From: a virus
Virus record (IMG/VR): IMGVR_UViG_3300033978_000477
Location: 1 to 64,000 of that record
Reading direction: 5' to 3' (one strand)
DNA length: 64,000 bases
This document shows, piece after piece, positions 1-64,000 of this stretch. Below the pieces are notes generated by a model. The model was not told where the DNA came from and did not search any database. It saw only the letters and a program-made list of their open reading frames with translations. Within the stretch, counting starts at the first letter, position 1. Each line of letters starts with the position of its first letter. The translations under genes were made by a program, and so were the position numbers.

Positions 1-463
1 TCAGCAGATGAGCAAGGCCGTGCTCGGGCAGACCGAGACGGTACAGTCCTCAAACAGCAGCGGCTACGCGCAAGCGAAGGTGCATGAGCGCGTTGGCGGA
101 ACTCTCCTCAAGTCCCGCGCCAAGTCTGTAGCTGCGGACATCACTCGTGACCTTGTTCAGCCGTTCATCGAATGGAACTTCGGCAAGGGCTACGAGGTGC
201 CCCGGTTCGAGTTCATCACTCAGGACCCGGTCGACATCGGCGGGTTCGCTGACGCCATCAGCAAGCTCGTCGGCTCCGGCCTGAACATCTCCCAGGAATG
301 GGTGCGTGACCAGATTGGCGCACCAGAGCCCATCGATGGTCAGGACGTGATGGGGGCAGATGTTGACCCAGCAGCGGAGCAGGAAGCCCCAGAGGCGCCG
401 CAGAGCAAGCCCGAGCCCCCTCCTGAAGAGGGAGAGCCGGAAGACGACGAAGACGCGGCCTAG
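1..463 (+). CDS. Portal protein, C-terminal part (Mu gp29/DUF935-like); 5' end lies outside the window
   Basis: MSKAVLGQT...GYAQAKVHERV...ITRDLVQPFIEWNFG...P.FEF matches the Mu gp29-type portal C-terminus; lies directly upstream of the protease. Confidence 0.8.
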   Translation, partial: QQMSKAVLGQTETVQSSNSSGYAQAKVHERVGGTLLKSRAKSVAADITRDLVQPFIEWNFGKGYEVPRFEFITQDPVDIGGFADAISKLVGSGLNISQEWVRDQIGAPEPIDGQDVMGADVDPAAEQEAPEAPQSKPEPPPEEGEPEDDEDAA

Positions 464-482
464 CGCCGTTTAGGAGGCGCGA

Positions 483-1523
483 ATGGCGCACGACATCGAG
501 ACCAAGCCGGTTCAGGCCTACGGGCTGAACGTGAAGAGCATTCGACCCGATACCCGGGAGGCGGACTTCGTCGCATCGACCGCTGCCATCGACTCGCACG
601 GCGAGATCGTTGAGCAGGTCTGGGACCTCGAACGGTACACGAAGAACCCCATCGTCCTTTACGGGCATGACCGATGGGACTTGCCAATCGGCAAGAGCAC
701 CAAGGTTGGCCTGGTGAATGGGCAGCTTGAGTGCACCATCCAGTTCGCGTCCAAGGAGATGAACGAGAAGGCCGAACAGGTCTGGCTCCAAGTCCAGGGC
801 GGGTTCCTCCGAGCGGTCAGCGTCGGCTTTCGCCCAAACGAGGTGAGGCTTGAGGTCCGTGACGGTGAGGACGTTTGGGTCCTGTCCAAAAACGAACTGC
901 TGGAGATCAGCGTCGTCCCGATTCCCTCGAATCCGGAGGCTCTGGCGAAGATGAAAGCCAAGGCGCGCGATGCGCTTCAGGCCACAACGGTCGCAACCGG
1001 CGACACGGAGAAATCAATGGAAGTCACCGAGCAGGCCGCGAAGGCCGAGCAAGAAGAGGCCGCTGCCGTCGCAGTGGTCGAGACCGTTACGCCCGCCGCA
1101 GAGCAAGCCACGGAACAGCCTGCCGAGAAGCAGGCCCCCGAGGCCGCGCACACTACCGCCGTCGAGTCGACGGACGACGTCGCGAGCAAGGCTGTTGCGG
1201 AGCGGGATGCCGCACTGAAGGCCGCCCAGGAAGCCCGCGCAGAGTTGGATGCGATTCGCGCCAAGGCGATTGCCAAAGAGGTGGATGACCTCGTGGGCAA
1301 GAAGTTCATGCCCGCCGCGAAGGACGCGTTCCTCGCCCTGGCCAACCTCTCCAAGAAGCACTTCGACGCCATCGTTGAACACCTTCCTCCGCTCAAGGTG
1401 CTGGACCAGGTGATTCCGCAGACGAACGACAAGGCCGTCGGCGCTGCTGACCTCGGTGAGTTGTTGCTCAAGGAGCAGGACGAAGACGCGCCGGCTCAGG
1501 GCGATCTCGGCTCGCTTCTGTAA
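483..1523 (+). CDS. HK97-family prohead protease with C-terminal scaffold region
   Basis: AST..IDSHGE, NPIVLYGHD...LPIGK, LRAVSVGF, LLEISVVPIPSNPEAL motifs; Ala/Glu-rich helical tail. Confidence 0.9.
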   Translation: MAHDIETKPVQAYGLNVKSIRPDTREADFVASTAAIDSHGEIVEQVWDLERYTKNPIVLYGHDRWDLPIGKSTKVGLVNGQLECTIQFASKEMNEKAEQVWLQVQGGFLRAVSVGFRPNEVRLEVRDGEDVWVLSKNELLEISVVPIPSNPEALAKMKAKARDALQATTVATGDTEKSMEVTEQAAKAEQEEAAAVAVVETVTPAAEQATEQPAEKQAPEAAHTTAVESTDDVASKAVAERDAALKAAQEARAELDAIRAKAIAKEVDDLVGKKFMPAAKDAFLALANLSKKHFDAIVEHLPPLKVLDQVIPQTNDKAVGAADLGELLLKEQDEDAPAQGDLGSLL

Positions 1524-1638
1524 CCCGTTCGGCGCGCCGCAGGCCGCCACCAATCGAAACAAGTCAACCGGCGCGAATCCAGCCGACTGCATACGACGCA
1601 GTGGGAACGGGAGAGGTGCGTCCTGAAGAGGCAAACAC

Positions 1639-2049
1639 ATGGCTACTCGTCCCCATATCAAGAACCAAAACGCGCTCGTCCAGGCATTCGTCGTCCCCGC
1701 CACCAAGGCTGTCACGCTCGGTAAGCGGGTGAAGTTCAGCGGCGCGGACAACGCCGTCGAAGACTGCGGCGCCAACGAGGACGGCATCGGCATCGCGATG
1801 GAATCCGGCGTTGCCGGCGACACCGTATCCATCGCCCTCGAAGGCTTCGCGGTTGTCGAGGCTCTTGTCGGCACCGGCGGCGCGACGCGCGGCGCATACG
1901 CCAAGTTCCTCGCCGACGGCTTCACCGACCAGGCGACCGCTGACGGTACCACCGTCCGATTCCTCGCCGGCAAGTTCATGCAGAGCGGCGTTGCGGGTGA
2001 CCGCGTCGGTCTTCTGCTGGGCGTCACCTCGCCGCACTCCACGTCCTAA
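1639..2049 (+). CDS. Head decoration/cement protein (DUF2190-like)
   Basis: 136 aa, Gly/Ala-rich beta protein (GIGIA...AGDTVSI) between protease and capsid genes. Confidence 0.7.
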   Translation: MATRPHIKNQNALVQAFVVPATKAVTLGKRVKFSGADNAVEDCGANEDGIGIAMESGVAGDTVSIALEGFAVVEALVGTGGATRGAYAKFLADGFTDQATADGTTVRFLAGKFMQSGVAGDRVGLLLGVTSPHSTS

Positions 2050-2175
2050 CGGACAGACAAGCGCTTTGAGGGCTCGCGCTTTCCACCACTGAGCCCTCAC
2101 CCAACAACGCCACAAGACGTGTCTCGCAGGGTGCGGAACGCGACGGCGGCGCTCGACTTTTGACCAGAGGATTCA

Positions 2176-3231
2176 ATGCAATTCGACACCAAGAACGACG
2201 TCGTCGCTCGCGCCAAGGCCCTCATTGCGGACCCCCGCAACAAGGAGCTTGTGCTCCGCGCCAATGAGGCGCTCGTTCGCTGCAAGGGCATCGCTGGCTC
2301 CCTGCACAACGACACCACCCTCACCAACCTGTCCATCCAGTACAAGAACCCCTCCCTCATCGGCCTCCAGCTGATGCCGGTGGTGAAGGTGGACAAGCTC
2401 TCGAACAAGTTCGCCAAGTACTCCCAGCGCGACCGTCTGGCGGTGCCATCGGACGAGGTGACCAACCGCTCCATCCCCAACGAGGTCAGCGAGAACCGCT
2501 CGTTCGACAACTACAGCTGCAAGCAGTACGCGCTGCTCAACTACATCGACGAGATGGAACTCCAGAACCAGGACGCTCCGCTCAACGAGATGGTTGACCT
2601 GATGGCCGCGGTGAACGACGCGCTGGCCTTGGCTGAGGAGCAACGCATCGCGACCATCCTCACCACGGCCGCGAACTTCCCCACCGCGAACAAGGTCACC
2701 CTGTCCGGCACGGACCGCTGGTCCATCACCGGTGCGGAAGGCAGCACCAGCGACCCCATCCGTGACATCCAGGTTGCCAACCGTGCGGTGTGGAGTGGCT
2801 TCGGCAACACCAAGCGCATCGGCTACTGCTCCGGCTCGGTGTTCGATGTGCTCAAGCGGCACTCGAAGATCTCCGACCGCTTCAAGTACGTGCAGAGCGG
2901 TCTCCCGCTGCGCACGCAGATCGCGCAGATGCTGGAGCTTGACGACATCCTCGTCGGCGACGCGTGGAACGACACGGCCAACATCGGCCAGGCGCAGAGC
3001 AACGCCCGCATCTGGGGCGCCTACTTCGGAGTGGTCTCGGTGGCATCGTCCCCGAGCACCCGCAGCGCGCACTTCGGCTCCACATTCCGCATGGGCGACA
3101 AGGTCTCGAACCAGTGGTTCGACCCGAAGATCGGCATGGCCGGCGGCTACTACGCCAAGGTCGGTATGGCGGAGGATCACAAGATCGTCGCCAGCGATGC
3201 CGGGTACCTCATCTCCGCCACGGTGGCCTAA
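2176..3231 (+). CDS. Major capsid protein
   Basis: 351 aa; LTNLSIQYKN...LMPVVKV, LSGTDRWS...SDPIRDI, AGYLI C-terminus; gene position. Confidence 0.85.
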   Translation: MQFDTKNDVVARAKALIADPRNKELVLRANEALVRCKGIAGSLHNDTTLTNLSIQYKNPSLIGLQLMPVVKVDKLSNKFAKYSQRDRLAVPSDEVTNRSIPNEVSENRSFDNYSCKQYALLNYIDEMELQNQDAPLNEMVDLMAAVNDALALAEEQRIATILTTAANFPTANKVTLSGTDRWSITGAEGSTSDPIRDIQVANRAVWSGFGNTKRIGYCSGSVFDVLKRHSKISDRFKYVQSGLPLRTQIAQMLELDDILVGDAWNDTANIGQAQSNARIWGAYFGVVSVASSPSTRSAHFGSTFRMGDKVSNQWFDPKIGMAGGYYAKVGMAEDHKIVASDAGYLISATVA

Positions 3232-3428
3232 TGGCATCGCCGAAGAAGGAAGCGCCTCCTGAGGGAGAGCAGTCCAAGGAACAGACCCCGGTCGAGGCAC
3301 CGAAGAAGGTGCACTTGGTCAGGCTCGGTGTTGGAGCAGTCCAGCACCACGCAGGCCACTTCAGGGAGGGCGAGCCCGTTCCTGAAGAGCTTGTGGCAGA
3401 GCTTGCGGACCTGGTCGAGGAAGCGTGA
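3231..3428 (+). CDS. Small head-associated hypothetical protein (MASPKKEAPP...)
   Basis: ATG overlaps capsid stop (TAATG); typical small post-capsid gene. Confidence 0.6.
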   Translation: MASPKKEAPPEGEQSKEQTPVEAPKKVHLVRLGVGAVQHHAGHFREGEPVPEELVAELADLVEEA

Positions 3429-3508
3429 CACAACGGTGAGGCCTTACGGGGCCTCACTTTAACCCCCACGGTGTCGAGGCCTTCGGGTCGCCACGCCGTG
3501 GTTCTTTC

Positions 3509-3615
3509 GCACGATGTCATTGCGGGACAGAGCCGCATGCCTCCTTTAGAGGACGGCCGCCTATAAGCGAAAGCGAAGGGCGTCATCCGGTGGTGCAACT
3601 CCACCATCGTGCACC
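3509..3615 (+). ncRNA. tRNA-like structured RNA with expanded interior
   Basis: GCACGAT pairs with ATCGTGC followed by ACC; T-arm GGTGG-TGCAACT-CCACC; internal hairpins. Confidence 0.5.
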
Positions 3616-3698
3616 GGGGCAGCAGTTGGGCCCCACATACGCTCATCCGGCACGACCGGAAAGAGTAACGGCGTCATCCGCAAGGGTGGCGCCAGCAT

Positions 3699-3773
3699 GG
3701 GGCAGCAAGCCGCAAGGCGCGGCTCCCGATTCCAAATCGGGGAGAGCTTGGTTCGATCCCAAGGCGTCCCGCC
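3699..3773 (+). tRNA. Atypical tRNA-Trp(CCA)
   Basis: D-arm GCCG-CAAGGCG-CGGC; anticodon arm CCCGA-TTCCAAA-TCGGG; T-arm CTTGG-TTCGATC-CCAAG; G discriminator plus encoded CCA; acceptor stem needs one bulged A. Confidence 0.6.
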
Positions 3774-3797
3774 AATCACCGCCAGCGAGGCAAGACC

Positions 3798-4292
3798 ATG
3801 ACCGTCGCGACCTACTTCTTCACCGACGCAGAGCTTGCCCAGCGCATCGGCAAAGACGCGGTGCGCGCGTTGTTCGACGACAATCAGGACGGTGTTGCAG
3901 ACACCGACAACCTGACTGCCATCAAGCGCGACGCGACGGCATGCGTTGCAGGCTACATGCGCGGCATCTACGCGCTTCCGCTGGAAGAGCCGGTGTCGAA
4001 CGAGGTCAAGCGCCTCGCCCTCGATGTCGCCGTTGCCTACGCGGCAGAGCGGCACCCCGAGTACGTTCGTCGAGATTGGCGCGCAGCTTGGGAGAAGGTG
4101 CGGCAAGAGCTTTGCGATGTCCGCAACGGCAAGACCCGCCTCGACATCTCCCCGAGCACCAACCCCGCAATCGCGCCGTCCAACGTCGGCGGTTCGGTTG
4201 GGACGGTAGTCTCCTCCGAGCAAGCCAACGGGAAGTCCGCCACCGCGGCACCAGAGGCTGGTTCGTTCTGGGGTGAGATGGGCGACTTCTAG
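3798..4292 (+). CDS. Head-tail adaptor (Mu gp36/DUF1320-like)
   Basis: Y.T.AEL..RIG...L.DD..DG..D...L..I..A...V.GY...Y.LPL pattern. Confidence 0.8.
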   Translation: MTVATYFFTDAELAQRIGKDAVRALFDDNQDGVADTDNLTAIKRDATACVAGYMRGIYALPLEEPVSNEVKRLALDVAVAYAAERHPEYVRRDWRAAWEKVRQELCDVRNGKTRLDISPSTNPAIAPSNVGGSVGTVVSSEQANGKSATAAPEAGSFWGEMGDF

Positions 4293-4294
4293 TC

Positions 4295-4678
4295 GTGACC
4301 ATCAGCATCGAGTTCGAGGGCATCGAGGAGTTCCGCCGCAACTGCCAAGAGGCAGCCAAGGAACTCGATGCCGGTCTCTACTCCGCGGTGAAGGAAGCCG
4401 CGGAAGCGGGCGCACTCGAAGCGCGCACCAACCACCCGTACACCAACCGTACCGGGATGCTCGAAGCGAACACCGTTGCGCTGATGCTGCGGCAGGGGTT
4501 CGCAAACTACGAGGGAGAGATCTTCGCGAACCGCGAATACGCCTCCTACGTCAACGATGGGACGAGCCGTTCGAGGCCATACCCCTTCATGCCCCAGGCA
4601 GAGGCGAAAGCCCGCCAGGTGTTCGACTTCATCACCGGGAGCACCGTTGCAAGGGTCCTGGCCATCCTGAACCGCTGA
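4295..4678 (+). CDS. Neck/tail completion protein (HK97 gp10-like)
   Basis: RTGML and YASYVNDGTSRSRPYPFM motifs. Confidence 0.75.
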   Translation: MTISIEFEGIEEFRRNCQEAAKELDAGLYSAVKEAAEAGALEARTNHPYTNRTGMLEANTVALMLRQGFANYEGEIFANREYASYVNDGTSRSRPYPFMPQAEAKARQVFDFITGSTVARVLAILNR

Positions 4679-4682
4679 GCCC

Positions 4683-5651
4683 ATGCCCAACCTCCTAGGA
4701 CCTCTCGCACTGCCGATCCCGGCAACGGAGCAGGAGGATAGCGCGGGCGATCCGCTCCTCGACTTGCTTGGCGAGTTCCTGACAGCGGCCATCAATGAAG
4801 AGTGCACGAACGCATGGCGCGAGCTGTCGAAGGACAGCACGGAAGCCGTCAATGCAGTCTTCACCTTCGACCCGAAGCAGCGCGGCGTTGAGTCCAAGAA
4901 GTTCCCGGCGCTGTTCATCTGGCGCACGGAGGACGGCGTAGACCGGCAGGTCGGTGATCTGCACATCTCCACCAACACAATCCAGATCCTCTGGGTGATG
5001 CCGGGACACTCAGGGCGGCCCCAGGTGACACGCAGAGACCCGTTCTGGCATGGGGTGATGTCTGCGGCACGGCTCGCGCTCACAAGCGACAGGCACCCCG
5101 CCTGGACGCACGTAGACGACGACACCGAAGGCGGCGCCTTCTACGGCTCCTGCTTCTCTAAGTGGGCCAACCTCTACTCGGAGCCCAAGGTCGGTAGGGC
5201 CAAGCCAGAGAAGCTGTCCGTCGAGTTCGTTGGCAGCAAGGACATGGTCCCAGAATACGTCGGCGCCTCACTGATGCTGATGGTGGATGAGACCGCGACC
5301 GGCACCGGTGCACCGGCACTGCCCTTCAACGGCGGCATCACCGGCACCATCGTCACGGGAGAAGACCAGGGGCATACCCACCTTGCATTCGAGCTTGGTG
5401 TGAAGGTCTTCGCTCTGTCCGCTTCGACTGGCGACATTGCCGGCGGAGAGACCTTGACCATCATCGGCAACGGATTCGCCGAAGGCTGCACTGTCCTGTT
5501 CGGGACGGTGGCCGCGGCATCGGTCGAGTTCGACTCCGAGACAGAGCTGACCGTCGTCACGCCTGCCCATGCGGCGGGCTTGGTTGACGTGACGGTGACG
5601 AACCCATCCGGCGAGCTTGGCGTCCTTGGGGGCGCGTTCACCTTCGCCTGA
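4683..5651 (+). CDS. Tail terminator-like protein with C-terminal IPT/TIG Ig domain
   Basis: FPALFIWR N-terminal domain; GDIAGGETLTIIGNGF...VLFG...TELTVVTPAH..GLVDVTVTNP is a classic IPT/TIG domain. Confidence 0.7.
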   Translation: MPNLLGPLALPIPATEQEDSAGDPLLDLLGEFLTAAINEECTNAWRELSKDSTEAVNAVFTFDPKQRGVESKKFPALFIWRTEDGVDRQVGDLHISTNTIQILWVMPGHSGRPQVTRRDPFWHGVMSAARLALTSDRHPAWTHVDDDTEGGAFYGSCFSKWANLYSEPKVGRAKPEKLSVEFVGSKDMVPEYVGASLMLMVDETATGTGAPALPFNGGITGTIVTGEDQGHTHLAFELGVKVFALSASTGDIAGGETLTIIGNGFAEGCTVLFGTVAAASVEFDSETELTVVTPAHAAGLVDVTVTNPSGELGVLGGAFTFA

Positions 5652-5695
5652 ACAACACATCTGCCTCGCATCCGGCGAGCACTGGAGACTCCTGA

Positions 5696-6265
5696 ATGCA
5701 GCGCACCATCAGCGTCATTGCGAACCCGTTCCACTTCATTGACGCCAACAACCGCCCCGCAGGCGTTGTCCCGGTGCCAGGTTTCCCAGGCCGCTACATC
5801 GGCGCCTTCCTCGACCACGAGGCCACCAGCAAGACGCGCTCAGAAGAGAAGATGGCCCGCCGGGGCGGGAAATCTGTCTTCGGCTACTTCGCCGACGCAG
5901 ATGGCAAGCTGAAGCCGCAGAAGCTACCGGGGGACACTGGCTTCCTCGCTGGCATCTCCGCATCGATTCATGACGGCGCCATCCTCGCCGCAGACCTTGA
6001 GACCGCCGCGATGGTTGGCCTCAGCGCTCAGGCGTTCAAGGACCCCTACGAGCAACTGAAGGTTGAGCGCGACGCAGCTGTCGCCCGTCTGGAAGCAGAG
6101 GGCCGCAAGCCTGGTGCTTGGGCGACGGATGACAAGTTCTTCGCTCCACCGCAGGAGCCAACGCCAGAGGCGCAAGCCCAGGCAGAGCAACCCAAGGCCG
6201 AGGCAGAGCCGGAGCCCAAACAACCGCAGCGCGAGAAGAGCGCTGAGAAAGACAGCGCACAATGA
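5696..6265 (+). CDS. Hypothetical protein before tail sheath
   Basis: RBS GGAG; stop overlaps the sheath start. Confidence 0.6.
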   Translation: MQRTISVIANPFHFIDANNRPAGVVPVPGFPGRYIGAFLDHEATSKTRSEEKMARRGGKSVFGYFADADGKLKPQKLPGDTGFLAGISASIHDGAILAADLETAAMVGLSAQAFKDPYEQLKVERDAAVARLEAEGRKPGAWATDDKFFAPPQEPTPEAQAQAEQPKAEAEPEPKQPQREKSAEKDSAQ

Positions 6266-7782
6266 GTGGACCGTTCGATACGGGCGTCTCCGCCTCGTAC
6301 AAGGTTCCCGGGTTCTTCGGGAAGATCATCTTCGGCGCGGGCACTGTCAGTGCGGGCGCTGTTCGGCTTGTCTGTCTCCTGGTCGGCATGAAGACCAGCG
6401 CTGGAAGCCTCACGGTGGACAGTCAGATCGCCGACGGCACCAGCCAGGAAGAGGCAGACTCCTACGCGGGCGCCGGCTCGCAACTGGCGCGCATGGCGTA
6501 CTCCGCGCTTCAGGTGCCGACGGTCAAGCTCAAGATGGCAGCCGTCACCGAGCCCGGCGGCGGCACCGCTGCAACCGTCACCATCGTCCTCACCGGCACC
6601 ATCACTGCGGCAGGTGAGACCCACATCCGCATCGCAGGCAAGAGCTACAAGACGGCCTTCCTCGCGACCGACACCCTGGACACCATCGGCGCAGCGGTCG
6701 TCGCGAAGATCTCATCGGACACCCGCTGCCCGTTCTCCGCGGCCTACAACAGCAGCACCGACACCATCACCCTGACGTGCCGCAACAAGGGCACGCAGGG
6801 GCGAGACTGGATCGTCTACTGGGTGACCGATGACATCGCTGCATCCGGCCTCATCGGCACGATTGCCGGCAGCTCTACCGTCAACACTGGCGGTGTCCGA
6901 GCCGGCGCAGCATCGTCAGGCACCGGTTCGGAGGACGTCACCTCGCTCCTCACCAAGCTCCTGACGAACCGCTACGCTCGCGTCGCTGTCGGTCACAACG
7001 ACACCACGAACGCTGCGCTCTGGGAGGCCCACGTCAACGCCAAGGCGCTTGCCACCACGATGCTGTATGACCAACTGGTCTTCGGCTTCAACGGCACCTA
7101 CGCCAACGCCATCAGCCTCGCGGCAACGACCCTCAACGCGCACCGCGCGCAAGTCGTTTGGCATCGCAACAGCGAAAGCCACCCCTGCGAGATCGCGGCC
7201 TACGTGGCAGCGAAGCGCTCGGTGGTGGAGCAGGCGACTTGGGTGCCGGACTACGATGGTCTGGAACTCACCCCCATCGCGCCTCAGGCGTTCGATGCGG
7301 ACAAGCCCACGCCGCCCGAGCAAGACGCCGCCCTCAACAACGGCGTCACACCATGCACCACGGTCAACGGCGTTGCGGTCTGCGTCCGCGCCATCACCAC
7401 GTACTGCCTGAACGGCACTGCGCAGGACGAACGCTGCCTCGACATCGGCGATGCGGTCTGCCCGGACCAGGCGATGATCGATCTGCAACTCTTCTGGTCC
7501 ACGGAGTTCCGTCCGGCCAATCCATACGTCGGTCCCGATCCGGCGGAGGGAGACCCCGAGCCCCCCAGCGGCGTTGCCTTCCCCAAGCTCTGGAACGGCA
7601 AGGTCGTTCAGAAGCTGGAGGAGTGGGGCCGCGCCGGCTGGATGAAGTTCCCGCCGACCGGCATCTGGGCGCCGACGTCGACCTTCGTTGAAGCCTCCGA
7701 GGCCATTGCGACGGTCATCCCTCTTCCAGTTCGACGCCTGCAACACCGCACCGACCAGGTGATGCGCCAGACCGCGAGCTGA
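6262..7782 (+). CDS. Contractile tail sheath protein (Mu gpL-like)
   Basis: KVPGFF, GAGSQLARM, EQDAALNNGVTP, RAITTY motifs. Confidence 0.9.
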   Translation: MSGPFDTGVSASYKVPGFFGKIIFGAGTVSAGAVRLVCLLVGMKTSAGSLTVDSQIADGTSQEEADSYAGAGSQLARMAYSALQVPTVKLKMAAVTEPGGGTAATVTIVLTGTITAAGETHIRIAGKSYKTAFLATDTLDTIGAAVVAKISSDTRCPFSAAYNSSTDTITLTCRNKGTQGRDWIVYWVTDDIAASGLIGTIAGSSTVNTGGVRAGAASSGTGSEDVTSLLTKLLTNRYARVAVGHNDTTNAALWEAHVNAKALATTMLYDQLVFGFNGTYANAISLAATTLNAHRAQVVWHRNSESHPCEIAAYVAAKRSVVEQATWVPDYDGLELTPIAPQAFDADKPTPPEQDAALNNGVTPCTTVNGVAVCVRAITTYCLNGTAQDERCLDIGDAVCPDQAMIDLQLFWSTEFRPANPYVGPDPAEGDPEPPSGVAFPKLWNGKVVQKLEEWGRAGWMKFPPTGIWAPTSTFVEASEAIATVIPLPVRRLQHRTDQVMRQTAS

Positions 7783-7804
7783 GAGGCGCGCGCAACCATC
7801 AACC

Positions 7805-7844
7805 CCGCCCTGCTGGCATGAGTCGGCAGGGCGGTCCTGTTTTT
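7805..7844 (+). terminator. Strong hairpin with T-tract between sheath and tube genes
   Basis: CCGCCCTGCTGGC-ATGA-GTCGGCAGGGCGG then TCCTGTTTTT. Confidence 0.45.
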
Positions 7845-7881
7845 CGCGCGGTCTCTTTCCGCGCCCGAAAGGACCACGCCA

Positions 7882-8265
7882 ATGGCAGCCCCCCGGATTC
7901 GCTCGCTCGCCTTCTACTACAAGGGCAAGAAGGCCGTCACCGTCAACAAGTTCTCCATCAAGTACAACCTCAACCGCTCGGCGCAGTTCGGGCATGACGA
8001 GTACCTTGCCCACGCCGAAGGCATCGGCATGGTGCAGATCACATGCACCGAAGTCGTCACCGTCTCCGGCTCCACCACGGTCGACGACCTGGAGAACATC
8101 CTGCTGAAGGGCGGTCGCGTGAAGTGCTCCGCCATCATCGGCGGTCGCTTCCAAGAGTTCGAGCTGACGGTGACCGACCTGAACTACGAGTCTGACTCGC
8201 AGGCTGGTACGGCCACTGGCAACATCACCCTTGAAGGCGCGCTGCCCGCTGGCGTGTCCGGCTAA
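7882..8265 (+). CDS. Tail tube protein
   Basis: 127 aa beta-rich protein directly after the sheath gene. Confidence 0.7.
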   Translation: MAAPRIRSLAFYYKGKKAVTVNKFSIKYNLNRSAQFGHDEYLAHAEGIGMVQITCTEVVTVSGSTTVDDLENILLKGGRVKCSAIIGGRFQEFELTVTDLNYESDSQAGTATGNITLEGALPAGVSG

Positions 8266-8909
8266 TGGCTACGCTGAAGCAAGTGTCCGAGCGCTTCGCC
8301 CACCTTCAGGGCGGAAAGCGGCAACGCTTCACCGTAGAGCTTCCGCTGGATGCTGTTTACGACGAAGAGAAGGCCGTCTACACGGGCCAGACCATCAAGG
8401 TAGACGTTACCCCGCTGGACATGCAGGAGGAGATCCTGGTGCTCGCGGGGGCCCGGCAATTCGCGGCAGACAACGGGGGCAAGGAAGACGACCCTGGCGA
8501 CCCCATCTACGAGAAGGGGGCAAGGCTCAACACTTTGCTTCTGGCGTGCGTCGACCACGAGAGCCCGAAGGATGCGCCGGTTCCGTTCTTCTCTTCGGTC
8601 TCGGAGATACTCCAGCAGAAGCTCCTGTCACCCGACCACCTAGCCATTCTGCACGAAGCGCAGATGACGCATCAGGATCAGTGCTCCCCCCGCAAGCTGG
8701 ACATCCCGGCTAGCCAGTACATCGCGACAGTGGTGCACATGGCGGGAGGGAACCTCCCTTTTTTTCTCAGGCTGCGGCCAGGCATGCAGTGGAGCTTGGT
8801 GCATACTATGGCCAAGCAGCTTCTAGACTCACAAGCGCTCAAGTCGCTCTATTCCTTGCCCTCCGACACGACGACGCCGGATACGAGCGAGCCTTCGGTG
8901 AGTGAGTGA
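8265..8909 (+). CDS. Tail assembly chaperone with probable -1 frameshift
   Basis: Between tube and tape measure; in-frame slippery heptamer C CCT TTT at 8756-8762. Confidence 0.65.
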   Translation: MATLKQVSERFAHLQGGKRQRFTVELPLDAVYDEEKAVYTGQTIKVDVTPLDMQEEILVLAGARQFAADNGGKEDDPGDPIYEKGARLNTLLLACVDHESPKDAPVPFFSSVSEILQQKLLSPDHLAILHEAQMTHQDQCSPRKLDIPASQYIATVVHMAGGNLPFFLRLRPGMQWSLVHTMAKQLLDSQALKSLYSLPSDTTTPDTSEPSVSE

Positions 8910-9475
8910 GCACGTTCTCCCAACTGGCCAAGGAGGTCATCGAGCCGCCGATGACCATCACTGTCCCAAAGAACGTCTGGGCTCACACGTGGGAAGAGCG
9001 ACCGAAGACGGACCTCCTCGCCGGGATGCGACTCATCTCGGACGCTGAGGTTCAGGCCGGACAACATCTCGCCCGCAAGTTCGCTACGGATCTTCACCCT
9101 GGCGACACGATGCGGGACCGAGAGCTTTGGGTGATGGCCTACGAGGACGCACTCATCCGCCACGTAGCCGCACGCTCACTATGCGACCCGCACAACGTTG
9201 ATGAGCCGTTTCGGGCAATCGCCCCGGCGCCTGAGGACATCATGGCGTCGAAGGACTATGTGCAGCCGGATGGCGTTCGATTCCTGTTCGACGCATACGA
9301 GCGCCTGCGCATCGAGTTGGACCCGACGCAGCCACTGCTTGAAGACGGGCAGTTGATGGACCTGGTCGATGCGTTCGACCTTCACATCGACGAACTGTCA
9401 CCGACGAAGGCCGGACGCATTCGAAGGCTCCTCTCCTACTGCCTCTCCGAACTGACAGAGCAAACCAATGGCTGA
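8906..9475 (+). CDS. Second tail assembly chaperone-like protein
   Basis: Position before tape measure; GTGA coupling; helical acidic protein. Confidence 0.55.
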   Translation: MSTFSQLAKEVIEPPMTITVPKNVWAHTWEERPKTDLLAGMRLISDAEVQAGQHLARKFATDLHPGDTMRDRELWVMAYEDALIRHVAARSLCDPHNVDEPFRAIAPAPEDIMASKDYVQPDGVRFLFDAYERLRIELDPTQPLLEDGQLMDLVDAFDLHIDELSPTKAGRIRRLLSYCLSELTEQTNG

Positions 9476-11693
9476 GATTCGCATCAAGATCGGCGCGTCG
9501 GTAGACCGCGGTCTTGAGAACGCGTTCCGGCCCCTGGAAGAGTCAGCAAAGCGCGCGAAGCGAACGCTCCGTACTGAGTTTGACGCGAGCGCCAAAGAGC
9601 AACTGAAGGCCCAACAGAAGGCCGACAGGGAGATGGCCAAGTCCGCGCGAGACGCGGCGCGAGAGCAGGCCAAGGCGGCCAGGGAAGCGGCAGCCCAGAA
9701 GACCAAGGCGGAGCGGGACGCAGCGAAGGAAGCCGCAAGGCTGGACCGTGAGCGAGTCCGCACGGCAGAGCGGGCAGAGCGAGACATCGTTCGGGCCAAG
9801 GAGAAGGCCGAGCGCGAGAAGGCTGAACTCACTAAGAAGGCCCAGCGCGAGGAAGAGCGCGCGCAAAGGGATGCTGTCCGCGCCGCAGAGAAGGCCGCGA
9901 AGGACCAAGCACGAGCCATCGCCAGGCAGCAACGGGAGCAGATTCGCGCGACTCATCAGGCGGAGCGCGACCATCGTAGACAGTCCCGCGCAGACCACTA
10001 CGACCGGATGCTTGCGTCTCGCAACGTCGGCCGCACCGTCGACAACATCGTCACTCCTGCCGCTCGCCTCGGGGGCAAGGGACTATCCTTTGCAAAGGGG
10101 GTCTTGAGCGACGTTGCCCAGGGCGCGGGCGCAGACTTCTCGCTGGCATCTCACGTCCAGAAGAACGTGAGCTTGGAGAAGAACGCAACAGACCTCACCA
10201 ACGCCGGCTACATGCCAGGGGAAAAGGGACAGGCCGGTATACGGCAAGACCCGCAAGCCCTCATCAGGGATGTCCGCAAGGCCGCTGATGCCACTGCCAC
10301 CGATGCCAACGTGGCCATGGAAGGCCTTCAGAAGTTCGTAGCCAAGACAGGCGACCTTCAGACCGGACGCGAAATCATCCAAGACTTGGCGAAGTACTCT
10401 CGCGCAACGGGCGCTGAGTTGGATGACATGGCCGACGCTGCCGGCGACGTTGCGAGCGCTCTAGGCGAAACGGACAACAAGGGCGAGAAGGTAAAGGCCG
10501 TCATGAAGGCCATCGCTGCCCAAGGCAAAGTGGGCGCGGTCGAGATCAAGGACCTCGCCACTCAGATGGCGAAGATCGGCGCATCAGCAACTCAGTTCAC
10601 CGGTGACGGTGCTGAGAACGTTGCGAAGATGGCTGCCATCTCCCAGGCCGCTCGCCAGAAGGGCGGTGCCGCAAGCGCCACCCAGGCCGCGCAGTCGACC
10701 ATGGGCTTCATGGCGACGTTCTCCAAGGCAGCCAGGCAGAACCAGTTCAAGGCGTACGGGGTCAACATCCGCGCTGCTGACGGCAAGGTTGCGGACCCAA
10801 AACAGATCATCATGGATTCGATTGCCGCAGCGGCTTCAGAGAAGCACGGCGGCATGGCCAACTTCGACAAGAACATGGGCAAGATGTTCATGGACTCTTC
10901 GTCGAAGCGAGCGACGCGCGGGTTCGAGGCGGTCTACAAGGACACCAAGGGCACGCACGAGCAGAAGATGGAAGCGGTGTCGAAGTACTTCGACAAGCTG
11001 GCCAATGCGACCATGAGCGAGACGGAGGTGATGGAATCATTCACCCGCTCGATGTCGACGACCGAAGCGCAAGCCCAGTTGGTCAACAACCAACTGTCCG
11101 CTGCTGCCCAAGAGTTGCAGAACAGCCTCCGACCAGCGATGGCCGGAATGGCCCCAGTGATGATTCAGGGGACGAAGGCCGTCACCGACTGGATCGGGAT
11201 GCTGACAGGCATCAAGGCCCAGATGTCGCAGGCGGCCGGTTACCGTACGTCGAACGAGTCCGGCAACGCGCGCCGACTTCTTGAAGGCGACACGTCCAAT
11301 GGTGTTGTTGGGCAAAACTACGATGTAGCCGTCAGCAAGCAGAAGGCGCTACAGGACGCAATCGCGGCCAAGGAAGCCGAGCACAAGAAGAACATCCTCC
11401 AGGACGAGGGCAAGCAGAAGCTCAGCCTCGCAAACCCAATGGGTGATGTCGGCGCGGCACTGTTCGACAAGTTCACTGGTCGCACTGAAGCGCGAAAGAA
11501 GAACCTCGACACGGAGCGCGAGGACCTTCGCCTGATGCGCGAAGAGAACGACAAGATGACGAAGGCCCTCGAAGGCGTTCGCCGCGGTCTCCTCGAAGGC
11601 ACGCTGAAGGTGGAGGTTGTGAACCAGCCGACGCCAGGACCTCCGGGCGCACCAACTAGCGGACGTTCGACGCAGACGCAGACCACACCATGA
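9468..11693 (+). CDS. Tail tape measure protein
   Basis: 741 aa, Ala/Lys/Glu-rich helical; QGKVGAVEIKDLA motif. Confidence 0.85.
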   Translation: MAEIRIKIGASVDRGLENAFRPLEESAKRAKRTLRTEFDASAKEQLKAQQKADREMAKSARDAAREQAKAAREAAAQKTKAERDAAKEAARLDRERVRTAERAERDIVRAKEKAEREKAELTKKAQREEERAQRDAVRAAEKAAKDQARAIARQQREQIRATHQAERDHRRQSRADHYDRMLASRNVGRTVDNIVTPAARLGGKGLSFAKGVLSDVAQGAGADFSLASHVQKNVSLEKNATDLTNAGYMPGEKGQAGIRQDPQALIRDVRKAADATATDANVAMEGLQKFVAKTGDLQTGREIIQDLAKYSRATGAELDDMADAAGDVASALGETDNKGEKVKAVMKAIAAQGKVGAVEIKDLATQMAKIGASATQFTGDGAENVAKMAAISQAARQKGGAASATQAAQSTMGFMATFSKAARQNQFKAYGVNIRAADGKVADPKQIIMDSIAAAASEKHGGMANFDKNMGKMFMDSSSKRATRGFEAVYKDTKGTHEQKMEAVSKYFDKLANATMSETEVMESFTRSMSTTEAQAQLVNNQLSAAAQELQNSLRPAMAGMAPVMIQGTKAVTDWIGMLTGIKAQMSQAAGYRTSNESGNARRLLEGDTSNGVVGQNYDVAVSKQKALQDAIAAKEAEHKKNILQDEGKQKLSLANPMGDVGAALFDKFTGRTEARKKNLDTEREDLRLMREENDKMTKALEGVRRGLLEGTLKVEVVNQPTPGPPGAPTSGRSTQTQTTP

Positions 11694-12643
11694 GCCGAGT
11701 ATTCACCGTTCACCGGAAGGCTGGCTTCTTCGGCCGAGTCTTCCCGGTGACCGATTGCGTGATCACTGGCGGCATCCGCCACCACGTACACGAATACCCG
11801 CACACCCCAGGCGGCGACACCGAGCCGATGGGGCGCAAGCTCTACACGATTCGGATGCGGGCATTCTTCGGAAGCGTCCCAGGCTCCAAGCTCAACCGGG
11901 ACTACCCGGACCTCTACCCGACGACGTTGCAGATCCTGCGAGCGGCGTTCGAGGAGGAGAAGGTTGCCGACCTGCTCATCCCAACGGTGGGCACCATCAA
12001 GGCGCGCGCTGTTGGCTGGACGCAAACGATGTCGTCGGGGAACCTCTCCGGCGAGACGATGGAACTGGAGTTCCTCGAAGAGTACGAGAACCAGTACCTC
12101 GACAACTCCGGGTCGGTAGACATCAACATCGACGTCGATGCGGCGAACGACGCGCTCCAAACGGCAGCGGCGGCCAAGCTGGCTGACCTCGACACCGGCG
12201 AGTTCGGCAATCCAGAGCCGCGCATCGAGAAGGCAACCAGCCTGTTCCAGTCGCTCAACGATGCGGTAGGTGCAGTGCTCGCCATCCGCGACACGGTGGA
12301 CGTCGCGGCGCGGCTCATCGAGGCCAAGCTGCTGAAGGTCGCTGACTTGTGCCGCGAGGTCGACAGGACACTCGGGACACTGCAAGGCGCGGACTTCGTC
12401 CGGGTGATGCAGGCTAACCGGGACCTCTGGCAGAGCGTCAACGAGACCATCGAGAACGTCACCAAGAAGCCGAGCCCGCTCCAGTACTACGAGACGCCGA
12501 AGCTGATGGGCGTCAACGAGGTTGCCATTGCCCTGTCCAAGTACGGGGTGAAGCCGGTGGACCTGCTCTCGCTCAACGGATTCGAGGATGCGTTTGCCAT
12601 CCCACCCGGCTACCGCGTCAAGTACCTGAACCTCGCAGCCTGA
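11690..12643 (+). CDS. Mu gpN-like (DNA circularization N-terminal domain) tail initiator protein
   Basis: RHHVHEYP...DTEPMGRK motif; C-terminal LysM-like LLSLNG..DAFAIPPG. Confidence 0.75.
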   Translation: MSRVFTVHRKAGFFGRVFPVTDCVITGGIRHHVHEYPHTPGGDTEPMGRKLYTIRMRAFFGSVPGSKLNRDYPDLYPTTLQILRAAFEEEKVADLLIPTVGTIKARAVGWTQTMSSGNLSGETMELEFLEEYENQYLDNSGSVDINIDVDAANDALQTAAAAKLADLDTGEFGNPEPRIEKATSLFQSLNDAVGAVLAIRDTVDVAARLIEAKLLKVADLCREVDRTLGTLQGADFVRVMQANRDLWQSVNETIENVTKKPSPLQYYETPKLMGVNEVAIALSKYGVKPVDLLSLNGFEDAFAIPPGYRVKYLNLAA

Positions 12644-12646
12644 CCC

Positions 12647-13801
12647 ATGGCCAACATCGGCAAAGACGGCGAGCTGGACGACCGCGTCCGGCTGAAGCTT
12701 GGGGGCGTCGAGACGAAGAACTTCGAGTCCTACTCGGTCAGCACGGCAGTACTGACGCAACCGTCGGCATTCTCCGTCCGGCTCGGCTCGTCCGAAGTCG
12801 CGGCCAAGTTCTTCCAGAAGTACCCGCCACGGACCGCGTTCCAGTTGATGATCGGCGACCTCGCCCAGTTCACTGGCGAGACCGACGGGTTCCAGGGAAC
12901 TGGCAGCGCCACATCTACCAGCATCACCCTGAAGGGCAGGGACCTCCTTGCTCGCTTGCATGATGCAGACGTCACCGCAGACACCCCGTATGCAGAGGTG
13001 ACATACGAGGACATGGTCAAGGCGGCCATGAAGGAGGTCGGTCTTGGGGATCGCCTTCTCATCGTTGGCAATGCCGTCTCGCGCGAAGCGAAGGTTGGCC
13101 GCAAGATCAGCGGCACCGAGCCGCAGGTCAGTAGCTTGGTGACGCAGACCGTCGGTGCAGGCGGACTCGTCCGGCAAAGCGTCCGCGCGAAGATGGGCGA
13201 GACGTGGCTGAACTTCTGCCTTCGGCACCTCGAAAGCGTCGGCCTGTTCCTCTGGACAGACTTCGAGGGGAACCTCGTTCTCTCCAAGCCCAACCCGAAC
13301 CAGAAGCCTTCCTATCGGTTCATCCGCGAGGTGGGCAGCCGCACCAACCGCGTCAACATCACCGACTGGTCATTCAACAACGACACCACCCACCGCTTCA
13401 GCGAGATCGTCACGTGGGGCAGGGCGCCCGGTAGGGGCAAGGGACGCGGCAAGATCAAGGGCGACCTCGACGACGCCGAGATGATTGAGTGGGGCTACGA
13501 CCGCCCCAAGGTCTTCCACGACAGCGACATCACCAACGGGCAGAGCGCGATTGCGCTAGCCAAGCGGCGAATGGGTGAGGCCAACCGCGCCGGCTGGCAA
13601 CTGACCTACACCTTCCAAGGTCACACGGTCCCATCGATTGACGGGCGCAGCCGAGTGGTTGTTGCTCCCGACACGGTCGCCCAGGTGCAGGACGATGAAC
13701 TCGGCATCAACGAGCCGCTCTACATCGAGAGCGTCGAGTACCACTGCCCGCCGACGCAGACGGTAGTAACGATGATGCGGCTCAAAGACGTTGTCTTCTG
13801 A
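12647..13801 (+). CDS. Baseplate hub (Mu gpP/gp44-like)
   Basis: ESYSV, ITLKGRDLLARLHD, GETW..F motifs. Confidence 0.8.
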   Translation: MANIGKDGELDDRVRLKLGGVETKNFESYSVSTAVLTQPSAFSVRLGSSEVAAKFFQKYPPRTAFQLMIGDLAQFTGETDGFQGTGSATSTSITLKGRDLLARLHDADVTADTPYAEVTYEDMVKAAMKEVGLGDRLLIVGNAVSREAKVGRKISGTEPQVSSLVTQTVGAGGLVRQSVRAKMGETWLNFCLRHLESVGLFLWTDFEGNLVLSKPNPNQKPSYRFIREVGSRTNRVNITDWSFNNDTTHRFSEIVTWGRAPGRGKGRGKIKGDLDDAEMIEWGYDRPKVFHDSDITNGQSAIALAKRRMGEANRAGWQLTYTFQGHTVPSIDGRSRVVVAPDTVAQVQDDELGINEPLYIESVEYHCPPTQTVVTMMRLKDVVF

Positions 13802-14589
13802 TGGACCAACTATCCTTTCACTTCGGCGTAGCCACTGGCTCAGAGTACGACGAAGACAACCACATCGGCATCCAGATTGACCACTTCGGCGAGGCCGGCA
13901 GTGTTCCCGCTGAGACGGTGATGCCCTTCGGCCTTCTGGCTCGTCCGCTTGACCCCGAGGTTGACGGAGACGCCTCCCCGCAAGAGGGCTGCACCCTCAT
14001 GTGGAACGAGGAAGGCTCGCGCACCAACGCGATGCCCCTCTCGGACAACCGCGTCACGAAGCTCCTGCCCAAGCTCCGCAAGGGCGGGTCAATGCTCTAC
14101 TGCGGGGCCGGCAACTACGCGCTGTTCGACGGCAAGGATCCGACGGACGAAACCAAGCGCGCCGGCTCCTATTACGTTGGCGTGAAGTACGGAGCCAAGA
14201 GTCACCTGCTCGGCATGGTGACGCGGGAGAGCGGGCAGGAGTTCGTCACCCTGGTGCATGGCGAAGGTCACGGCCTGATGCTCACGGCGAGTGGCAGCGC
14301 CATCCTGAAGAACAAGAGCGGCAACGCGTACATCGAAGCTTCGGACGATGGCATCAACATCGCTGGAAACGTCTCGCTCGTTGGGACATTCCAGGCTGGA
14401 GACCCGGCAACGGCTGGTTCGCTTGTGCTTGCATCACAACTGCTTTCGCTGATGCAGGCCATGGAGGCCAAGCTGATTGCTGGCATCGCGCTAGCGTCTG
14501 CAACGTTCGCGGGTGGTGTGGTCATCCCGCCAAGCATCAACGCTGGACTCGTCGCGAGCATCGGCACGAAGCAGATCAAGGCGACATGA
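13801..14589 (+). CDS. Baseplate spike (Mu gp45-like)
   Basis: MPFGLLARP, D.R...L..G...LY; beta-rich C-terminus; follows the hub. Confidence 0.65.
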   Translation: MDQLSFHFGVATGSEYDEDNHIGIQIDHFGEAGSVPAETVMPFGLLARPLDPEVDGDASPQEGCTLMWNEEGSRTNAMPLSDNRVTKLLPKLRKGGSMLYCGAGNYALFDGKDPTDETKRAGSYYVGVKYGAKSHLLGMVTRESGQEFVTLVHGEGHGLMLTASGSAILKNKSGNAYIEASDDGINIAGNVSLVGTFQAGDPATAGSLVLASQLLSLMQAMEAKLIAGIALASATFAGGVVIPPSINAGLVASIGTKQIKAT

Positions 14590-14915
14590 GTTGCGGGTAC
14601 CCGACGCTGCAACTCTCGTTGCCAGGCATCGACATCCCGGCAGTCAGAATACCGGGAGTGCCAACGCTTCCGGGGTTCGACGTCGACCTAGATGCGACAC
14701 TGCCAACGCCAACAGCGCAACTCTCGCTCCCTGGCATCGACATCCCCGCTGTACGTATCCCCAAGGTCCCAACAATCCCTGGGCTGGATGTTGACTTGGA
14801 CCCAAGCCTTCCGTTCCCAACGGCGCAACTCTCGTTGCCGGGCGTCGGTATCGGCGCCCCACGAATCCCATCACTCCCGACCCTTCCAACTCTCCCTTGC
14901 CCCTTCGACGAATGA
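14586..14915 (+). CDS. Proline-rich 36-aa repeat protein (109 aa), possible spike tip
   Basis: ATGA coupling; three QLSLPG..I...RIP..PT.P units, 108-nt period. Confidence 0.65.
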   Translation: MSCGYPTLQLSLPGIDIPAVRIPGVPTLPGFDVDLDATLPTPTAQLSLPGIDIPAVRIPKVPTIPGLDVDLDPSLPFPTAQLSLPGVGIGAPRIPSLPTLPTLPCPFDE

Positions 14916-14918
14916 ACC

Positions 14919-15377
14919 ATGGGAGCCGGTAGCACTTCAGCAGGGTCGACCCCCGCAGGTCTCGACACCGTCGTATCAAGCGGGCGAGTTGAGTTGCCGG
15001 CGCTCAAGTCGCCGCTCTACGACCCTGCCATTCGCGGCTTTGCCATGCAGAGCGCGGGTGACTACCCCATCCAGGTTCATCCCGTCATCGAACGGGCATC
15101 GATGCTCATCGGCATGAGGCGAGGGGCGAGCCCTTCAAGCCAAGACGTTGGCTTGCGCTTGGAGGAGATCCGCAAGGCTTCAGACGAAGACGTCCAGAAC
15201 GTTGCGGCGGACGAGGTCAACATCGCCCTCAAGCCGTTGCTGGACGCGCGAGACATCAAGGTGGTTGCGGTCGAAGTGATCCGCGATCTCTGGGGAACAC
15301 GCGCAGCGATGGTTGTGACAGTCGCAAACCTTCGGGAGCCCGGTGCCCCATCAGTCCCCATCCGCAGGGCGTTCTAA
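14919..15377 (+). CDS. Baseplate wedge protein (gp25/Mu gp46-like)
   Basis: GASPS..DVG.RL; ALKPLLD..DIKVVAV; position before baseplate J. Confidence 0.6.
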   Translation: MGAGSTSAGSTPAGLDTVVSSGRVELPALKSPLYDPAIRGFAMQSAGDYPIQVHPVIERASMLIGMRRGASPSSQDVGLRLEEIRKASDEDVQNVAADEVNIALKPLLDARDIKVVAVEVIRDLWGTRAAMVVTVANLREPGAPSVPIRRAF

Positions 15378-15380
15378 CAA

Positions 15381-16847
15381 ATGAGCACTGACGATCTTCC
15401 GAGTGAGTTCTTCGTCCCGTCTCGGGATGAGATCGCGCTCCAGTACCAGCGGGACTACAAGTTCCACCAGCCGACCGCCGTTGTCGGCGCTGGCACCGCC
15501 GCCGCTGCCCGAGGCAACGCACTCGCGGATACCCTGCTCCCGCTGTACGCGGATGCCAAGGCCGTTGCGCAAGACGCGAAGCTTGCGGACATGACCGAGG
15601 CCGGGCTGAACAAGGAGGCCACCGCTATCGGCATTGCGACGCGGTTGCCGCCGTCGGCTGCCACTGGCTACGTGACCATCACCGCATCGACCGGCGGCGG
15701 GACCATCCAAGCCGGCGACGAACTGCGGGACCCCAAGACGCAGATCCGTGCCCGCGTGCTGCGGACGGACCTCTACACGCAAGGCTCGTCCTGCGCCATT
15801 GAGACAATCGACACCGGCCCGACGGCGAACCTCGCCGAAGGCACCCGGATGACGTGGGTGACGCAGCGGCCGGGCATTGGCTCCACCGCAACCGTCGCAG
15901 GGCAGAACGGTGCCGGCCTCGAAGGCGGTAGGGACCAAGAGACGCTGGACGAGATGCGGGCTCGCATCGCTGACGCCAAGGCCAACCCGGCCAGCGCCGG
16001 CAACGATGCGGAGATTCGGAAGGTCGTCCGCGAGACCCCGAACGTCCCCGTTCAGGAGGTCTTCACCTACGCATGCAGCGATGGCCCAGGGACGACCGCC
16101 TACGCGTTCACCCTTCGCCCCGCTACTGCCGGAGGGTCGCGCGCCCCAAGCTCTGCACAAGTCGGCCTGACGCTGGCAAACGTCATCGGAGAGCTACCCA
16201 AGGATGACGGCATCATTGCGTGCCTGACGGTTGAGGAGCCGACGTACACCGAGCTTGCCGTTCGGTGGGTTGCCGATGCGCCCGGATGGGCAGACATCTC
16301 CCCATGGCCCAGCTCCGTAACGCTCGTCCTGTCGGCGGGCCTCACGGATGCCTACAACTTCAGCGTCAGCACCGAGCCGAAGGTTGGGGCGACGTTCGCG
16401 CTCTACAACCCGGACACTGGCAAGTTCTCTCGCAAGAAGGTCCTGTCCTACAGCCCGGTGATGGGCGGATATGCCGTTTTCTGCGACCAGACCAATGGCG
16501 CGAGTGACGCATACCTTCCGGTTGCGCTGCAATCGGTCTCCCCTTGGAGTGACTCACTGGACCTGCTGTTGCCGCCCCTGGTTGGCGTCTACGACGGCGT
16601 TGGACCTGGCGAGATGGTGGCGAGCTTCTTCGACGAAGGGATGCGGCAGAAACGCAACCCGGCGACGAACCCGAGGCGCTACCCGCACACACTGACCGGG
16701 AAGTCCTTCGATCCGGTCGAGGACATCCCTGACGTTGACGAGTTGCAGGTCAACAGCCCGACGCTTCCGTACGTGACGCCGGTCGGGACGCTCAACGTTT
16801 CGGTCAACCTCCTGACCCTTGGCGACATCGCCGTTTACCCGCTCTGA
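15381..16847 (+). CDS. Baseplate J-like protein (Mu gp47-like)
   Basis: R.PPSAATG, GPTANLAEGT, GGRDQETLDEMRARI, PASAGN motifs. Confidence 0.85.
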   Translation: MSTDDLPSEFFVPSRDEIALQYQRDYKFHQPTAVVGAGTAAAARGNALADTLLPLYADAKAVAQDAKLADMTEAGLNKEATAIGIATRLPPSAATGYVTITASTGGGTIQAGDELRDPKTQIRARVLRTDLYTQGSSCAIETIDTGPTANLAEGTRMTWVTQRPGIGSTATVAGQNGAGLEGGRDQETLDEMRARIADAKANPASAGNDAEIRKVVRETPNVPVQEVFTYACSDGPGTTAYAFTLRPATAGGSRAPSSAQVGLTLANVIGELPKDDGIIACLTVEEPTYTELAVRWVADAPGWADISPWPSSVTLVLSAGLTDAYNFSVSTEPKVGATFALYNPDTGKFSRKKVLSYSPVMGGYAVFCDQTNGASDAYLPVALQSVSPWSDSLDLLLPPLVGVYDGVGPGEMVASFFDEGMRQKRNPATNPRRYPHTLTGKSFDPVEDIPDVDELQVNSPTLPYVTPVGTLNVSVNLLTLGDIAVYPL

Positions 16848-16856
16848 GGACGACGA

Positions 16857-17342
16857 ATGGCAGCCACCGCAAACCTCACCTTCGACAACGTTGTCGCGAC
16901 GCGTCCGACGCTCGCGGAGCTTGGCGGGGCGACGAAGGAAGACCATCCGAAGTACCCGCCGAACCCGGCGACGATGGCGACCGCGAACGAGTACAACCAC
17001 TTCACCAAGCTGCTCCAAGGCTTGGCGAACGTCACCCCATCGGTGAGCATCTGGATTCAATTCACGTCAGGCACTCCAGCAGTGAGCGCGATCCGGGCGG
17101 TTGGCAGTACCGTCGTCAGCGGAGACTTCACCGTTACCGACAACGGCGCGGGTGACACCACCATCTCCTGGGCGGCGGGCAAGCTGCCCAACCCAACGGG
17201 GCAAGGCGCAGCCGTCAGCCTTACGGCGGACGTCGAGATTGACCGCGTCCGCGCGTACTACCCGACCACCACGTCAGTGCGGGTGAAGACGAAGCTTTCG
17301 GCAACTGGCACTGACGCAGACTTCCTCGTCCAGATCATCTAA
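16857..17342 (+). CDS. Baseplate/virion structural protein
   Basis: Thr-rich beta protein within the baseplate operon. Confidence 0.5.
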   Translation: MAATANLTFDNVVATRPTLAELGGATKEDHPKYPPNPATMATANEYNHFTKLLQGLANVTPSVSIWIQFTSGTPAVSAIRAVGSTVVSGDFTVTDNGAGDTTISWAAGKLPNPTGQGAAVSLTADVEIDRVRAYYPTTTSVRVKTKLSATGTDADFLVQII

Positions 17343-17346
17343 GCCG

Positions 17347-18333
17347 ATGCCCCTCTTCTCCGCATTCACCCCGTTCGGCATGCTGGACTTCTCCAGCCAG
17401 GACAGCGACGCCGAGAAGGCGTACCGCGCGCTCAAGGCGAACTACGGCGAGGAAGCGTTCGACTACACCATCGGCACCGAACACGAGGCCGACGTCTACG
17501 CGACGGCAATGGCCATCGGCGCGGCCAAGGCGACCATCCGCCGGGCAGGCAACCAGCACAACCCAGCAACCGCTTTCGAGTTGCTCCCCGCGCATGAGGC
17601 AGCCTTTGGCCTCGTCCCGGCCCGTGGCGCCTCTCTGGCGAGCCGGCAGGCAGCGGCAGCGGCAAGGAATAGGGTCCTGAGGGGCTCGCGTCCTGAGGCC
17701 ATCCAGGAGGCACTGGAGGGGGTTCTCGGGTCAGACCTCCTGGCCATCCGCGTTCTGACCGTCGCAGAGTCGGACCAATGGCCGACAAGCATTGTCGATG
17801 CCGGCCCTGGGCTCTACTCCGACCCCCGCAAACCGCTCAAGTTCATCAAGCTCCTGGACCCCGTAGCGGGCGCACTCGATGGCATCACCCCCATCGAGTT
17901 GACTCTGCCCTACGAGAACTGGGACACCACCGATACGCCCGTCACCCTGGCCCGCGGGGAGCTTCTCCTGGTGGAGCCTGAGATCCCCGACGAGGCAGAG
18001 GTTGTCGAGGTGACCGAAGTCGCGACCGTCGGCGGGGTGAAGACATTCACCGCCGAGTTCCTCCGCGCTCACAACTTCGAGTCCGCAGCGACAACGCGCC
18101 CCACTCCCATCCGAACATCGACCAAGCGGCACTACCTCATCGTCGTCACCGCAAGCGCTTCGCTTGACGCCGTCATCCGCAAACAGGTGAACGAGACGAT
18201 GCAGCGGATGGTACGCGGCGTGTCGACCTGGAACATCGTCCAGCCGTACGACATCCCGTCTCGTGTGGTTGGCCCATTCTTCTTGAACCAATCCGGTCTC
18301 GGTGTCGTCACCATCGAACAGATCACCTACTGA
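17347..18333 (+). CDS. Baseplate wedge protein (Mu gp48/YmfQ-like)
   Basis: NP.TA.ELLP.HE..FGL......SLA.RQ motif. Confidence 0.7.
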   Translation: MPLFSAFTPFGMLDFSSQDSDAEKAYRALKANYGEEAFDYTIGTEHEADVYATAMAIGAAKATIRRAGNQHNPATAFELLPAHEAAFGLVPARGASLASRQAAAAARNRVLRGSRPEAIQEALEGVLGSDLLAIRVLTVAESDQWPTSIVDAGPGLYSDPRKPLKFIKLLDPVAGALDGITPIELTLPYENWDTTDTPVTLARGELLLVEPEIPDEAEVVEVTEVATVGGVKTFTAEFLRAHNFESAATTRPTPIRTSTKRHYLIVVTASASLDAVIRKQVNETMQRMVRGVSTWNIVQPYDIPSRVVGPFFLNQSGLGVVTIEQITY

Positions 18334-18336
18334 CCC

Positions 18337-19167
18337 ATGGCTCACAACACGCGCAGACTCACGGACGCAGGGACCGTCATCGGGACCAGTGCGGACCTTG
18401 CCGACGCGTTCCGGGACATTGACGAGACCACCACCAAGGCACTGAATGGGGCGGACGGCGGAACGTTCACCGCGGCTGCCACCATCACCATCGGCGGGGC
18501 CGGTGTGCAGTTGGCCTGTCCGGTGGACATGAATGGTGCTGCGATTGCGGCAACATCAACGAATCCGCTCACCCACGGAGCCCTGACCGCAACCGACGAC
18601 TACATTCGACTTGGCCCTGGGCACACGGGATCAACGCGAACGTTCAGGCAGTGGTTGGCGCCCGTCATCAGTCCCGAAATCTTTTGGGTCACGTCCGCCG
18701 ACCTTGAGGAGGGGAGCGCAGCTACATCGCGCTTTCCAGGCAATCGGTTTGCAGCGAGACTTCGCGTGCATGACGGGGCCACGCTCGCGAGCGTAGTTGT
18801 CAGGTGGAAGGTCAAGTGGGCGCATGCAGCACTTCCGGCGAAGCTCCCGGTGTTCCGTGTGATCCGGACAGACACCAACGGTGATGTCCAAGTGTTGCGG
18901 GCAGACTCGGGACTGGCAAGCGATGGGTTCATTGGCCTGGCCGCCAACCCATCAAACCTATCCAATTATCAGGCATCGAACGGTCCGCAGGACAGTGCGA
19001 CGTACGTCTGCGATCAGAACAACGTCGTTGACGTTTCCAAGTATGACTACCTGGTAGAGATCATCGACGAAGACGGAACCAATGCCTTCGACCAGTACGT
19101 CAGAGGCAACGTCTTCTACTGGGCCGAGACCACCGTCGACTTCATCACCAGCCTGAGGCCGCAATGA
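18337..19167 (+). CDS. Tail fibre-associated protein, paralog 1
   Basis: NGADGGTF, RVHDGATL, DQNNVVDVSKYDY shared with the next two genes. Confidence 0.6.
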   Translation: MAHNTRRLTDAGTVIGTSADLADAFRDIDETTTKALNGADGGTFTAAATITIGGAGVQLACPVDMNGAAIAATSTNPLTHGALTATDDYIRLGPGHTGSTRTFRQWLAPVISPEIFWVTSADLEEGSAATSRFPGNRFAARLRVHDGATLASVVVRWKVKWAHAALPAKLPVFRVIRTDTNGDVQVLRADSGLASDGFIGLAANPSNLSNYQASNGPQDSATYVCDQNNVVDVSKYDYLVEIIDEDGTNAFDQYVRGNVFYWAETTVDFITSLRPQ

Positions 19168-19997
19168 GTGCACGAAGCAAGGTGCGTCCTGGCGGTCAGT
19201 GGTACGGCACGACGACCATCGGTCCACGGCAGCTATGCGCACTTGACCAACGCGTTTCCGAACTCATCAACATCGATGGCGGCACGTGGAACCCGACGAA
19301 CCACATCACCTTCGGCGGAGTCGGGCTCAAGCTGAATGGTGTCGGTGGCCTCACTGGTGGTGTCACCACGAAGATGGGCTATGGCGGAGATGAGCCGCGG
19401 ATCCGCTTGCCAGCCAGCACGTGGCCATCGTTCTCGACGCCATCAACGCGCACGCGCAGCATCTTCGTGCCGGCGACCGGTATAGAGAATGGGGCGTTCG
19501 TCGCCTCGTTCCCGACGATGACGTTCGTCAACAGCGATGGTGTCCCTGTCCGCTACAGGTACGAACTTCCGACGTTCCCGGATCTCTATGGCGTGATGTC
19601 GGTCCCGCAAATGCGGTTCCACGACGGCGCGACACTGACGAAGGCGACGTTCTACTACAAGTTCATTGGGCCGAAGCTGTTGGGTACTGAGAGGCTTGGG
19701 GTGTTTCGGGTGGATGCCTCAAATACCATCCAAGCTCTTTGCACCACACACACCAGTTCTGGGATCGTTTACTCGGATGCCACCACGTACACCGGTGGGG
19801 CAAAGAGGGACGTGTCAACCGCTGACGCGTACTATGCCGACGGGGCCACAATCGCCCTTGAGTTCGTTCCGGATCAGTACAACGTCATCGACACGAGCGC
19901 GTACGTCTATCAGGTGCGAGCGTACTTCGAAGATGTGTGGCCCATCATCTACGGGGTGAAGTTCGACTTCACCATTCCAAACAGGCGCTACGAGTAG
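19164..19997 (+). CDS. Tail fibre-associated protein, paralog 2
   Basis: NIDGGTW, RFHDGATL, DQYNVIDTSAYVY. Confidence 0.6.
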   Translation: MSARSKVRPGGQWYGTTTIGPRQLCALDQRVSELINIDGGTWNPTNHITFGGVGLKLNGVGGLTGGVTTKMGYGGDEPRIRLPASTWPSFSTPSTRTRSIFVPATGIENGAFVASFPTMTFVNSDGVPVRYRYELPTFPDLYGVMSVPQMRFHDGATLTKATFYYKFIGPKLLGTERLGVFRVDASNTIQALCTTHTSSGIVYSDATTYTGGAKRDVSTADAYYADGATIALEFVPDQYNVIDTSAYVYQVRAYFEDVWPIIYGVKFDFTIPNRRYE

Positions 19998-20000
19998 CCA

Positions 20001-21095
20001 ATGGCAGCCTTCACACGCACCCAATCAGACGGCACATGGAACACCGGCTATGCGGTGACACCGTCAGACATCGCTGACCTTGAACGCAAGGCGTTCCAGG
20101 GGATCAATGGCGATGTCGGTGGAAGCTATACCCCGACGTCAGAGTTGTTCATCCAGGGCAGCTCGATGGTTGTGAGTGGTCCGACGGAGATTCGACAGCG
20201 CGGCATCGTGACTGGAGCCGTTGTTCTGTATGGGACGGAATTCGAGCGGTTCGCCGTCGGGCACGTCAACCGGTCCAGGACCATCTGGCAGCCATGCTCG
20301 CCCTTCGCTGTCGTTGGTCCCACGCCTTGGGCGGTTGTTCCTAGCATCAACCCGCGAGGCGCGCATGCGGTCGCAAGCCGCATCATTGGGCACGAGGCGG
20401 CAGTGGTGCCGGAGTTCGTTGTTGAGCTTCGGGTTCACAACGGAGCCACGTTGAGCAAGGCGAGGCTTCGGCTCAAGGTCACAACCCCGCACTCAAGCGC
20501 GCCGGCAGCCATGCCGAAGGTTCGCATCGGCAGGATGCGATACGACGGAGTTGTCGAATACCTGACCAGCGGCATCGACAACTACGTATCCCTTCCGAAA
20601 GCGAACTCGGGGCAGGACTGGTACAAGGACGGCGACGTTCAGGAGTTCGAGATCCCGTGTACGCAGAACAACGTCATCGACATCTCGCAGTACAGCTACT
20701 TCGCCAACGTAGTCGAGGAGAGCGGCATTCGTGGGTATCCGTTCGAGATTGATGTCTTCGCGGCTGAAGACATCCAAGCGGCCTCCCTGACGAACCAAGC
20801 CATCCCGCCAGGCACCATGTCTCTCTTTATGGGGCAGAACGTTGCTTCCGAGAATGGCGTTTACGATGCAGGTGGACGAGCCGGAATCAGACTGTCGCCC
20901 GACTTCAAGAATGGCATGGTCTTCTTCGTCAGGTCTGGTGATGAGTTCACCGGAACATACTGGCAGATGAGCATCCCGGAACCGTTCACGGTCGACTCAT
21001 CGCCGATCCGGTTTAGCTCGGTCGTCCCCCGAGGAACCCTGTTCCTCGGCTTCCTCCTCGACTTCACGAACATCACTGACAACCGCTTCCAGTGA
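20001..21095 (+). CDS. Tail fibre-associated protein, paralog 3
   Basis: NGDVGGSY, RVHNGATL, TQNNVIDISQYSY; extra insertion with QN.SENGVY. Confidence 0.6.
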   Translation: MAAFTRTQSDGTWNTGYAVTPSDIADLERKAFQGINGDVGGSYTPTSELFIQGSSMVVSGPTEIRQRGIVTGAVVLYGTEFERFAVGHVNRSRTIWQPCSPFAVVGPTPWAVVPSINPRGAHAVASRIIGHEAAVVPEFVVELRVHNGATLSKARLRLKVTTPHSSAPAAMPKVRIGRMRYDGVVEYLTSGIDNYVSLPKANSGQDWYKDGDVQEFEIPCTQNNVIDISQYSYFANVVEESGIRGYPFEIDVFAAEDIQAASLTNQAIPPGTMSLFMGQNVASENGVYDAGGRAGIRLSPDFKNGMVFFVRSGDEFTGTYWQMSIPEPFTVDSSPIRFSSVVPRGTLFLGFLLDFTNITDNRFQ

Positions 21096-21215
21096 GCCAC
21101 TGAGCGGCCCTCTGCGCGCTTCGCGCGACTGACCGGCCCAAGGCCAACCCGCGCCCATCAGGCGCTGCAAACCACCAACGCGGCCCCGCAAAGGGCAACG
21201 CGAACGGACACATCT

Positions 21216-22619
21216 ATGCCCAGCGCAGCAGCAAGGGTCTCCATCAATGGGGGCGCCAACCAGACTTCGGCGAACAAGCCCATCGTTGCGCCCAGCGCGG
21301 CAACCGTTGCGCTGTCGAGTGCGGACACATCGTTCTGGACGCAGCAGCGTTGGGAAATCTACGCCTACCCCGATGGGTGGACCGCGCCAGTCGGTTGGAG
21401 CACTGACGCCAACGGCGTCATCTACAGCACCAGCGTTACGCCTTCGTCGTTCAGCCTCCCGGCGAACACCACCAGATGGGGCAAGTGGGGCATCCGACTG
21501 ACCGTCAACAACGGCCTTGTCGACGGCGTTGCGGACGCGTCGATGGTTGATGAGTCGCTCGCCTTCGAGATGCTCTCGCCGTCAGGTCTACACGACCTGA
21601 TGAAGTACGAGTCCAACCAGTTCGGCGCGGACTGGACGGAGCAGTTTCGGGAGAACCTTCGAGAGCTGGCGAACGGTGGGAACCCAGGCGGTTCCAATAC
21701 CCAGATCCAATACAACAACGCTGGCGTGTTTGCTGGTGTCGGCAATGTCGTCCACAACGCAGGGAACCTATCCCTATCAGAGTCCGCCCCGACCACTGGA
21801 ACGACTGGTCAGGTCACCGTTGCTTGCGTGCAGCGCGCAGGCAAACGCCACCTAGTGGTGGGAGACGGGTACGTCTCTTCGTGGGTGCGCGCGACCGGCG
21901 GATCTGTCGTTGTGGGCCCGCACCCTGGCCACGTAAAGCAGTCCTTTTACAACCCGTGGGGCAACGCCGAAACCAGTGTTACGGCAACGTTCACCATGTC
22001 GCTGACGGGCACGCTCGGCGCTCCATCCGTCGCGAGCACGTCGCTTCTCGCAAGCACGTGTAGGATACAGTCTACAAGCGCAACTGCCATCGGCAGCTTT
22101 GCGTCCCTCTATGAGTCTTCCGCGCGCCTTTGGCGCGGCAACGCAGCGGACCGAGGCGGGTTTTACCTCGTGATGCGGTTCGCACCTGAGGACGCCGCTG
22201 CGGTTTCCGGCGCTCGCATGTTCGTCGGGCTTCATACGTCGGTGGCAGGGGCGACCAACGTCGAACCCAACACGCTCACGAGCATCCTTGGCGTATGCCA
22301 GTTGAGCACGTCGAACAACCTGCACCTCATCAACAACGACGGCACCGGCACCGCGACGACGGTTGACCTTGGCGCGTCCTTCCCTGCAAACGGGAACACG
22401 GCTGCCTATGAGTTGACGATGTGGTGCCCGCCGAACGAATCATTCGTTGGGTACCGCATTGAACGGCTGGACACGGGAGACGTCAGCGAGGGGACTTGGA
22501 CAACTGACCTGCCTCCGAACACGACGTTCCTGGCGCGCCGCGCATGGCGCACGAACAACGCCCAGGCGCTAGCCGTCAAGATGACCATCATCAGTATCTA
22601 TGCGGAGACGTTGGTGTGA
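21216..22619 (+). CDS. Tail fibre / receptor-binding protein
   Basis: PGGSNTQIQYNNAGVFAG fibre motif; C-terminal lectin-like domain (WRGNAA.RGGF). Confidence 0.65.
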   Translation: MPSAAARVSINGGANQTSANKPIVAPSAATVALSSADTSFWTQQRWEIYAYPDGWTAPVGWSTDANGVIYSTSVTPSSFSLPANTTRWGKWGIRLTVNNGLVDGVADASMVDESLAFEMLSPSGLHDLMKYESNQFGADWTEQFRENLRELANGGNPGGSNTQIQYNNAGVFAGVGNVVHNAGNLSLSESAPTTGTTGQVTVACVQRAGKRHLVVGDGYVSSWVRATGGSVVVGPHPGHVKQSFYNPWGNAETSVTATFTMSLTGTLGAPSVASTSLLASTCRIQSTSATAIGSFASLYESSARLWRGNAADRGGFYLVMRFAPEDAAAVSGARMFVGLHTSVAGATNVEPNTLTSILGVCQLSTSNNLHLINNDGTGTATTVDLGASFPANGNTAAYELTMWCPPNESFVGYRIERLDTGDVSEGTWTTDLPPNTTFLARRAWRTNNAQALAVKMTIISIYAETLV

Positions 22620-22630
22620 TTGCGGAGTCA

Positions 22631-24760
22631 ATGAGGCCGGCATCGCTGGCCATCATCGCGACACTGGCACTCCAGTGTTTCCCCGTCGCGGTGAGACCAA
22701 AGCTTGTCGCGGTGTCTCCAGACCTTGGAGATGTTGATGGCGAGGTTTTGGTTACGCTCTCCGGCGCGAACCTCATTGGCGCAAGCGGGGCAACGATCGG
22801 TGGGTCTGAGTGTTCGCAGCTCAAGGTCGTCGACAACGCTACGGCGACATGCCTGACGCCGTCTAAGCCGCTCGGCACGTACAACGTTGTCATCACCACA
22901 CCAGCGGGAAGGTCCACACTCGTCAATGGATTCGAGTCCTGGTACCCGACGGCAATCACCGGCGCGCGTATCTATGACTCTGCGAAGGAAGTCGCTGCGG
23001 CCGGGTCATCGTTCGTCGTCAACTTCTCGATGGTCTCGGAAGAGATCGATCCGTCCTGGAAGCTGCGTGATGGACATGTGGCGTTCTACACACCGGGCAC
23101 CGATGACGTTGCGCTCGTAGGCGGCTGGAACCCATTCTACTCGGACGGCCTCGGCAACGGCGGCGACGGCACGCGCCCTGGCTGGACCTCCCCGCGGCAG
23201 ACCACCAACGAAGTCTGGAAGAGCACCAACGGCGGACAGAACTGGACGGCGCTGCTTGCGGACAACAACGCCGAGTTCGAGCGCCGGCACACGCCTGGCA
23301 TCGCGCAGGTCGGCAGTAAGTGGGTCATGATTGGCGGCGATCTTTGGGTCAACGATCCGCCCGACTCCTACCAGCGAGACATCGTATCCAGCACTGACGG
23401 CGGGCTGAACTGGACGACGGAGATGGCGACAACGCCATGGTCGTCGCGCATGCTTCACCTCGTCACCCAGAAGCCATTCGCCGGCAAGCTCTGGATGTTC
23501 GGCGGGCAAGACGGCGTCCTTGGCTTTGGCGGAACGGCAGACTTCCACAACGACGTTTGGAACTGCCCAGAGGACGACCTCGACAACTGGACGCAAGTCA
23601 TTGCCGACGGCGCAGCGATCGCAACGCGCCCTGGTGGGCGCGGAGGCGTCAACAACCTCATCGTGTGGGCACCGCTGACGGGCACCTACGCTGGCATCGA
23701 GCGCATGTGGCTGGCTGGCGGCTGTCAGTACGGATCTCCACACGTCTACTACAACGAGGTTTGGAGCACGACCAACGGGACTAGTTGGGTGCAGCACGCA
23801 GACGCCGGCTGGACCCCGCGGTTCTACCACTCCCTCTTCGTGCTCCGCGGTCGGCTTTGGATGATCGCCGGCGGCGACAACGTCGCCGGGAACAAGAGCG
23901 ACCTCTGGTACACCGAGGACGGCGAGAACTGGACCGAAGTCGACGCGCGCTTTGCGCCGCTCGAAGCAGGCTCGCATGCCGATGCCATCACTGTCGTGGA
24001 TGATCGCTACGCGATCTTCGCGATGGGCAACGGTTCCCTCGGGGCCGGGCCTCCGTACCTCAAGCGAGTCTGGCGCATCGACGTTCACTCTGGGACGCGA
24101 GTGTCGGCATGGGGCGACCACGGATCTGGCAGTGTCGACCTGACCGCATCAGGGGTGAATCGGCCGCTGCTGCTGGCCTCCGGCCAAGTTGGCAGCTTCG
24201 CCGCCCGACCCGCCATCGTCTTCGACGGTGCCGACAACTACATGGCCGCCGCATCCGTGGACATCCAATCTGGCGGCTACACCAGGTTCTTCTTCGGTCG
24301 GATCCCTCACCGAAAGGATGATGCGTCGCCAAGCGACACGACCGTTCAACATTGCGCCTTCGGCAATGACGCCGCGAACCAATACGAGACGACCGGACTG
24401 TCGAACGGAGCGCTCGCCATCACCGACGGCTCCGTCGCATGGGACCTGACAACGCAAGGCCTCACCAATCACGATGATGGTTTCGGAACGGCAAAGGCCT
24501 ACACCGTGACGCGCGCGACCGACAACAGCGTCAAGTTCTACGTCGATGGCGTCCAAGTAGGGACCACGCAGACGGTGAACTACAACACCACGTACAGCGG
24601 TTGGAAGTTCATCGGCGCTGGGCTGGGTACGGACTCCCCGACATCATCGAACAACAAGTTGCAGGGCGCCTTTGGTGCCTTCGTCACTTGTGACGGTGTG
24701 ATCAGTGAGGCCAACATCGCCAAGCTCTCGAAGTGGGGCCACGGCAAGTTCAAGGAGTGA
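22631..24760 (+). CDS. Multidomain adhesin-like protein: IPT/TIG, Kelch/BNR propeller and LamG-like domain
   Basis: VTLSGANL..VITTPAG (IPT); repeated NEVWKSTNGG.NW / LWM.GG units; KFYVDGVQVG (LamG-like); start uncertain. Confidence 0.65.
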   Translation: MRPASLAIIATLALQCFPVAVRPKLVAVSPDLGDVDGEVLVTLSGANLIGASGATIGGSECSQLKVVDNATATCLTPSKPLGTYNVVITTPAGRSTLVNGFESWYPTAITGARIYDSAKEVAAAGSSFVVNFSMVSEEIDPSWKLRDGHVAFYTPGTDDVALVGGWNPFYSDGLGNGGDGTRPGWTSPRQTTNEVWKSTNGGQNWTALLADNNAEFERRHTPGIAQVGSKWVMIGGDLWVNDPPDSYQRDIVSSTDGGLNWTTEMATTPWSSRMLHLVTQKPFAGKLWMFGGQDGVLGFGGTADFHNDVWNCPEDDLDNWTQVIADGAAIATRPGGRGGVNNLIVWAPLTGTYAGIERMWLAGGCQYGSPHVYYNEVWSTTNGTSWVQHADAGWTPRFYHSLFVLRGRLWMIAGGDNVAGNKSDLWYTEDGENWTEVDARFAPLEAGSHADAITVVDDRYAIFAMGNGSLGAGPPYLKRVWRIDVHSGTRVSAWGDHGSGSVDLTASGVNRPLLLASGQVGSFAARPAIVFDGADNYMAAASVDIQSGGYTRFFFGRIPHRKDDASPSDTTVQHCAFGNDAANQYETTGLSNGALAITDGSVAWDLTTQGLTNHDDGFGTAKAYTVTRATDNSVKFYVDGVQVGTTQTVNYNTTYSGWKFIGAGLGTDSPTSSNNKLQGAFGAFVTCDGVISEANIAKLSKWGHGKFKE

Positions 24761-24778
24761 TCTCCGCAGGAGGGCGCC

Positions 24779-25294
24779 ATGAGCGAAGAGGTATCGAAAC
24801 TGACCCCCGAGGAACGCCTCGAAGGTCTCATGTTGGCGCTGTCCGGACGCATCGAAGAAGCGCATCAGGAAGCGAAGGGCTGGTACCGCACCGTTCGCAA
24901 CTCCATCGCTGAGACCAACCAAGAGCTGTCGATGCTCAAGGCTCGGCTTGACTCCGCCGAGAACAAGCTGCGCCGGCACGACTCCGGTTTTGCTCGCGCC
25001 TCCGATGCGGACCTGAAGCAGAACGAAGACATCAAGTCCATCGTCGCGGCAACCGGGAACTGCGTACAAGCCATCGACGCACTTGAGAAGAAGCTCGAAG
25101 CGTACGAGGCCAACGCCAGTACCAAGGCCGAGAGCATGCAGACGGTTGCAACGGAAGCCGTCTCGCAGACCCAGACCTTGGAGTCTCAAAAGCAGAAGCT
25201 TGAGAAGGAGGGCAGCAAGTCCACCCTCGGGCTCGTCCTCACCATCGGCGTTCTCGTTCTCCAGATCGTCGAACACTACATCAGCCGGAAGTGA
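24779..25294 (+). CDS. Coiled-coil protein with C-terminal TM helix (lysis-associated?)
   Basis: Heptad-rich body and C-terminal LGLVLTIGVLVLQIV; RBS AGGAGG. Confidence 0.55.
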   Translation: MSEEVSKLTPEERLEGLMLALSGRIEEAHQEAKGWYRTVRNSIAETNQELSMLKARLDSAENKLRRHDSGFARASDADLKQNEDIKSIVAATGNCVQAIDALEKKLEAYEANASTKAESMQTVATEAVSQTQTLESQKQKLEKEGSKSTLGLVLTIGVLVLQIVEHYISRK

Positions 25295-25297
25295 CTG

Positions 25298-25402
25298 ATG
25301 ACACCTGCAACTCTCGAACGGATTGAGACAGTGAAGACCTTCATCATGCTGTCGGTGCTGGTGCACGGCGCGGCAATGCTGGCCGTCTACTACCTGCGAT
25401 GA
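25298..25402 (+). CDS. 34-aa single-TM peptide
   Basis: MTPATLERIETVKTFIMLSVLVHGAAMLAVYYLR; stop coupled to next ATG. Confidence 0.45.
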   Translation: MTPATLERIETVKTFIMLSVLVHGAAMLAVYYLR

Positions 25403-25491
25403 GCTTGGAGGAGGCACTCGACGTAGCGGCCTACGCCGTCGTGACTGTCTCCGTCATCATCTGGCTTCAGCTTCTCCAAGTCTGGCGCTGA
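25399..25491 (+). CDS. 30-aa single-TM peptide
   Basis: MSLEEALDVAAYAVVTVSVIIWLQLLQVWR; ATGA coupling. Confidence 0.45.
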   Translation: MSLEEALDVAAYAVVTVSVIIWLQLLQVWR

Positions 25492-25497
25492 CCACCA

Positions 25498-25617
25498 ATG
25501 CGTAACGACCTCGTAGACGCTGCCAAAGGCTGGCTCTGCATGGTCGCGCTCGCTCTCGCGTTCAGCGCAGTCATTGAAGTTTGCACGGGCCGATGGCCCA
25601 CCGGAGTATCCCCATGA
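25498..25617 (+). CDS. 39-aa single-TM peptide
   Basis: MRNDLVDAAKGWLCMVALALAFSAVIEVCTGRWPTGVSP; stop coupled to next ATG. Confidence 0.45.
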   Translation: MRNDLVDAAKGWLCMVALALAFSAVIEVCTGRWPTGVSP

Positions 25618-26090
25618 ATCGTGACAACCTCATCGGCCTTGGCTTCATCGTTGCCATTGTTGGCGCAGCCGTCCTGACCTACTTCGGCAAGGCGGACCCG
25701 GTCTACAGCTTCGGTTCCATCATGGGAGCTTTCCTCCTTTGGGTGCAGGACCGACCGGCCTTTGTGAAGAAGTTCTTCGGCGGCAAGGACGACCCGCCGC
25801 CGCCCGCTGCCGGCGCCGTAGCAGCGGTGTTGCTCGTGCTCTGCATGGGTGCGTCTAGCTCCCAGGCATCCTGCTCTCCAGCGTTCCGCAATGCCGTAGC
25901 CAAGAGCATCGTCGAGTTGGCCCCGTGCCTTCTGCTGAAGGTAGAGCAGGACGTTGAAGCCAAAGATGCCATCCTCCAGTGCAACGTCCCTCAGGAGTTG
26001 GTTGAAGATGCGCTGATGCTGGTCGCGGCGCAGAAGGCCGCTCACTCGCATGTGCTCGCGTCGAAACGAGACGCCGGGGCTTGCCAGTGA
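25614..26090 (+). CDS. Membrane protein, holin/spanin candidate
   Basis: Two N-terminal TM helices plus a third hydrophobic segment ending in Cys. Confidence 0.5.
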   Translation: MNRDNLIGLGFIVAIVGAAVLTYFGKADPVYSFGSIMGAFLLWVQDRPAFVKKFFGGKDDPPPPAAGAVAAVLLVLCMGASSSQASCSPAFRNAVAKSIVELAPCLLLKVEQDVEAKDAILQCNVPQELVEDALMLVAAQKAAHSHVLASKRDAGACQ

Positions 26091-26899
26091 CAGACCTGAT
26101 TCAGACGGCTGCCGACGCGGCGGAGTTCGTCAAACGGAAGTGGGGGCGGAAGCTCTTCCACGATGCCACGCAGATTGAGGAGTCCGACTGGATGTACTCC
26201 TCCGCGTTCCTCCTTGAGACCCATTTGCCGGGCGTCTCGATGCGGCCGCTTGTCGGGGCCATCCGTGACCAGGGGGCCACGAGTGCTTGCACCAACTTCG
26301 CCCTGTCGCGCAGCGTCGCGACTCGCGCGTACACCGTCGGCGCTCCACTGACGAACTACCCGAGCGAGGTGGCCAACTACAAGCTTGGCCAGATGCTGGC
26401 GAACCCAGATGCCCCGCTCGTAGACATGGGCGCCAAGCTCGGCAAGGTGCTCCAGTCCGCGCGAGACGTTGGGATGGTGAGCGAAGCGCGCGCACCGTTC
26501 GACCCTGACACCATCACCGAACCGCTTCCGTGGGACGTGTACCGCGCCGGGTCTTCGGCGATGTCGGTACTGAACAAGGGCCTGTCCTACTACCGCGTCT
26601 TCGGCTCGGTGCAGGCCAAGCAAGCGCTTTCGAGGAACATCCCACTCGTGATCGGCATGTCTGTTGACGAGTCGTTCATGAAGTACGACGGAGGCACCTA
26701 CGTTCGCGGTGGTGCAGTTGTCGGCGGTCACGCAATGACGGGCATCGGCTACCGCGCTGGCTGCCTCGAACTGGTGAACTCGTGGGGCGAGTTCTGGGGT
26801 GAGTCTGGTTTTGCCTGGCTCCCTCTCGAATACCTGGACTCCCCGAGCATCGTCTTCGAAGTCTACGCAATCGACATTGCCCCGAGGGCCGTCGTATGA
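26087..26899 (+). CDS. Papain-family (C1) cysteine peptidase
   Basis: DQGATSAC, GGHAM, NSWG..WG..GF catalytic motifs. Confidence 0.9.
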   Translation: MTDLIQTAADAAEFVKRKWGRKLFHDATQIEESDWMYSSAFLLETHLPGVSMRPLVGAIRDQGATSACTNFALSRSVATRAYTVGAPLTNYPSEVANYKLGQMLANPDAPLVDMGAKLGKVLQSARDVGMVSEARAPFDPDTITEPLPWDVYRAGSSAMSVLNKGLSYYRVFGSVQAKQALSRNIPLVIGMSVDESFMKYDGGTYVRGGAVVGGHAMTGIGYRAGCLELVNSWGEFWGESGFAWLPLEYLDSPSIVFEVYAIDIAPRAVV

Positions 26900-27219
26900 A
26901 GCGCCTCGCATTCCTCGCGCTGCTCTTTGCGGCGTGTTCATCGGCCAAGGTTCTCCCCGTGGAACCCCCTGCTGTTGTCGTCTTTCCGCGCGACGGCGGG
27001 GCCGGTTGCTGCGAGCCAGCTTGTGCACGGATGCGCGAGAGTGGTTGCCCCGAGGGCGACCCATCCGAAACCGGCGAGTCCTGCGAAGACCTCTGCCGCC
27101 GCATCACTGCCATGCGCATCGACATGGGGGCTTGCTGCGTTGCTGCCTCCCGCACCAAAGACGAACTGCTCTCCTGCGGGACAACGAAGTCCGCTCGCGC
27201 AGTCCGTTGCCAACACTGA
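26896..27219 (+). CDS. Cys-rich lipoprotein
   Basis: MKRLAFLALLFAAC lipobox; many Cys residues. Confidence 0.7.
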   Translation: MKRLAFLALLFAACSSAKVLPVEPPAVVVFPRDGGAGCCEPACARMRESGCPEGDPSETGESCEDLCRRITAMRIDMGACCVAASRTKDELLSCGTTKSARAVRCQH

Positions 27220-27227
27220 CGGGGTGT

Positions 27228-27509
27228 ATGCAGATGGACAGTCGCGACCGAACGTACCCCACCGGGCGAATGCTTGCCGTGGTGGTCAAGACGATCAGTG
27301 ATTCAGTGCCCCCGCCGGCCCCACCACCGTTCTTTGGTGCGTGCGAGCGATGCGAGGGCGTTGGCTTCAAGGAACGCGTTGTGGAGCCCTATAGCGGCCC
27401 AATGCTGGCGAGAGAGAAGAAGTGCCGCGTCTGCGATGGCACTGGACTCGCGACACCGGAGCAGAACGAAGCATGGCGCGCCGAATTGTCAGCCAAGCAG
27501 AGCGCTTGA
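27228..27509 (+). CDS. DnaJ-type zinc-finger protein
   Basis: CERCEGVG and CRVCDGTG motifs; start uncertain. Confidence 0.55.
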   Translation: MQMDSRDRTYPTGRMLAVVVKTISDSVPPPAPPPFFGACERCEGVGFKERVVEPYSGPMLAREKKCRVCDGTGLATPEQNEAWRAELSAKQSA

Positions 27510-27676
27510 CGCATTGCTGCCCGGCTTGCTGCGGACTCGGCAAGACAGAGCACGTCGAAGAAGGCGGACTCGACATCACGTACCACATCCAACTTTGCGA
27601 CACCTGCTGGGGCGCTGGGCGCGTCACTGAGAAGCGGATGCGCAAGTACTGGAACGACACCCCCGCAACAGCCTGA
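27506..27676 (+). CDS. Small DnaJ-type zinc-finger protein
   Basis: CPACCGLG and CDTCWGAG; TTGA coupling. Confidence 0.5.
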   Translation: MTHCCPACCGLGKTEHVEEGGLDITYHIQLCDTCWGAGRVTEKRMRKYWNDTPATA

Positions 27677-27750
27677 GCGCTGCTGACGACAATTCAAACC
27701 CATCGATTGCTGGGCCCCGTCACCGGTGCGCCTGAACGGAGAACTACGCC

Positions 27751-28191
27751 ATGTCTATGTCGAACACTTCGGAGAACAACCTTCTCCTCCTCCTCTTCAA
27801 CAACACCAACTGGGCAAACCTTGGTGATGCGACGGGGCTCCGAAGTTCCACCACCGCCGGGTCGTTCCACATCTCGCTGCATACCGCAGACCCCGGCGAG
27901 GCTGGCTCCCAGACCACCAGCGAGATCAGCTACACCGGGTATAGCCGCGTTGCTGTCGCTCGCAGCGGTTCCGGCTTCACCGTCACCGGCGCATCAGTGA
28001 GCAACGCTGCTGCCGTCACGTTCGGAGCCTGCACCGCGGGCAGCGGAACTGCGACTCACTTCAGCATCGGCCGAGACGCTTCGGGCACTGGTGAAATCAT
28101 CATCAGCGGCGCGCTCTCGGCGAGCCTCGCGATCTCTGCGGGTATTACTCCACAATTCGCTATCGGGCAGATGACCGCCACGGCCGACTGA
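27751..28191 (+). CDS. Phage tail/fibre-associated protein
   Basis: SLHTADPGEAG..T.E.SYTGYSRVAV...VTF..T...THF motif common in tail-fibre-associated genes. Confidence 0.65.
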   Translation: MSMSNTSENNLLLLLFNNTNWANLGDATGLRSSTTAGSFHISLHTADPGEAGSQTTSEISYTGYSRVAVARSGSGFTVTGASVSNAAAVTFGACTAGSGTATHFSIGRDASGTGEIIISGALSASLAISAGITPQFAIGQMTATAD

Positions 28192-28251
28192 CCGTGAAGG
28201 TGTTCGAGGTGGCTTCAGAGCAGGAACGTATTCGGACGGAGTCCTAATCAG

Positions 28252-28701
28252 ATGGCAGACAATGTTGGATACAGCCCTGGCTCTGGGGCCACCATCGCAT
28301 CGGATGACATTGGTGGCATTCAGCACCAGCGCGTCAAGATCACACTGGGCGCTGATGGTGTGTCGAACGGCGACGTCAGCGAAGCGAACCCGATGCCCGT
28401 CATGGGTGAGGGCGAGCTTGTCGAGTCGCTCTTCGCGATTCGCTCGGCGCTCGAAGTCCTCGCGCGCAACACCGGGCAGGCATACCCAGACACCGCGGGC
28501 CGCTTGCGTGTCGCGATTGACTCAATCAGCTCCGCGCTCACCCTAGCGACCATCACCACCGTCGGCACTGTCACCACGGTTACGACCGTGACGACGATGA
28601 CAAACCAGGTGAACGTGGGCGGCTACTCGGCGGCGCCGCAAATCCAGGCTCTCACGCAAATCGGGGCGGAGTCGCTCCGTCGAAATATCTCGGTGACCTA
28701 A
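28252..28701 (+). CDS. Virion-associated hypothetical protein
   Basis: MADNV, GATIASDDIGG.QHQRVK...G.DG; TVGTVTTVTTV repeat. Confidence 0.55.
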   Translation: MADNVGYSPGSGATIASDDIGGIQHQRVKITLGADGVSNGDVSEANPMPVMGEGELVESLFAIRSALEVLARNTGQAYPDTAGRLRVAIDSISSALTLATITTVGTVTTVTTVTTMTNQVNVGGYSAAPQIQALTQIGAESLRRNISVT

Positions 28702-30137
28702 TGGCGACCACGAACGGCAACCGCAAGATCCTCGACCTCAAGCGCTGGGAGATGTGCGCGCCCGCACCCGTCGCAACGGCCGCGGCGCACTTCATCGCAA
28801 GCTCGCGCTGCTACCGACAGCAGCAACTGCTCGTGACGTCCAACACCGTTGCGTACCTGTACGCGCCGCTCGAAGACGGCTTCGTGCAGGTGCCCAGCCC
28901 GGCGCTCGCTGGCACCTTTGGCGCTGGTGCAACCGGCTGCGGCGTTTCGTGGACGACCGGCTCAACCATCGGCGCCGCCTCGCTCACTGCGACCGCTGGC
29001 ACGACAACCAGCATCACAACGAACCAGACGCTGGCGCGCCACCTCCGCGGTTACAGTGTGCACATCCTTGCCGGCCCGAACGCTGGCGAGACGAAGACGA
29101 TCGCGTCCAACACCATCGGCGCCAACGCCGTCATTACGTTCACCGCTGCAAGCGGTGTCGCGTTCTCGGCGTCGACGGTGTACCGCATCATCGCTCCCAA
29201 GTTCTTCGTGCTCGGCGCGGGCACGCTCGCGGCGGGCTCGTTCAAATCCTACGACTTCGCCACCAACACTTGGACGACCTGCACCATCACCGGTCTGCCG
29301 GCCACCATCGGTACCGACGCGAAGCTCATCTCGACGCCGGGATGGCTGGACGATACATACAATGCTTTCGCGACTGGAACCGCGACGGCTGGCGGCGCTA
29401 GCACGCTGACCAACAGCGCGAAAACCTGGGCCACGAACCAGTGGGCCAACTATCAGATCCGCATCACTGCGGGCACCGGGGCTGGCCAGATCCGCACGAT
29501 CGCCAGCAACACCGGCACGGTCATTACCACCAGCGCGGCCTGGACGACGAACCCCGACGCGACGAGCCAGTACTCAATCGAGGGGAACGACAACTTCCTC
29601 TACTTGATTGGCAACAACGCCGTCACGATGTACCGCTACGACATCGCCGCGAACACCTGGTCGACGCTGGCCCCTGGTGTTGCCCGTGGCGCCGCTCCCG
29701 GCGCTGGCATGTCGGGACACTGGGTGCACTCTGCACCAGAGGCCGAGTGGAACAACGAAAGCACCATCCAGAACGGGCGCTACATCTACTCGTTCCGTGG
29801 CGCCGCTGGTGCGCTGCTGGACCGCTACGACATCGCTGCCAACACCTGGTCGGCGGTGACATACAGCCCCGCCACGGAGACGTTCACAACCGGAACGAAG
29901 TACACCATCTTCGATGGTGCACTCTACATCCAGAAGGACGCGACAGGCCGGTGGTTTCGGTACAACTTTGCGACCAATGAAATGGATGGGTGGGGCACCA
30001 TGCTCTACCCCAACGGCGCTGCCATTGTCGGCGACACCGCGTTTTATGCGTACTTCGACGACGGCGCGACCAAGATCACGTTCGTGTACATGATCCTCAA
30101 CACCTCGGCGGTGATGCTGCGGCAGATGATCATCTGA
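28701..30137 (+). CDS. Thr/Ala-rich propeller protein with repeated AGTGAGQ.RTI.SNT domains
   Basis: Repeated RYDIAANTWS Kelch-like units. Confidence 0.6.
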   Translation: MATTNGNRKILDLKRWEMCAPAPVATAAAHFIASSRCYRQQQLLVTSNTVAYLYAPLEDGFVQVPSPALAGTFGAGATGCGVSWTTGSTIGAASLTATAGTTTSITTNQTLARHLRGYSVHILAGPNAGETKTIASNTIGANAVITFTAASGVAFSASTVYRIIAPKFFVLGAGTLAAGSFKSYDFATNTWTTCTITGLPATIGTDAKLISTPGWLDDTYNAFATGTATAGGASTLTNSAKTWATNQWANYQIRITAGTGAGQIRTIASNTGTVITTSAAWTTNPDATSQYSIEGNDNFLYLIGNNAVTMYRYDIAANTWSTLAPGVARGAAPGAGMSGHWVHSAPEAEWNNESTIQNGRYIYSFRGAAGALLDRYDIAANTWSAVTYSPATETFTTGTKYTIFDGALYIQKDATGRWFRYNFATNEMDGWGTMLYPNGAAIVGDTAFYAYFDDGATKITFVYMILNTSAVMLRQMII

Positions 30138-30195
30138 GAGCCTGATGGCTTTCATGGACAACTGAAGACCAAGATCCAAAGCCCACACACATCCG

Positions 30196-32058
30196 ATGTT
30201 CCTTACCCTCCTTGGCGGCGCGGCCTACCCGCTTACACTCGCCTGGACGGGTTTTTGGAGAGCCAACTACACCGGCAGTCCCTGGACCGGACTGCCGTCC
30301 GCTGGCGCATCGGGTGGTCGGCTGCTCTCGGAGGGAACCAACCCGGCGACGGTGGGCGTCGTCCCGCAGAATGGGTATGACCCTGCAAGCTTCGACGGCA
30401 CCAATGACATCCTCGCGACCGGCGTTGACTTCACGTCCGGTGAGTACCTTGAGGACTTCGTATCCGGCATCACGTCCCCCTGGACGGTGCATGTCGTTGT
30501 GCGTTGCAACTCACTCGTTGCGACAGGTGCATGGTACCTGGACCCGGGCATCGTCAGCCACTCAGGCTCCAGCGTCATCGGCATTACTGCGTCTGCTGAT
30601 GGTGTGCAGGCGCACATCTACACCAGCGGCGGCGCGGTAACCACCGGCCTCATCCCAATCACGACGTCGGACTACCACGTCGTTCAGGCGCGGTGGGACG
30701 GGACGGACCTTTCGCTCCGAGTTGACGGTGGCACATGGGACACCGTTGCCGCCGCGGACATGTTCTATGCGTCCGATCGCGCACTGCAACTTGGGTGTAA
30801 CTACGACAGGACCGCGTTCCTTGACGCAGACTTTCTAGAGTTCGGAATTGCGTCGTCTGCGTTCTCGAACACGGAACTCGACGATCTCTACGACTATGCC
30901 GTAGCCGAGTATGCGCTTGGTGGCGTCAGTGCCATCTCTGGAACCGCGAGCCTCACACTCGCCACCGGCACATCGGTCCTCACTGGCACCGGCGCCCTGG
31001 TCGGCAGCGGGACCGCGACCCTTGCCACTGGTACGAGCACCCTAACCGGTGTTGGTGGCCTTGTTGGCTATGCGCCCATCGTCCTCGCGACGGGCACGTC
31101 GACTCTCCGTGGCACTGGGGCACTGGTCGGCTCCGCAAGCGCCACGCTTGCCACCGGCACCTCTACCCTGACGGGCAGCGGGGCGCTGACTGGTTCAGCC
31201 TCCGTAACGCTCGCCACCGGCACCTCCGCACTCACCGGGGTTGCGGCTTGCGTCGGCTCTGCCTCGCTCGCGCTCACCACCGGGACCAGTACCCTTCTGG
31301 GCACTGGCGCCATGGTGGGGTCTGCCCCGCTCTCGCTGACGACGACGGGCGACCTGACCGATGCGTCGTCCGGCTTCTCGTACATCAGCGGGTCGGCAAC
31401 CATCACCCTGTCGGCAAGCGCAACGCTTGCTGCCCAGGGCGCTCTGGTTGGCTCCGCAAGCCTCGCGCTTGCCACCGGGACGAGCACCCTAAGGGGAACG
31501 GCAAACGCCCAGGGAAGCGCGACAGCGAGCCTTGCCGCGTCTGCTACGGCCACCGGGACAGGGGCGCTATCTGGGACTGCCCCCGTCGTCCTGACGTGCT
31601 CCGCGACACCGCGAGGCACGGGCGCACTGGTTGGGTCAAGCTCCCTGGCTGTAGCGGCAACCGCTACGGGTCGGATGCTTGCGGCCATCGCCGGCTCGGT
31701 GTCATTCAGCCTTGGCGCCAACGGCACCATCGTCGCCACCGGAGGCCTGCAAGGCCTTGCCCTGGTTGCGCTGTCGACGTCCGGGACTCTGACCGGGGTT
31801 GCGTCTGCGGCAGGCACCGGAACGCTGACGCTTGGGGCCAGCGCATTGCTTGGCGCAACCGTCACCGCAAGTGGCAGCGCTGCACTGGCACTGTCACTCA
31901 CCGGAACGCTTGGTGTCGTCACTGAGGACGTTATCCCAGGCGGGCCATACACCACGCGACTCGCCGGCAACTTCATCGGCGTGACTCGTCCGGTGTCGGA
32001 CGAGAGGGCATCGACCCGAATCGTCGCATCACAAGTCGCAAGGACGAGGCGCCCATGA
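30196..32058 (+). CDS. LamG-like domain plus long ~21-aa repeat fibre/adhesin
   Basis: FDGTNDIL...HVVQARWDG..LRVDG; tandem GTGALVGSASxTLATGTSTL units. Confidence 0.65.
   Translation: MFLTLLGGAAYPLTLAWTGFWRANYTGSPWTGLPSAGASGGRLLSEGTNPATVGVVPQNGYDPASFDGTNDILATGVDFTSGEYLEDFVSGITSPWTVHVVVRCNSLVATGAWYLDPGIVSHSGSSVIGITASADGVQAHIYTSGGAVTTGLIPITTSDYHVVQARWDGTDLSLRVDGGTWDTVAAADMFYASDRALQLGCNYDRTAFLDADFLEFGIASSAFSNTELDDLYDYAVAEYALGGVSAISGTASLTLATGTSVLTGTGALVGSGTATLATGTSTLTGVGGLVGYAPIVLATGTSTLRGTGALVGSASATLATGTSTLTGSGALTGSASVTLATGTSALTGVAACVGSASLALTTGTSTLLGTGAMVGSAPLSLTTTGDLTDASSGFSYISGSATITLSASATLAAQGALVGSASLALATGTSTLRGTANAQGSATASLAASATATGTGALSGTAPVVLTCSATPRGTGALVGSSSLAVAATATGRMLAAIAGSVSFSLGANGTIVATGGLQGLALVALSTSGTLTGVASAAGTGTLTLGASALLGATVTASGSAALALSLTGTLGVVTEDVIPGGPYTTRLAGNFIGVTRPVSDERASTRIVASQVARTRRP
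30930..31915 (+). repeat. Degenerate ~60-63-nt coding tandem repeat
   Basis: Recurring (ct)cgccaccggcac..c units encoding LATGTS. Confidence 0.7.
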
Positions 32059-32378
32059 GCCGATTCGACATCAAGCGCAATGACAGGTTGCCGGCCATCT
32101 CGGTCTTTCTGGAGGCCGGCAACGCTGCCATCGATCTCACCTCTTGCACCGTCCGGTTCCTCATGACCAGCGAGGCGACTGGGGTACTGAAGGTGGATGG
32201 CGCAGCGACCGTGCTGAGCGCCTCGACTGGCAAGGTCTCCTACGAATGGGGCGCGACGGACACTGACACCTCGGGAGTCTACCGCGCGGAATGGGAGGTC
32301 ACGTTCCCAGGTGGCAAGACACGCACTGTCCCATCGAAGGGCTACGACACCGTCGAAGTCCACGATGACTTGGATTGA
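32055..32378 (+). CDS. BppU N-terminal-like Ig-fold structural protein
   Basis: F.IKRND.LP.I...IDLT..TV.F.M...GKV.Y.W...DTDT.G.Y.AEWEVTF...T.PS.GY. Confidence 0.7.
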   Translation: MSRFDIKRNDRLPAISVFLEAGNAAIDLTSCTVRFLMTSEATGVLKVDGAATVLSASTGKVSYEWGATDTDTSGVYRAEWEVTFPGGKTRTVPSKGYDTVEVHDDLD

Positions 32379-32383
32379 CACCG

Positions 32384-32680
32384 ATGGCTGACGAAGACGG
32401 GAAGGCTCGCCGCCTATCGTTCCGCAACCGGCGCATCAACCCGAGCGTAGGCGCCGAGTCACCAGATGTTCCGGCCGTTCTTGAGCCGGGCACACTCGCC
32501 GCGTTTATCCGCCCGCTTCGGTGGGTTCAGATCTACGCACTCGACGATTGGTGCACGAAGGTTTGGTGGCGAGAGGCCATCGTCGATGCGGACATCCGAG
32601 GTCTTCTCCAGTGGAACCGTGAAGCGATGACGTGGGGTCTGACCGATGCGGGTCGCAAGGCCATTCGTGACGTGAACTGA
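32384..32680 (+). CDS. Hypothetical protein (wHTH-like C-terminus)
   Basis: Fills the gap before the endolysin; GLTDAGRKA. Confidence 0.45.
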   Translation: MADEDGKARRLSFRNRRINPSVGAESPDVPAVLEPGTLAAFIRPLRWVQIYALDDWCTKVWWREAIVDADIRGLLQWNREAMTWGLTDAGRKAIRDVN

Positions 32681-32692
32681 AGGAGCGGGTCA

Positions 32693-33718
32693 ATGCGCGC
32701 AGTGGTACGAGCAACGTTCCCTGGTTGGTCGGCGGAGTTGGAAGGTGCGGTTCCGTACTTCTACCTCGACATCATCGGCAAGGTGACGATTGCCATCGGC
32801 AACCTCGTAGACCCTGTCGAGTTGGCGCTTGATCTCCCGCTCATCAACAAGCACACCGGCAAGCTCGCATCGCGTTCGGAGATCCGCGCCGAGTGGCAGT
32901 TGGTCAAGAGCCACCCAAAGCTCGCGCAGTGGGGGCATAGGCCAGCGGCAGACATCACCAATCTTCGCCTTCCCGATGATGGGGTGGTTGAGTTCCTCCA
33001 GCGGATCGCATCGCGCTTCTGGGGCGAGCTTCGGGGGCGCTTCCCGCACATCGACGATTGGAGCGCAGACGCCCAACTGGCGACACTGAGCATGGCATGG
33101 GCTTGCGGGACGGGATTCAACTTCCCCGTCCTCGTCCGGATGCTCAACAAGCCAGACTTCTCCGCGGCCTCGTACAACTGCCACATCAACACGGATGGCG
33201 CAGACCGAAGGCCCGGCACCTCCGACGACAACCATGGCGTTGTCCCGAGGAACCACCGGAACAAGATCCTCTACCGCAACGCCGCCGTTGTCGCGAAACT
33301 CGACCTCGACCCGGAGCGGCTCTACTACCCCGAAATACTCTGGCCGGACCTCTCGCCATTCGTCATCTACGCCACGGAAGCGGAGTCGCTACGCGCCGCA
33401 CGGGCCGAGATGAAGGCAGAGCACTTCCGGGCAGCGCAAGCGCGTCTGAAGGCCGCTGGGTTCGACCCTGGCCCCATCGATGGCGTCTTTGGGAAACGCT
33501 CGCAAGCCGCACTCAGTGCTGCCGGCGGGGACAACATCGACACCTGGGCCGCGCTCTGGCAGACGACCCGAGGGCCTGAATACGAAGGGTCCGACGTACC
33601 CATCACCATCGAACTCGATGGCCCGCTTGGTACGAGCAAGGGCATCGTCGACTGGACGCTTGATGCGCGACGAAGAGAGCAATCGGGCAACGACGACCCG
33701 CCACCGGAGGCTGCATGA
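32693..33718 (+). CDS. Endolysin: lysozyme-like domain plus peptidoglycan-binding domain
   Basis: LEGAVPYFYLDIIGKVTIAIGNL (E-x8-D-x5-T); AQARLKAAGFDPGPIDGVFG...AL. Confidence 0.85.
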   Translation: MRAVVRATFPGWSAELEGAVPYFYLDIIGKVTIAIGNLVDPVELALDLPLINKHTGKLASRSEIRAEWQLVKSHPKLAQWGHRPAADITNLRLPDDGVVEFLQRIASRFWGELRGRFPHIDDWSADAQLATLSMAWACGTGFNFPVLVRMLNKPDFSAASYNCHINTDGADRRPGTSDDNHGVVPRNHRNKILYRNAAVVAKLDLDPERLYYPEILWPDLSPFVIYATEAESLRAARAEMKAEHFRAAQARLKAAGFDPGPIDGVFGKRSQAALSAAGGDNIDTWAALWQTTRGPEYEGSDVPITIELDGPLGTSKGIVDWTLDARRREQSGNDDPPPEAA

Positions 33719-34059
33719 TTCGGGAAACCATCGCGGTGCTCGGTGTTGTCTACAACATCATCAAGGCTGACCTCGCATCCAACGATGAAGGCGAGATGGA
33801 TGCCGACTCTTGCGAGATCCGCGTAGCCAGCAGCGCAACGCCGCCGCGCTACTGGTCCATCGTCAGGCACGAGATCGGTCATGCCGCTTGGCACGAGTCG
33901 GGCGCCGGTCTCGTGATGCGCCAAGACTTCGGCATGTCGGACGAGACCGCCCGCAAGGCGGAAGAGATCGTGATGTCTGTCTTTCTCCCAACCTTCTGCG
34001 ATGCACTTGAGCGGAAGGGACTCCTGTCTCCCATGGTGCTTCAGGAGTACGAGCAATGA
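33715..34059 (+). CDS. HExxH metallopeptidase-like protein
   Basis: HEIGHA motif; common phage gene beside metallophosphoesterases. Confidence 0.6.
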   Translation: MIRETIAVLGVVYNIIKADLASNDEGEMDADSCEIRVASSATPPRYWSIVRHEIGHAAWHESGAGLVMRQDFGMSDETARKAEEIVMSVFLPTFCDALERKGLLSPMVLQEYEQ

Positions 34060-35432
34060 GCGGCGTTGTCAGTCGGTGGACAGAGCAGAACATCGACATC
34101 CTCATCGCATGCGTTCGTGGCGCAAAGACCATGGGCGAGGCGCTCATTCATGCGTCAGCAGCCCTTGGCTTTGAGGTGACGTTCCCCGGTGCGGCCGGTG
34201 CGCTTCGCAGGTCTCGCAAGCTTCGCATTGGATCGCTGCTCGGAAAACTGCCGACGCAGACCGATGAAGACGGCCCGCCTACGCTGCCGTCCGTCCGAGC
34301 CCCTGAGCAACTGGACCCGGAGTCCACGGTTGAGCTTGCAGCCTTCCGAGCCAGGCAAGCGGCGCGGCAGAGCGTTGCGCCGATGGCTTTCGTCCCGACG
34401 CCTCCGCCGAAGGAAGAGAAGCCCAAGCGAGAGCCCACCGTCGAAGACGACTTGGCGCTTCATCGGGCCAAGATTCGCATCTCGGATCTTGAGGATGCCA
34501 AGAAGCGTCTGCTGAAGGAACTCGACGACCACAAGGACCAGATCGCGGTGATGCGCGACCTGCGCAGCGCTCGCCCGATGGGGCCGGTGACGGCAGCCAA
34601 GAAGGTGGGCGGCAAACAGCGAACCGGAACCCCGGTGATGCTCTGCTCCGACTGGCACATCGAGGAGCCCGTCGACCCGGCCAAGGTCAACGGCATCAAC
34701 GAGTACAACCTCGACATCGCCGCGCGCTGCATCAACGACCTCGCGGACGGCTTCGAGTGGATGATGCGCGACACCCGCTACGACTGCCGATCTGCGGTAG
34801 TGTGGCTCGGGGGTGACCTCTTCAGTGGATACATTCACGAAGAACTGACCGAGGGTAACTTCCTCTCACCGACGCAAGCGGTGCTCTGGCTGCAAGACCG
34901 CATCGAGGCGATGCTGAGGAAGATCGCGGCGACCTGCCCGAACCTCGAACGCATCATCGTTCCTTGCAACGATGGCAACCATGGGCGGATGACGCACAAG
35001 ATCCGAGTCAGCACTCGGACAGCGAACAGCCTCGAATGGTTGATGTACCAGAACCTCGCGGTTCGGATGCGAGACGATCCTCGCTTCGAGTTCCAGATTG
35101 CCGAAGGGGAGTGGACGTTCCTCGACCTGTACGGCGACAAGCTCGCCTTCACCCATGGCGACTCGTTCAGCTACGGCGGCGGCGTCGGAGGCATCTCTAT
35201 CCCCATCCGCCGCGGCGTTGCTCGGCAGTTCGCTGGGCAGAAGATCGCCAAGGTTTGCATGGGGCACTTCCACCAGCGCCAAGACTTCGGCGACATCGCG
35301 GTGAATGGCAGCTTGATAGGCCCAGGGCCCTACTCGATGCGCATCCACGCAGCTCCAGAGCCGCGACAGCAACACTGGTTCCTCTGGGACAGTGAACGCG
35401 GGCAGGCATTGAGCGCTCCCATGTGGCTTTGA
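34056..35432 (+). CDS. Calcineurin-like metallophosphoesterase/nuclease with N-terminal HTH and coiled coil
   Basis: SDWH, GGD, GNHG, HGD, GHFH motifs. Confidence 0.85.
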   Translation: MSGVVSRWTEQNIDILIACVRGAKTMGEALIHASAALGFEVTFPGAAGALRRSRKLRIGSLLGKLPTQTDEDGPPTLPSVRAPEQLDPESTVELAAFRARQAARQSVAPMAFVPTPPPKEEKPKREPTVEDDLALHRAKIRISDLEDAKKRLLKELDDHKDQIAVMRDLRSARPMGPVTAAKKVGGKQRTGTPVMLCSDWHIEEPVDPAKVNGINEYNLDIAARCINDLADGFEWMMRDTRYDCRSAVVWLGGDLFSGYIHEELTEGNFLSPTQAVLWLQDRIEAMLRKIAATCPNLERIIVPCNDGNHGRMTHKIRVSTRTANSLEWLMYQNLAVRMRDDPRFEFQIAEGEWTFLDLYGDKLAFTHGDSFSYGGGVGGISIPIRRGVARQFAGQKIAKVCMGHFHQRQDFGDIAVNGSLIGPGPYSMRIHAAPEPRQQHWFLWDSERGQALSAPMWL

Positions 35433-35448
35433 TTCTCACGAGACAAGA

Positions 35449-35751
35449 ATGACCCTCACCACCCTCCGCCCCGCATTCCTTCGCACCTCCCCAGATGGAT
35501 CTTGGGGCATCATCGACTCCTTCACCGACGCCCAAGGCATATCGTTCGACTGTCCCTGCTGCGGCAAGAAGCATCGAATCGTCTGCTGGTTTGACGACCG
35601 AGGAACCCCGAGCGCAATCGCGGCAGACCGTGGGAGGTGGGTTGCGTCCGGTAGCGGACTCGCAGACCTGACGTTGTCCCCATCGATCCACTTGCTCGGC
35701 GGTTGCGCTTGGCAGGGGAGTGTTACCAACGGCGAGGTCACTTCCGCGTAA
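35449..35751 (+). CDS. DUF6527-like Zn-binding protein
   Basis: F.CPCCG...W.....LTLSPSI....C.W.G.VTNG. Confidence 0.6.
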   Translation: MTLTTLRPAFLRTSPDGSWGIIDSFTDAQGISFDCPCCGKKHRIVCWFDDRGTPSAIAADRGRWVASGSGLADLTLSPSIHLLGGCAWQGSVTNGEVTSA

Positions 35752-35778
35752 GACTTTCAGCGCGCATCGTCCAGCGCA

Positions 35779-35832
35779 CAAAACAAGAAGGCCGCAGGCT
35801 CCGAGAGGGGTCTGCGGCCTTCAGCTATTTTG
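35779..35832. terminator. Bidirectional intrinsic terminator between convergent late and accessory regions
   Basis: GAAGGCCGCAGGCTCC-GAGA-GGGGTCTGCGGCCTTC flanked by A-rich and T-rich tracts. Confidence 0.75.
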
Positions 35833-35873
35833 TCTTTGGCTTGAACTGGCCCGCGGGCCAATCATCGCAATCG

Positions 35874-36455
35874 TCACTCATCGAACCCAGCGACCCCGCG
35901 AGCCCCAAGCCAGCGCTTGGCCTCCTTGGACGGGATGCTGTTGTTCGGCAGTGCTGCGATCTCCCCAGCGCGAATCAACTCCCGGACCCTCTCTGGGTGG
36001 ACGCCCGCTAGGGCAGCAAGCTCTTTCACTCGGACAGCTTGGCCGAGCATCACCGTCTGCCGCGCATTGGCTGCCAGCATGACGACGCCAATCTCGTCCG
36101 TTGCGTCCACCTCGTCAGGCAGGTCGAAGGCGCCACCTCCAAACGTCCCGCGGTCCCCAGCGCAGGAATAGAGCGCGGACATGACTTCGATGAGCGCGTC
36201 TTGGCAGCAGCCGTCATCTGGCCAGTCAGTTGCGGATCGCCCGCGCTGGGCGTAGCCCGTCAGCAGTTGGACAGTGAAGCGAAGCGTTGATGGTGCGGGC
36301 ATGCCATCGCCAGGGCCCTGGCCGTCTCCGATGACGGTCGCCCCGATGTCCATTGCGCGAGTCGCGATGAATTCAAAAACCTTGTCGTGGACCTCCTTTG
36401 CAAGCTTCTTCCCGTCGATGTCCGCGAGCCTTGGTTGCGTGGGCTTGGGTGCCAT
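35874..36455 (-). CDS. Protein with C-terminal excisionase/MerR-like HTH
   Basis: VRVKELAALAGVHPERVRELIRAGEIAA. Confidence 0.65.
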   Translation of the reverse strand: MAPKPTQPRLADIDGKKLAKEVHDKVFEFIATRAMDIGATVIGDGQGPGDGMPAPSTLRFTVQLLTGYAQRGRSATDWPDDGCCQDALIEVMSALYSCAGDRGTFGGGAFDLPDEVDATDEIGVVMLAANARQTVMLGQAVRVKELAALAGVHPERVRELIRAGEIAALPNNSIPSKEAKRWLGARGVAGFDE

Positions 36456-36575
36456 GTCTCTCGTCTCCGTGTATGGTTGTGATGCCCAACGCGCGCAGCG
36501 TGCATCTGCTCCGCTTCGCGCATTGAGCCATGGCCCCGGGGAAGTAGTGCTCCCGCGGGGCCGCTTTTGTTCTGA

Positions 36576-36851
36576 CTACGCCGCCGCAGTCGACTCGATG
36601 GTCTGTCGGAGGGTAGCGCTGTAGCCGTCGAACAGAACGTCTCCGCTCGCGACCATGGTAGCCAAGTAGTCCACGCCATCCGCGACACTGTCGGCGCGGT
36701 ATGCATCGACAATGCGGGCTGCAATCAGCCGCGCGTCACCCGTCGCAACGAGCACGTCGTCGTGGTTGACGTGACACGAAACGGCATCGGGGTGTTCTGC
36801 GCGGAGAGCTTCGGCAGCGGTGCCGTAGGCCAGTTCTGTTTTGCGGCTCAT
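36576..36851 (-). CDS. Hypothetical protein
   Basis: GAGGTG RBS, ATGA coupling. Confidence 0.6.
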   Translation of the reverse strand: MSRKTELAYGTAAEALRAEHPDAVSCHVNHDDVLVATGDARLIAARIVDAYRADSVADGVDYLATMVASGDVLFDGYSATLRQTIESTAAA

Positions 36852-37075
36852 TGGGACACCTCGGTGAGCAGGCCGACAATCTTCCCGGCTTGGATCTCCA
36901 CCGCGACAACGGTGCCGTCGATTGCGTCCAGCGAATCACGCACAAGCTCCGCGAGGTCTGCCTCCTGATCGCGTCGAGTGGCCGCGTCCACGGTGCCAGC
37001 CCAGGCCACTGGCCGGGAGAGGGTTCGGATCGTGTCGAGGGTGTACGTGCCCGTAACGCTGGTTCGGAGGCTCAT
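36848..37075 (-). CDS. Hypothetical protein
   Basis: GAGGTG RBS, ATGA coupling. Confidence 0.6.
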   Translation of the reverse strand: MSLRTSVTGTYTLDTIRTLSRPVAWAGTVDAATRRDQEADLAELVRDSLDAIDGTVVAVEIQAGKIVGLLTEVSQ

Positions 37076-37263
37076 TGGGACACCTCGCTGATCACCACAA
37101 CGCCGGGGAACTTGGCGGCTAGGCTATCCAGTTCCTTCGACCATCCGCCGCGCGCCTCAAGCTCCCTCACCCAGACGTCAATATCTGCCTGTTGAACGCC
37201 GCTCGTGTCTGATGCGAGCTGTTCGATTTTGGCGAGAATGTCCACGCTATTCAGGCGGCTCAT
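37072..37263 (-). CDS. Hypothetical protein
   Basis: GAGGTG RBS, ATGA coupling. Confidence 0.6.
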   Translation of the reverse strand: MSRLNSVDILAKIEQLASDTSGVQQADIDVWVRELEARGGWSKELDSLAAKFPGVVVISEVSQ

Positions 37264-37532
37264 CGGGACACCTCATTCGAGATAGTGACAGCCCAGGCTC
37301 CCTTGCCCATGGCGTCGCCACCGACCGCGATCACCTCGTCGCCGTTGCGCAACACCGTCACCTCGTCCGTGTTGCGACGAGCAAACACCAGGCCGTACCC
37401 GTCAGCACGGAGCGAGGCTACCGCCTCGTCCACGTCCTCTTCGGTCGGGTCCCATCCGCGGCCGGCGTTGTTGCCCTGATCGTACAGGCGGGAGGCTTCA
37501 GTCATCGTGAGGTTCTTGATGTCGATAGTCAT
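37260..37532 (-). CDS. Hypothetical protein (MTIDIKNL...)
   Basis: AAGGAG RBS upstream of ATG at 37532. Confidence 0.6.
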   Translation of the reverse strand: MTIDIKNLTMTEASRLYDQGNNAGRGWDPTEEDVDEAVASLRADGYGLVFARRNTDEVTVLRNGDEVIAVGGDAMGKGAWAVTISNEVSR

Positions 37533-37585
37533 CGTTCTGCTCCTTGTTTTTGCCGCGCCGGGTAGTGCACCGTCGCGACACCTGG

Positions 37586-37614
37586 AATGTGCACTGGGAT
37601 ACGGCATTGGTCAA
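37586..37614 (-). promoter_or_regulatory. Putative sigma70 promoter
   Basis: TTGACC-17 nt-CACATT in an AT-richer divergent intergenic region. Confidence 0.45.
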
Positions 37615-37705
37615 TACAGTATCATGTCGATAGTTTGTAAGTCCGCGTATCGACAAGGGAACTATTTTCACTTGGGCCCGGCGGAAGGGCTGGTATCTCT
37701 CGGGG

Positions 37706-38107
37706 ATGCGCACTTCTCCCTTCGAATCTGCCGTCCAGTCCCTCGCTGCCGAGTTCGCCCGCGCCGTTGTCCGCGCCCTTGGGTCTATGACCCTGGACGA
37801 GATTGCCGCCGTCAGGGCGAGCGCTGGCGGGTCTCCCGTCGCGCTTGCTGCGCCCGCTGCCAAGGCGCCCAGCAAGCCCGCCAAACGCGCGCCAGGGCGT
37901 CGCAGCGCTGAGGACCTGGACGCTGCGGTCAAGGCGATTGTGGGGGCGCTACGGGGCGCCAAGGGCGGGCTCAGCAGTGAGCAGATTCAGAAGGCGCTTG
38001 GGATGACGGCGAAAGAGACGCCGCGGCCCATCGCCAAGGCCCTCGCGGCCAAGGCGATCCGCAAGCGCGGGAGCAAACGGGCTACTCGGTACTACGCTGT
38101 CGGGTGA
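37706..38107 (+). CDS. Basic nucleoid-type wHTH DNA-binding protein
   Basis: Ala/Lys/Pro linker then GLSSEQIQKALG...PRPI..ALAAKAIRKRGSKRATRY. Confidence 0.7.
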   Translation: MRTSPFESAVQSLAAEFARAVVRALGSMTLDEIAAVRASAGGSPVALAAPAAKAPSKPAKRAPGRRSAEDLDAAVKAIVGALRGAKGGLSSEQIQKALGMTAKETPRPIAKALAAKAIRKRGSKRATRYYAVG

Positions 38108-38446
38108 CTATCTTGCCCGCCGCACCCACTGGGAGATCAGTTGCCCCACGCCGATGCCCATGTTCGCCGCAATGGCCTTGAGGCTCTCCGCGTCTTCGGG
38201 TGGCAGTCGAACATAGACAGCGACCGTCGTCCGGTTTGCGTCAGCGCCAGATGGGCCGCTAGGTGAGGGCCGCTTGATGCCGTTTGCCTTGAGCCATTCC
38301 CAGAGAGAACTCGACGCCGGTGCTGTCGCGCGGAGCTGTTGCAAGCTGCACGTTGCCCATGCGTCGTCTGAGCCTTTGCGTCTGCGAGAAACGCCGACCG
38401 CGTCCACCTGGTACTCGTACACGCCGAACTCGAAACGCTCACCCAT
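38108..38446 (-). CDS. Protein with C-terminal ribbon-helix-helix domain
   Basis: VAVYVRLPPEDAESLKAIAANMGIGVGQLI. Confidence 0.55.
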   Translation of the reverse strand: MGERFEFGVYEYQVDAVGVSRRRKGSDDAWATCSLQQLRATAPASSSLWEWLKANGIKRPSPSGPSGADANRTTVAVYVRLPPEDAESLKAIAANMGIGVGQLISQWVRRAR

Positions 38447-38500
38447 GATTGACCTCTCGGTTGTAAGTCGGCAGCATAGCCGATGGTGGGTCCTATCCAC

Positions 38501-38896
38501 TCACCCACGGGCTCGGCCATTGCAGTGGCGCGAGCCCACTACTACCTGCGCGTCGATGTCCCAGAGACCAAGCCTGCCGAGTACCGGCACCTCGGCCACG
38601 CGCTTCACCAACTTGACGTGCCACGCGTAGAGTCCAGGAGACCAGACAATGCCAGCGGCTTGCGCGTGCGACGGCAGGAACTCCGTGCAGTCGGTCACAT
38701 CGACGATGCACATAGTCACACCGTCACTGCGCAAGCCCACAACGTCGATGGTCGGGACGTTGCGAGTGTCGGGCCTTGCCGATGAGCAGATCATCAACGG
38801 CCCGCGGTAGTGGATGCGGCGACTACGAACCTCGATGGTCTTCTTGCCGTCTCGGATGAGCGATGCCCACGGGTTCTTGACGGAGAGCGCCTTCAT
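38501..38896 (-). CDS. ASCH domain protein
   Basis: MKALSVKNPWASLI.DGKKTIEVRS...YRGPL.I; G.LGLW. Confidence 0.9.
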   Translation of the reverse strand: MKALSVKNPWASLIRDGKKTIEVRSRRIHYRGPLMICSSARPDTRNVPTIDVVGLRSDGVTMCIVDVTDCTEFLPSHAQAAGIVWSPGLYAWHVKLVKRVAEVPVLGRLGLWDIDAQVVVGSRHCNGRARG

Positions 38897-39222
38897 CGCA
38901 GCACCAGCTCTGCCCAGTTGTAGGTGCGCCCGGTGGCGAAGCGGTCGTAGCCACCGCAAGGTCCGCCGATGATGCCAGTGTACCGATGCATCTCCTGAGT
39001 ACGGCGAACCGGAGTCATGCGAGCAATCCAGGACCAACGCTCGACGACGTTGCCGGGCTCGCGATGCGCCACGAAGTCGGTGCCGCGCCACACCTCGCTC
39101 GCGACCTTGGCGCCATCATGAAGTCGAAGCGCTCCGCGACTGCGACGCACCCAGCGATGAGCGACCAGTACGTCCCTTGCGCCGGTGCGCGCGAGTTCGT
39201 AGCGCCTGTAGTTGCCGGTCAT
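38893..39222 (-). CDS. Hypothetical protein
   Basis: ATGA coupled on both sides. Confidence 0.5.
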   Translation of the reverse strand: MTGNYRRYELARTGARDVLVAHRWVRRSRGALRLHDGAKVASEVWRGTDFVAHREPGNVVERWSWIARMTPVRRTQEMHRYTGIIGGPCGGYDRFATGRTYNWAELVLR

Positions 39223-39542
39223 GACGCCACCGCCTTCATGCGCTTGCGGTCGCCGGACTTGCGGGACGCTTCCGACAGCGCAGCCGCCATCCGCGAGGCG
39301 ATGAGCCAGGCCCCGTCCCATGAGTCGAACAACTTCACCCGCACGATGTGGGTCCCGTGGCAGAACAGTTCGATGATGCGTCCCTCGTTGTTGCCGTTCT
39401 TGACGCGGACGTCGATGACGCCGTCAGCGAAGCCGGACTTGCGGATGGCCGTCACGATGTCGGGACGTTGGACGCTGACCCACTCGACGCTCAGGTTGTT
39501 GATTTGCGCCCAGCGTTCGAGGATGCGGTTGTTGATGCACAT
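39219..39542 (-). CDS. Hypothetical protein
   Basis: AGGAG RBS; coupled to downstream gene. Confidence 0.55.
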   Translation of the reverse strand: MCINNRILERWAQINNLSVEWVSVQRPDIVTAIRKSGFADGVIDVRVKNGNNEGRIIELFCHGTHIVRVKLFDSWDGAWLIASRMAAALSEASRKSGDRKRMKAVAS

Positions 39543-39622
39543 GAGAGACTCCTATCCAGAAAGGTTGAGGGGGAAAGGAAGGGCGCTGCGTTGCAGCGCA
39601 GCGCCCTACCGGGTGACAGAAC

Positions 39623-41056
39623 TCAGCGCGCTTCGACGTAGCGGAGCGGCTTGACGTTGTTGACCATCCAGGCCCCGACTGCGCGCTCTGCGTCGCGACG
39701 TTGCTCGGTGCCCTGGGTCTGGATGTACTTGGTCCAGCCCTGGGCGAAGTCGGCGCGGGACAAGTAGGACTCCTCGCGGCGCTCGTTGAAGAACGCGGTG
39801 GTCAGTCCCTCGATGTGGTGGTCGGTGCGGCCGGGGAGCACCGCCGAGAGTTCGCTGCTGCGGTCAGTCAGCAGCGCGCGCCAGAAGCCGGGGATGGCAT
39901 CTTCGAGGGGGACACCCGAGGGCACCTCGATTGCCTGCGCGCGCTTGGTGCCCCAAGCTTTGCAGAGTACCTCGATGGCCGCAGTGGCCGCGTCGACCAT
40001 GACTGCGACGTCGTCCAGAATCGCGCCGCGGTGGATGCGCGAGGCGCCGACGCCGTCAGCGACGTAGGTGGAGGCGTTGAGGCAGCGCAGGAGTTCGATG
40101 CCGCCGCCGCCGTCAAGGCGTCCGGTGCCGTTGTCCCGCGAGCGGAAGGACGCGAAGCCCTTGAACGCCTCGCCGACCGCTTGCTCTGCCACCGGGGTAG
40201 GGGTCCAGACCGAGGCGCGAAGCTCCCAGCCCGTCGTCGTGGGGTCGTACGCAGTGGCGCCGCGGGCATCGGCCGGCAGGGCGTCTACAAGCCGCGCCAG
40301 CGCTTCCGGGGCATCGGCGACACCGTAGGAAGGGGAGACCGCGGCGAAGATGTCCTGGAGCCCCTGAGCGGTGCGGGTGCGCAACTTGAAGCGCAGGTCA
40401 GGGCGGCGCTTCAGTTCGCGCACCATCACCTCGGCAATCGTCTCCTTGTCGTGGCGGACAGCCGCCATGTCGCGCTCGTCCTCCGGCTTGGCAAGCTCCT
40501 CGCTGACGCGCTCACGTAGACCAAGCAGGAACCCAAGGCAGGGGGACTGAAGGCGTCCGCAGATGCCGCGGAGCGCGGTCTCGGTCATGCGGAGGCCATT
40601 CATTGAAACGATGCCGTTGACGTGAACGCCGCGCGCCATGTCCGCCGCGCTCGTCTCAACGTCGACCCGCTTCTCAGCGCGAACCATCTCGATGATTTGG
40701 TGGGCCGCATCGCGGACCAGGGTCATCGCGTCGTGCTCTGCCTTGCGGGCGTTCTGAGTCTCGTAACCCTCGACCGCCATCCGGGTGCCAGTGGCGTAGA
40801 ACTGCTCCGCAGCGTTGACAGCGACGCCGCCAGCGATGAGCGCCGCCTGCTGTTGCTCGATGCGCTCCTTGGCGGCAACGTCGACCGTCTGCTCCGTCCA
40901 GGTGGAGTAGACCGGAGCGTCAACCACCGGAACGATCTGCGGGATACCGCCGCCTGCCTCGCGAACCATCGCGTCGGCGACGCTCATCGGGTCATCGGCG
41001 AGGGCAACGACCTTGGTGATGTCGTTCAGGGTGATGCTGTAGTGGGTCGCGTTCAT
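39623..41056 (-). CDS. DUF932-like protein
   Basis: AAVSPSY..D; F.SRD.G.G.......LLRCLNA; AGGAG RBS. Confidence 0.55.
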   Translation of the reverse strand: MNATHYSITLNDITKVVALADDPMSVADAMVREAGGGIPQIVPVVDAPVYSTWTEQTVDVAAKERIEQQQAALIAGGVAVNAAEQFYATGTRMAVEGYETQNARKAEHDAMTLVRDAAHQIIEMVRAEKRVDVETSAADMARGVHVNGIVSMNGLRMTETALRGICGRLQSPCLGFLLGLRERVSEELAKPEDERDMAAVRHDKETIAEVMVRELKRRPDLRFKLRTRTAQGLQDIFAAVSPSYGVADAPEALARLVDALPADARGATAYDPTTTGWELRASVWTPTPVAEQAVGEAFKGFASFRSRDNGTGRLDGGGGIELLRCLNASTYVADGVGASRIHRGAILDDVAVMVDAATAAIEVLCKAWGTKRAQAIEVPSGVPLEDAIPGFWRALLTDRSSELSAVLPGRTDHHIEGLTTAFFNERREESYLSRADFAQGWTKYIQTQGTEQRRDAERAVGAWMVNNVKPLRYVEAR

Positions 41057-41123
41057 GGGGGAATCTCCTATCCAGTTGTTTGGGTTGTGCGTCGCGTTGC
41101 AGCGCGCCGCGGGGTGTCGTTGT

Positions 41124-41279
41124 TCAGCGCCAGTACCCGGTGGCCTTCAGCGCGTCCTCGGCCGCGAAGTATTCGCGCCATGCCTTGTTCTGCGAAGACT
41201 TCGAGAGGTTCGCAGACTCGACGCGGCGGACGTTTGCTTGCGCTTTCTCGAACCGGCTCTTGATGTCGTCGTTGCTCAT
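41124..41279 (-). CDS. Small leaderless hypothetical protein (MSNDDIKSRF...)
   Basis: ATG begins 6 nt after a -10 box. Confidence 0.55.
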   Translation of the reverse strand: MSNDDIKSRFEKAQANVRRVESANLSKSSQNKAWREYFAAEDALKATGYWR

Positions 41280-41285
41280 GAGATT

Positions 41286-41314
41286 AACATACGCGCGCGG
41301 CAATCCGCGCGCAA
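41286..41314 (-). promoter_or_regulatory. Sigma70 promoter containing an inverted repeat
   Basis: TTGCGC-17 nt-TATGTT; GCGCGCGG-ATTG-CCGCGCGC palindrome overlapping the -35 and spacer. Confidence 0.6.
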
Positions 41315-41322
41315 GTGGATAA

Positions 41323-41356
41323 CGCAAAAAAAAGACCAGTGACGGTCTTTTCTGCG
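41323..41356 (-). terminator. Intrinsic terminator ending the type IV operon
   Basis: AAAAGACC-GTCACT-GGTCTTTTTTTT on the minus strand. Confidence 0.65.
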
Positions 41357-41371
41357 GGAAACGCGATGCTT

Positions 41372-41731
41372 TTAGTTGAGCATGTCGACGGCGTCGACAA
41401 CCTCGACGCCAGCCGCACGCGCCCTCGCGACCATGTCCGCAGTCCCGCGTCCACCAGGGAACGCGACTACGAGGTCGGGCTTCTCCCGCTCCAGCATCAG
41501 CGCGTTGCGGATGGGTCCTGCTGCCCGACCGTGCGTCTTCCAGTCGGCATGGTAGGCGACGCATTGGTGTCCGTTCTCCCGCGCCCAGCGGGCCGCCAGC
41601 GCGTCAGCGCCAGTGGCTCCGCCGTGGACGATGCGGAGGTCACCGTGGAACGCGTGTAGCGTGTTCAGCGTGTCTCTGACGCGGTGCCAGTCTGAGTAGT
41701 CGCGTCCGCCGCAAACGAGGATGGTGGTCAC
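41372..41731 (-). CDS. YspA/DUF2493-type SLOG nucleotide-binding protein
   Basis: ILVCGGRDY, IVHGGATGAD, ADW..HG.AAGP.RN..ML, VAFPGG.GTADM. Confidence 0.9.
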   Translation of the reverse strand: MTTILVCGGRDYSDWHRVRDTLNTLHAFHGDLRIVHGGATGADALAARWARENGHQCVAYHADWKTHGRAAGPIRNALMLEREKPDLVVAFPGGRGTADMVARARAAGVEVVDAVDMLN

Positions 41732-42477
41732 CGGTTCACGTCCCGTTCCCGCGCTGCAAGCGCGTCAGTCAACTCGTCCGAATAATACGCGCGCTCCCAC
41801 GCGCGTCGCCCATGCCCGGTCCCTCGGTCCCCTCCCAGCGACCCAACGCGGATGTAGTTCCGGTCGTACATGCCGCCTTGGGTGCATGCGTACGCGGGAT
41901 GCAACGGCAGCCCATGGGCATGAATGAACGGGAACACGTGAAGCGCCACCTTCCAGTGCCCGATTGGGGCGCAGGTGTTCTCCGTGGTGAGTCCGTAGTG
42001 CGCCGTTCGAAGGCGCCTGACCGCAGACTCTTGGGCGCGCACACCCGAGATGTGGCGCTTCCCGAACATGCGCTCGGCTTGCGCGAAACCCTCGGATGAC
42101 GTGAGCCCCTTCTTCGCGGTACGAGCCTCGACCTCGTGATAGTTGGCGGTCGGATGCATCGCGAGAAATGCGTCCCGAACCAAGACGCAATCTGGGTTCT
42201 CACGATCATCGACGCGCACCCAGACGAGAGGAACATGGATCCCGTGGGTCAACGCGATGTGCGCCGTCACCACGGAGTCCTTGCCCCAACTCACCCCGAG
42301 GTAACCGCGCCTGCCATCAGGGCCGGCATCAAGGAACGTTCGCATCTCGTGAGCTGCCTTGCGAGCAAGCACATCAAGAGTCGGCCGCATCCTCTTTGCC
42401 TCAAGCGCATCGGTGCGCTCATAGATGGCCCACTGCTCCAAATCGCGTGGCGTATGGCGCGGACTGGCTATCAGCAC
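41728..42477 (-). CDS. CysH-like (PAPS reductase family) protein of type IV-B locus
   Basis: PP-loop SWGKDS; G.RA.ES..RR; C.PI..W; adjacent to csf3. Confidence 0.85.
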   Translation of the reverse strand: MLIASPRHTPRDLEQWAIYERTDALEAKRMRPTLDVLARKAAHEMRTFLDAGPDGRRGYLGVSWGKDSVVTAHIALTHGIHVPLVWVRVDDRENPDCVLVRDAFLAMHPTANYHEVEARTAKKGLTSSEGFAQAERMFGKRHISGVRAQESAVRRLRTAHYGLTTENTCAPIGHWKVALHVFPFIHAHGLPLHPAYACTQGGMYDRNYIRVGSLGGDRGTGHGRRAWERAYYSDELTDALAARERDVNR

Positions 42478-43106
42478 GCAGTGGCCTCCTCACGATGTTT
42501 CTGCCAGTACGGAGGCGCCAGAACGCGCCGTTCGATGCGATGCTCTCCCAGTCCCTCCCAGTCGAGCGGAAGCGGTCTGAGTGGCCGCCCAGCGCGAAGA
42601 ACGGGGAAGCCCGGCCACGCTTCGATCGGCTCAACCACCCACCGATCCACACGGCCGAGACCGACGCCGCGCTTCTTCCCGAGGTGAGTGACGAGCGAGA
42701 GGATGTCCGTCACCGCGTCGATGTCCCCGATGGCATAGAACGTCATCAGATCGCCATGCAGGTGCAGAGTCTCGGCGGGGATGCGGAAGCCCTTGGACAG
42801 GCCGCCCTTTGGGTTGACGCTCATCTTGGTCTTCCCGAGCATCTGCGCCTCCAGCATCGGGAAGCGCTTGTTGATGAACCGCTTCTCGTGCAGCTCGACA
42901 CTGAACTGCCCCGTCGACGCGAGGTAGATGCCGCGCTCTCGCGAGATGGGGATCTGAATGTCAACGAGAGGACCGAACCCCGGAGGGGGGAGCGCGTCGC
43001 GCACGGCAATGGCTGCCATGAGCAACGCGTCCAGTGCAATGCTCGCATGAGGAAGCATCACGGAACCGCGCAGGTGTGCGCGAGCGACGAAGGGACCCAT
43101 GGTCAC
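42471..43106 (-). CDS. csf3: Type IV Cas5-family subunit Csf3
   Basis: I.LDALL, IP......IY.AS, FYAIGD...V..IL..VTHLGKKR..G.G.V..W, RPLP, PPYW. Confidence 0.85.
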   Translation of the reverse strand: MTMGPFVARAHLRGSVMLPHASIALDALLMAAIAVRDALPPPGFGPLVDIQIPISRERGIYLASTGQFSVELHEKRFINKRFPMLEAQMLGKTKMSVNPKGGLSKGFRIPAETLHLHGDLMTFYAIGDIDAVTDILSLVTHLGKKRGVGLGRVDRWVVEPIEAWPGFPVLRAGRPLRPLPLDWEGLGEHRIERRVLAPPYWQKHREEATAC

Positions 43107-44110
43107 GCGTCCACCTCGGACAGAAACTTGGCGACCTTCTCTTTCCGCTCGCTCACATGCGAGAAGAAGAGGGAGCCGATCTTCGGCGCCAACGCTCCAA
43201 CGTCCAGGTTCTCCGGCGCCTCACGAGGGCGACGAACCGCGATCTGCTTTGCGATGATCGGACGGATGCGCCCGTGCCCGGTCGCGCGTTTCCCCCCGAC
43301 GCGAGCATCGCGAAGGAAGGCGCCAACCATCGTGTTGAACGTGTCCCGCTCAAGCTCCGTGTGGACCGTCGCAGTGACCGACCAGTAGAACAGTGCGCCG
43401 GAGACAACGGTCTCATGGTTGCGAGGAAGCATCGTGCTCTTGGACGAGTCCGCAATGACGACGTCGCCGACTTCCTTCCCGTGTTCGGACGCAAGCAGTC
43501 GCCGCTCGATGCTCAGCCCTCCGTCCGTCAGAAGCTTGCGCTTCCCAGGGTCCAGGCTCGGGTCCATGCGAACGCGCATCACCTCTTCGACGTGACCGCG
43601 TGCAGATGAGAGTTTGACCCCGTGCTCCTTCAGCCATTCGTTGACCCACTCCGGCATCCGGTGGGCAGTCTCGTCGCAGATCAAGTCCGCCGCATCCACT
43701 TGGACCTTCCCAGGGATCGCGCGGTTCTGGGCGCAGCCTCCGAGGAGTCCTAGGGGAGGGCAGAGATCGATCATGACAGAGTAGTCCGACAACTTCACGG
43801 ACCCTTCCTGCGAGCCAGATATCATCCCGCCAGCGAAGAGAAGTCGCAGAGCGGCCTCGCCAAGCGCGGGGTTTTCCAGCATCCCGGCCGCATCAAGAAG
43901 CGCGTAAGCGCCGGCCTCGCGCAGACCGTGGCGCATCGTGTCTCCGGTGATGATCGGTACATGTGCAAAGGAGCCATCGGGCAGACGGCGCTTCTCGCGC
44001 ATCACGAGAGACGTGTTGCCGATGCTCTCCGATGCATGGGCAATTGGCGTAAGGGCCTCAAGGATGAAATCGTAACGAACCACTTCGTGAACCTTCTTCG
44101 TCTCGCTCAT
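43103..44110 (-). CDS. csf2: Type IV Cas7-family backbone Csf2
   Basis: A.TPIAH, VPIITGDTMRHGLR, LLF.GG, P.LGLLGG, G-rich GGKRATGHG; ATG at 44110. Confidence 0.9.
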   Translation of the reverse strand: MSETKKVHEVVRYDFILEALTPIAHASESIGNTSLVMREKRRLPDGSFAHVPIITGDTMRHGLREAGAYALLDAAGMLENPALGEAALRLLFAGGMISGSQEGSVKLSDYSVMIDLCPPLGLLGGCAQNRAIPGKVQVDAADLICDETAHRMPEWVNEWLKEHGVKLSSARGHVEEVMRVRMDPSLDPGKRKLLTDGGLSIERRLLASEHGKEVGDVVIADSSKSTMLPRNHETVVSGALFYWSVTATVHTELERDTFNTMVGAFLRDARVGGKRATGHGRIRPIIAKQIAVRRPREAPENLDVGALAPKIGSLFFSHVSERKEKVAKFLSEVDA

Positions 44111-44493
44111 TGTGCCGCTTCCTCTCGTGCTGCCTGGGCAGCTTCCTTGCGTTGTTCGGCGATGCCACGGGCCATCGCAATCAGGTAGCCAAACTCCCTT
44201 TCGATCAAGTCGAGCCATGCGCGGGAGCAGTTGTTCTCTCGGACGAAGTCCGCGAGATCACGAGAAGAGCGAGAGCTGTCCACTCGCAGCGCCCCCAACT
44301 GAAGCGTTCGAACCATCTTGGTCGTCCACTCCTCTACCGATTCGCTCTGCCGAGATGCCGCCAGCATCCGGCTCTGCAACTGATCCCAGTGCTTCAGGAC
44401 GTTGCACCCAGGCGTCCCCAGGTACGCGCTCCGAAGCTCCAGCAGAAGCTCCACTGTCAGCGTCCGCAGACGCTCTTTCTTTTCCTCGTTCAC
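44107..44493 (-). CDS. cas11: Type IV-B small subunit (Cas11-like)
   Basis: 128 aa all-helical; W..L..R...A.......EW; GTG with AAGGGA RBS; located between csf1 and csf2. Confidence 0.7.
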   Translation of the reverse strand: MNEEKKERLRTLTVELLLELRSAYLGTPGCNVLKHWDQLQSRMLAASRQSESVEEWTTKMVRTLQLGALRVDSSRSSRDLADFVRENNCSRAWLDLIEREFGYLIAMARGIAEQRKEAAQAAREEAAQ

Positions 44494-45268
44494 GTTTCGG
44501 TCCCTTCTTCTTGGTCGGCCCATCAGCCTTCGATTTCGTCGTCTTCGCCGCGGCCTTCTTTGCCGCCTTCTCTTGTTTCTCCGCTTCCATCCTTTCGGCC
44601 ACTGCGGCCTCGTCACGTTGCGCCAGCCAGATGGCCAACTCAAACCACTGCCCACCACGCCTAAAGCCGTGCTTGGTCTCGAACGCGTGAAGCTTCGCCC
44701 CGCACAACTGCCACGCGCGCGAGCCGAGAGCCCCAGACAGAATCTCCTCCTTCGTTGCGCCCATCGTCAGCAGATCGGCGATGTCGTCCAGCATTGACCA
44801 GCCTTCAGCATCGCGAGGCAACTCGACGATGGCCTCCTCGAACAGGACCGCACCACCGGCCTGTCCAGGCGCGTTGATGGGGGTCCACGGGATCAGGTGC
44901 TTCTTGCCGCTGTCCGCGATGGCGGCGAACCATGGGGCCTCGTGGGTGCGGCGAATGAAGTCTCGGATGGCTGGCTTCTGCCCCTTGTTCACGCGGACGT
45001 GAGAGGAGCCTTCCACCAGGTGCGTCCACATGCGCTCAGTGTCGGGAGGTTTGCCGGCCATGACGTGGACACATGACTCGCAGACGTAGCCGCTCTCTGC
45101 GCAGCGGACGCGGTTCTGGCCTGTAAAGTTTGCGCCGGCCCACTTGTGACGCTCCACCCCTCGCGTCGCGTCACCGCCGCAAACCCAACAATGGAACGCT
45201 TCCATGTCTCGGCACATGGCGTTTGGCTTGAGCCCGAGAATCTTGTGGATGATCTGGCTAGGGCTCAC
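44258..45268 (-). CDS. csf1: Type IV large subunit Csf1 (Cas8-like)
   Basis: CWVCG...NFT......S.YVCESC; PWF..IA.SG.KH..P. Confidence 0.85.
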   Translation of the reverse strand: MSPSQIIHKILGLKPNAMCRDMEAFHCWVCGGDATRGVERHKWAGANFTGQNRVRCAESGYVCESCVHVMAGKPPDTERMWTHLVEGSSHVRVNKGQKPAIRDFIRRTHEAPWFAAIADSGKKHLIPWTPINAPGQAGGAVLFEEAIVELPRDAEGWSMLDDIADLLTMGATKEEILSGALGSRAWQLCGAKLHAFETKHGFRRGGQWFELAIWLAQRDEAAVAERMEAEKQEKAAKKAAAKTTKSKADGPTKKKGPKRERGKERASADADSGASAGASERVPGDAWVQRPEALGSVAEPDAGGISAERIGRGVDDQDGSNASVGGAASGQLSLFS

Positions 45269-46203
45269 GGAACCTCCGAGACACGAATGCGCCCAAAGCC
45301 AAACGCGGTGCGCCCTCCAAAGCCGGTACGTGCTGCGACTTCAAGAAGCCACCGGGCTGGAGCGTTTGCCTCGACCACGCAATGCCCCTCCCAGCCTGAA
45401 ACGGTGCCGTACTTGCCGCCGACCTCTACCCTGGCGACCCTCGTATCGACCTCAGACGCTTCGACGCGGATCAGGTCGTCCGTCTTCAGGTGTTCGAGAG
45501 AGAAACGCTGAAGCCAAGCTCCGGCGAGTGTGTTGAGCAGCGCGACTGATGTTGGCTTCTCGTGGCTCTTGGTGCGCCCATCCGTTGTCATGACGACAGG
45601 GGTGATGGTGTCGATACGGACGCGCTTCCTGCCCCTAGCAATGCCGCGCGGCGCCTTGATTCGGAAGGCCTGTCCAAACTTGAACTTCGATGGATGCCCG
45701 TACAGTGGACAGTCGACAGTCTTGCCGGCCAATGAGGCGCCAGCATCGTGCCACCAGTGGACCGCCCAACCGCTCTGATACGGGAACAGCGTCCACAACG
45801 GAAAGCGAGGCATGTGCCCCATGTCGAGGATGTTGGTCAGTGCGCCATGAAGGCCCCGGGTGTTTCGCAACTCAATGGGCCACTTTGGCGACGGGTAGAC
45901 ACTGAAGGCCATTGATGCGCCCGGCAGGTACGTGTCGAACGGAGGGGCGCCAGCAAGCCATGGTTTGCGGGTGGAGCAGGCTCGGTTTGCCTCTGCCCAC
46001 TTGCGGTTCCGCTCCCTGTCCTTCTCGACGTAGGAAGGCGATGCTCTCCGTGCACGGTCCCGCTCCCGCTCCCGTTCCTTCCTGCACTCTTCAGAGCAGA
46101 ACTGCGTCATCCAAGGGTTGGCCGTTTGGTACACCGACCGGCAACGTTTGCACTCTGCTTCGTACCGCTCACGCTCTGCTGCGTTCATCAACTCACACCT
46201 CAC
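45265..46203 (-). CDS. cas6: Cas6-family RNA endonuclease with N-terminal C4 zinc finger and basic helix
   Basis: C-terminal G-loop GFGGRTAFGFG, TITPV strand, GW.G; N-terminal CKRC...FCSEEC-RKERERERDRARR. Confidence 0.8.
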   Translation of the reverse strand: MRCELMNAAERERYEAECKRCRSVYQTANPWMTQFCSEECRKERERERDRARRASPSYVEKDRERNRKWAEANRACSTRKPWLAGAPPFDTYLPGASMAFSVYPSPKWPIELRNTRGLHGALTNILDMGHMPRFPLWTLFPYQSGWAVHWWHDAGASLAGKTVDCPLYGHPSKFKFGQAFRIKAPRGIARGRKRVRIDTITPVVMTTDGRTKSHEKPTSVALLNTLAGAWLQRFSLEHLKTDDLIRVEASEVDTRVARVEVGGKYGTVSGWEGHCVVEANAPARWLLEVAARTGFGGRTAFGFGRIRVSEVP

Positions 46204-46559
46204 CCATTCCGATGCGACCGCGTCTCGTTGTAGGCGCTCTTGATCAGCACCGCGCGACCGATGTCGACGCCGTTCTCCTCTGCGGTGTCGAGCGCACGGA
46301 TGATGATGTCAGCCAGCTCCTCTTCCATGCAGGTGAGGGGCTCAGCCGTCTTCTTGTCGCACGGCTTGTCCAGCATCCCGCGCCGGTAGGCCTCCCAGAG
46401 TTCGGAGACCTCGCCGTGCAGGTTTGCGACCGAGACAGCCATGGGCACCGGTTCGTCGTGGAAGCCTTTCGACCTGGCGATGCCGTAGACGTGGTTGGCA
46501 AGTGAGCGCAGCGAGTCCGCGATGCGCCGGCCTTCGCCGCTGTCTATGTATAGAGTCAT
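46200..46559 (-). CDS. MazG-like NTP pyrophosphohydrolase
   Basis: A..KGF, LHGEVSE..EA.R, EEELAD..IR.LD, K..YN.TR. Confidence 0.85.
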   Translation of the reverse strand: MTLYIDSGEGRRIADSLRSLANHVYGIARSKGFHDEPVPMAVSVANLHGEVSELWEAYRRGMLDKPCDKKTAEPLTCMEEELADIIIRALDTAEENGVDIGRAVLIKSAYNETRSHRNG

Positions 46560-46939
46560 CACATCCCCTCCGTCTTCTTCACCGGCCCCGTCTCCACCAT
46601 CGCCATCAGGTCCGCAGGTAACGTTCGGTACTCCACCGCCGTCCCGCGACTGTTCGCCGTATCGACCCCGAGCGCCATCCCGCTGCTGATGCCGAAGTCC
46701 GTGTAGACCGCCACCAGATCGCACTTGTTGCCCCAGGCAAAGCCCGCGCTGATGCCGAGCGTTCGGTGTTCCTTGTTCGTGTCGTCCAGCAGTTGTGTGT
46801 AGAGCAAGTGCGAAGCCATCGGGGCTTCATTGCGTCGCTCAATGCTGTCGAGGCAGCATAGCCGCGCGTAGTTGATGTTCTGCTCGAACGTCCTGCCGTT
46901 GGCTGGACTCAGCGGACTCTCAATGACCACTAGCTTCAT
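46559..46939 (-). CDS. Nucleoside deoxyribosyltransferase-like fold protein
   Basis: VVIESP, N..YAR.C..DS...EAP.ASHLLY.Q, VYTD.GIS.GM. Confidence 0.65.
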   Translation of the reverse strand: MKLVVIESPLSPANGRTFEQNINYARLCCLDSIERRNEAPMASHLLYTQLLDDTNKEHRTLGISAGFAWGNKCDLVAVYTDFGISSGMALGVDTANSRGTAVEYRTLPADLMAMVETGPVKKTEGM

Positions 46940-47091
46940 GACTTCTTGAACTCCTTCTCCTGATGCCGCTTCCTTGCCCCAGCAATGCGGCACTTCTTCG
47001 ACTTTGCATGACGGTGCAGCGGCCGATGTGTCCCGACCGCATGCACCACCAACGCGCCACAATTGGCGCAGCGAGCGACGTAGCCGCTCAC
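46936..47091 (-). CDS. Small basic Cys/His protein
   Basis: MSGYVARCANCG...H....C; fills the gap and is coupled to the next gene. Confidence 0.45.
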   Translation of the reverse strand: MSGYVARCANCGALVVHAVGTHRPLHRHAKSKKCRIAGARKRHQEKEFKKS

Positions 47092-47095
47092 CAGT

Positions 47096-48223
47096 TCAGA
47101 TCCTCATCGGCATGACGACGCACAAGAAGTCATCGCCAGACTCCGCCTCGGGCGCCACCATCAGCGGGTCGAGTTCCCCGTTCAGTTTGAGGACCACCTC
47201 CTCGCAGGACAGAACGTTGCAGGCGTCGACGATGTATTTGGCGTTGAATCCAACGCTGATGTTCGGTCCGGTGTAGCCGATGATCAGTTCGTCCGCCCCA
47301 TCACCATGCTCCGGGCTCTCCGCCTCGATGCGGAGCGTCCCCTTGGAGAAGCGGAACTTGACGCCTCCAGTGCGCTCGTTCGATGCAACGGAGATCGCCT
47401 TGCAAGCCTCAATGAGCGCGAGCCGGTCGACTTCCGCGATGCTGTCGTTCCCCTTCGGGATGACCTGCGAGTATGGCGGGAACTTCGCGTCCACCAACTT
47501 GATGCTGTAGACCATCCCGGCGAAGTCGAAGAACGCGTTGTTGTCTGCGATGGTGACGCGGATGACCGATCCAGCATCCGCTGCGCTGGCCTCGTCACAC
47601 ATGCGACGGATGTCAGTTGCTCCCTTCAGCGGAAGAAGGAACTCAAAAGCGGTTCCTTCGGAGACGGGGAGGTTCGACAACGTCAGACGATGCCCGTCGG
47701 TGGAGACCGTTCGCAGGTTGGTGCCATCAGCCTCGAACTTGATCGCGTTCAGGTGGGCCCGCGACTCGTCCACGCCAACGCTGGAGATGACTCGACCGAT
47801 GGCGCGCGACAACGTCACGGCATGGAACTCGCGCGACGCCGTTGTGTTTGCGCCGGCAGCCTTTGCGACGGGCGGGAAGTCTTCGGCATGGTGGCATGGG
47901 AGCCGAAACTTTCGCGCCCCCTTCTCCGCCTTCATCTGGACGGCCTTGTCATCACCGATGATGGTGAGGTTGCCCGAAGGCATCGCCTTGACGCGAGCTT
48001 CCAGATCCTTCGCGCCGATGGCGATGGCCCCGGACTTCGAGACCTTGGCGTCCACGGACCCGGTGACGGATCGGTAGAGGTCGGTCGCGGTGAAGTGGAC
48101 CTGTCCATCTTCGCAACGTAGGAGGATGTTCGCGAGCATCGGCATGGTGCTCTTGTGGTCTGCGACAGGCGTTGCCCGTCGAAGGATCTTGTCGAGGTCG
48201 TTGCGTTGAATCGTCACTTCCAT
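47096..48223 (-). CDS. dnaN: DNA polymerase III beta sliding clamp homolog
   Basis: MP.LANILL, ATDL, STDGHRL, KFPPY..VIP, GFNAKY, VVMPMRI. Confidence 0.95.
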   Translation of the reverse strand: MEVTIQRNDLDKILRRATPVADHKSTMPMLANILLRCEDGQVHFTATDLYRSVTGSVDAKVSKSGAIAIGAKDLEARVKAMPSGNLTIIGDDKAVQMKAEKGARKFRLPCHHAEDFPPVAKAAGANTTASREFHAVTLSRAIGRVISSVGVDESRAHLNAIKFEADGTNLRTVSTDGHRLTLSNLPVSEGTAFEFLLPLKGATDIRRMCDEASAADAGSVIRVTIADNNAFFDFAGMVYSIKLVDAKFPPYSQVIPKGNDSIAEVDRLALIEACKAISVASNERTGGVKFRFSKGTLRIEAESPEHGDGADELIIGYTGPNISVGFNAKYIVDACNVLSCEEVVLKLNGELDPLMVAPEAESGDDFLCVVMPMRI

Positions 48224-48438
48224 TGTCTGTTCTCTCCGTTCGTTCGGGACCCGCCCGACTCGGTTGATGCAATTCGTTTCTCGATGGCCCGCTGAACAGC
48301 CACCACCTTCCACTGAGGGCAGCCGTTGGTGTCCGCGTACTGCCTTGCCCTGGCAACCAGATCGTCGAAGCTCGCGCTCCCGAGCCAGGCCAGGAACTTG
48401 ATGTCCGCATCGATCCGGTGATGCTCCCCGCGCCTCAT
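48214..48438 (-). CDS. Hypothetical protein
   Basis: GGAGGTG RBS; overlaps both neighbours. Confidence 0.45.
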   Translation of the reverse strand: MRRGEHHRIDADIKFLAWLGSASFDDLVARARQYADTNGCPQWKVVAVQRAIEKRIASTESGGSRTNGENRQWK

Positions 48439-48644
48439 TGCCCGGACACCTCCCGCCAACCGGCATCGGTCAGCCGGTAGTAGGTCTTTGGCCCATCGGC
48501 GAACTGCACCGTCGCAGTCGCGCACAACCCCCTCAGGACGAGCGCGTCAACCGCATCGGCCTGGGATGGGGTCTCGGGCATGAAGAGCATGTGGCGGGCC
48601 ATCTGGCGCAAGCAAGCGGCCTCTGCGTCGATAGCCATCAGCAC
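48435..48644 (-). CDS. Small wHTH-like protein
   Basis: LVLRGL...YRLTDAG. Confidence 0.5.
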   Translation of the reverse strand: MLMAIDAEAACLRQMARHMLFMPETPSQADAVDALVLRGLCATATVQFADGPKTYYRLTDAGWREVSGQ

Positions 48645-50014
48645 GCCTCCTCTGCCGCGACATTGGCGCGATGCTCCGTCACCAATGCGTCGACCGCAGC
48701 GGCCAGGTCCAAGCCCTTGCGGGTCGCAAACGGGTCCCGCTCAGCAACAGCCGACAGGTAGGACCCGGATAGGGCCCAGAGCTTGTCCATCGGCGCGAGA
48801 TCATTCATGACTGCCCCCGTTTGCAAAACCGTCATACGTGGGTTCGAATCCCATCCACGCCTCTCAATCAATTCAATGGCTTGGCCCGCATCCTCGCTCA
48901 CTGGCTCGGGCCCTATTCGGACCCTATGTTGCGGGATGGCATTGCTCGGAAGGTCGACACTGGGCCCCATCGAGAGACCGATGGATCGCGCGTAGCGCTC
49001 CGTGACCTTGACCGAAGAGTGACCCAGGAGGTCCTTCACGGCCTCGTAGCTCCAAGGCTTGCCGTCCCAAGCTCCGGTCAACAGGAGCGTTGCGCATGTG
49101 TGGCGGAGATCATGCCAGCGGACGCGGCGAGTGATCCCGGCCTTGGCCTTCCAGGCTGCCCAGTCAGCGGCGGCGACGATGCGTCCCTTCGGGCGATGCA
49201 GTCCGGTGACGCTCGGCAGGACGATGCCTTTGCGCTCGGCCTCTGGCACCGCCAGGACGGCCTGTAGCGCGATGCCGAACAGGCGAACCTTCCGCACTCG
49301 CCCGCTCTTCGTCGAGACGCCTGGGGTGCCATAGCGGAGCACTACGTGGGGGACCTTGGCGTTGACGTGAACGTCGGACCAAAGAAGCGAACGCTCCTCG
49401 CCTTGGCGCATCCCGGTTCCGATGGCCAAGCAGACGGCCAGGTCGTTCCCGCTCGCAGCGATCAGCGCAAGCGTCTCCGCCATATCGAGGGCGGTGCTCT
49501 TCTCGTCCGTGCTGCCATGGTCTTTGACCTTGATGCCAAGCGCGACGTTGGTTGCGAGCTTGCCGGCCTCGACTCCGTAGGAGAGAACAGCGCGCAAGGT
49601 GTTGAGCGCGTTGCGCCGGGTCATCGTCGACAGCCCGCGCGCGGAGATGTCCGCCAGCCATTCCCGGATCTGTCCAGTCGTCAGATCGCGAGCCGGCATC
49701 CGCGATGCCTCCCACGGAAGGACGTAGGCGTTCCAGCAAGACTTGAAGCTCTTGATCGCCTTGTACCCATCGCGCTCGCGAAGGTCGATGCAGGACTCGC
49801 CAAGGCGCTTCAGGCTGATACCGCCTCGCGTGCACTCGCTCTCTGCTAGCACCGCTAGGATGCCATCGAGAGCCATCTCCGCCTCTTCGTAGGTCGCAAA
49901 CGGGGAGCCTTCGATCTCTTCCCTTCGTCCAATGGTGAACGGGAAGCGCGCGCGGTACCGTCCGTCTGCGATCTTGGTGATGGTGCCAGAGCCCTTAGGC
50001 CTTCGCTTCGTCAT
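48638..50014 (-). CDS. int: Tyrosine integrase containing attP
   Basis: RRPKGSGTI arm motif; TGMR.GE, HDLRHT, LLGHS...T.RY. Confidence 0.95.
   Translation of the reverse strand: MTKRRPKGSGTITKIADGRYRARFPFTIGRREEIEGSPFATYEEAEMALDGILAVLAESECTRGGISLKRLGESCIDLRERDGYKAIKSFKSCWNAYVLPWEASRMPARDLTTGQIREWLADISARGLSTMTRRNALNTLRAVLSYGVEAGKLATNVALGIKVKDHGSTDEKSTALDMAETLALIAASGNDLAVCLAIGTGMRQGEERSLLWSDVHVNAKVPHVVLRYGTPGVSTKSGRVRKVRLFGIALQAVLAVPEAERKGIVLPSVTGLHRPKGRIVAAADWAAWKAKAGITRRVRWHDLRHTCATLLLTGAWDGKPWSYEAVKDLLGHSSVKVTERYARSIGLSMGPSVDLPSNAIPQHRVRIGPEPVSEDAGQAIELIERRGWDSNPRMTVLQTGAVMNDLAPMDKLWALSGSYLSAVAERDPFATRKGLDLAAAVDALVTEHRANVAAEEAC
48819..48863 (+). mobile_element. attP core: 3' half of tRNA-Cys(GCA)
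   Basis: GTTTGCAAAACCG (anticodon loop), GTGGGTTCGAATCCCAT (T-arm), CCACGCCTC (acceptor 3' strand); no 5' half present. Confidence 0.85.
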
Positions 50015-50238
50015 ACGCCGCCTCGCTTCTTTATCATCCGCCTTGCCCGTGACGTGTACAGGTCATCGGTGACTGGAGACAAGGGCTGCGGGAACGGCCT
50101 CGCACGAAGTGCCCGAGGGCGACTCTTTGGAGCAAGCGGAGCCGGGTCATTGGCGGGCTCGGTTGCCTCCAGTTCTTCGGCGATGTCGGTGAGTACATCA
50201 GCCAGTGCGCGGTAGAGGTTGGCTAGCTTGGCGCTCAT
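50011..50238 (-). CDS. Small protein coupled to int (excisionase candidate)
   Basis: Position and ATGA coupling; basic C-terminus. Confidence 0.45.
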   Translation of the reverse strand: MSAKLANLYRALADVLTDIAEELEATEPANDPAPLAPKSRPRALRARPFPQPLSPVTDDLYTSRARRMIKKRGGV

Positions 50239-50468
50239 TGCGAAACCTTGGTGAGGGTCTTCGGGATGCGCCGCGCCGTCAGCTTTACCCCGATGCCGCG
50301 CAGTGCGTCCAGGAACCGCGATGCGACTTCGACGGAAACGCGCTGGCTACCATGGCAGAGGTTGCAGTGACGGGCATTGTGCTTGGCAGCCTTGCGCCTC
50401 GCGACTTCGGTGCCGTGCATCGGGTTGCAGGATGGGCATCGGGTAGGGACCTGATCATCGTCGCTCAT
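50235..50468 (-). CDS. Zn-finger hypothetical protein
   Basis: CPSC...CNLCHG; GAGGAG RBS. Confidence 0.55.
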   Translation of the reverse strand: MSDDDQVPTRCPSCNPMHGTEVARRKAAKHNARHCNLCHGSQRVSVEVASRFLDALRGIGVKLTARRIPKTLTKVSQ

Positions 50469-50491
50469 CTCGTGTACTCCTCATCAAAAGC

Positions 50492-50631
50492 GCCCGTCTC
50501 TCCGGGCTGTCACGCTGCAATGCTGCGTTGGCACTGGTCTCGCGACCATGTGGACGCTGGCGGAATCGAACCACCAACACGCGCGCATGCCACATGGGCG
50601 CCCCGTTGATGCCGGTCTCTCCCGGCTGTCA
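50492..50631 (-). ncRNA. Structured RNA: two covarying hairpin repeats flanking a 53-nt tRNA-like element
   Basis: TGACAGCCGG-GAGAGA-CCGGC (50611-50631) and TGACAGCCCG-GAGAGA-CGGGC (50492-50512); T-arm GGTGGTTCGATTCCGCC within 50551-50603. Confidence 0.65.
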
Positions 50632-50641
50632 GTTCAACGAT

Positions 50642-50863
50642 TCACCCTTCCCAGTGAGCGGACTGTGCTGCGCGCTCCACCGCCACACTCTCTGCTTGGC
50701 GCAGCGCTATCGACAACACGTCGGCGACCCTGTCGGCATCCCGCTGCGTCATGTCTCGCGATGCAAGTCGCCACTCCTTTCCGGTCCAGACTTCCACTAG
50801 GCGTCGATGCTTGAAGCTGTTGATGCCGTTCACTACGCGCACCATTGGGTGACGATCGCTCAT
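50642..50863 (-). CDS. Hypothetical protein
   Basis: ATGA coupling. Confidence 0.5.
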   Translation of the reverse strand: MSDRHPMVRVVNGINSFKHRRLVEVWTGKEWRLASRDMTQRDADRVADVLSIALRQAESVAVERAAQSAHWEG

Positions 50864-51279
50864 AGTGGCCCACCCGAGAGCTTTCGAAGTTGGGCCATCA
50901 CACGGTCCTCCCCATCCTTCAGCCCGCGCCGATACGCCGCCGCATTCTCACTGGCGAACATGGTGGAGATTGTCGCGGCCCTCATTGACCCAACAGCAGC
51001 GATCAGTTCATTCTCACAAGTGCGCTCGAAGATGCCTACCGCGCGGCCCATGTCTTCGACAATCTGACCCATCACCGCCCTTGCCAAACACACGAAGTGC
51101 ACGTCATTGGCGGTCATGCTCTCGGCAATCAGCGGCGCTCCGTAGAACTCCTCGGAGCCGTTCGTATTGGCCAATGGGGCGACGATGTGATTGATGCTGC
51201 TGCCATCGCCGGATGCGATCCATGGGCCCTTGGTCGCTCGCTGCACAACCTGATCAAGCTCGTAGTGCCGAAACCTCAT
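50860..51279 (-). CDS. Ead/Ea22-like protein
   Basis: ATKGPW...IAE....ND..F...AR. Confidence 0.55.
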   Translation of the reverse strand: MRFRHYELDQVVQRATKGPWIASGDGSSINHIVAPLANTNGSEEFYGAPLIAESMTANDVHFVCLARAVMGQIVEDMGRAVGIFERTCENELIAAVGSMRAATISTMFASENAAAYRRGLKDGEDRVMAQLRKLSGGPL

Positions 51280-52775
51280 AGCGGTGCATCATCGTCTTCC
51301 TCGACAGCCTCAATCGCCTCGAACACAACCTCTCCCGCATCAACCCGGGTCCCGATGAGTTGGTAGTCGTCCCGCGTTGCGTCGGCGACGAACCGCCGCA
51401 TCTGCTCTTCATCCAGACGCTCCAACCCGTCGACCACCAGGATCTTGCTCTTGGCGTTCAGCCTCCGCGCGATCTCAACAGCGAAGCCAAGTTGCTCCTG
51501 GCCGCAGCGTTCGACGATGTCCACCCCGTCCAGAAGGACCTTGTCCCCGTCCACCGACAACCCACTGATGCCGTCAGCGTTGGCAAGCAGCTCGTTCGGG
51601 ATGTCTTTGCGCAACCGGTCGAGGATGGCGGTCAGTGCCTCAGAATCGGCCTGTAGCCGCGTCGCGAGCTTGGACGCCTCTTCATGCCTTGCCCGTTGCT
51701 CGCGGGCCTTGTCGGCTGCCCTGGCGCGTTCTACGAGGGCCTTGGCCTCATCCCTAGCAGCCTTGGCCTTGGCCAACTTTGCTGGGTCCATCGGGGTGCC
51801 GTGCGCAGAAGCAAGACCTGACTCCAGGGTGTTCGCCATCGCGGTCAGTTCCTTGGCCTTGGCAAGCTTCGCCATGTCCGCCTGAACTTCGGCAAGCCTC
51901 GCCCTAGCGGCAACCACCTTGCGCTCCAGTTGTTCGAGTTCGTTGACCGCAGCGTTCTCATGAGAGCCGTTTGCGAGTGCTTCCAGGTCATCCCAGACAT
52001 GCAGTGCGGCATGAAGCGCCCCGGACTCTGTCCGCATCCCATCGATGCGCTTTCGCATCTCCTCCGCCTTGGCCCCGGACTCCTCGAAGCGCTTGGCCTC
52101 CGACTCCAGTTGACCGAGAGCCTTCTCCGCCTCGCTCAGCTTGGCATCTGCCTCGCCAACTGCGGGAGCCTCAAGCGCTGCATATGGTACGTACAACTCC
52201 GTCGCCCTGGCTTCGGCAGCCTTGGCCTGCGCGTTGATGTCCTTCCGCGCGTTGTAGACCAGTGTCGCCAGTTGCTCGGCAACCTCCAGCCCATGGGCAT
52301 CGTAGTTGATGGCCTCAGCGGCGGGGCGAATGGCCGGCGGGATGATCTCAAGTGCTGCGGCTCGGCTCAGCTTCGCTGGCATTGCCCGAAGGATGATCGC
52401 CTTGCGACGCTTGGCGTCTGCCTCGTAAAGCTCGATGGGGTCCAGCGGGCTCGTCCCGAGCAACTCCATCAGCAGCGACTGCGGGGCGCTCAGCTTGTGG
52501 CCGTCTTGCTCTACCGTCAGCGTCGAAGTCTTCGCGGTGATGAGCCGACGAACAGACTTGTCCCCAAGGTCCACCAGGATCTCCGCCTTCGATGCGCCCA
52601 GGCGGATGGCGTCTGCGCCGATGTCCCTGCCTGCTAATGCGGCGCGGATGGCCTTCAGGACGCTGGTCTTGCCGGCGCCGTTGCTGCCCTTTACGACAGC
52701 ACCAGCCTCGCCAATGGTCTGGTCGAGAGCTTCAATGCCGCGGTAGTTCGTTACGCGTAGTCGTGTGATCTTCAT
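51276..52775 (-). CDS. SMC/SbcC-like ATPase
   Basis: MKITRL...NY.GI, Walker A GSNGAGKTS, coiled coil, Walker B LVVDGLERLD. Confidence 0.85.
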   Translation of the reverse strand: MKITRLRVTNYRGIEALDQTIGEAGAVVKGSNGAGKTSVLKAIRAALAGRDIGADAIRLGASKAEILVDLGDKSVRRLITAKTSTLTVEQDGHKLSAPQSLLMELLGTSPLDPIELYEADAKRRKAIILRAMPAKLSRAAALEIIPPAIRPAAEAINYDAHGLEVAEQLATLVYNARKDINAQAKAAEARATELYVPYAALEAPAVGEADAKLSEAEKALGQLESEAKRFEESGAKAEEMRKRIDGMRTESGALHAALHVWDDLEALANGSHENAAVNELEQLERKVVAARARLAEVQADMAKLAKAKELTAMANTLESGLASAHGTPMDPAKLAKAKAARDEAKALVERARAADKAREQRARHEEASKLATRLQADSEALTAILDRLRKDIPNELLANADGISGLSVDGDKVLLDGVDIVERCGQEQLGFAVEIARRLNAKSKILVVDGLERLDEEQMRRFVADATRDDYQLIGTRVDAGEVVFEAIEAVEEDDDAPL

Positions 52776-53437
52776 GGCATCTCCTGCACCGGGAAGGCGA
52801 GCATTGCCGCTTCCTCAACGACCATCTTCTTCCACCATTGACTGCGGTCTGGGTCCCACCGGAACCCGGCCGCCTTGAGTTCGTCATTGCGGCTGCGCGG
52901 GACGTTCGCGACGAAGCGAGCCTTTGGCCGCATCGCCTTGGTGAGCATCGCGTCAACGTCATGGCCCTTCTCGGCCACCCGTTGGAACATCCGCGCAAGG
53001 GTCAGGACGTCATCGAAGGCGCGGTGCGCGAAGGCCACCGGAACGTCATGCGCGAGCGCCAAGGCCACCAGGGACTTGCTGCTCTTGCCGGCGTTCGGCC
53101 ACTCGATGTCGTTGCAGGAGCAGACCCAGGGGACGTCCGCAAAGAGGCTGCTGCTGAACCAAGGCCGGTCGAAGTCGACATGGTGGCAGACAACCGCGTC
53201 GACGAAGTTGGCCTTCATGTCGCGCTCGATGAAGTGCAACGCTCGGCCGTGCTGGAGAAGCTCCGCGGGGATGCCGTTGACTTTCTCCGCCTCATTGCCC
53301 ATCGCGTCCACAAGCTCCGAGTGAACGCTGATGATCGCGTTGTAGGTGGTGTCGAACAGCGCATAGGCCACCTCCACCACATGGTCCTTTTCGTGGTCGA
53401 GACCGGTCGTCTCAGTGTCACCAATGAGCAGCCTCAT
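52772..53437 (-). CDS. DEDDh 3'-5' exonuclease (DnaQ-like)
   Basis: DTETTGL, HH..FD, HRA..D. Confidence 0.9.
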   Translation of the reverse strand: MRLLIGDTETTGLDHEKDHVVEVAYALFDTTYNAIISVHSELVDAMGNEAEKVNGIPAELLQHGRALHFIERDMKANFVDAVVCHHVDFDRPWFSSSLFADVPWVCSCNDIEWPNAGKSSKSLVALALAHDVPVAFAHRAFDDVLTLARMFQRVAEKGHDVDAMLTKAMRPKARFVANVPRSRNDELKAAGFRWDPDRSQWWKKMVVEEAAMLAFPVQEMP

Positions 53438-54027
53438 GGCCGCCTCCAGGTGATGCGCGCAGCGTCGACGATGAACGGGATGTCGTCATCGCCAGATACG
53501 AAGTCGGCAGACGCGAACGGGTCCCCGCCGTCATCATCGCCGAACGATCCGCCGTTCTGCGCAAAGGCATCAGGCTCCTTGGACTCTGCACCCATAGGCG
53601 CCAGCGCCTTTGGCTTCCAGCCTTCACGAATGCGCTTGGCCCATCCACGGGCGAGGCGAGCTGTCTTCCGACCAAACCGAGACATGGGGTACGGCGCCTT
53701 GCCGCCCTTGGGCTGGTACATCTTCCCGGACTCGTCGTCCTTCGACGCCATCCAGTCTTGCAGACTGGCAAACTCCTCAAGGAAGTCGGCCGGGCACTGC
53801 GAGAGCTTGTACCCCTTGTAATCGTGGCCGCCGTTCTCCAGCCACTTCTTCGGGCTCTTGCGAACTTGCTCGTCCCCGTATTGGGAGTCCAGCTCGCGGT
53901 CGGTAGCAACCTCGCCACCTGCTCCGCCGACACCAGCGCTTCCGCCAACGAACACCGCCTTGAGTGCTGCAATGGTGGTCTCCAGTGCCTGCACCCTGGA
54001 CTCCAAAGCCTTGATGGGATCAGTCAT
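53434..54027 (-). CDS. SSB-like protein (acidic DDDIPF tail)
   Basis: GDDDIPF near the C-terminus; position after the nuclease/RecT pair. Confidence 0.5.
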   Translation of the reverse strand: MTDPIKALESRVQALETTIAALKAVFVGGSAGVGGAGGEVATDRELDSQYGDEQVRKSPKKWLENGGHDYKGYKLSQCPADFLEEFASLQDWMASKDDESGKMYQPKGGKAPYPMSRFGRKTARLARGWAKRIREGWKPKALAPMGAESKEPDAFAQNGGSFGDDDGGDPFASADFVSGDDDIPFIVDAARITWRRP

Positions 54028-55181
54028 GCCGCGCTCCGCTTCTTCTCTCGTGTCTTCTTCGGTGCCCCGGTCTTACTCCCCACCGGCCGAATCTGGTGGC
54101 CCTCGCTCTCGATGTAGCAAGACGCGATCTGATCGTTGTTCGCCCCAAGGTCGAGGATGAGCCCGATGGCCCGGTCCTGGTTGAAGCTCTTCCTGGACAT
54201 CGGAATCTTCTTCAGTGTGCGACCGTCGGGGAGGGGGATGTCTTGCCGTTCAGCCATCGCCTTGATGCCCTTGGCAACGGCATCCGCAAGGCGTTCGATC
54301 TGCTTCAGCTTCAGGTATGCGGCGCCCAGTTCATCGGGTGTCATCGCAGTGAATCGAGACGCCACCACCGCTTCCAAGTCTTCCTTCTTGGCCTCTGTCA
54401 TCGCGACGGCTTCCGGCCCTGCGAACGCCTCCACCATCGGGAGCATGTGCCGCGCGATGCCGACGTATGCCGGGCATGCGTTCATTGCTGGGCAGTATTT
54501 GCAGTGGTCGCCAGCCCTCACCGGGACAGGCTCTCCCGCCGCCATCTTCAGCCGCGTCCGCTTGACGTTGCTGACAAGGCCCACCAGTTCATCGCCGAAG
54601 CTGTCGAGGTCGAAGGTGTCGAGGAACGCAACGTCCAGCGTTACCGACCCGTCCTCTGCGACATAGGCGATCCGGGCCTCGACCATCTCCGCGCCATGTC
54701 GAAGTTGGGCGATGCGAGCGAAGTAACGGATCTGCGCGTTCTCTGCCGCAGGCGTCACGTCTTGCCCGCTCTTGACGTCAATGACTACCGGATGGCCCAG
54801 CGTAGACATGCCCTCAATGTCGACCGTTCCGCCGATCTGCGTCGGGCTCAGCTTCGGGTAGTTGCGCCCGATGTTGATGCCAAGTTCCGTCACTTCGTCC
54901 GTCGCCGTGTCGAGTGCGTAGGCCACCTCGCCGCGGACATCGGTCAGCCCGCCCGTCAGCTTCGCCCAGTCCAACGCCTGGCATGTGGCCCGCCACTGGA
55001 TGGGGATGCGGACGGATGCATCATGAGGGGACATGCCGGCCACCACGTCTCGGATGAACTTGGCGATGGCCGTTCCTCGCTCTGCGGGCTCGCCAGGGGC
55101 ATCGTACGTCGCCGGGAGCACATGACTAGCCGTGCACGCCAGAACGCGTTCCAGGGCCGACGCAGTGGGGTTGTCGCTCAC
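54024..55181 (-). CDS. PD-(D/E)XK exonuclease (DUF2800/Cas4-like)
   Basis: L.C.AS, ERGT, GTVD, VIDVKSG, Q..Y, G.HCKYCPA...C. Confidence 0.8.
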   Translation of the reverse strand: MSDNPTASALERVLACTASHVLPATYDAPGEPAERGTAIAKFIRDVVAGMSPHDASVRIPIQWRATCQALDWAKLTGGLTDVRGEVAYALDTATDEVTELGINIGRNYPKLSPTQIGGTVDIEGMSTLGHPVVIDVKSGQDVTPAAENAQIRYFARIAQLRHGAEMVEARIAYVAEDGSVTLDVAFLDTFDLDSFGDELVGLVSNVKRTRLKMAAGEPVPVRAGDHCKYCPAMNACPAYVGIARHMLPMVEAFAGPEAVAMTEAKKEDLEAVVASRFTAMTPDELGAAYLKLKQIERLADAVAKGIKAMAERQDIPLPDGRTLKKIPMSRKSFNQDRAIGLILDLGANNDQIASCYIESEGHQIRPVGSKTGAPKKTREKKRSAA

Positions 55182-56053
55182 TGCGCGGCCTCCTCGCTAG
55201 CCGCCGCCGGTTCAGACGCAGGAGCAGGCTTTGCCGCCGCTGCGAACTTCGAATTGTACGCGGCCTTCGCGTCCGTCGCCCATGGCTCCCCGGCTTCAGA
55301 CACGAACTTCTGGACCATCGCCCGGACTTGCTTCCCCGCATCGGCCTTTGCGATCTTGATCTTCAGATCCTCAAGCTCGCTCGCGTAGTCGCGAATCGCG
55401 CCAGCGACCGGAGAGGGCTGCTTCGGTTCCTCGACAACCTCAGCATCCGGGATCTTGTCCGACGGCGGAGCTTGAGGGATTGGACCTTGCTGCGGCCCTT
55501 GGACCTTCAAGGGCTTTGAGTTCTCCTCCTGCATGTCTTCGTACGACGGCATCCCGTTGATCAGATCGGGAAACTCCGACTGCGCCGCGTAGCTTCGCGC
55601 TCGCGCTTGCAGCATCCGCTTCGGATACATCTCCCAGTTGCCGCCGGCCTTGATGAGGTTCGCCCTGCGAGCTTCGGCGATCGTGAACTCGTACTCACGA
55701 CCCGGACGACCGATGCGCTTTGCGTAGTACACACACTTCTCTTCGGTGATCTCGCGCATCTCGAACGCGTCAACAACGCGTTGCCCCTCGGGAGCAGTCA
55801 TGTTGCCGAGGATGCGGCTCTCCATGAACTGCGCCGCCAGCGTCGCCCGGCCCTTGATGAAGTAGATGTTTTGCATCGACTCAAAGGCGCTCATTCCCAT
55901 CGAGCGGCCAGCTTGGATCTTGGCGAAGGCGACCTGCGCAGTGATCTCGTAGGCAACAGCCAAGTTCGTTGCGAACTTGATGGCCTCCTGAATGTCTGCC
56001 GGCTCCAAGAGGGCAAGACTGCTTGATTGAACTAGTGACGTAGTCGGTGACAT
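55178..56053 (-). CDS. RecT-like single-strand annealing protein
   Basis: G...GM...ES.Q.IY.I.GR, FTI.EA.RA.L....NW..YP.RML.ARA, FPD.I.G. Confidence 0.8.
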   Translation of the reverse strand: MSPTTSLVQSSSLALLEPADIQEAIKFATNLAVAYEITAQVAFAKIQAGRSMGMSAFESMQNIYFIKGRATLAAQFMESRILGNMTAPEGQRVVDAFEMREITEEKCVYYAKRIGRPGREYEFTIAEARRANLIKAGGNWEMYPKRMLQARARSYAAQSEFPDLINGMPSYEDMQEENSKPLKVQGPQQGPIPQAPPSDKIPDAEVVEEPKQPSPVAGAIRDYASELEDLKIKIAKADAGKQVRAMVQKFVSEAGEPWATDAKAAYNSKFAAAAKPAPASEPAAASEEAAQ

Positions 56054-56082
56054 TGTTGTTCTCCTTGTTCCCACTCAACACT

Positions 56083-56136
56083 TGGACCAGCGCCTCGGAG
56101 TTGAACCAAGGACAGGGCCGTAAACCTTCGCCAGTC
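56083..56136 (-). ncRNA. 54-nt tRNA-like mini-RNA
   Basis: GACTGGCG pairs with CGCTGGTC followed by CA; T-arm CCTTGG-TTCAACT-CCGAGG. Confidence 0.55.
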
Positions 56137-56239
56137 GGCAGACTCAACGGGCTCTCCGTCTGCCAGGGAATCAGTCAGGTGCGCTCGCATTGCGCAAGCG
56201 CCCATGTTCCTCGCGGTCTCACCCGCGCCCGTCGAAGTC

Positions 56240-56440
56240 CTACGCGACCTTGTCGCTCTTCCCGTCGCAGAGCCAGCACACCAGCCCGTCCGGCGTCTCG
56301 TACGTCGGCACCGGCTGCCCGCACTTGGCGCAACCCTTGTGCGCCGACGCGTACTGCCGCAGCGTCATCTCGCGCTGCGCCCTGTCGAGTCCCATGACAT
56401 CGCGAACGTTCTGCCCATTGCTCGCTGCCCAAATCATCAC
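56240..56440 (-). CDS. Small Zn-finger protein
   Basis: CAKCG...CWLC. Confidence 0.55.
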   Translation of the reverse strand: MMIWAASNGQNVRDVMGLDRAQREMTLRQYASAHKGCAKCGQPVPTYETPDGLVCWLCDGKSDKVA

Positions 56441-56790
56441 TTGCCTCCCAACCGCTCAACCCGAGCGGCAATTGATTCTTCGACGGCTGCCCGTCGCTTG
56501 CGGCCAAGCTGGTAGAGCCCGACCAAAACATCCCGCGCTTGTCGCGGAGTCACCCCGGCAACTTGCGCCAGCAACACCAAGTCCTCCGACGCCCGGAGTT
56601 CCGTCTCCAGTCGCACCTGGGCAGAAGACTTCTCCGCCGCTGCCAGCATCTCGTGAGCCTTGCGGTAGTCCTCAATCAGGGGCACCAGCGTTGCCGCCGA
56701 TGCCTCCCGATGCCTCTGCGCGTCCCGCATCGCCCGCTCATGTGCGAGCGAGATTACGGCGCACGTGTCGTCTGCCTTGGGCCGGCGCAT
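56437..56790 (-). CDS. Hypothetical helical protein
   Basis: Coupled ORF. Confidence 0.5.
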   Translation of the reverse strand: MRRPKADDTCAVISLAHERAMRDAQRHREASAATLVPLIEDYRKAHEMLAAAEKSSAQVRLETELRASEDLVLLAQVAGVTPRQARDVLVGLYQLGRKRRAAVEESIAARVERLGGK

Positions 56791-57269
56791 CAGGCCGCCC
56801 GACGACCGTCAATTCGCATGTGGCTCTCGCTCACCAGCCGCCAGGTCACCGTGTGACCGGTGCCGACGAACACCCGGCGGTAGTGCTCCGCTGCCTTGGC
56901 TTCCGCCTCCTCGACAGAGCGCGCAATGAACTCGTCGATGTTCCCATTCAGGTACTGCGCAGTCGTCCGGACCTCGAAAACGAAGGCCCGCGGGCGCATC
57001 ATGTCGCGCAGGAGGAACTTGCGCGTATCCGATACGGAGAGGGTTACCGAGCCGTCTTCGTGAATCTCAGCAAAGCCATGCTTGCCCTTGCCGTCAAAAT
57101 CGAATGGGCTCAGCAGAACGCACCCGTTGCTCGCGCGCTCATCGCCAGCGACGAACACCGGCACCCATTCACCGTAGACCGTCTGGCACTCCCACTGCCC
57201 CTCTCGGATGCACCGAGCAAGGTTCTCGCGTGGGAGTAGATTGCGCCGCGCCTTCTTGACCGTGTTCAT
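56790..57269 (-). CDS. Hypothetical protein (MNTVKKARRN...)
   Basis: GGAGG RBS, ATGA coupling. Confidence 0.5.
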   Translation of the reverse strand: MNTVKKARRNLLPRENLARCIREGQWECQTVYGEWVPVFVAGDERASNGCVLLSPFDFDGKGKHGFAEIHEDGSVTLSVSDTRKFLLRDMMRPRAFVFEVRTTAQYLNGNIDEFIARSVEEAEAKAAEHYRRVFVGTGHTVTWRLVSESHMRIDGRRAA

Positions 57270-57448
57270 GCTGCCTCCTTCGCCCGTTCCGCTGCCAGTT
57301 GCCGCATCTCCGCGGCCATCTCCGTCCGCCCTTCTGACTCGTAGACGCTGGCCAGTCGCAGGGTCGACTCGGCCAAGCTCGCAAAGAACCGCTTCCGAGC
57401 CGCAGCTTGCAGCGCCTCGCGGTGACGTCGTTTCGCGCCGCGCCCCAT
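57266..57448 (-). CDS. Hypothetical protein
   Basis: TGATG coupling; ends in KEAA, which carries the next gene's RBS. Confidence 0.45.
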   Translation of the reverse strand: MGRGAKRRHREALQAAARKRFFASLAESTLRLASVYESEGRTEMAAEMRQLAAERAKEAA

Positions 57449-57759
57449 CACGCCACCGCCTTCGGCGCCATGACGCCAACGCACTCGCTGACGCTGCTGG
57501 GCATCTCGTCCCAGTTGAAGGCGAGGATGCTGTAGTGCCGCGTCGCCGCCGGCTCATCGGGCTCTTCGCCGATCTCGGAGACCGAGTGACTGACGTTGAT
57601 GCCCGTGAGCGCCCGGCCGATGCTCTCGACAATGGCCATCACATCGGCCCTGCTGGCCGCGTAGATGACGAACCCGACGTTGCCGGCGTCGATGCTGCAC
57701 GGCAGGCCGGCGGCCTTGTAGAGCGCTTCCAACCGAGACTCAGCAGCGGACTTCTTCAT
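57448..57759 (-). CDS. Hypothetical protein, first long gene of the leftward operon
   Basis: GGGAG RBS. Confidence 0.55.
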   Translation of the reverse strand: MKKSAAESRLEALYKAAGLPCSIDAGNVGFVIYAASRADVMAIVESIGRALTGINVSHSVSEIGEEPDEPAATRHYSILAFNWDEMPSSVSECVGVMAPKAVA

Positions 57760-57812
57760 CGCAAACTCCCCAGCTTCTGCGGCCCGGCCCCATCGCCGCG
57801 CCCCATGAGTGT

Positions 57813-57842
57813 ATTCTTACGTCCGAATTCTGACGTGCGCAA
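57813..57842 (-). promoter_or_regulatory. pL-like promoter with operator ACGTCCGAATTCTGACGT
   Basis: TTGCGC-17/18 nt-TAAGAAT; near-palindrome at 57819-57836. Confidence 0.55.
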
Positions 57843-57954
57843 GGGGACGGAAGAAAAAAAGTAAGAAAAGTGACATTCGCCGCTTTTCGACGCGAAACCT
57901 TGGCTGGGGTTCGGTCGACAGGGGCATTGACCGGCCAGGCCGGGAAGGGGTCCA

Positions 57955-58566
57955 ATGCGGGGAATGAATGTGGAGGGGTTTGCGGCCTACTTGCGCCGCA
58001 AAGCGGGCATCAGGGCAACCGAACTGGTGATGGCGCCGACCATCGTGGCCCGGCTCATGGGCGATGGCGCGCTGGGTCTTGCCCCAGGTCTTGCGTCCGC
58101 CGCCTGCCTGACTGCCATGGGGGGCCGGCACGTCATCCTTTTGCGGGAGTTCTCACATGATTCGAACTTCGACATCATGCACGAGTGCGCCCATTGGGCG
58201 CTGCGCGTTGTATGGGGGCGACCATCTGACGACACTGAGCGGAACGCTAACGCGCTCGCCGCCGCTATCCTGGCTCCACCTCAGCTGCTGCTGTCAGCTC
58301 ATCGAAAGCATCGTTCGCTCCAAGCCATGTCCAACGAACTGATGTTGTCGCAGACGGCTACATTCCTTCGCCTTGGTGAGGTCCTGCGGGACGAGCGCGC
58401 GGTCGTCACCCGTTCCGGGAATGTGCTCGTCCGGACGCAGGGCGCCTTCCCATGGGCCTCGGTGCCCGTGGTTGATGTGGCCCGTGGCAGGCGCTGGCCG
58501 GGGCTTTCTAGAGCCCACCTGCGCGGCGGCATCGACGACGGGCGCGTTGCGCTGAGGGTTGGCTAG
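57955..58566 (+). CDS. ImmA/IrrE-family metallopeptidase
   Basis: FDIMHECAHW, E..AN.LAAAIL.P, HTH-like segment. Confidence 0.85.
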   Translation: MRGMNVEGFAAYLRRKAGIRATELVMAPTIVARLMGDGALGLAPGLASAACLTAMGGRHVILLREFSHDSNFDIMHECAHWALRVVWGRPSDDTERNANALAAAILAPPQLLLSAHRKHRSLQAMSNELMLSQTATFLRLGEVLRDERAVVTRSGNVLVRTQGAFPWASVPVVDVARGRRWPGLSRAHLRGGIDDGRVALRVG

Positions 58567-58567
58567 T

Positions 58568-59158
58568 TCACTCGTTTGCTGGACTCGCGGACACGAACGA
58601 GTCTACGGGCAGGATGGCCCCGATGCGCATGAACTCGAACGCGCCTCTGACGTTGGCGGTGATGGCGTTGCATCCGTTCGGGCGGCCGGCGTAGATGCCG
58701 TTGTCGAACCGCGGGCCAACCTCGTGCAGCGTCTTGCCGTCAAGGACGTACTTCGGCGCAGCGATGCCCTTGATTTGGTAGTACAGCGGCTCGCCGGTGC
58801 AGTCCGATTTTGCCCAGTAACTCTCGGTGAAAACCGCGAACTCTGGGACGCAATGGTAGTCCCCGAGGGCTTGCGTGAACACACACGCTTCGGTGCGCTG
58901 TAGGTCGACGAACCCAAGGAACTGACGCGACCCATCGGCACCGATGAGGTATCGAACTCTCAGTCGAGAACCGGACCTGTACCACTCGTCCGCCATCGCG
59001 TTGTTGACCACCGGCTTTCCAGCTTCAGCCGTTGCGTTCGGCGCTCCACCATCCTGCGAAGAACCCATGTCGCGGTCGGTTGCCGCTTCGCATGCGGCCA
59101 TGGCGTAGTAGACCGCAGCGCCCGCAACCAGCGTCTTGCCTGCGCGACCGAACGTCAT
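58568..59158 (-). CDS. Lipoprotein
   Basis: AMAAC lipobox; SGSRLR.RY..GADG....F.D....C.F.......CVP. Confidence 0.7.
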   Translation of the reverse strand: MTFGRAGKTLVAGAAVYYAMAACEAATDRDMGSSQDGGAPNATAEAGKPVVNNAMADEWYRSGSRLRVRYLIGADGSRQFLGFVDLQRTEACVFTQALGDYHCVPEFAVFTESYWAKSDCTGEPLYYQIKGIAAPKYVLDGKTLHEVGPRFDNGIYAGRPNGCNAITANVRGAFEFMRIGAILPVDSFVSASPANE

Positions 59159-59334
59159 CGGCCACCCGCATCAGCAACTGCCCGCTCAAGAGCTTCGCGG
59201 GCCTCCTTCGAATCACGGATCGCTTTCTCCGCTGAGGCGTGCGCCGCAGCCGACTTTGCCCGCTGTTCCTCCCTGTCGCAGCCGACGACGGCCACCAGAC
59301 AACAGACGGCAATGGTTGTCTTGAGCGCGTTCAT
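59155..59334 (-). CDS. Small lipoprotein
   Basis: MNALKTTIAVCCLVAVVGC lipobox; ATGA coupled to the repressor. Confidence 0.65.
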   Translation of the reverse strand: MNALKTTIAVCCLVAVVGCDREEQRAKSAAAHASAEKAIRDSKEAREALERAVADAGGR

Positions 59335-59945
59335 TTCTTCGACCCTTCCTGATCGTTCCTGGACTTCTTGATTCGTCTTTCCGCATTGTCTGGCTGGACA
59401 ATGGTCACCTTCAGCCGCTCGCCGATGTCGCCGCGCCGAAGTTGCTTGATGTGGTCGTAGACCTTTGCGGCGTTCGACTCTGCTTCCCTGGCCGGACTCG
59501 CGCGCAGACGAAGCATGTCTTGCACCGTGACGTCTCGATACGTTGCAGCCGCAGCCGAGATCGCCGGGTTGCCGTGGAACCATGCGAGGAATGACTGCAT
59601 CGGCACCGGCTCACTCCCCCCATCGACAGTGGGGCTTGGGCCAGACGTGAAATCGTCCAGCGTGATCTGCCCACGCAAGTAGGCGTTCGCCCGCTCCGCG
59701 GATGCCCCCACGGTCGCGCCGATGCCGAGCAGCCACTTCGACGTTTTGCATGCGTTATGGCCGTTGAGGGCGGTGTTCATCTCGGTCCGGCGCACGCCGA
59801 CCCGTTCCGCAAAGTCCTCCTGCCGCCCCCCAATGTGGTCGAGGAGTGCCCTAAGTCTCCCGCCAACCTCTGGAAACTTTGGGTCTGATGCCGTCTTCCG
59901 TGCAGCCATATCCGGATGGTCAACCATCAGCGAAGACAAGGGCAA
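59331..59945 (-). CDS. XRE/CI-like repressor
   Basis: VGGRLRAL....RQEDFAERVGV.RTEM...LNG HTH; divergent from a cro-like gene; start may be 59927 or 59909. Confidence 0.8.
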   Translation of the reverse strand: MPLSSLMVDHPDMAARKTASDPKFPEVGGRLRALLDHIGGRQEDFAERVGVRRTEMNTALNGHNACKTSKWLLGIGATVGASAERANAYLRGQITLDDFTSGPSPTVDGGSEPVPMQSFLAWFHGNPAISAAAATYRDVTVQDMLRLRASPAREAESNAAKVYDHIKQLRRGDIGERLKVTIVQPDNAERRIKKSRNDQEGSKK

Positions 59946-59968
59946 CCGACCTTTTTCTGACGCCAGAC

Positions 59969-59998
59969 TTGACGCGTACGGAATCTTACGTCAGTAAT
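59969..59998 (+). promoter_or_regulatory. pR-like promoter with operator GCGTACGGAATCTTACGT
   Basis: TTGACG-18 nt-AGTAAT; operator matches the pL operator at 13/18 positions. Confidence 0.55.
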
Positions 59999-60353
59999 GA
60001 GACCCATGCGCGGTGAGATTCGTCGGAAGGTTCGTGGTCCCAGGTCAGATGGCGCTCGTGAGACGGACCGATACCTGCGCGAGCGCGGGATTTCGGTGCC
60101 TGTTTTTTGCGCTGAGAACGCCATCAACTGGCCAACTCTTCGCGCATTGATGGCCGGTGAGTCCCATCGGGCCTCGGTGGACATCTGCCTTGCGGTGCAG
60201 GCCGCGACGGCTGGCCGTGTAACCGCCGAGATGTGGCGCGAGTCCACGGTGAGGGATGACATCCCTGGCGAGACAGATGTGGCGCCTGCGGCCGTTGCAA
60301 GCGGCACCAGCGTTGCTGCCGCCGTCTCTCTGCCGCCCACCGGCACCAAGTAA
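59997..60353 (+). CDS. Cro-like regulator
   Basis: YLRERGIS...FC....I...TL..LM.G......L.VQAAT.GRVT..W. Confidence 0.7.
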   Translation: MRPMRGEIRRKVRGPRSDGARETDRYLRERGISVPVFCAENAINWPTLRALMAGESHRASVDICLAVQAATAGRVTAEMWRESTVRDDIPGETDVAPAAVASGTSVAAAVSLPPTGTK

Positions 60354-60416
60354 CTCACCCGCCCGCATGCTCCGCGCTGCGGGCTTTTCTTTGATCGATC
60401 GCGGGAGAGGTTTGTC

Positions 60417-60668
60417 ATGTCGGTACCCAAGGACCGTGACTCGGAACGGGAGCGCGCGAAATCTGCACACCTGCCACGCCTCACGCGTGAACAGGTGCGC
60501 ACTCGTCTCCTTCTGGCTCGCTCTGCCCCCGACCTTTACGTCGGATTGGCGCGCACCAAGACGCGCGAAGTCCACCTTTCCTGCGGGCATTCGGTGCTTG
60601 TTTCCTCGCGCGAAACAGCTCACCCGACTTGCCCGATGTGCTCCGCGAAATCGTCAGAGGTCGGCTAA
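60417..60668 (+). CDS. Small Zn-binding protein
   Basis: LSCGH...CPMC; GAGG RBS. Confidence 0.5.
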   Translation: MSVPKDRDSERERAKSAHLPRLTREQVRTRLLLARSAPDLYVGLARTKTREVHLSCGHSVLVSSRETAHPTCPMCSAKSSEVG

Positions 60669-61177
60669 TGGACCTCTCCGTTTCGTCGCTTTTGTCCGCC
60701 CTTTGCTCACCTGCCAACAAGCGCAGCAGTTCGGGTGTCCATGTGACTCCACGCCCCATTGGCCATCAGAACGGCGGGGCATTCGACACCCCAGTCGGTT
60801 GCAAGTGCCATGTCTTTCGGCCTGCCGGTGAGGCGCTGAGTGGCGCTCGGCTCGTGTGCCCGATGCATGGGGGTGCGTCGTGAGCAAAGCCCTCGCTGCG
60901 CTTGATGGCGCATCCGACACATTCACCCTGGCCCTATGCGGCATTTTCATTCTGTTCCTGATCTCTCAGGAGATCGAAAGGCGGTTTCGTTCATGAACTC
61001 TTGGCTCGTGTATCTCTCTGATGCTTGGCTCGAAGCGCTCCGCGCTGCCGCCGCCTGGTGCCATCTTTGGTCGCTCGAACTGGCGTGCATCACGGAGCAG
61101 TGGCAGCGTCGCGAGCACTCGTTTGAGGACGACACCGACGTCCCTGGCTGGCCCGTTCCGCCGGTTGAAGGTGTCCA

Positions 61178-61360
61178 ATGAAGCCGGACCTGTCTGCCGC
61201 TCTGCGGAGAGAAGAGGGGTTTTGGCAGGCGTTCCGCATTGCCAGTGGATCGAAGTCGTTCGGGCCAGAAGAGACAGACGCTGTCTGTCGGGAATGGCTT
61301 GAGGCGCGTAGCGAGCGGATTGAGCTTGAGGCTCGGCTGAAGCGGATGGGGGCGTCATGA
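61178..61360 (+). CDS. Hypothetical protein
   Basis: Coupled to the helicase. Confidence 0.5.
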   Translation: MKPDLSAALRREEGFWQAFRIASGSKSFGPEETDAVCREWLEARSERIELEARLKRMGAS

Positions 61361-62784
61361 GCTACGAGGACTTCGTTGCTGGCAAGTTGACTCGCGCGTT
61401 GCCAACCGGACTCGGTGATATTCCTGAGCTTCACGATTCTCTGTTTGGGTTTCAGCGCGACATCGTTAGATGGGCTCTGAAGCGTGGCCGTGCCGCGGTC
61501 TTCGCGGACACTGGTCTTGGCAAGACCGCAATGCAGCTTGAGTGGGCTCGCCATATCCCGGGCGACGTACTCATCCTCACCCCGCTAGCGGTCGCCACGC
61601 AGACCGCGCGAGAGGGTCAACGCATCGGCGTAGACGTCACCGTGTGCAAGTCCGGAGACGATGTTCGTCCAGGCGTCAACGTCATCAACTACGAGCGCAT
61701 TCACCTCATCGACCCGTCTCGCTTCACCGGCGTTGTGCTGGACGAAAGCAGCATCATCAAACACTACGCGTCCAAAACGCTTGGGCAGTTGATGGCGGCG
61801 TTCTCGCAAACGCCATTCAAGCTATGCGCAACCGCGACCCCGAGCCCAAACGACTACACGGAGCTTGGTACACACGCTGAGTTCCTTGGCATCTGCACGC
61901 GTCAGGAGATGCTCGCAGAGTTCTTCTGTCATGACGGCGGGGAGACGCAGGGATGGCGACTGAAGGGGCACGCTAAGGCCACCTTCTGGCGTTGGGTTGC
62001 GTCGTGGGCTGCGCTGATTCGAAAGCCGAGCGACCTTGGCTACGACGACGGCGGCTACGCGCTTCCACCGCTCGTAGTGACCAATCACACGATCCCAGCA
62101 GACGCTGCGACTGTCGCCGCTTCCGGGCTTCTGTTTGCGGAAGAGGCGTCCACTCTGACGGAGCGCCGAGATGCCCGCCGCGGAAGTCTCAATGCTCGGG
62201 TTCTGGCCGCAGTGTCAGCGATGACGATGTGCACATGCGAGGAGAAGAGTGCGCCATGTACTTGCGACGCAAGTGAGAGGTGGATTGTTTGGTGCGACCT
62301 CAATGTCGAACAGGACATGCTTGAGTCTCTCCTCGGAGAGGAGTGCATATCGATCTACGGGTCGCTGGATTCCGATGAGAAGGAACGCAGGATGGAATCT
62401 TTCCTGGCCGGTGGAGCCAGGATTCTCATTGGGAAGCCATCAATATTTGGGTTCGGGCTGAACCTTCAGATGCTGGCCCGCATGGCCTTCGTAGGCGTCA
62501 CCGACTCTTGGGAAGCCTACTACCAGGCCGTGCGCAGGGAGTGGCGGTTCGGCCAACTGCGGGACGTTCACGTCCACATCTTCTCCTCCGAGCTTGAAGG
62601 GGCGGTCATCGCAAACCTTCGAAGGAAAGAGGCCGATGCATTGAGCATGGCCGAGGAGTTGTCGGCAGAGACGAGGGATGCGGTGCGCGCCGAGGTTGGC
62701 GGGCAGACGCGAACAACGAACACGTACGACCCGCAGCTTCGCATGGTCGTGCCTGCATGGATTTGTCAGGAGGTTACGTCGTGA
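61357..62784 (+). CDS. SNF2-like superfamily 2 helicase
   Basis: FQ, DTGLGKT, LDESS, TATPSPND, FGLNLQ, QA.RR.WRFGQ. Confidence 0.9.
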   Translation: MSYEDFVAGKLTRALPTGLGDIPELHDSLFGFQRDIVRWALKRGRAAVFADTGLGKTAMQLEWARHIPGDVLILTPLAVATQTAREGQRIGVDVTVCKSGDDVRPGVNVINYERIHLIDPSRFTGVVLDESSIIKHYASKTLGQLMAAFSQTPFKLCATATPSPNDYTELGTHAEFLGICTRQEMLAEFFCHDGGETQGWRLKGHAKATFWRWVASWAALIRKPSDLGYDDGGYALPPLVVTNHTIPADAATVAASGLLFAEEASTLTERRDARRGSLNARVLAAVSAMTMCTCEEKSAPCTCDASERWIVWCDLNVEQDMLESLLGEECISIYGSLDSDEKERRMESFLAGGARILIGKPSIFGFGLNLQMLARMAFVGVTDSWEAYYQAVRREWRFGQLRDVHVHIFSSELEGAVIANLRRKEADALSMAEELSAETRDAVRAEVGGQTRTTNTYDPQLRMVVPAWICQEVTS

Positions 62785-63686
62785 ACGAACAGGTAAAGGT
62801 TTTGTCGCAGTCGGTTTCGGAGCGCTTTGCGCTGTACCACGCGGACTGCGTTGATGTGCTTCGTGGGCTGCCGAGCGATTCTGTCCACTACTCGATCTTC
62901 TCCCCGCCGTTCGCGTCGCTCTACACGTACTCGAACTCCCCTCGCGACATGGGGAACGTCAAAGGTGATGGCGAGTTCTTCGCTCACTTCGCATTCGCCA
63001 TCGATGAGCTGTTCAGGGTCATCAAGCCCGGTCGGTTGCTGTCGATGCACTGCATGCTCATTCCGTCCATCAAGGAGCGCGACGGCTACATCGGTCTGCG
63101 CGACTTCCGTGGCGATCTGATTCGAGCCTTCCAGAAGGCTGGATTCATTTTTCACTCGGAGGTCGTGATCTGGAAGGACCCCGTCACTGCCATGCAGCGG
63201 ACGAAGGCGCTTGGATTGCTGCACAAGACCATCCGCAAGGACTCTTCGATGTCTCGCCAGGGCATCCCCGACTACCTCGTGACGATGCGTAAGCCCGGCG
63301 TCAACGATGAGCCCATCGCACACACCCACGAAGACTTCCCCGTGAGCCTTTGGCAGCGGTACGCGTCTCCGGTGTGGATGGACATCAACCCGTCCGACAC
63401 GTTGCAGTATCGCAGTGCTCGCGAGAACGATGACGAGCGGCACATCTGCCCGCTGCAACTCGAAGTCATCCGCCGCGCGATGAAGCTCTGGACCAACCCC
63501 GGCGACCTGGTTCTGTCCCCGTTCGCCGGCATCGGGTCCGAGGGCTACGTGGCCCTTGAGGAAGGCCGCCGCTTCGTCGGCGCAGAACTCAAGACATCTT
63601 ACTACGAGCAGGCTGCGCGCAACCTTGCGTCCGTAGCCAACGGGCGTCCTCAAACGTCAATGTTTGCTGAGGTGGTGAGCCAGTGA
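62781..63686 (+). CDS. N4-C/N6-A DNA methyltransferase (beta class)
   Basis: SPPF motif IV before VLSPFAGIGS motif I; HICPLQ. Confidence 0.9.
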   Translation: MNEQVKVLSQSVSERFALYHADCVDVLRGLPSDSVHYSIFSPPFASLYTYSNSPRDMGNVKGDGEFFAHFAFAIDELFRVIKPGRLLSMHCMLIPSIKERDGYIGLRDFRGDLIRAFQKAGFIFHSEVVIWKDPVTAMQRTKALGLLHKTIRKDSSMSRQGIPDYLVTMRKPGVNDEPIAHTHEDFPVSLWQRYASPVWMDINPSDTLQYRSARENDDERHICPLQLEVIRRAMKLWTNPGDLVLSPFAGIGSEGYVALEEGRRFVGAELKTSYYEQAARNLASVANGRPQTSMFAEVVSQ

Positions 63687-64000
63687 AGCACATCCCCCTA
63701 ATCCTCCTCTCCCTTCGCCTTCTTGGCGCGAAGACCGATGACGCACTGGCGTTCCGCATCGAGCTGGCCCAGGCCATCGTAGACGCCGACACCACCGCTC
63801 ACGAGGCTCGCATCCTGATGAGCATTGCCCGCTGGGAGAGTGGGTATCGGCGCGACGTTGCCAACTGCACGGTCAACGGGGACGCCAACAAGGCCTATGG
63901 CCCCTTCCAGGTTCAAACCCGCTCCGCCAAGGAACGCGAGTGCATCTGCGGCTCCCTCGTTTGCGCCGCCCAGGTGGCCGTCAAACGCATCCGTGAGTCG
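63683..64000 (+). CDS. Lytic transglycosylase/lysozyme-like protein, truncated by window end
   Basis: IARWESG...GD..AYGPFQV; GTGA coupling. Confidence 0.6.
   Translation, partial: MKHIPLILLSLRLLGAKTDDALAFRIELAQAIVDADTTAHEARILMSIARWESGYRRDVANCTVNGDANKAYGPFQVQTRSAKERECICGSLVCAAQVAVKRIRES

Follow-up and report, generated by a model that had tools for sequence, protein, structure and literature searches.

Gene content of the locus

The minus strand of the 64-kb window (the whole stretch of DNA that was analyzed, 64,000 nucleotides) carries, at 41372-46203, seven genes in the order ZnF-Cas6, csf1, cas11, csf2, csf3, a cysH-like PP-loop gene, and a YspA-SLOG gene, followed by a terminator (Table 1). 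All seven open reading frames (ORFs) are intact and translationally coupled, with neighboring genes overlapping by 4-7 nt, and the terminator comes after the SLOG stop codon and closes the operon. ORF coordinates, HMM searches, and a reading of the sequence all agreed with the gene order and terminator given in the preliminary description. The operon belongs to a tightly packed leftward string of genes with the phage beta-clamp gene, dnaN, at its head; the end of the MazG-like gene and the start of cas6 overlap by 4 nt. Three frames are open beyond their likely ATG start: the MazG-like gene (longest ORF to 46724, start at 46559), cas11 (open to 44658, start at 44523), and csf2 (open to 44218, start at 44110, overlapping the cas11 stop as ATGA).

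Table 1. Position, strand, and supporting evidence of the features in and around the operon
Feature	Position	Strand	Evidence
dnaN, phage beta sliding clamp	47096..48223	-	Pfam PF00712 68.4, PF02767 83.4, PF02768 84.6 bits, all above cut-off
DUF7768 / nucleoside 2-deoxyribosyltransferase-like	46559..47062	-	PF24963 94.3 bits; phrog_355 5.6e-22
MazG-like pyrophosphatase	46200..46559	-	phrog_3301 1.9e-22; Pfam MazG weak, E 0.014
ZnF-Cas6	45265..46203	-	Pfam PF01881 23.6 bits (cut-off 23); PADLOC Cas6 3.6e-8
csf1, Cas8-like large subunit	44258..45268	-	PADLOC PDLC01721 6.7e-24, residues 5-223
QLSLF pentapeptide adjoining Csf1 C-terminus	44264..44278	-	translation; tail survey
cas11, small subunit	44107..44523	-	PADLOC typeIV_Cas11 1.1e-5 and 1.7e-5
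csf2, type IV Cas7	43103..44110	-	PADLOC PDLC01724 2.2e-42
csf3, type IV Cas5	42471..43106	-	PADLOC PDLC01727 4.8e-35
cysH-like PP-loop enzyme, CasCysH type	41728..42477	-	PF01507 (PAPS_reduct) 24.6 bits (cut-off 22.5); phrog_2302 5.6e-18
YspA-type SLOG gene	41372..41731	-	PF10686 85.5 bits (cut-off 28.2)
Intrinsic terminator	41326..41349	-	AAGACC/GGTCTT stem, GTCACT loop, then T run
Candidate hairpin pair: two 21-nt units around a 98-nt tRNA-like piece	50492..50631	-	
Candidate third hairpin of the same kind, CGGGTGAGACCG	56214..56225	-	2 matches vs 0.11 expected

Subtype of the effector genes

Csf1, Csf2 (the signature protein for typing), Csf3, and Cas11 (the subunit that sets IV-B and IV-C apart from IV-A) were each matched by a PADLOC profile, as was Cas6, whose fold was also recovered by Foldseek; the protein identities in the preliminary description were thereby upheld. 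The NCBIfam Csf and Cas6 models also matched, all below their curated cut-offs (Csf1 to TIGR03114 at 6.4e-11, under the cut-off; Csf2 to TIGR03115 at only 33.4 bits, cut-off 130). The PADLOC typeIV_Cas7 match of Csf2 spans positions 5-311 of a 329-position profile, and Csf2 is 82% and 71% identical to its counterparts in related loci L047 and L034, respectively. The cas11 gene overlaps the 3' end of csf1 out of frame by approximately 265 nt, and the Cas11 homologues of related loci (matches up to 1e-50) share this overlapping placement. At least 90% of 30 homologues retain the PP-loop motif S63-W-G-K-D-S68 of the CysH-like protein; among these 30, C97 is the sole conserved cysteine and no C-terminal cysteine is conserved. 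The description of CasCysH in the excerpted text of PMC8175902 agrees with this conserved SWGKDS.

The locus thus has the adjacent PP-loop cysH-like gene that marks IV-B, lacking the C-terminal catalytic cysteine motif, and, as in IV-B, the complete genome has no array, adaptation genes, or DinG helicase (DinG-type being judged by Helicase_C_2). IV-B is described in print as having no Cas6, whereas a full Cas6 is encoded here. The module is therefore a variant of IV-B rather than a standard member.

Phage genome and host lineage

The phage genome is complete at 85,451 bp, with ends that overlap at 130/131 nt and a CheckV value of 100. Array searches found no CRISPR array in the 64-kb window or in the whole genome, and domain searches of the complete genome found no Cas1 or Cas2, no DinG-type helicase domain Helicase_C_2, and no Cas12f-type TNB domain or Cas12-type gene. 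The absence of cas1, cas2, dinG, and an array, reported previously for the 64 kb, was true and extends to all 85.4 kb, with no canonical array hidden outside the window. The phage is a temperate, tailed carrier of an array-less type IV-B gene set with its own Cas6, in support of the preliminary description of a phage-borne IV-B operon with a zinc-finger Cas6.

The host lineage is likely Myxococcota, as judged from the match of the phage attP to tRNA-Cys and from a type I-G spacer with a match in the phage. Cas1 was present in 3 of 4 genomes having that tRNA-Cys. The spacer comes from genome G375, the type I-G system of which has 127 hairpin-forming repeats, and it matches the phage sheath gene at 32/35 nt (E 3e-8).

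A zinc-finger Cas6

At the N-terminus of ZnF-Cas6, residues from about 11 to 75 form a zinc ribbon (CxxC...CxxxC) with two long helices; from about 90 to 312 the protein is a complete double-RAMP Cas6 body, which includes GFGGRTAFGFG as its glycine-rich loop. Cas6 HMMs matched residues 185-310. The AlphaFold model (pLDDT 90.2) shows what defines the Cas6 fold, namely two RAMP/ferredoxin-like domains and a C-terminal glycine-rich loop. Foldseek against the PDB gave 45 matches at E<=0.001, and the best 15 were all Cas6 with 249-288 aligned columns; the best was 4c9d_A (E 3.2e-8), and type IV structures were matched at E 1.1e-6 (6njy_A, type IV Cas6) and E 1.1e-3 (7xfz_H). The glycine-rich loop can be aligned with its counterparts in 6fjw, 3i4h, and 3pkm.

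Hallmarks of Cas6 are a catalytic histidine where the first helix begins and metal-independent cleavage at the base of the repeat hairpin. H119 (LHG) stands at the start of a predicted helix (residues 112-126), and H119, H130, and the glycine-rich loop are invariant in 38 ZnF-Cas6 sequences. The "LHG...H" of ZnF-Cas6 aligns weakly with the "FHG...LHQ" of Streptococcus thermophilus Cas6 6fjw (domain score 2.2 bits). This conservation, with the one weak alignment, points to a putative catalytic role for H119 and H130. That the module has kept a Cas6 whose histidines are invariant speaks for a specific RNA substrate, as had been proposed at the outset.

Distribution of Cas6 and SLOG among related loci

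The ZnF-Cas6 family comprises 229 representative clusters at E<=1e-30, on contigs binned to at least 6 phyla. ZnF-Cas6 is present in 24 of 38 Csf2-anchored loci and is therefore the majority state of the clade, not the exception that the preliminary description took it to be. Conversely, csf1-cas11-csf2-csf3-cysH adjoins Cas6 in 5/5 Cas6-anchored viral loci, Csf genes are present in 21/22 Cas6-anchored loci of at least 5 kb, and Csf or CysH genes are present in 33/36 Cas6-anchored loci, the other 3 being contigs of 1.8 kb or less. These data show that a dedicated ZnF-Cas6 family travels with this clade of IV-B modules. The distances of Cas6 and Csf2 are weakly correlated (Spearman 0.33; 32 of 2000 permutations as high), and the side of csf2 on which Cas6 lies varies (16 loci upstream, 22 downstream).

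The Cas6-less state forces at least 5 changes on the Csf2 tree, and Cas6 was lost repeatedly within the clade. The close relative L034 has neither Cas6 nor CysH; the effector can therefore do without Cas6. No array was found in the fetched flanks of 54 of 55 Cas6-bearing loci, the remaining locus having one. Three related loci (L012, L034, and L053) have neighboring Cas12f/Cas12u1-like genes that are accompanied by arrays of 6-14 repeats. No conserved non-coding element or flank motif was found beside the operon in relatives.

The SLOG gene is co-transcribed with the cysH-like gene (4-nt overlap). It had been counted as a component of the system, and a survey of cas6 together with SLOG was proposed; Cas6 was borne out by that survey but SLOG was not, a homologue being found in 0/69 related loci and in 1/36 flanking ORFs, the phage's own. 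By this distribution, the SLOG protein appears to be a lineage-specific add-on and not a core part.

A clamp-type peptide on Csf1

The low-complexity C-terminal tail of Csf1 ends in ...GQLSLFS. A QL[SD]LF-type pentapeptide near a flexible terminus is the beta-clamp-binding consensus, and we take QLSLF to be a predicted peptide of this type. The clamp-type motif occurs in 23 of 47 Csf1 tails (shuffle mean 0.054, maximum 2 in 500), a count of the strict pattern that about half of the tails fit and that leaves out the looser variants present. The tails of the other proteins had none (0/49 Csf2, 0/51 Csf3, 0/28 CysH, and 0/36 Cas11). Three genes upstream is the dnaN of the phage itself, although just 4 of 69 related loci have a dnaN close to the module. 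New here is that Csf1 carries a conserved C-terminal QLxLF, a predicted sliding-clamp docking peptide.

Proposed function

The best explanation as a whole, to which we give a probability of about 0.5, combines a Cas6-defined RNA of non-array origin, a clamp-tethered Csf particle, and CysH-type chemistry. Cas6 would bind and cut a hairpin in such an RNA and then stay on the 3' hairpin, like Cas6/Csf5 in type IV-A. The Csf2-Cas11 filament would thereby receive a defined RNA, unlike the random RNAs of the Cas6-less Mycobacterium complex, which is reported in the excerpted text of PMC7937560 to bind heterogeneous RNA. Csf1 would tether the particle to the sliding clamp of the phage or the host and so place it on replicating DNA, where the bound nucleic acid could be the target of the CysH-like ATP pyrophosphatase-type enzyme, through adenylation-type chemistry and not cleavage. 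The biological role is likely conflict with the host or with rival mobile elements; one spacer of the type I-G system in the host lineage is directed against the phage.

It is possible, though unlikely, that the phage Cas6 recognizes the repeats of host arrays, the crRNAs being loaded into the Csf particle or sequestered, and host immunity being blunted (an anti-CRISPR sponge) or host guides re-used. In favor are the lack of an array in the phage, the presence of CRISPR-Cas in the likely host lineage, including the hairpin-forming repeats of G375, and the arrays at the three relatives that adjoin Cas12f-like genes; the sponge idea is already in print in the sections consulted of PMC7038947 and PMC8175902. 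However, one ZnF-Cas6 family spans phyla whose repeats would differ widely, the phage Cas6 has no detectable relation to the Cas5-6g of the candidate host, and the phage has no host-repeat-like unit. The same sections of PMC7038947 also report that IV-B correlates negatively with other CRISPR systems, and the excerpts of PMC7937560 that processed I-E crRNAs were not taken up by the Mycobacterium IV-B complex.

We consider it doubtful that the Cas6 sites are the GNGAGA-loop hairpins of the phage itself (50492-50512, 50611-50631, and 56214-56225), with the complex carrying, as a guide or scaffold, a tRNA-like RNA between or behind the hairpins. The two 21-nt units differ by one compensatory C-G/G-C swap (2 matches vs 0.01 expected), but the second copy doubles as a plain terminator, and the fold of the whole element is unexceptional (z -1.78; 10 of 200 shuffles fold as well) with no Rfam match. 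The third hairpin is similar, and all three are on the operon strand in the early leftward region, yet they are equally explicable as antiterminator or RNase sites. The related locus L061 has a tRNA-like element between perfect 21-nt direct repeats 106 nt apart; nevertheless, a matching hairpin is absent from 5 related loci, the search of relatives gave no conserved flank motif, and the tRNA-like pieces of this sort elsewhere form a heterogeneous group.

It is improbable that the Cas6-like protein acts outside the Csf complex, for instance as a factor of the phage for RNA processing or nucleic-acid binding, or that it is a non-catalytic structural subunit, the Csf particle in both cases still assembling on random RNA. 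Although its operon position is variable, it has been lost several times, and its zinc ribbon and basic helices are absent from standard Cas6, it practically always has Csf or CysH genes nearby, and its two histidines and glycine-rich loop are invariant. That the module is a decaying, non-functional CRISPR-Cas remnant, as its lack of an array, adaptation module, and nuclease could suggest, was already disfavored and is most improbable, given seven intact, coupled frames, a gene set that dozens of phage contigs share at 40-80% protein identity, and conserved motifs in Cas6, CysH, and the Csf1 tail.

Comparison with known systems

According to the portions consulted of Zhou et al. 2021 (PMC7937560) and two reviews (PMC8175902 and PMC7038947), the IV-B system of the Mycobacterium sp. 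JS623 megaplasmid likewise has csf1, cas11, csf2, csf3, and an adjacent PP-loop cysH-like gene, has no array, cas1/cas2, nuclease, or helicase, and is borne by a mobile element. Cas6 in IV-B is described in the text consulted of PMC7038947 as "rare exceptions: only 12 instances". Unlike standard IV-B, the phage module has a dedicated Cas6 with an N-terminal zinc ribbon, a clamp-binding-type tail on Csf1, and an appended SLOG gene, and it resides in a tailed temperate phage instead of on a plasmid as in JS623.

In type IV-A, an array and a DinG helicase are present and Cas11 is missing, whereas the phage module has neither array nor helicase. Type IV-A Cas6/Csf5 (PDB 6njy; complex 7xfz) shares with ZnF-Cas6 the fold and, presumably, the role of RNA processing followed by service as a Csf-complex subunit; however, the structures that best match ZnF-Cas6 in fold (4c9d, 6fjw, and 3pkm) are not Csf5 but generic Cas6 from type I/III hosts.

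The excerpted text of Makarova et al. 2025 (PMC12669027) describes an Actinomyces plasmid with IV-B, Cas12b3, and small arrays. Relatives L012, L034, and L053 similarly adjoin type V genes with arrays, but their partner is Cas12f/U1-like, not V-B3, and the phage itself has no Cas12-type gene or array. Fuxivirus, a Bathyarchaeia virus, is like our phage in that a virus encodes IV-B with a CysH-like gene; in the sections consulted of PMC10848311, its IV-B is atypical, with a two-repeat mini-array and no mention of Cas6, whereas the phage module has Cas6 and no array. The zinc-finger Cas6 and the clamp-type peptide are practical handles on the function of the long-unexplained subtype IV-B.

The phage and its type IV-B module

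A complete phage carries the module, a variant of subtype IV-B that bears both a Cas6 and a clamp motif. The window comprises the first 64 kb of one virus record of 85,451 bp, the ends of which overlap at 130 of 131 nt (genome 1-131 versus 85321-85451), with the sole mismatch at base 5; the genome, though listed as linear, is thus closed, either circular or terminally redundant. CheckV completeness was 100%. Together with the contractile tail genes (sheath, tape measure, and baseplate) and a tyrosine integrase, this completeness indicates a temperate phage of the myovirus type. Its tail sheath protein is at most about 30% identical to those of cultured phages, and of 50,697 phage records only 6 matched the operon DNA, all in its SLOG part and over 3% of the query. 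The stretch 41300-50700 was present in lake-water metagenome runs from 2020-2024, with half or more of the sampled words found in 17 of 24 listed rows and 9 rows marked as a possible source sample; no RNA run was among the 24 listed.

The operon consists of seven ORFs, with neighbors overlapping by 4-7 nt, and is closed by a terminator. PADLOC profiles matched Csf1 (6.7e-24), Cas11 (1.1e-5), Csf2 (2.2e-42), and Csf3 (4.8e-35), and two Pfam domains scored above cut-off, one of the PAPS-reductase type and the other a YspA SLOG. These identities confirm the IV-B-like operon with Cas6 and SLOG that had been proposed in the preliminary description. NCBIfam equivalogs for Csf1, Csf2, Csf3, and Cas6 gave matches well under the curated cut-offs; the four proteins are divergent members of their families. 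The absence of an array, cas1, cas2, and dinG, previously claimed for the 64 kb, holds for the whole genome. Repeat finders and k-mer scans detected no CRISPR array in the window or the full genome, and no Cas1, Cas2, Cas12f TNB domain, or DinG-type Helicase_C_2 was detected in the full genome by searches that gave matches in control genomes. Upstream of cas6, the gene string runs on without gaps through genes for a MazG-like and a DUF7768/deoxyribosyltransferase-like protein to a full dnaN.

Coordinates of features in the window and in related or host loci (L handles denote fetched loci; unprefixed positions are those of the window)
Feature	Position	Strand	Remark
Spacer target in sheath gene	6919-6953		
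Stem-loop, then T run	41326-41349	-	Sequence read; 3' of SLOG stop
Seven-gene operon	46203 down to 41372	-	
csf1/cas11 overlap	44258-44523		Out of frame, about 265 nt
dnaN	47096-48223		All three clamp domains; three genes upstream
Integrase ORF	48638-50014	-	
attP core	48819-48864	+	3' half of tRNA-Cys(GCA), inside integrase ORF
Two 21-nt hairpins	within 50492-50631	-	
Third similar hairpin	56214-56225		
GNGAGA-loop hairpins and tRNA-like mini-elements	50492-50631; 56050-56260	-	Early leftward transcripts
IV-B + Cas12f/Cas12u1-like gene + array	L012:10562-12982		6 repeats
IV-B + Cas12f/Cas12u1-like gene + array	L034:67-2410		14 repeats
IV-B + Cas12f/Cas12u1-like gene + array	L053:15954-18420		8 repeats
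Radical SAM gene	L034:12322-13797		3' of csf3, in place of cysH
TnpB/Cas12f-like ORF	L001:8460-9650		Directly upstream of cas6
TnpB/Cas12f-like ORF	L017:1288-2298		Directly upstream of cas6
tRNA-Ile-like element	L061:931-1057		ARAGORN, 69 nt
Spacer against sheath gene	L094:5299		L094 = G375:C1:3892000-3911900

Survey of related loci

We fetched 84 loci, which collapsed to 69 distinct ones. Of the 84, Cas6 was the anchor for 43 (5 viral, 38 metagenomic) and Csf2 for 41 (28 viral, 13 genomic). Six-frame ORFs were scored with a Cas6 HMM and the window's proteins. The survey spanned 8-10 kb on either side of the anchor gene, so that arrays farther out on the contigs escape it. Zinc-finger Cas6 was found in 24 of the 38 Csf2-anchored loci (21/30 when only loci of 10 kb or longer are counted). 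Conversely, Csf or CysH genes adjoined Cas6 in 33 of the 36 Cas6-anchored loci, the remaining 3 being contigs of 1.8 kb or less. Detection of Csf, CysH, and SLOG relied on single-sequence phmmer at E<=1e-3, which divergent copies escape; at that threshold, a SLOG homologue was present in 0 of the 69 loci. This survey of Cas6 and SLOG in IV-B loci shows Cas6 to be a component of the modules of this clade and SLOG not to be one. The earlier suggestion that SLOG forms part of the system was not borne out, and the gene is incidental.

Cas6 precedes csf1 in 16 loci and follows csf3 in 22. In a quick version of the Csf2 tree, the three Cas6 states were interspersed; the window paired with L047, a relative of the module, at a support of 98, and the next branch was L034, a relative without Cas6. 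Distances for Cas6 and Csf2 were weakly correlated (r 0.33). L034 also lacks cysH and has a radical SAM gene in its place; its dnaN and csf1 are separated by genes for a C5 DNA methylase and a pentapeptide-repeat protein. A conserved seventh gene was rejected, as the 36 flanking ORFs were spread over 23 Pfam families with none in more than 2 members. Among these ORFs, two had ResIII/DEAD/Helicase_C domains and one had Helicase_C_2; some relatives may be helicase-bearing IV-D/IV-A-like variants.

Zinc-finger Cas6

Sequence models cover only about residues 185-310 of Cas6. A structure model based on an alignment of 38 sequences (pLDDT 90.2, pTM 0.85) consists of an N-terminal zinc ribbon, two long helices, and then a whole Cas6 body. 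Foldseek returned 45 matches to this model in the PDB at E<=0.001, the first 15 of which were all Cas6; these 15 included 4c9d_A (3.2e-8), 6fjw (TM 0.51/0.64), 3pkm, and 6njy_A, a type IV Cas6. Residues H119 and H130, the PWLAGAPP/LPG segment, and a glycine-rich loop are invariant across the family. In a profile search of PDB sequences, the glycine-rich loop aligned with Cas6 loops, and 'LHG...H' aligned weakly with 'FHG...LHQ' of 6fjw. The protein is probably an active endoribonuclease, and its catalytic assignment is putative.

A protein set clustered at 90% contained 104 relatives, of which nearly all were metagenomic. Out of 1.84 billion representatives searched, 229 representative clusters matched the Cas6 profile at E<=1e-30. 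Two possible origins were rejected because profile similarity was not found: derivation from a host-type Cas5-6g, and kinship with the unassigned ORF that precedes csf1 in the Cas6-less L034. In the openly accessible literature, main texts only, a family of zinc-finger Cas6 proteins was not found described. This dedicated Cas6, retained along with conserved catalytic-type residues in a widespread phage clade of IV-B modules, offers a direct experimental route to the native RNA.

Csf1 tail and sliding clamp

The window's Csf1 ends in GQLSLFS, and QL[SD]LF is the bacterial clamp-binding consensus. In 23 of 47 Csf1 proteins, the pattern Q[LIVM][SDGATE][LIVMF][FWL] occurred within the last 25 residues. 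For shuffled Csf1 tails, the mean was 0.054 and the highest count in 500 was 2. Several further Csf1 tails had looser variants. The clamp-type pattern was found in none of the tails of 49 Csf2, 51 Csf3, 28 CysH, and 36 Cas11 proteins. Judged from these sequences, the clamp-type tail together with dnaN three genes upstream is most economically read as tethering the Csf particle to the sliding clamp through Csf1. The retention of the csf1/cas11 overlap, likewise seen in relatives (e.g., L001, L003, and L047), is explained by the Csf1 tail encoded there; the csf1 frame of the overlap is a low-complexity linker ending in the clamp-type peptide. Homologues of dnaN were near the module in 4 of the 69 loci. 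The conserved Csf1 peptide and the phage clamp gene suggest that the module acts on replicating DNA. Literature on Csf1 or type IV systems, as covered by openly accessible main texts, contained no link to the sliding clamp.

Candidate host lineage

Read in antisense, the attP core forms part of the integrase tail. Its 27-nt core was matched in 4 of the 401 genomes sampled from Myxococcota, the one phylum covered, which was chosen from the Myxococcales label of the L034 metagenome-assembled genome; the host could thus belong to another phylum. In the annotated tRNA-Cys genes of 3 fetched loci, the match extended to 44-45 of 45-46 nt. Cas1 was present in 3 of the 4 matching genomes. One of these, G375, carries the exact 27-mer and a type I-G system with 127 repeats, and one of its spacers aligns with the gene for the phage sheath, with 32 of 35 nt identical (E 3e-8). 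This was the sole alignment of at least 25 nt to the phage among the 192 spacers of G375 and another candidate host, G145. Because cultured phages contain nothing closely related to the sheath, the match is specific. No Csf2, and hence no prophage copy, was found in the candidate hosts G375, G145, G195, and G220. The candidate host lineage, having both a type I-G system and a spacer against the phage, is a natural setting for studying defense and counter-defense.

RNA substrate candidates

The two 21-nt hairpins at 50492-50631 are real, with both differences compensatory. With the third similar hairpin, they make up three GNGAGA-loop hairpins that flank or precede two tRNA-like mini-elements, each with an acceptor-like stem and T-arm and no D or anticodon arm. 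ARAGORN and Rfam made no calls at the mini-elements. Rfam detected no conserved RNA by the operon at gathering thresholds, with chance-level matches only in 50350-50750. When 77 operon flanks were compared all against all, only close relatives matched mutually, and nothing was common with the window; the hairpin pattern was not found in the related loci L001-L005. Five Myxococcota genomes gave single 3-mismatch matches only, at the same frequency as a reversed control. Contigs of four metagenome runs on 50200-50900 were short, low-depth pieces identical to the window, and one 139-nt contig in these thin data skips 50485-50549 at a depth too thin for use. The hairpins are no more than candidate Cas6 substrates. 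Elsewhere, the tRNA-Ile-like element of L061, a related locus, has perfect 21-nt direct repeats on either side, 106 nt apart, and lies about 8 kb upstream of the L061 Cas6 in a layout like that of 50492-50631.

Alternatively, the phage Cas6 could capture host crRNA by acting on host CRISPR RNA. This is unlikely, given that a single Cas6 family is spread over contigs binned to many phyla, that it bears no likeness to the host Cas5-6g, and that there is published negative evidence (PMC7038947, PMC7937560). Host-repeat mimicry was rejected, with no phage stretch within 12 mismatches of the G375 or G145 repeat; the core hairpin of the host repeat was not found in the phage.

Proposed mechanism and comparison with known systems

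In earlier reports, neither Cas6 nor an array is ascribed to IV-B, apart from 'only 12 instances' of Cas6 (PMC7038947), and its function was called unknown in 2021 (PMC8175902), 2024 (PMC11656645), and 2026 (PMC13676074). A functional study of IV-B was not found among openly accessible main texts. The only solved IV-B complex, from Mycobacterium, carried random RNA (PMC7937560), possibly since nothing selected the right RNA.

For the inferred mechanism of the module, one possibility is that IV-B is a clamp-riding, array-independent, RNA-guided machine that marks complementary nucleic acid and does not cut it, a quite improbable reading as a whole (roughly 0.15). The RNAs that the zinc-finger Cas6 would cut and load into the Csf filament would be defined non-CRISPR species: hairpin-bounded tRNA-like transcripts of the phage itself, or else a conserved RNA of the host. 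Csf1 would then hook the filament onto the sliding clamp at replication forks, where the CysH-like enzyme might mark complementary nucleic acid by adenylation-type chemistry in place of cleavage. If true, IV-B would be a guided nucleic-acid modification system, a phage weapon against hosts or rival elements.

True arrays were found in three related loci (L034, L053, and L012), each adjoining a Cas12f/Cas12u1-like gene, and Cas6 was present only in L053 of the three. Two other relatives have TnpB/Cas12f-like ORFs beside cas6. The window's phage differs in having no Cas12f-like gene, array, or radical SAM gene of the relatives' kind. The Cas12f/Cas12u1-like neighbors of its relatives echo the pairing of IV-B with V-B3 described in PMC12669027.
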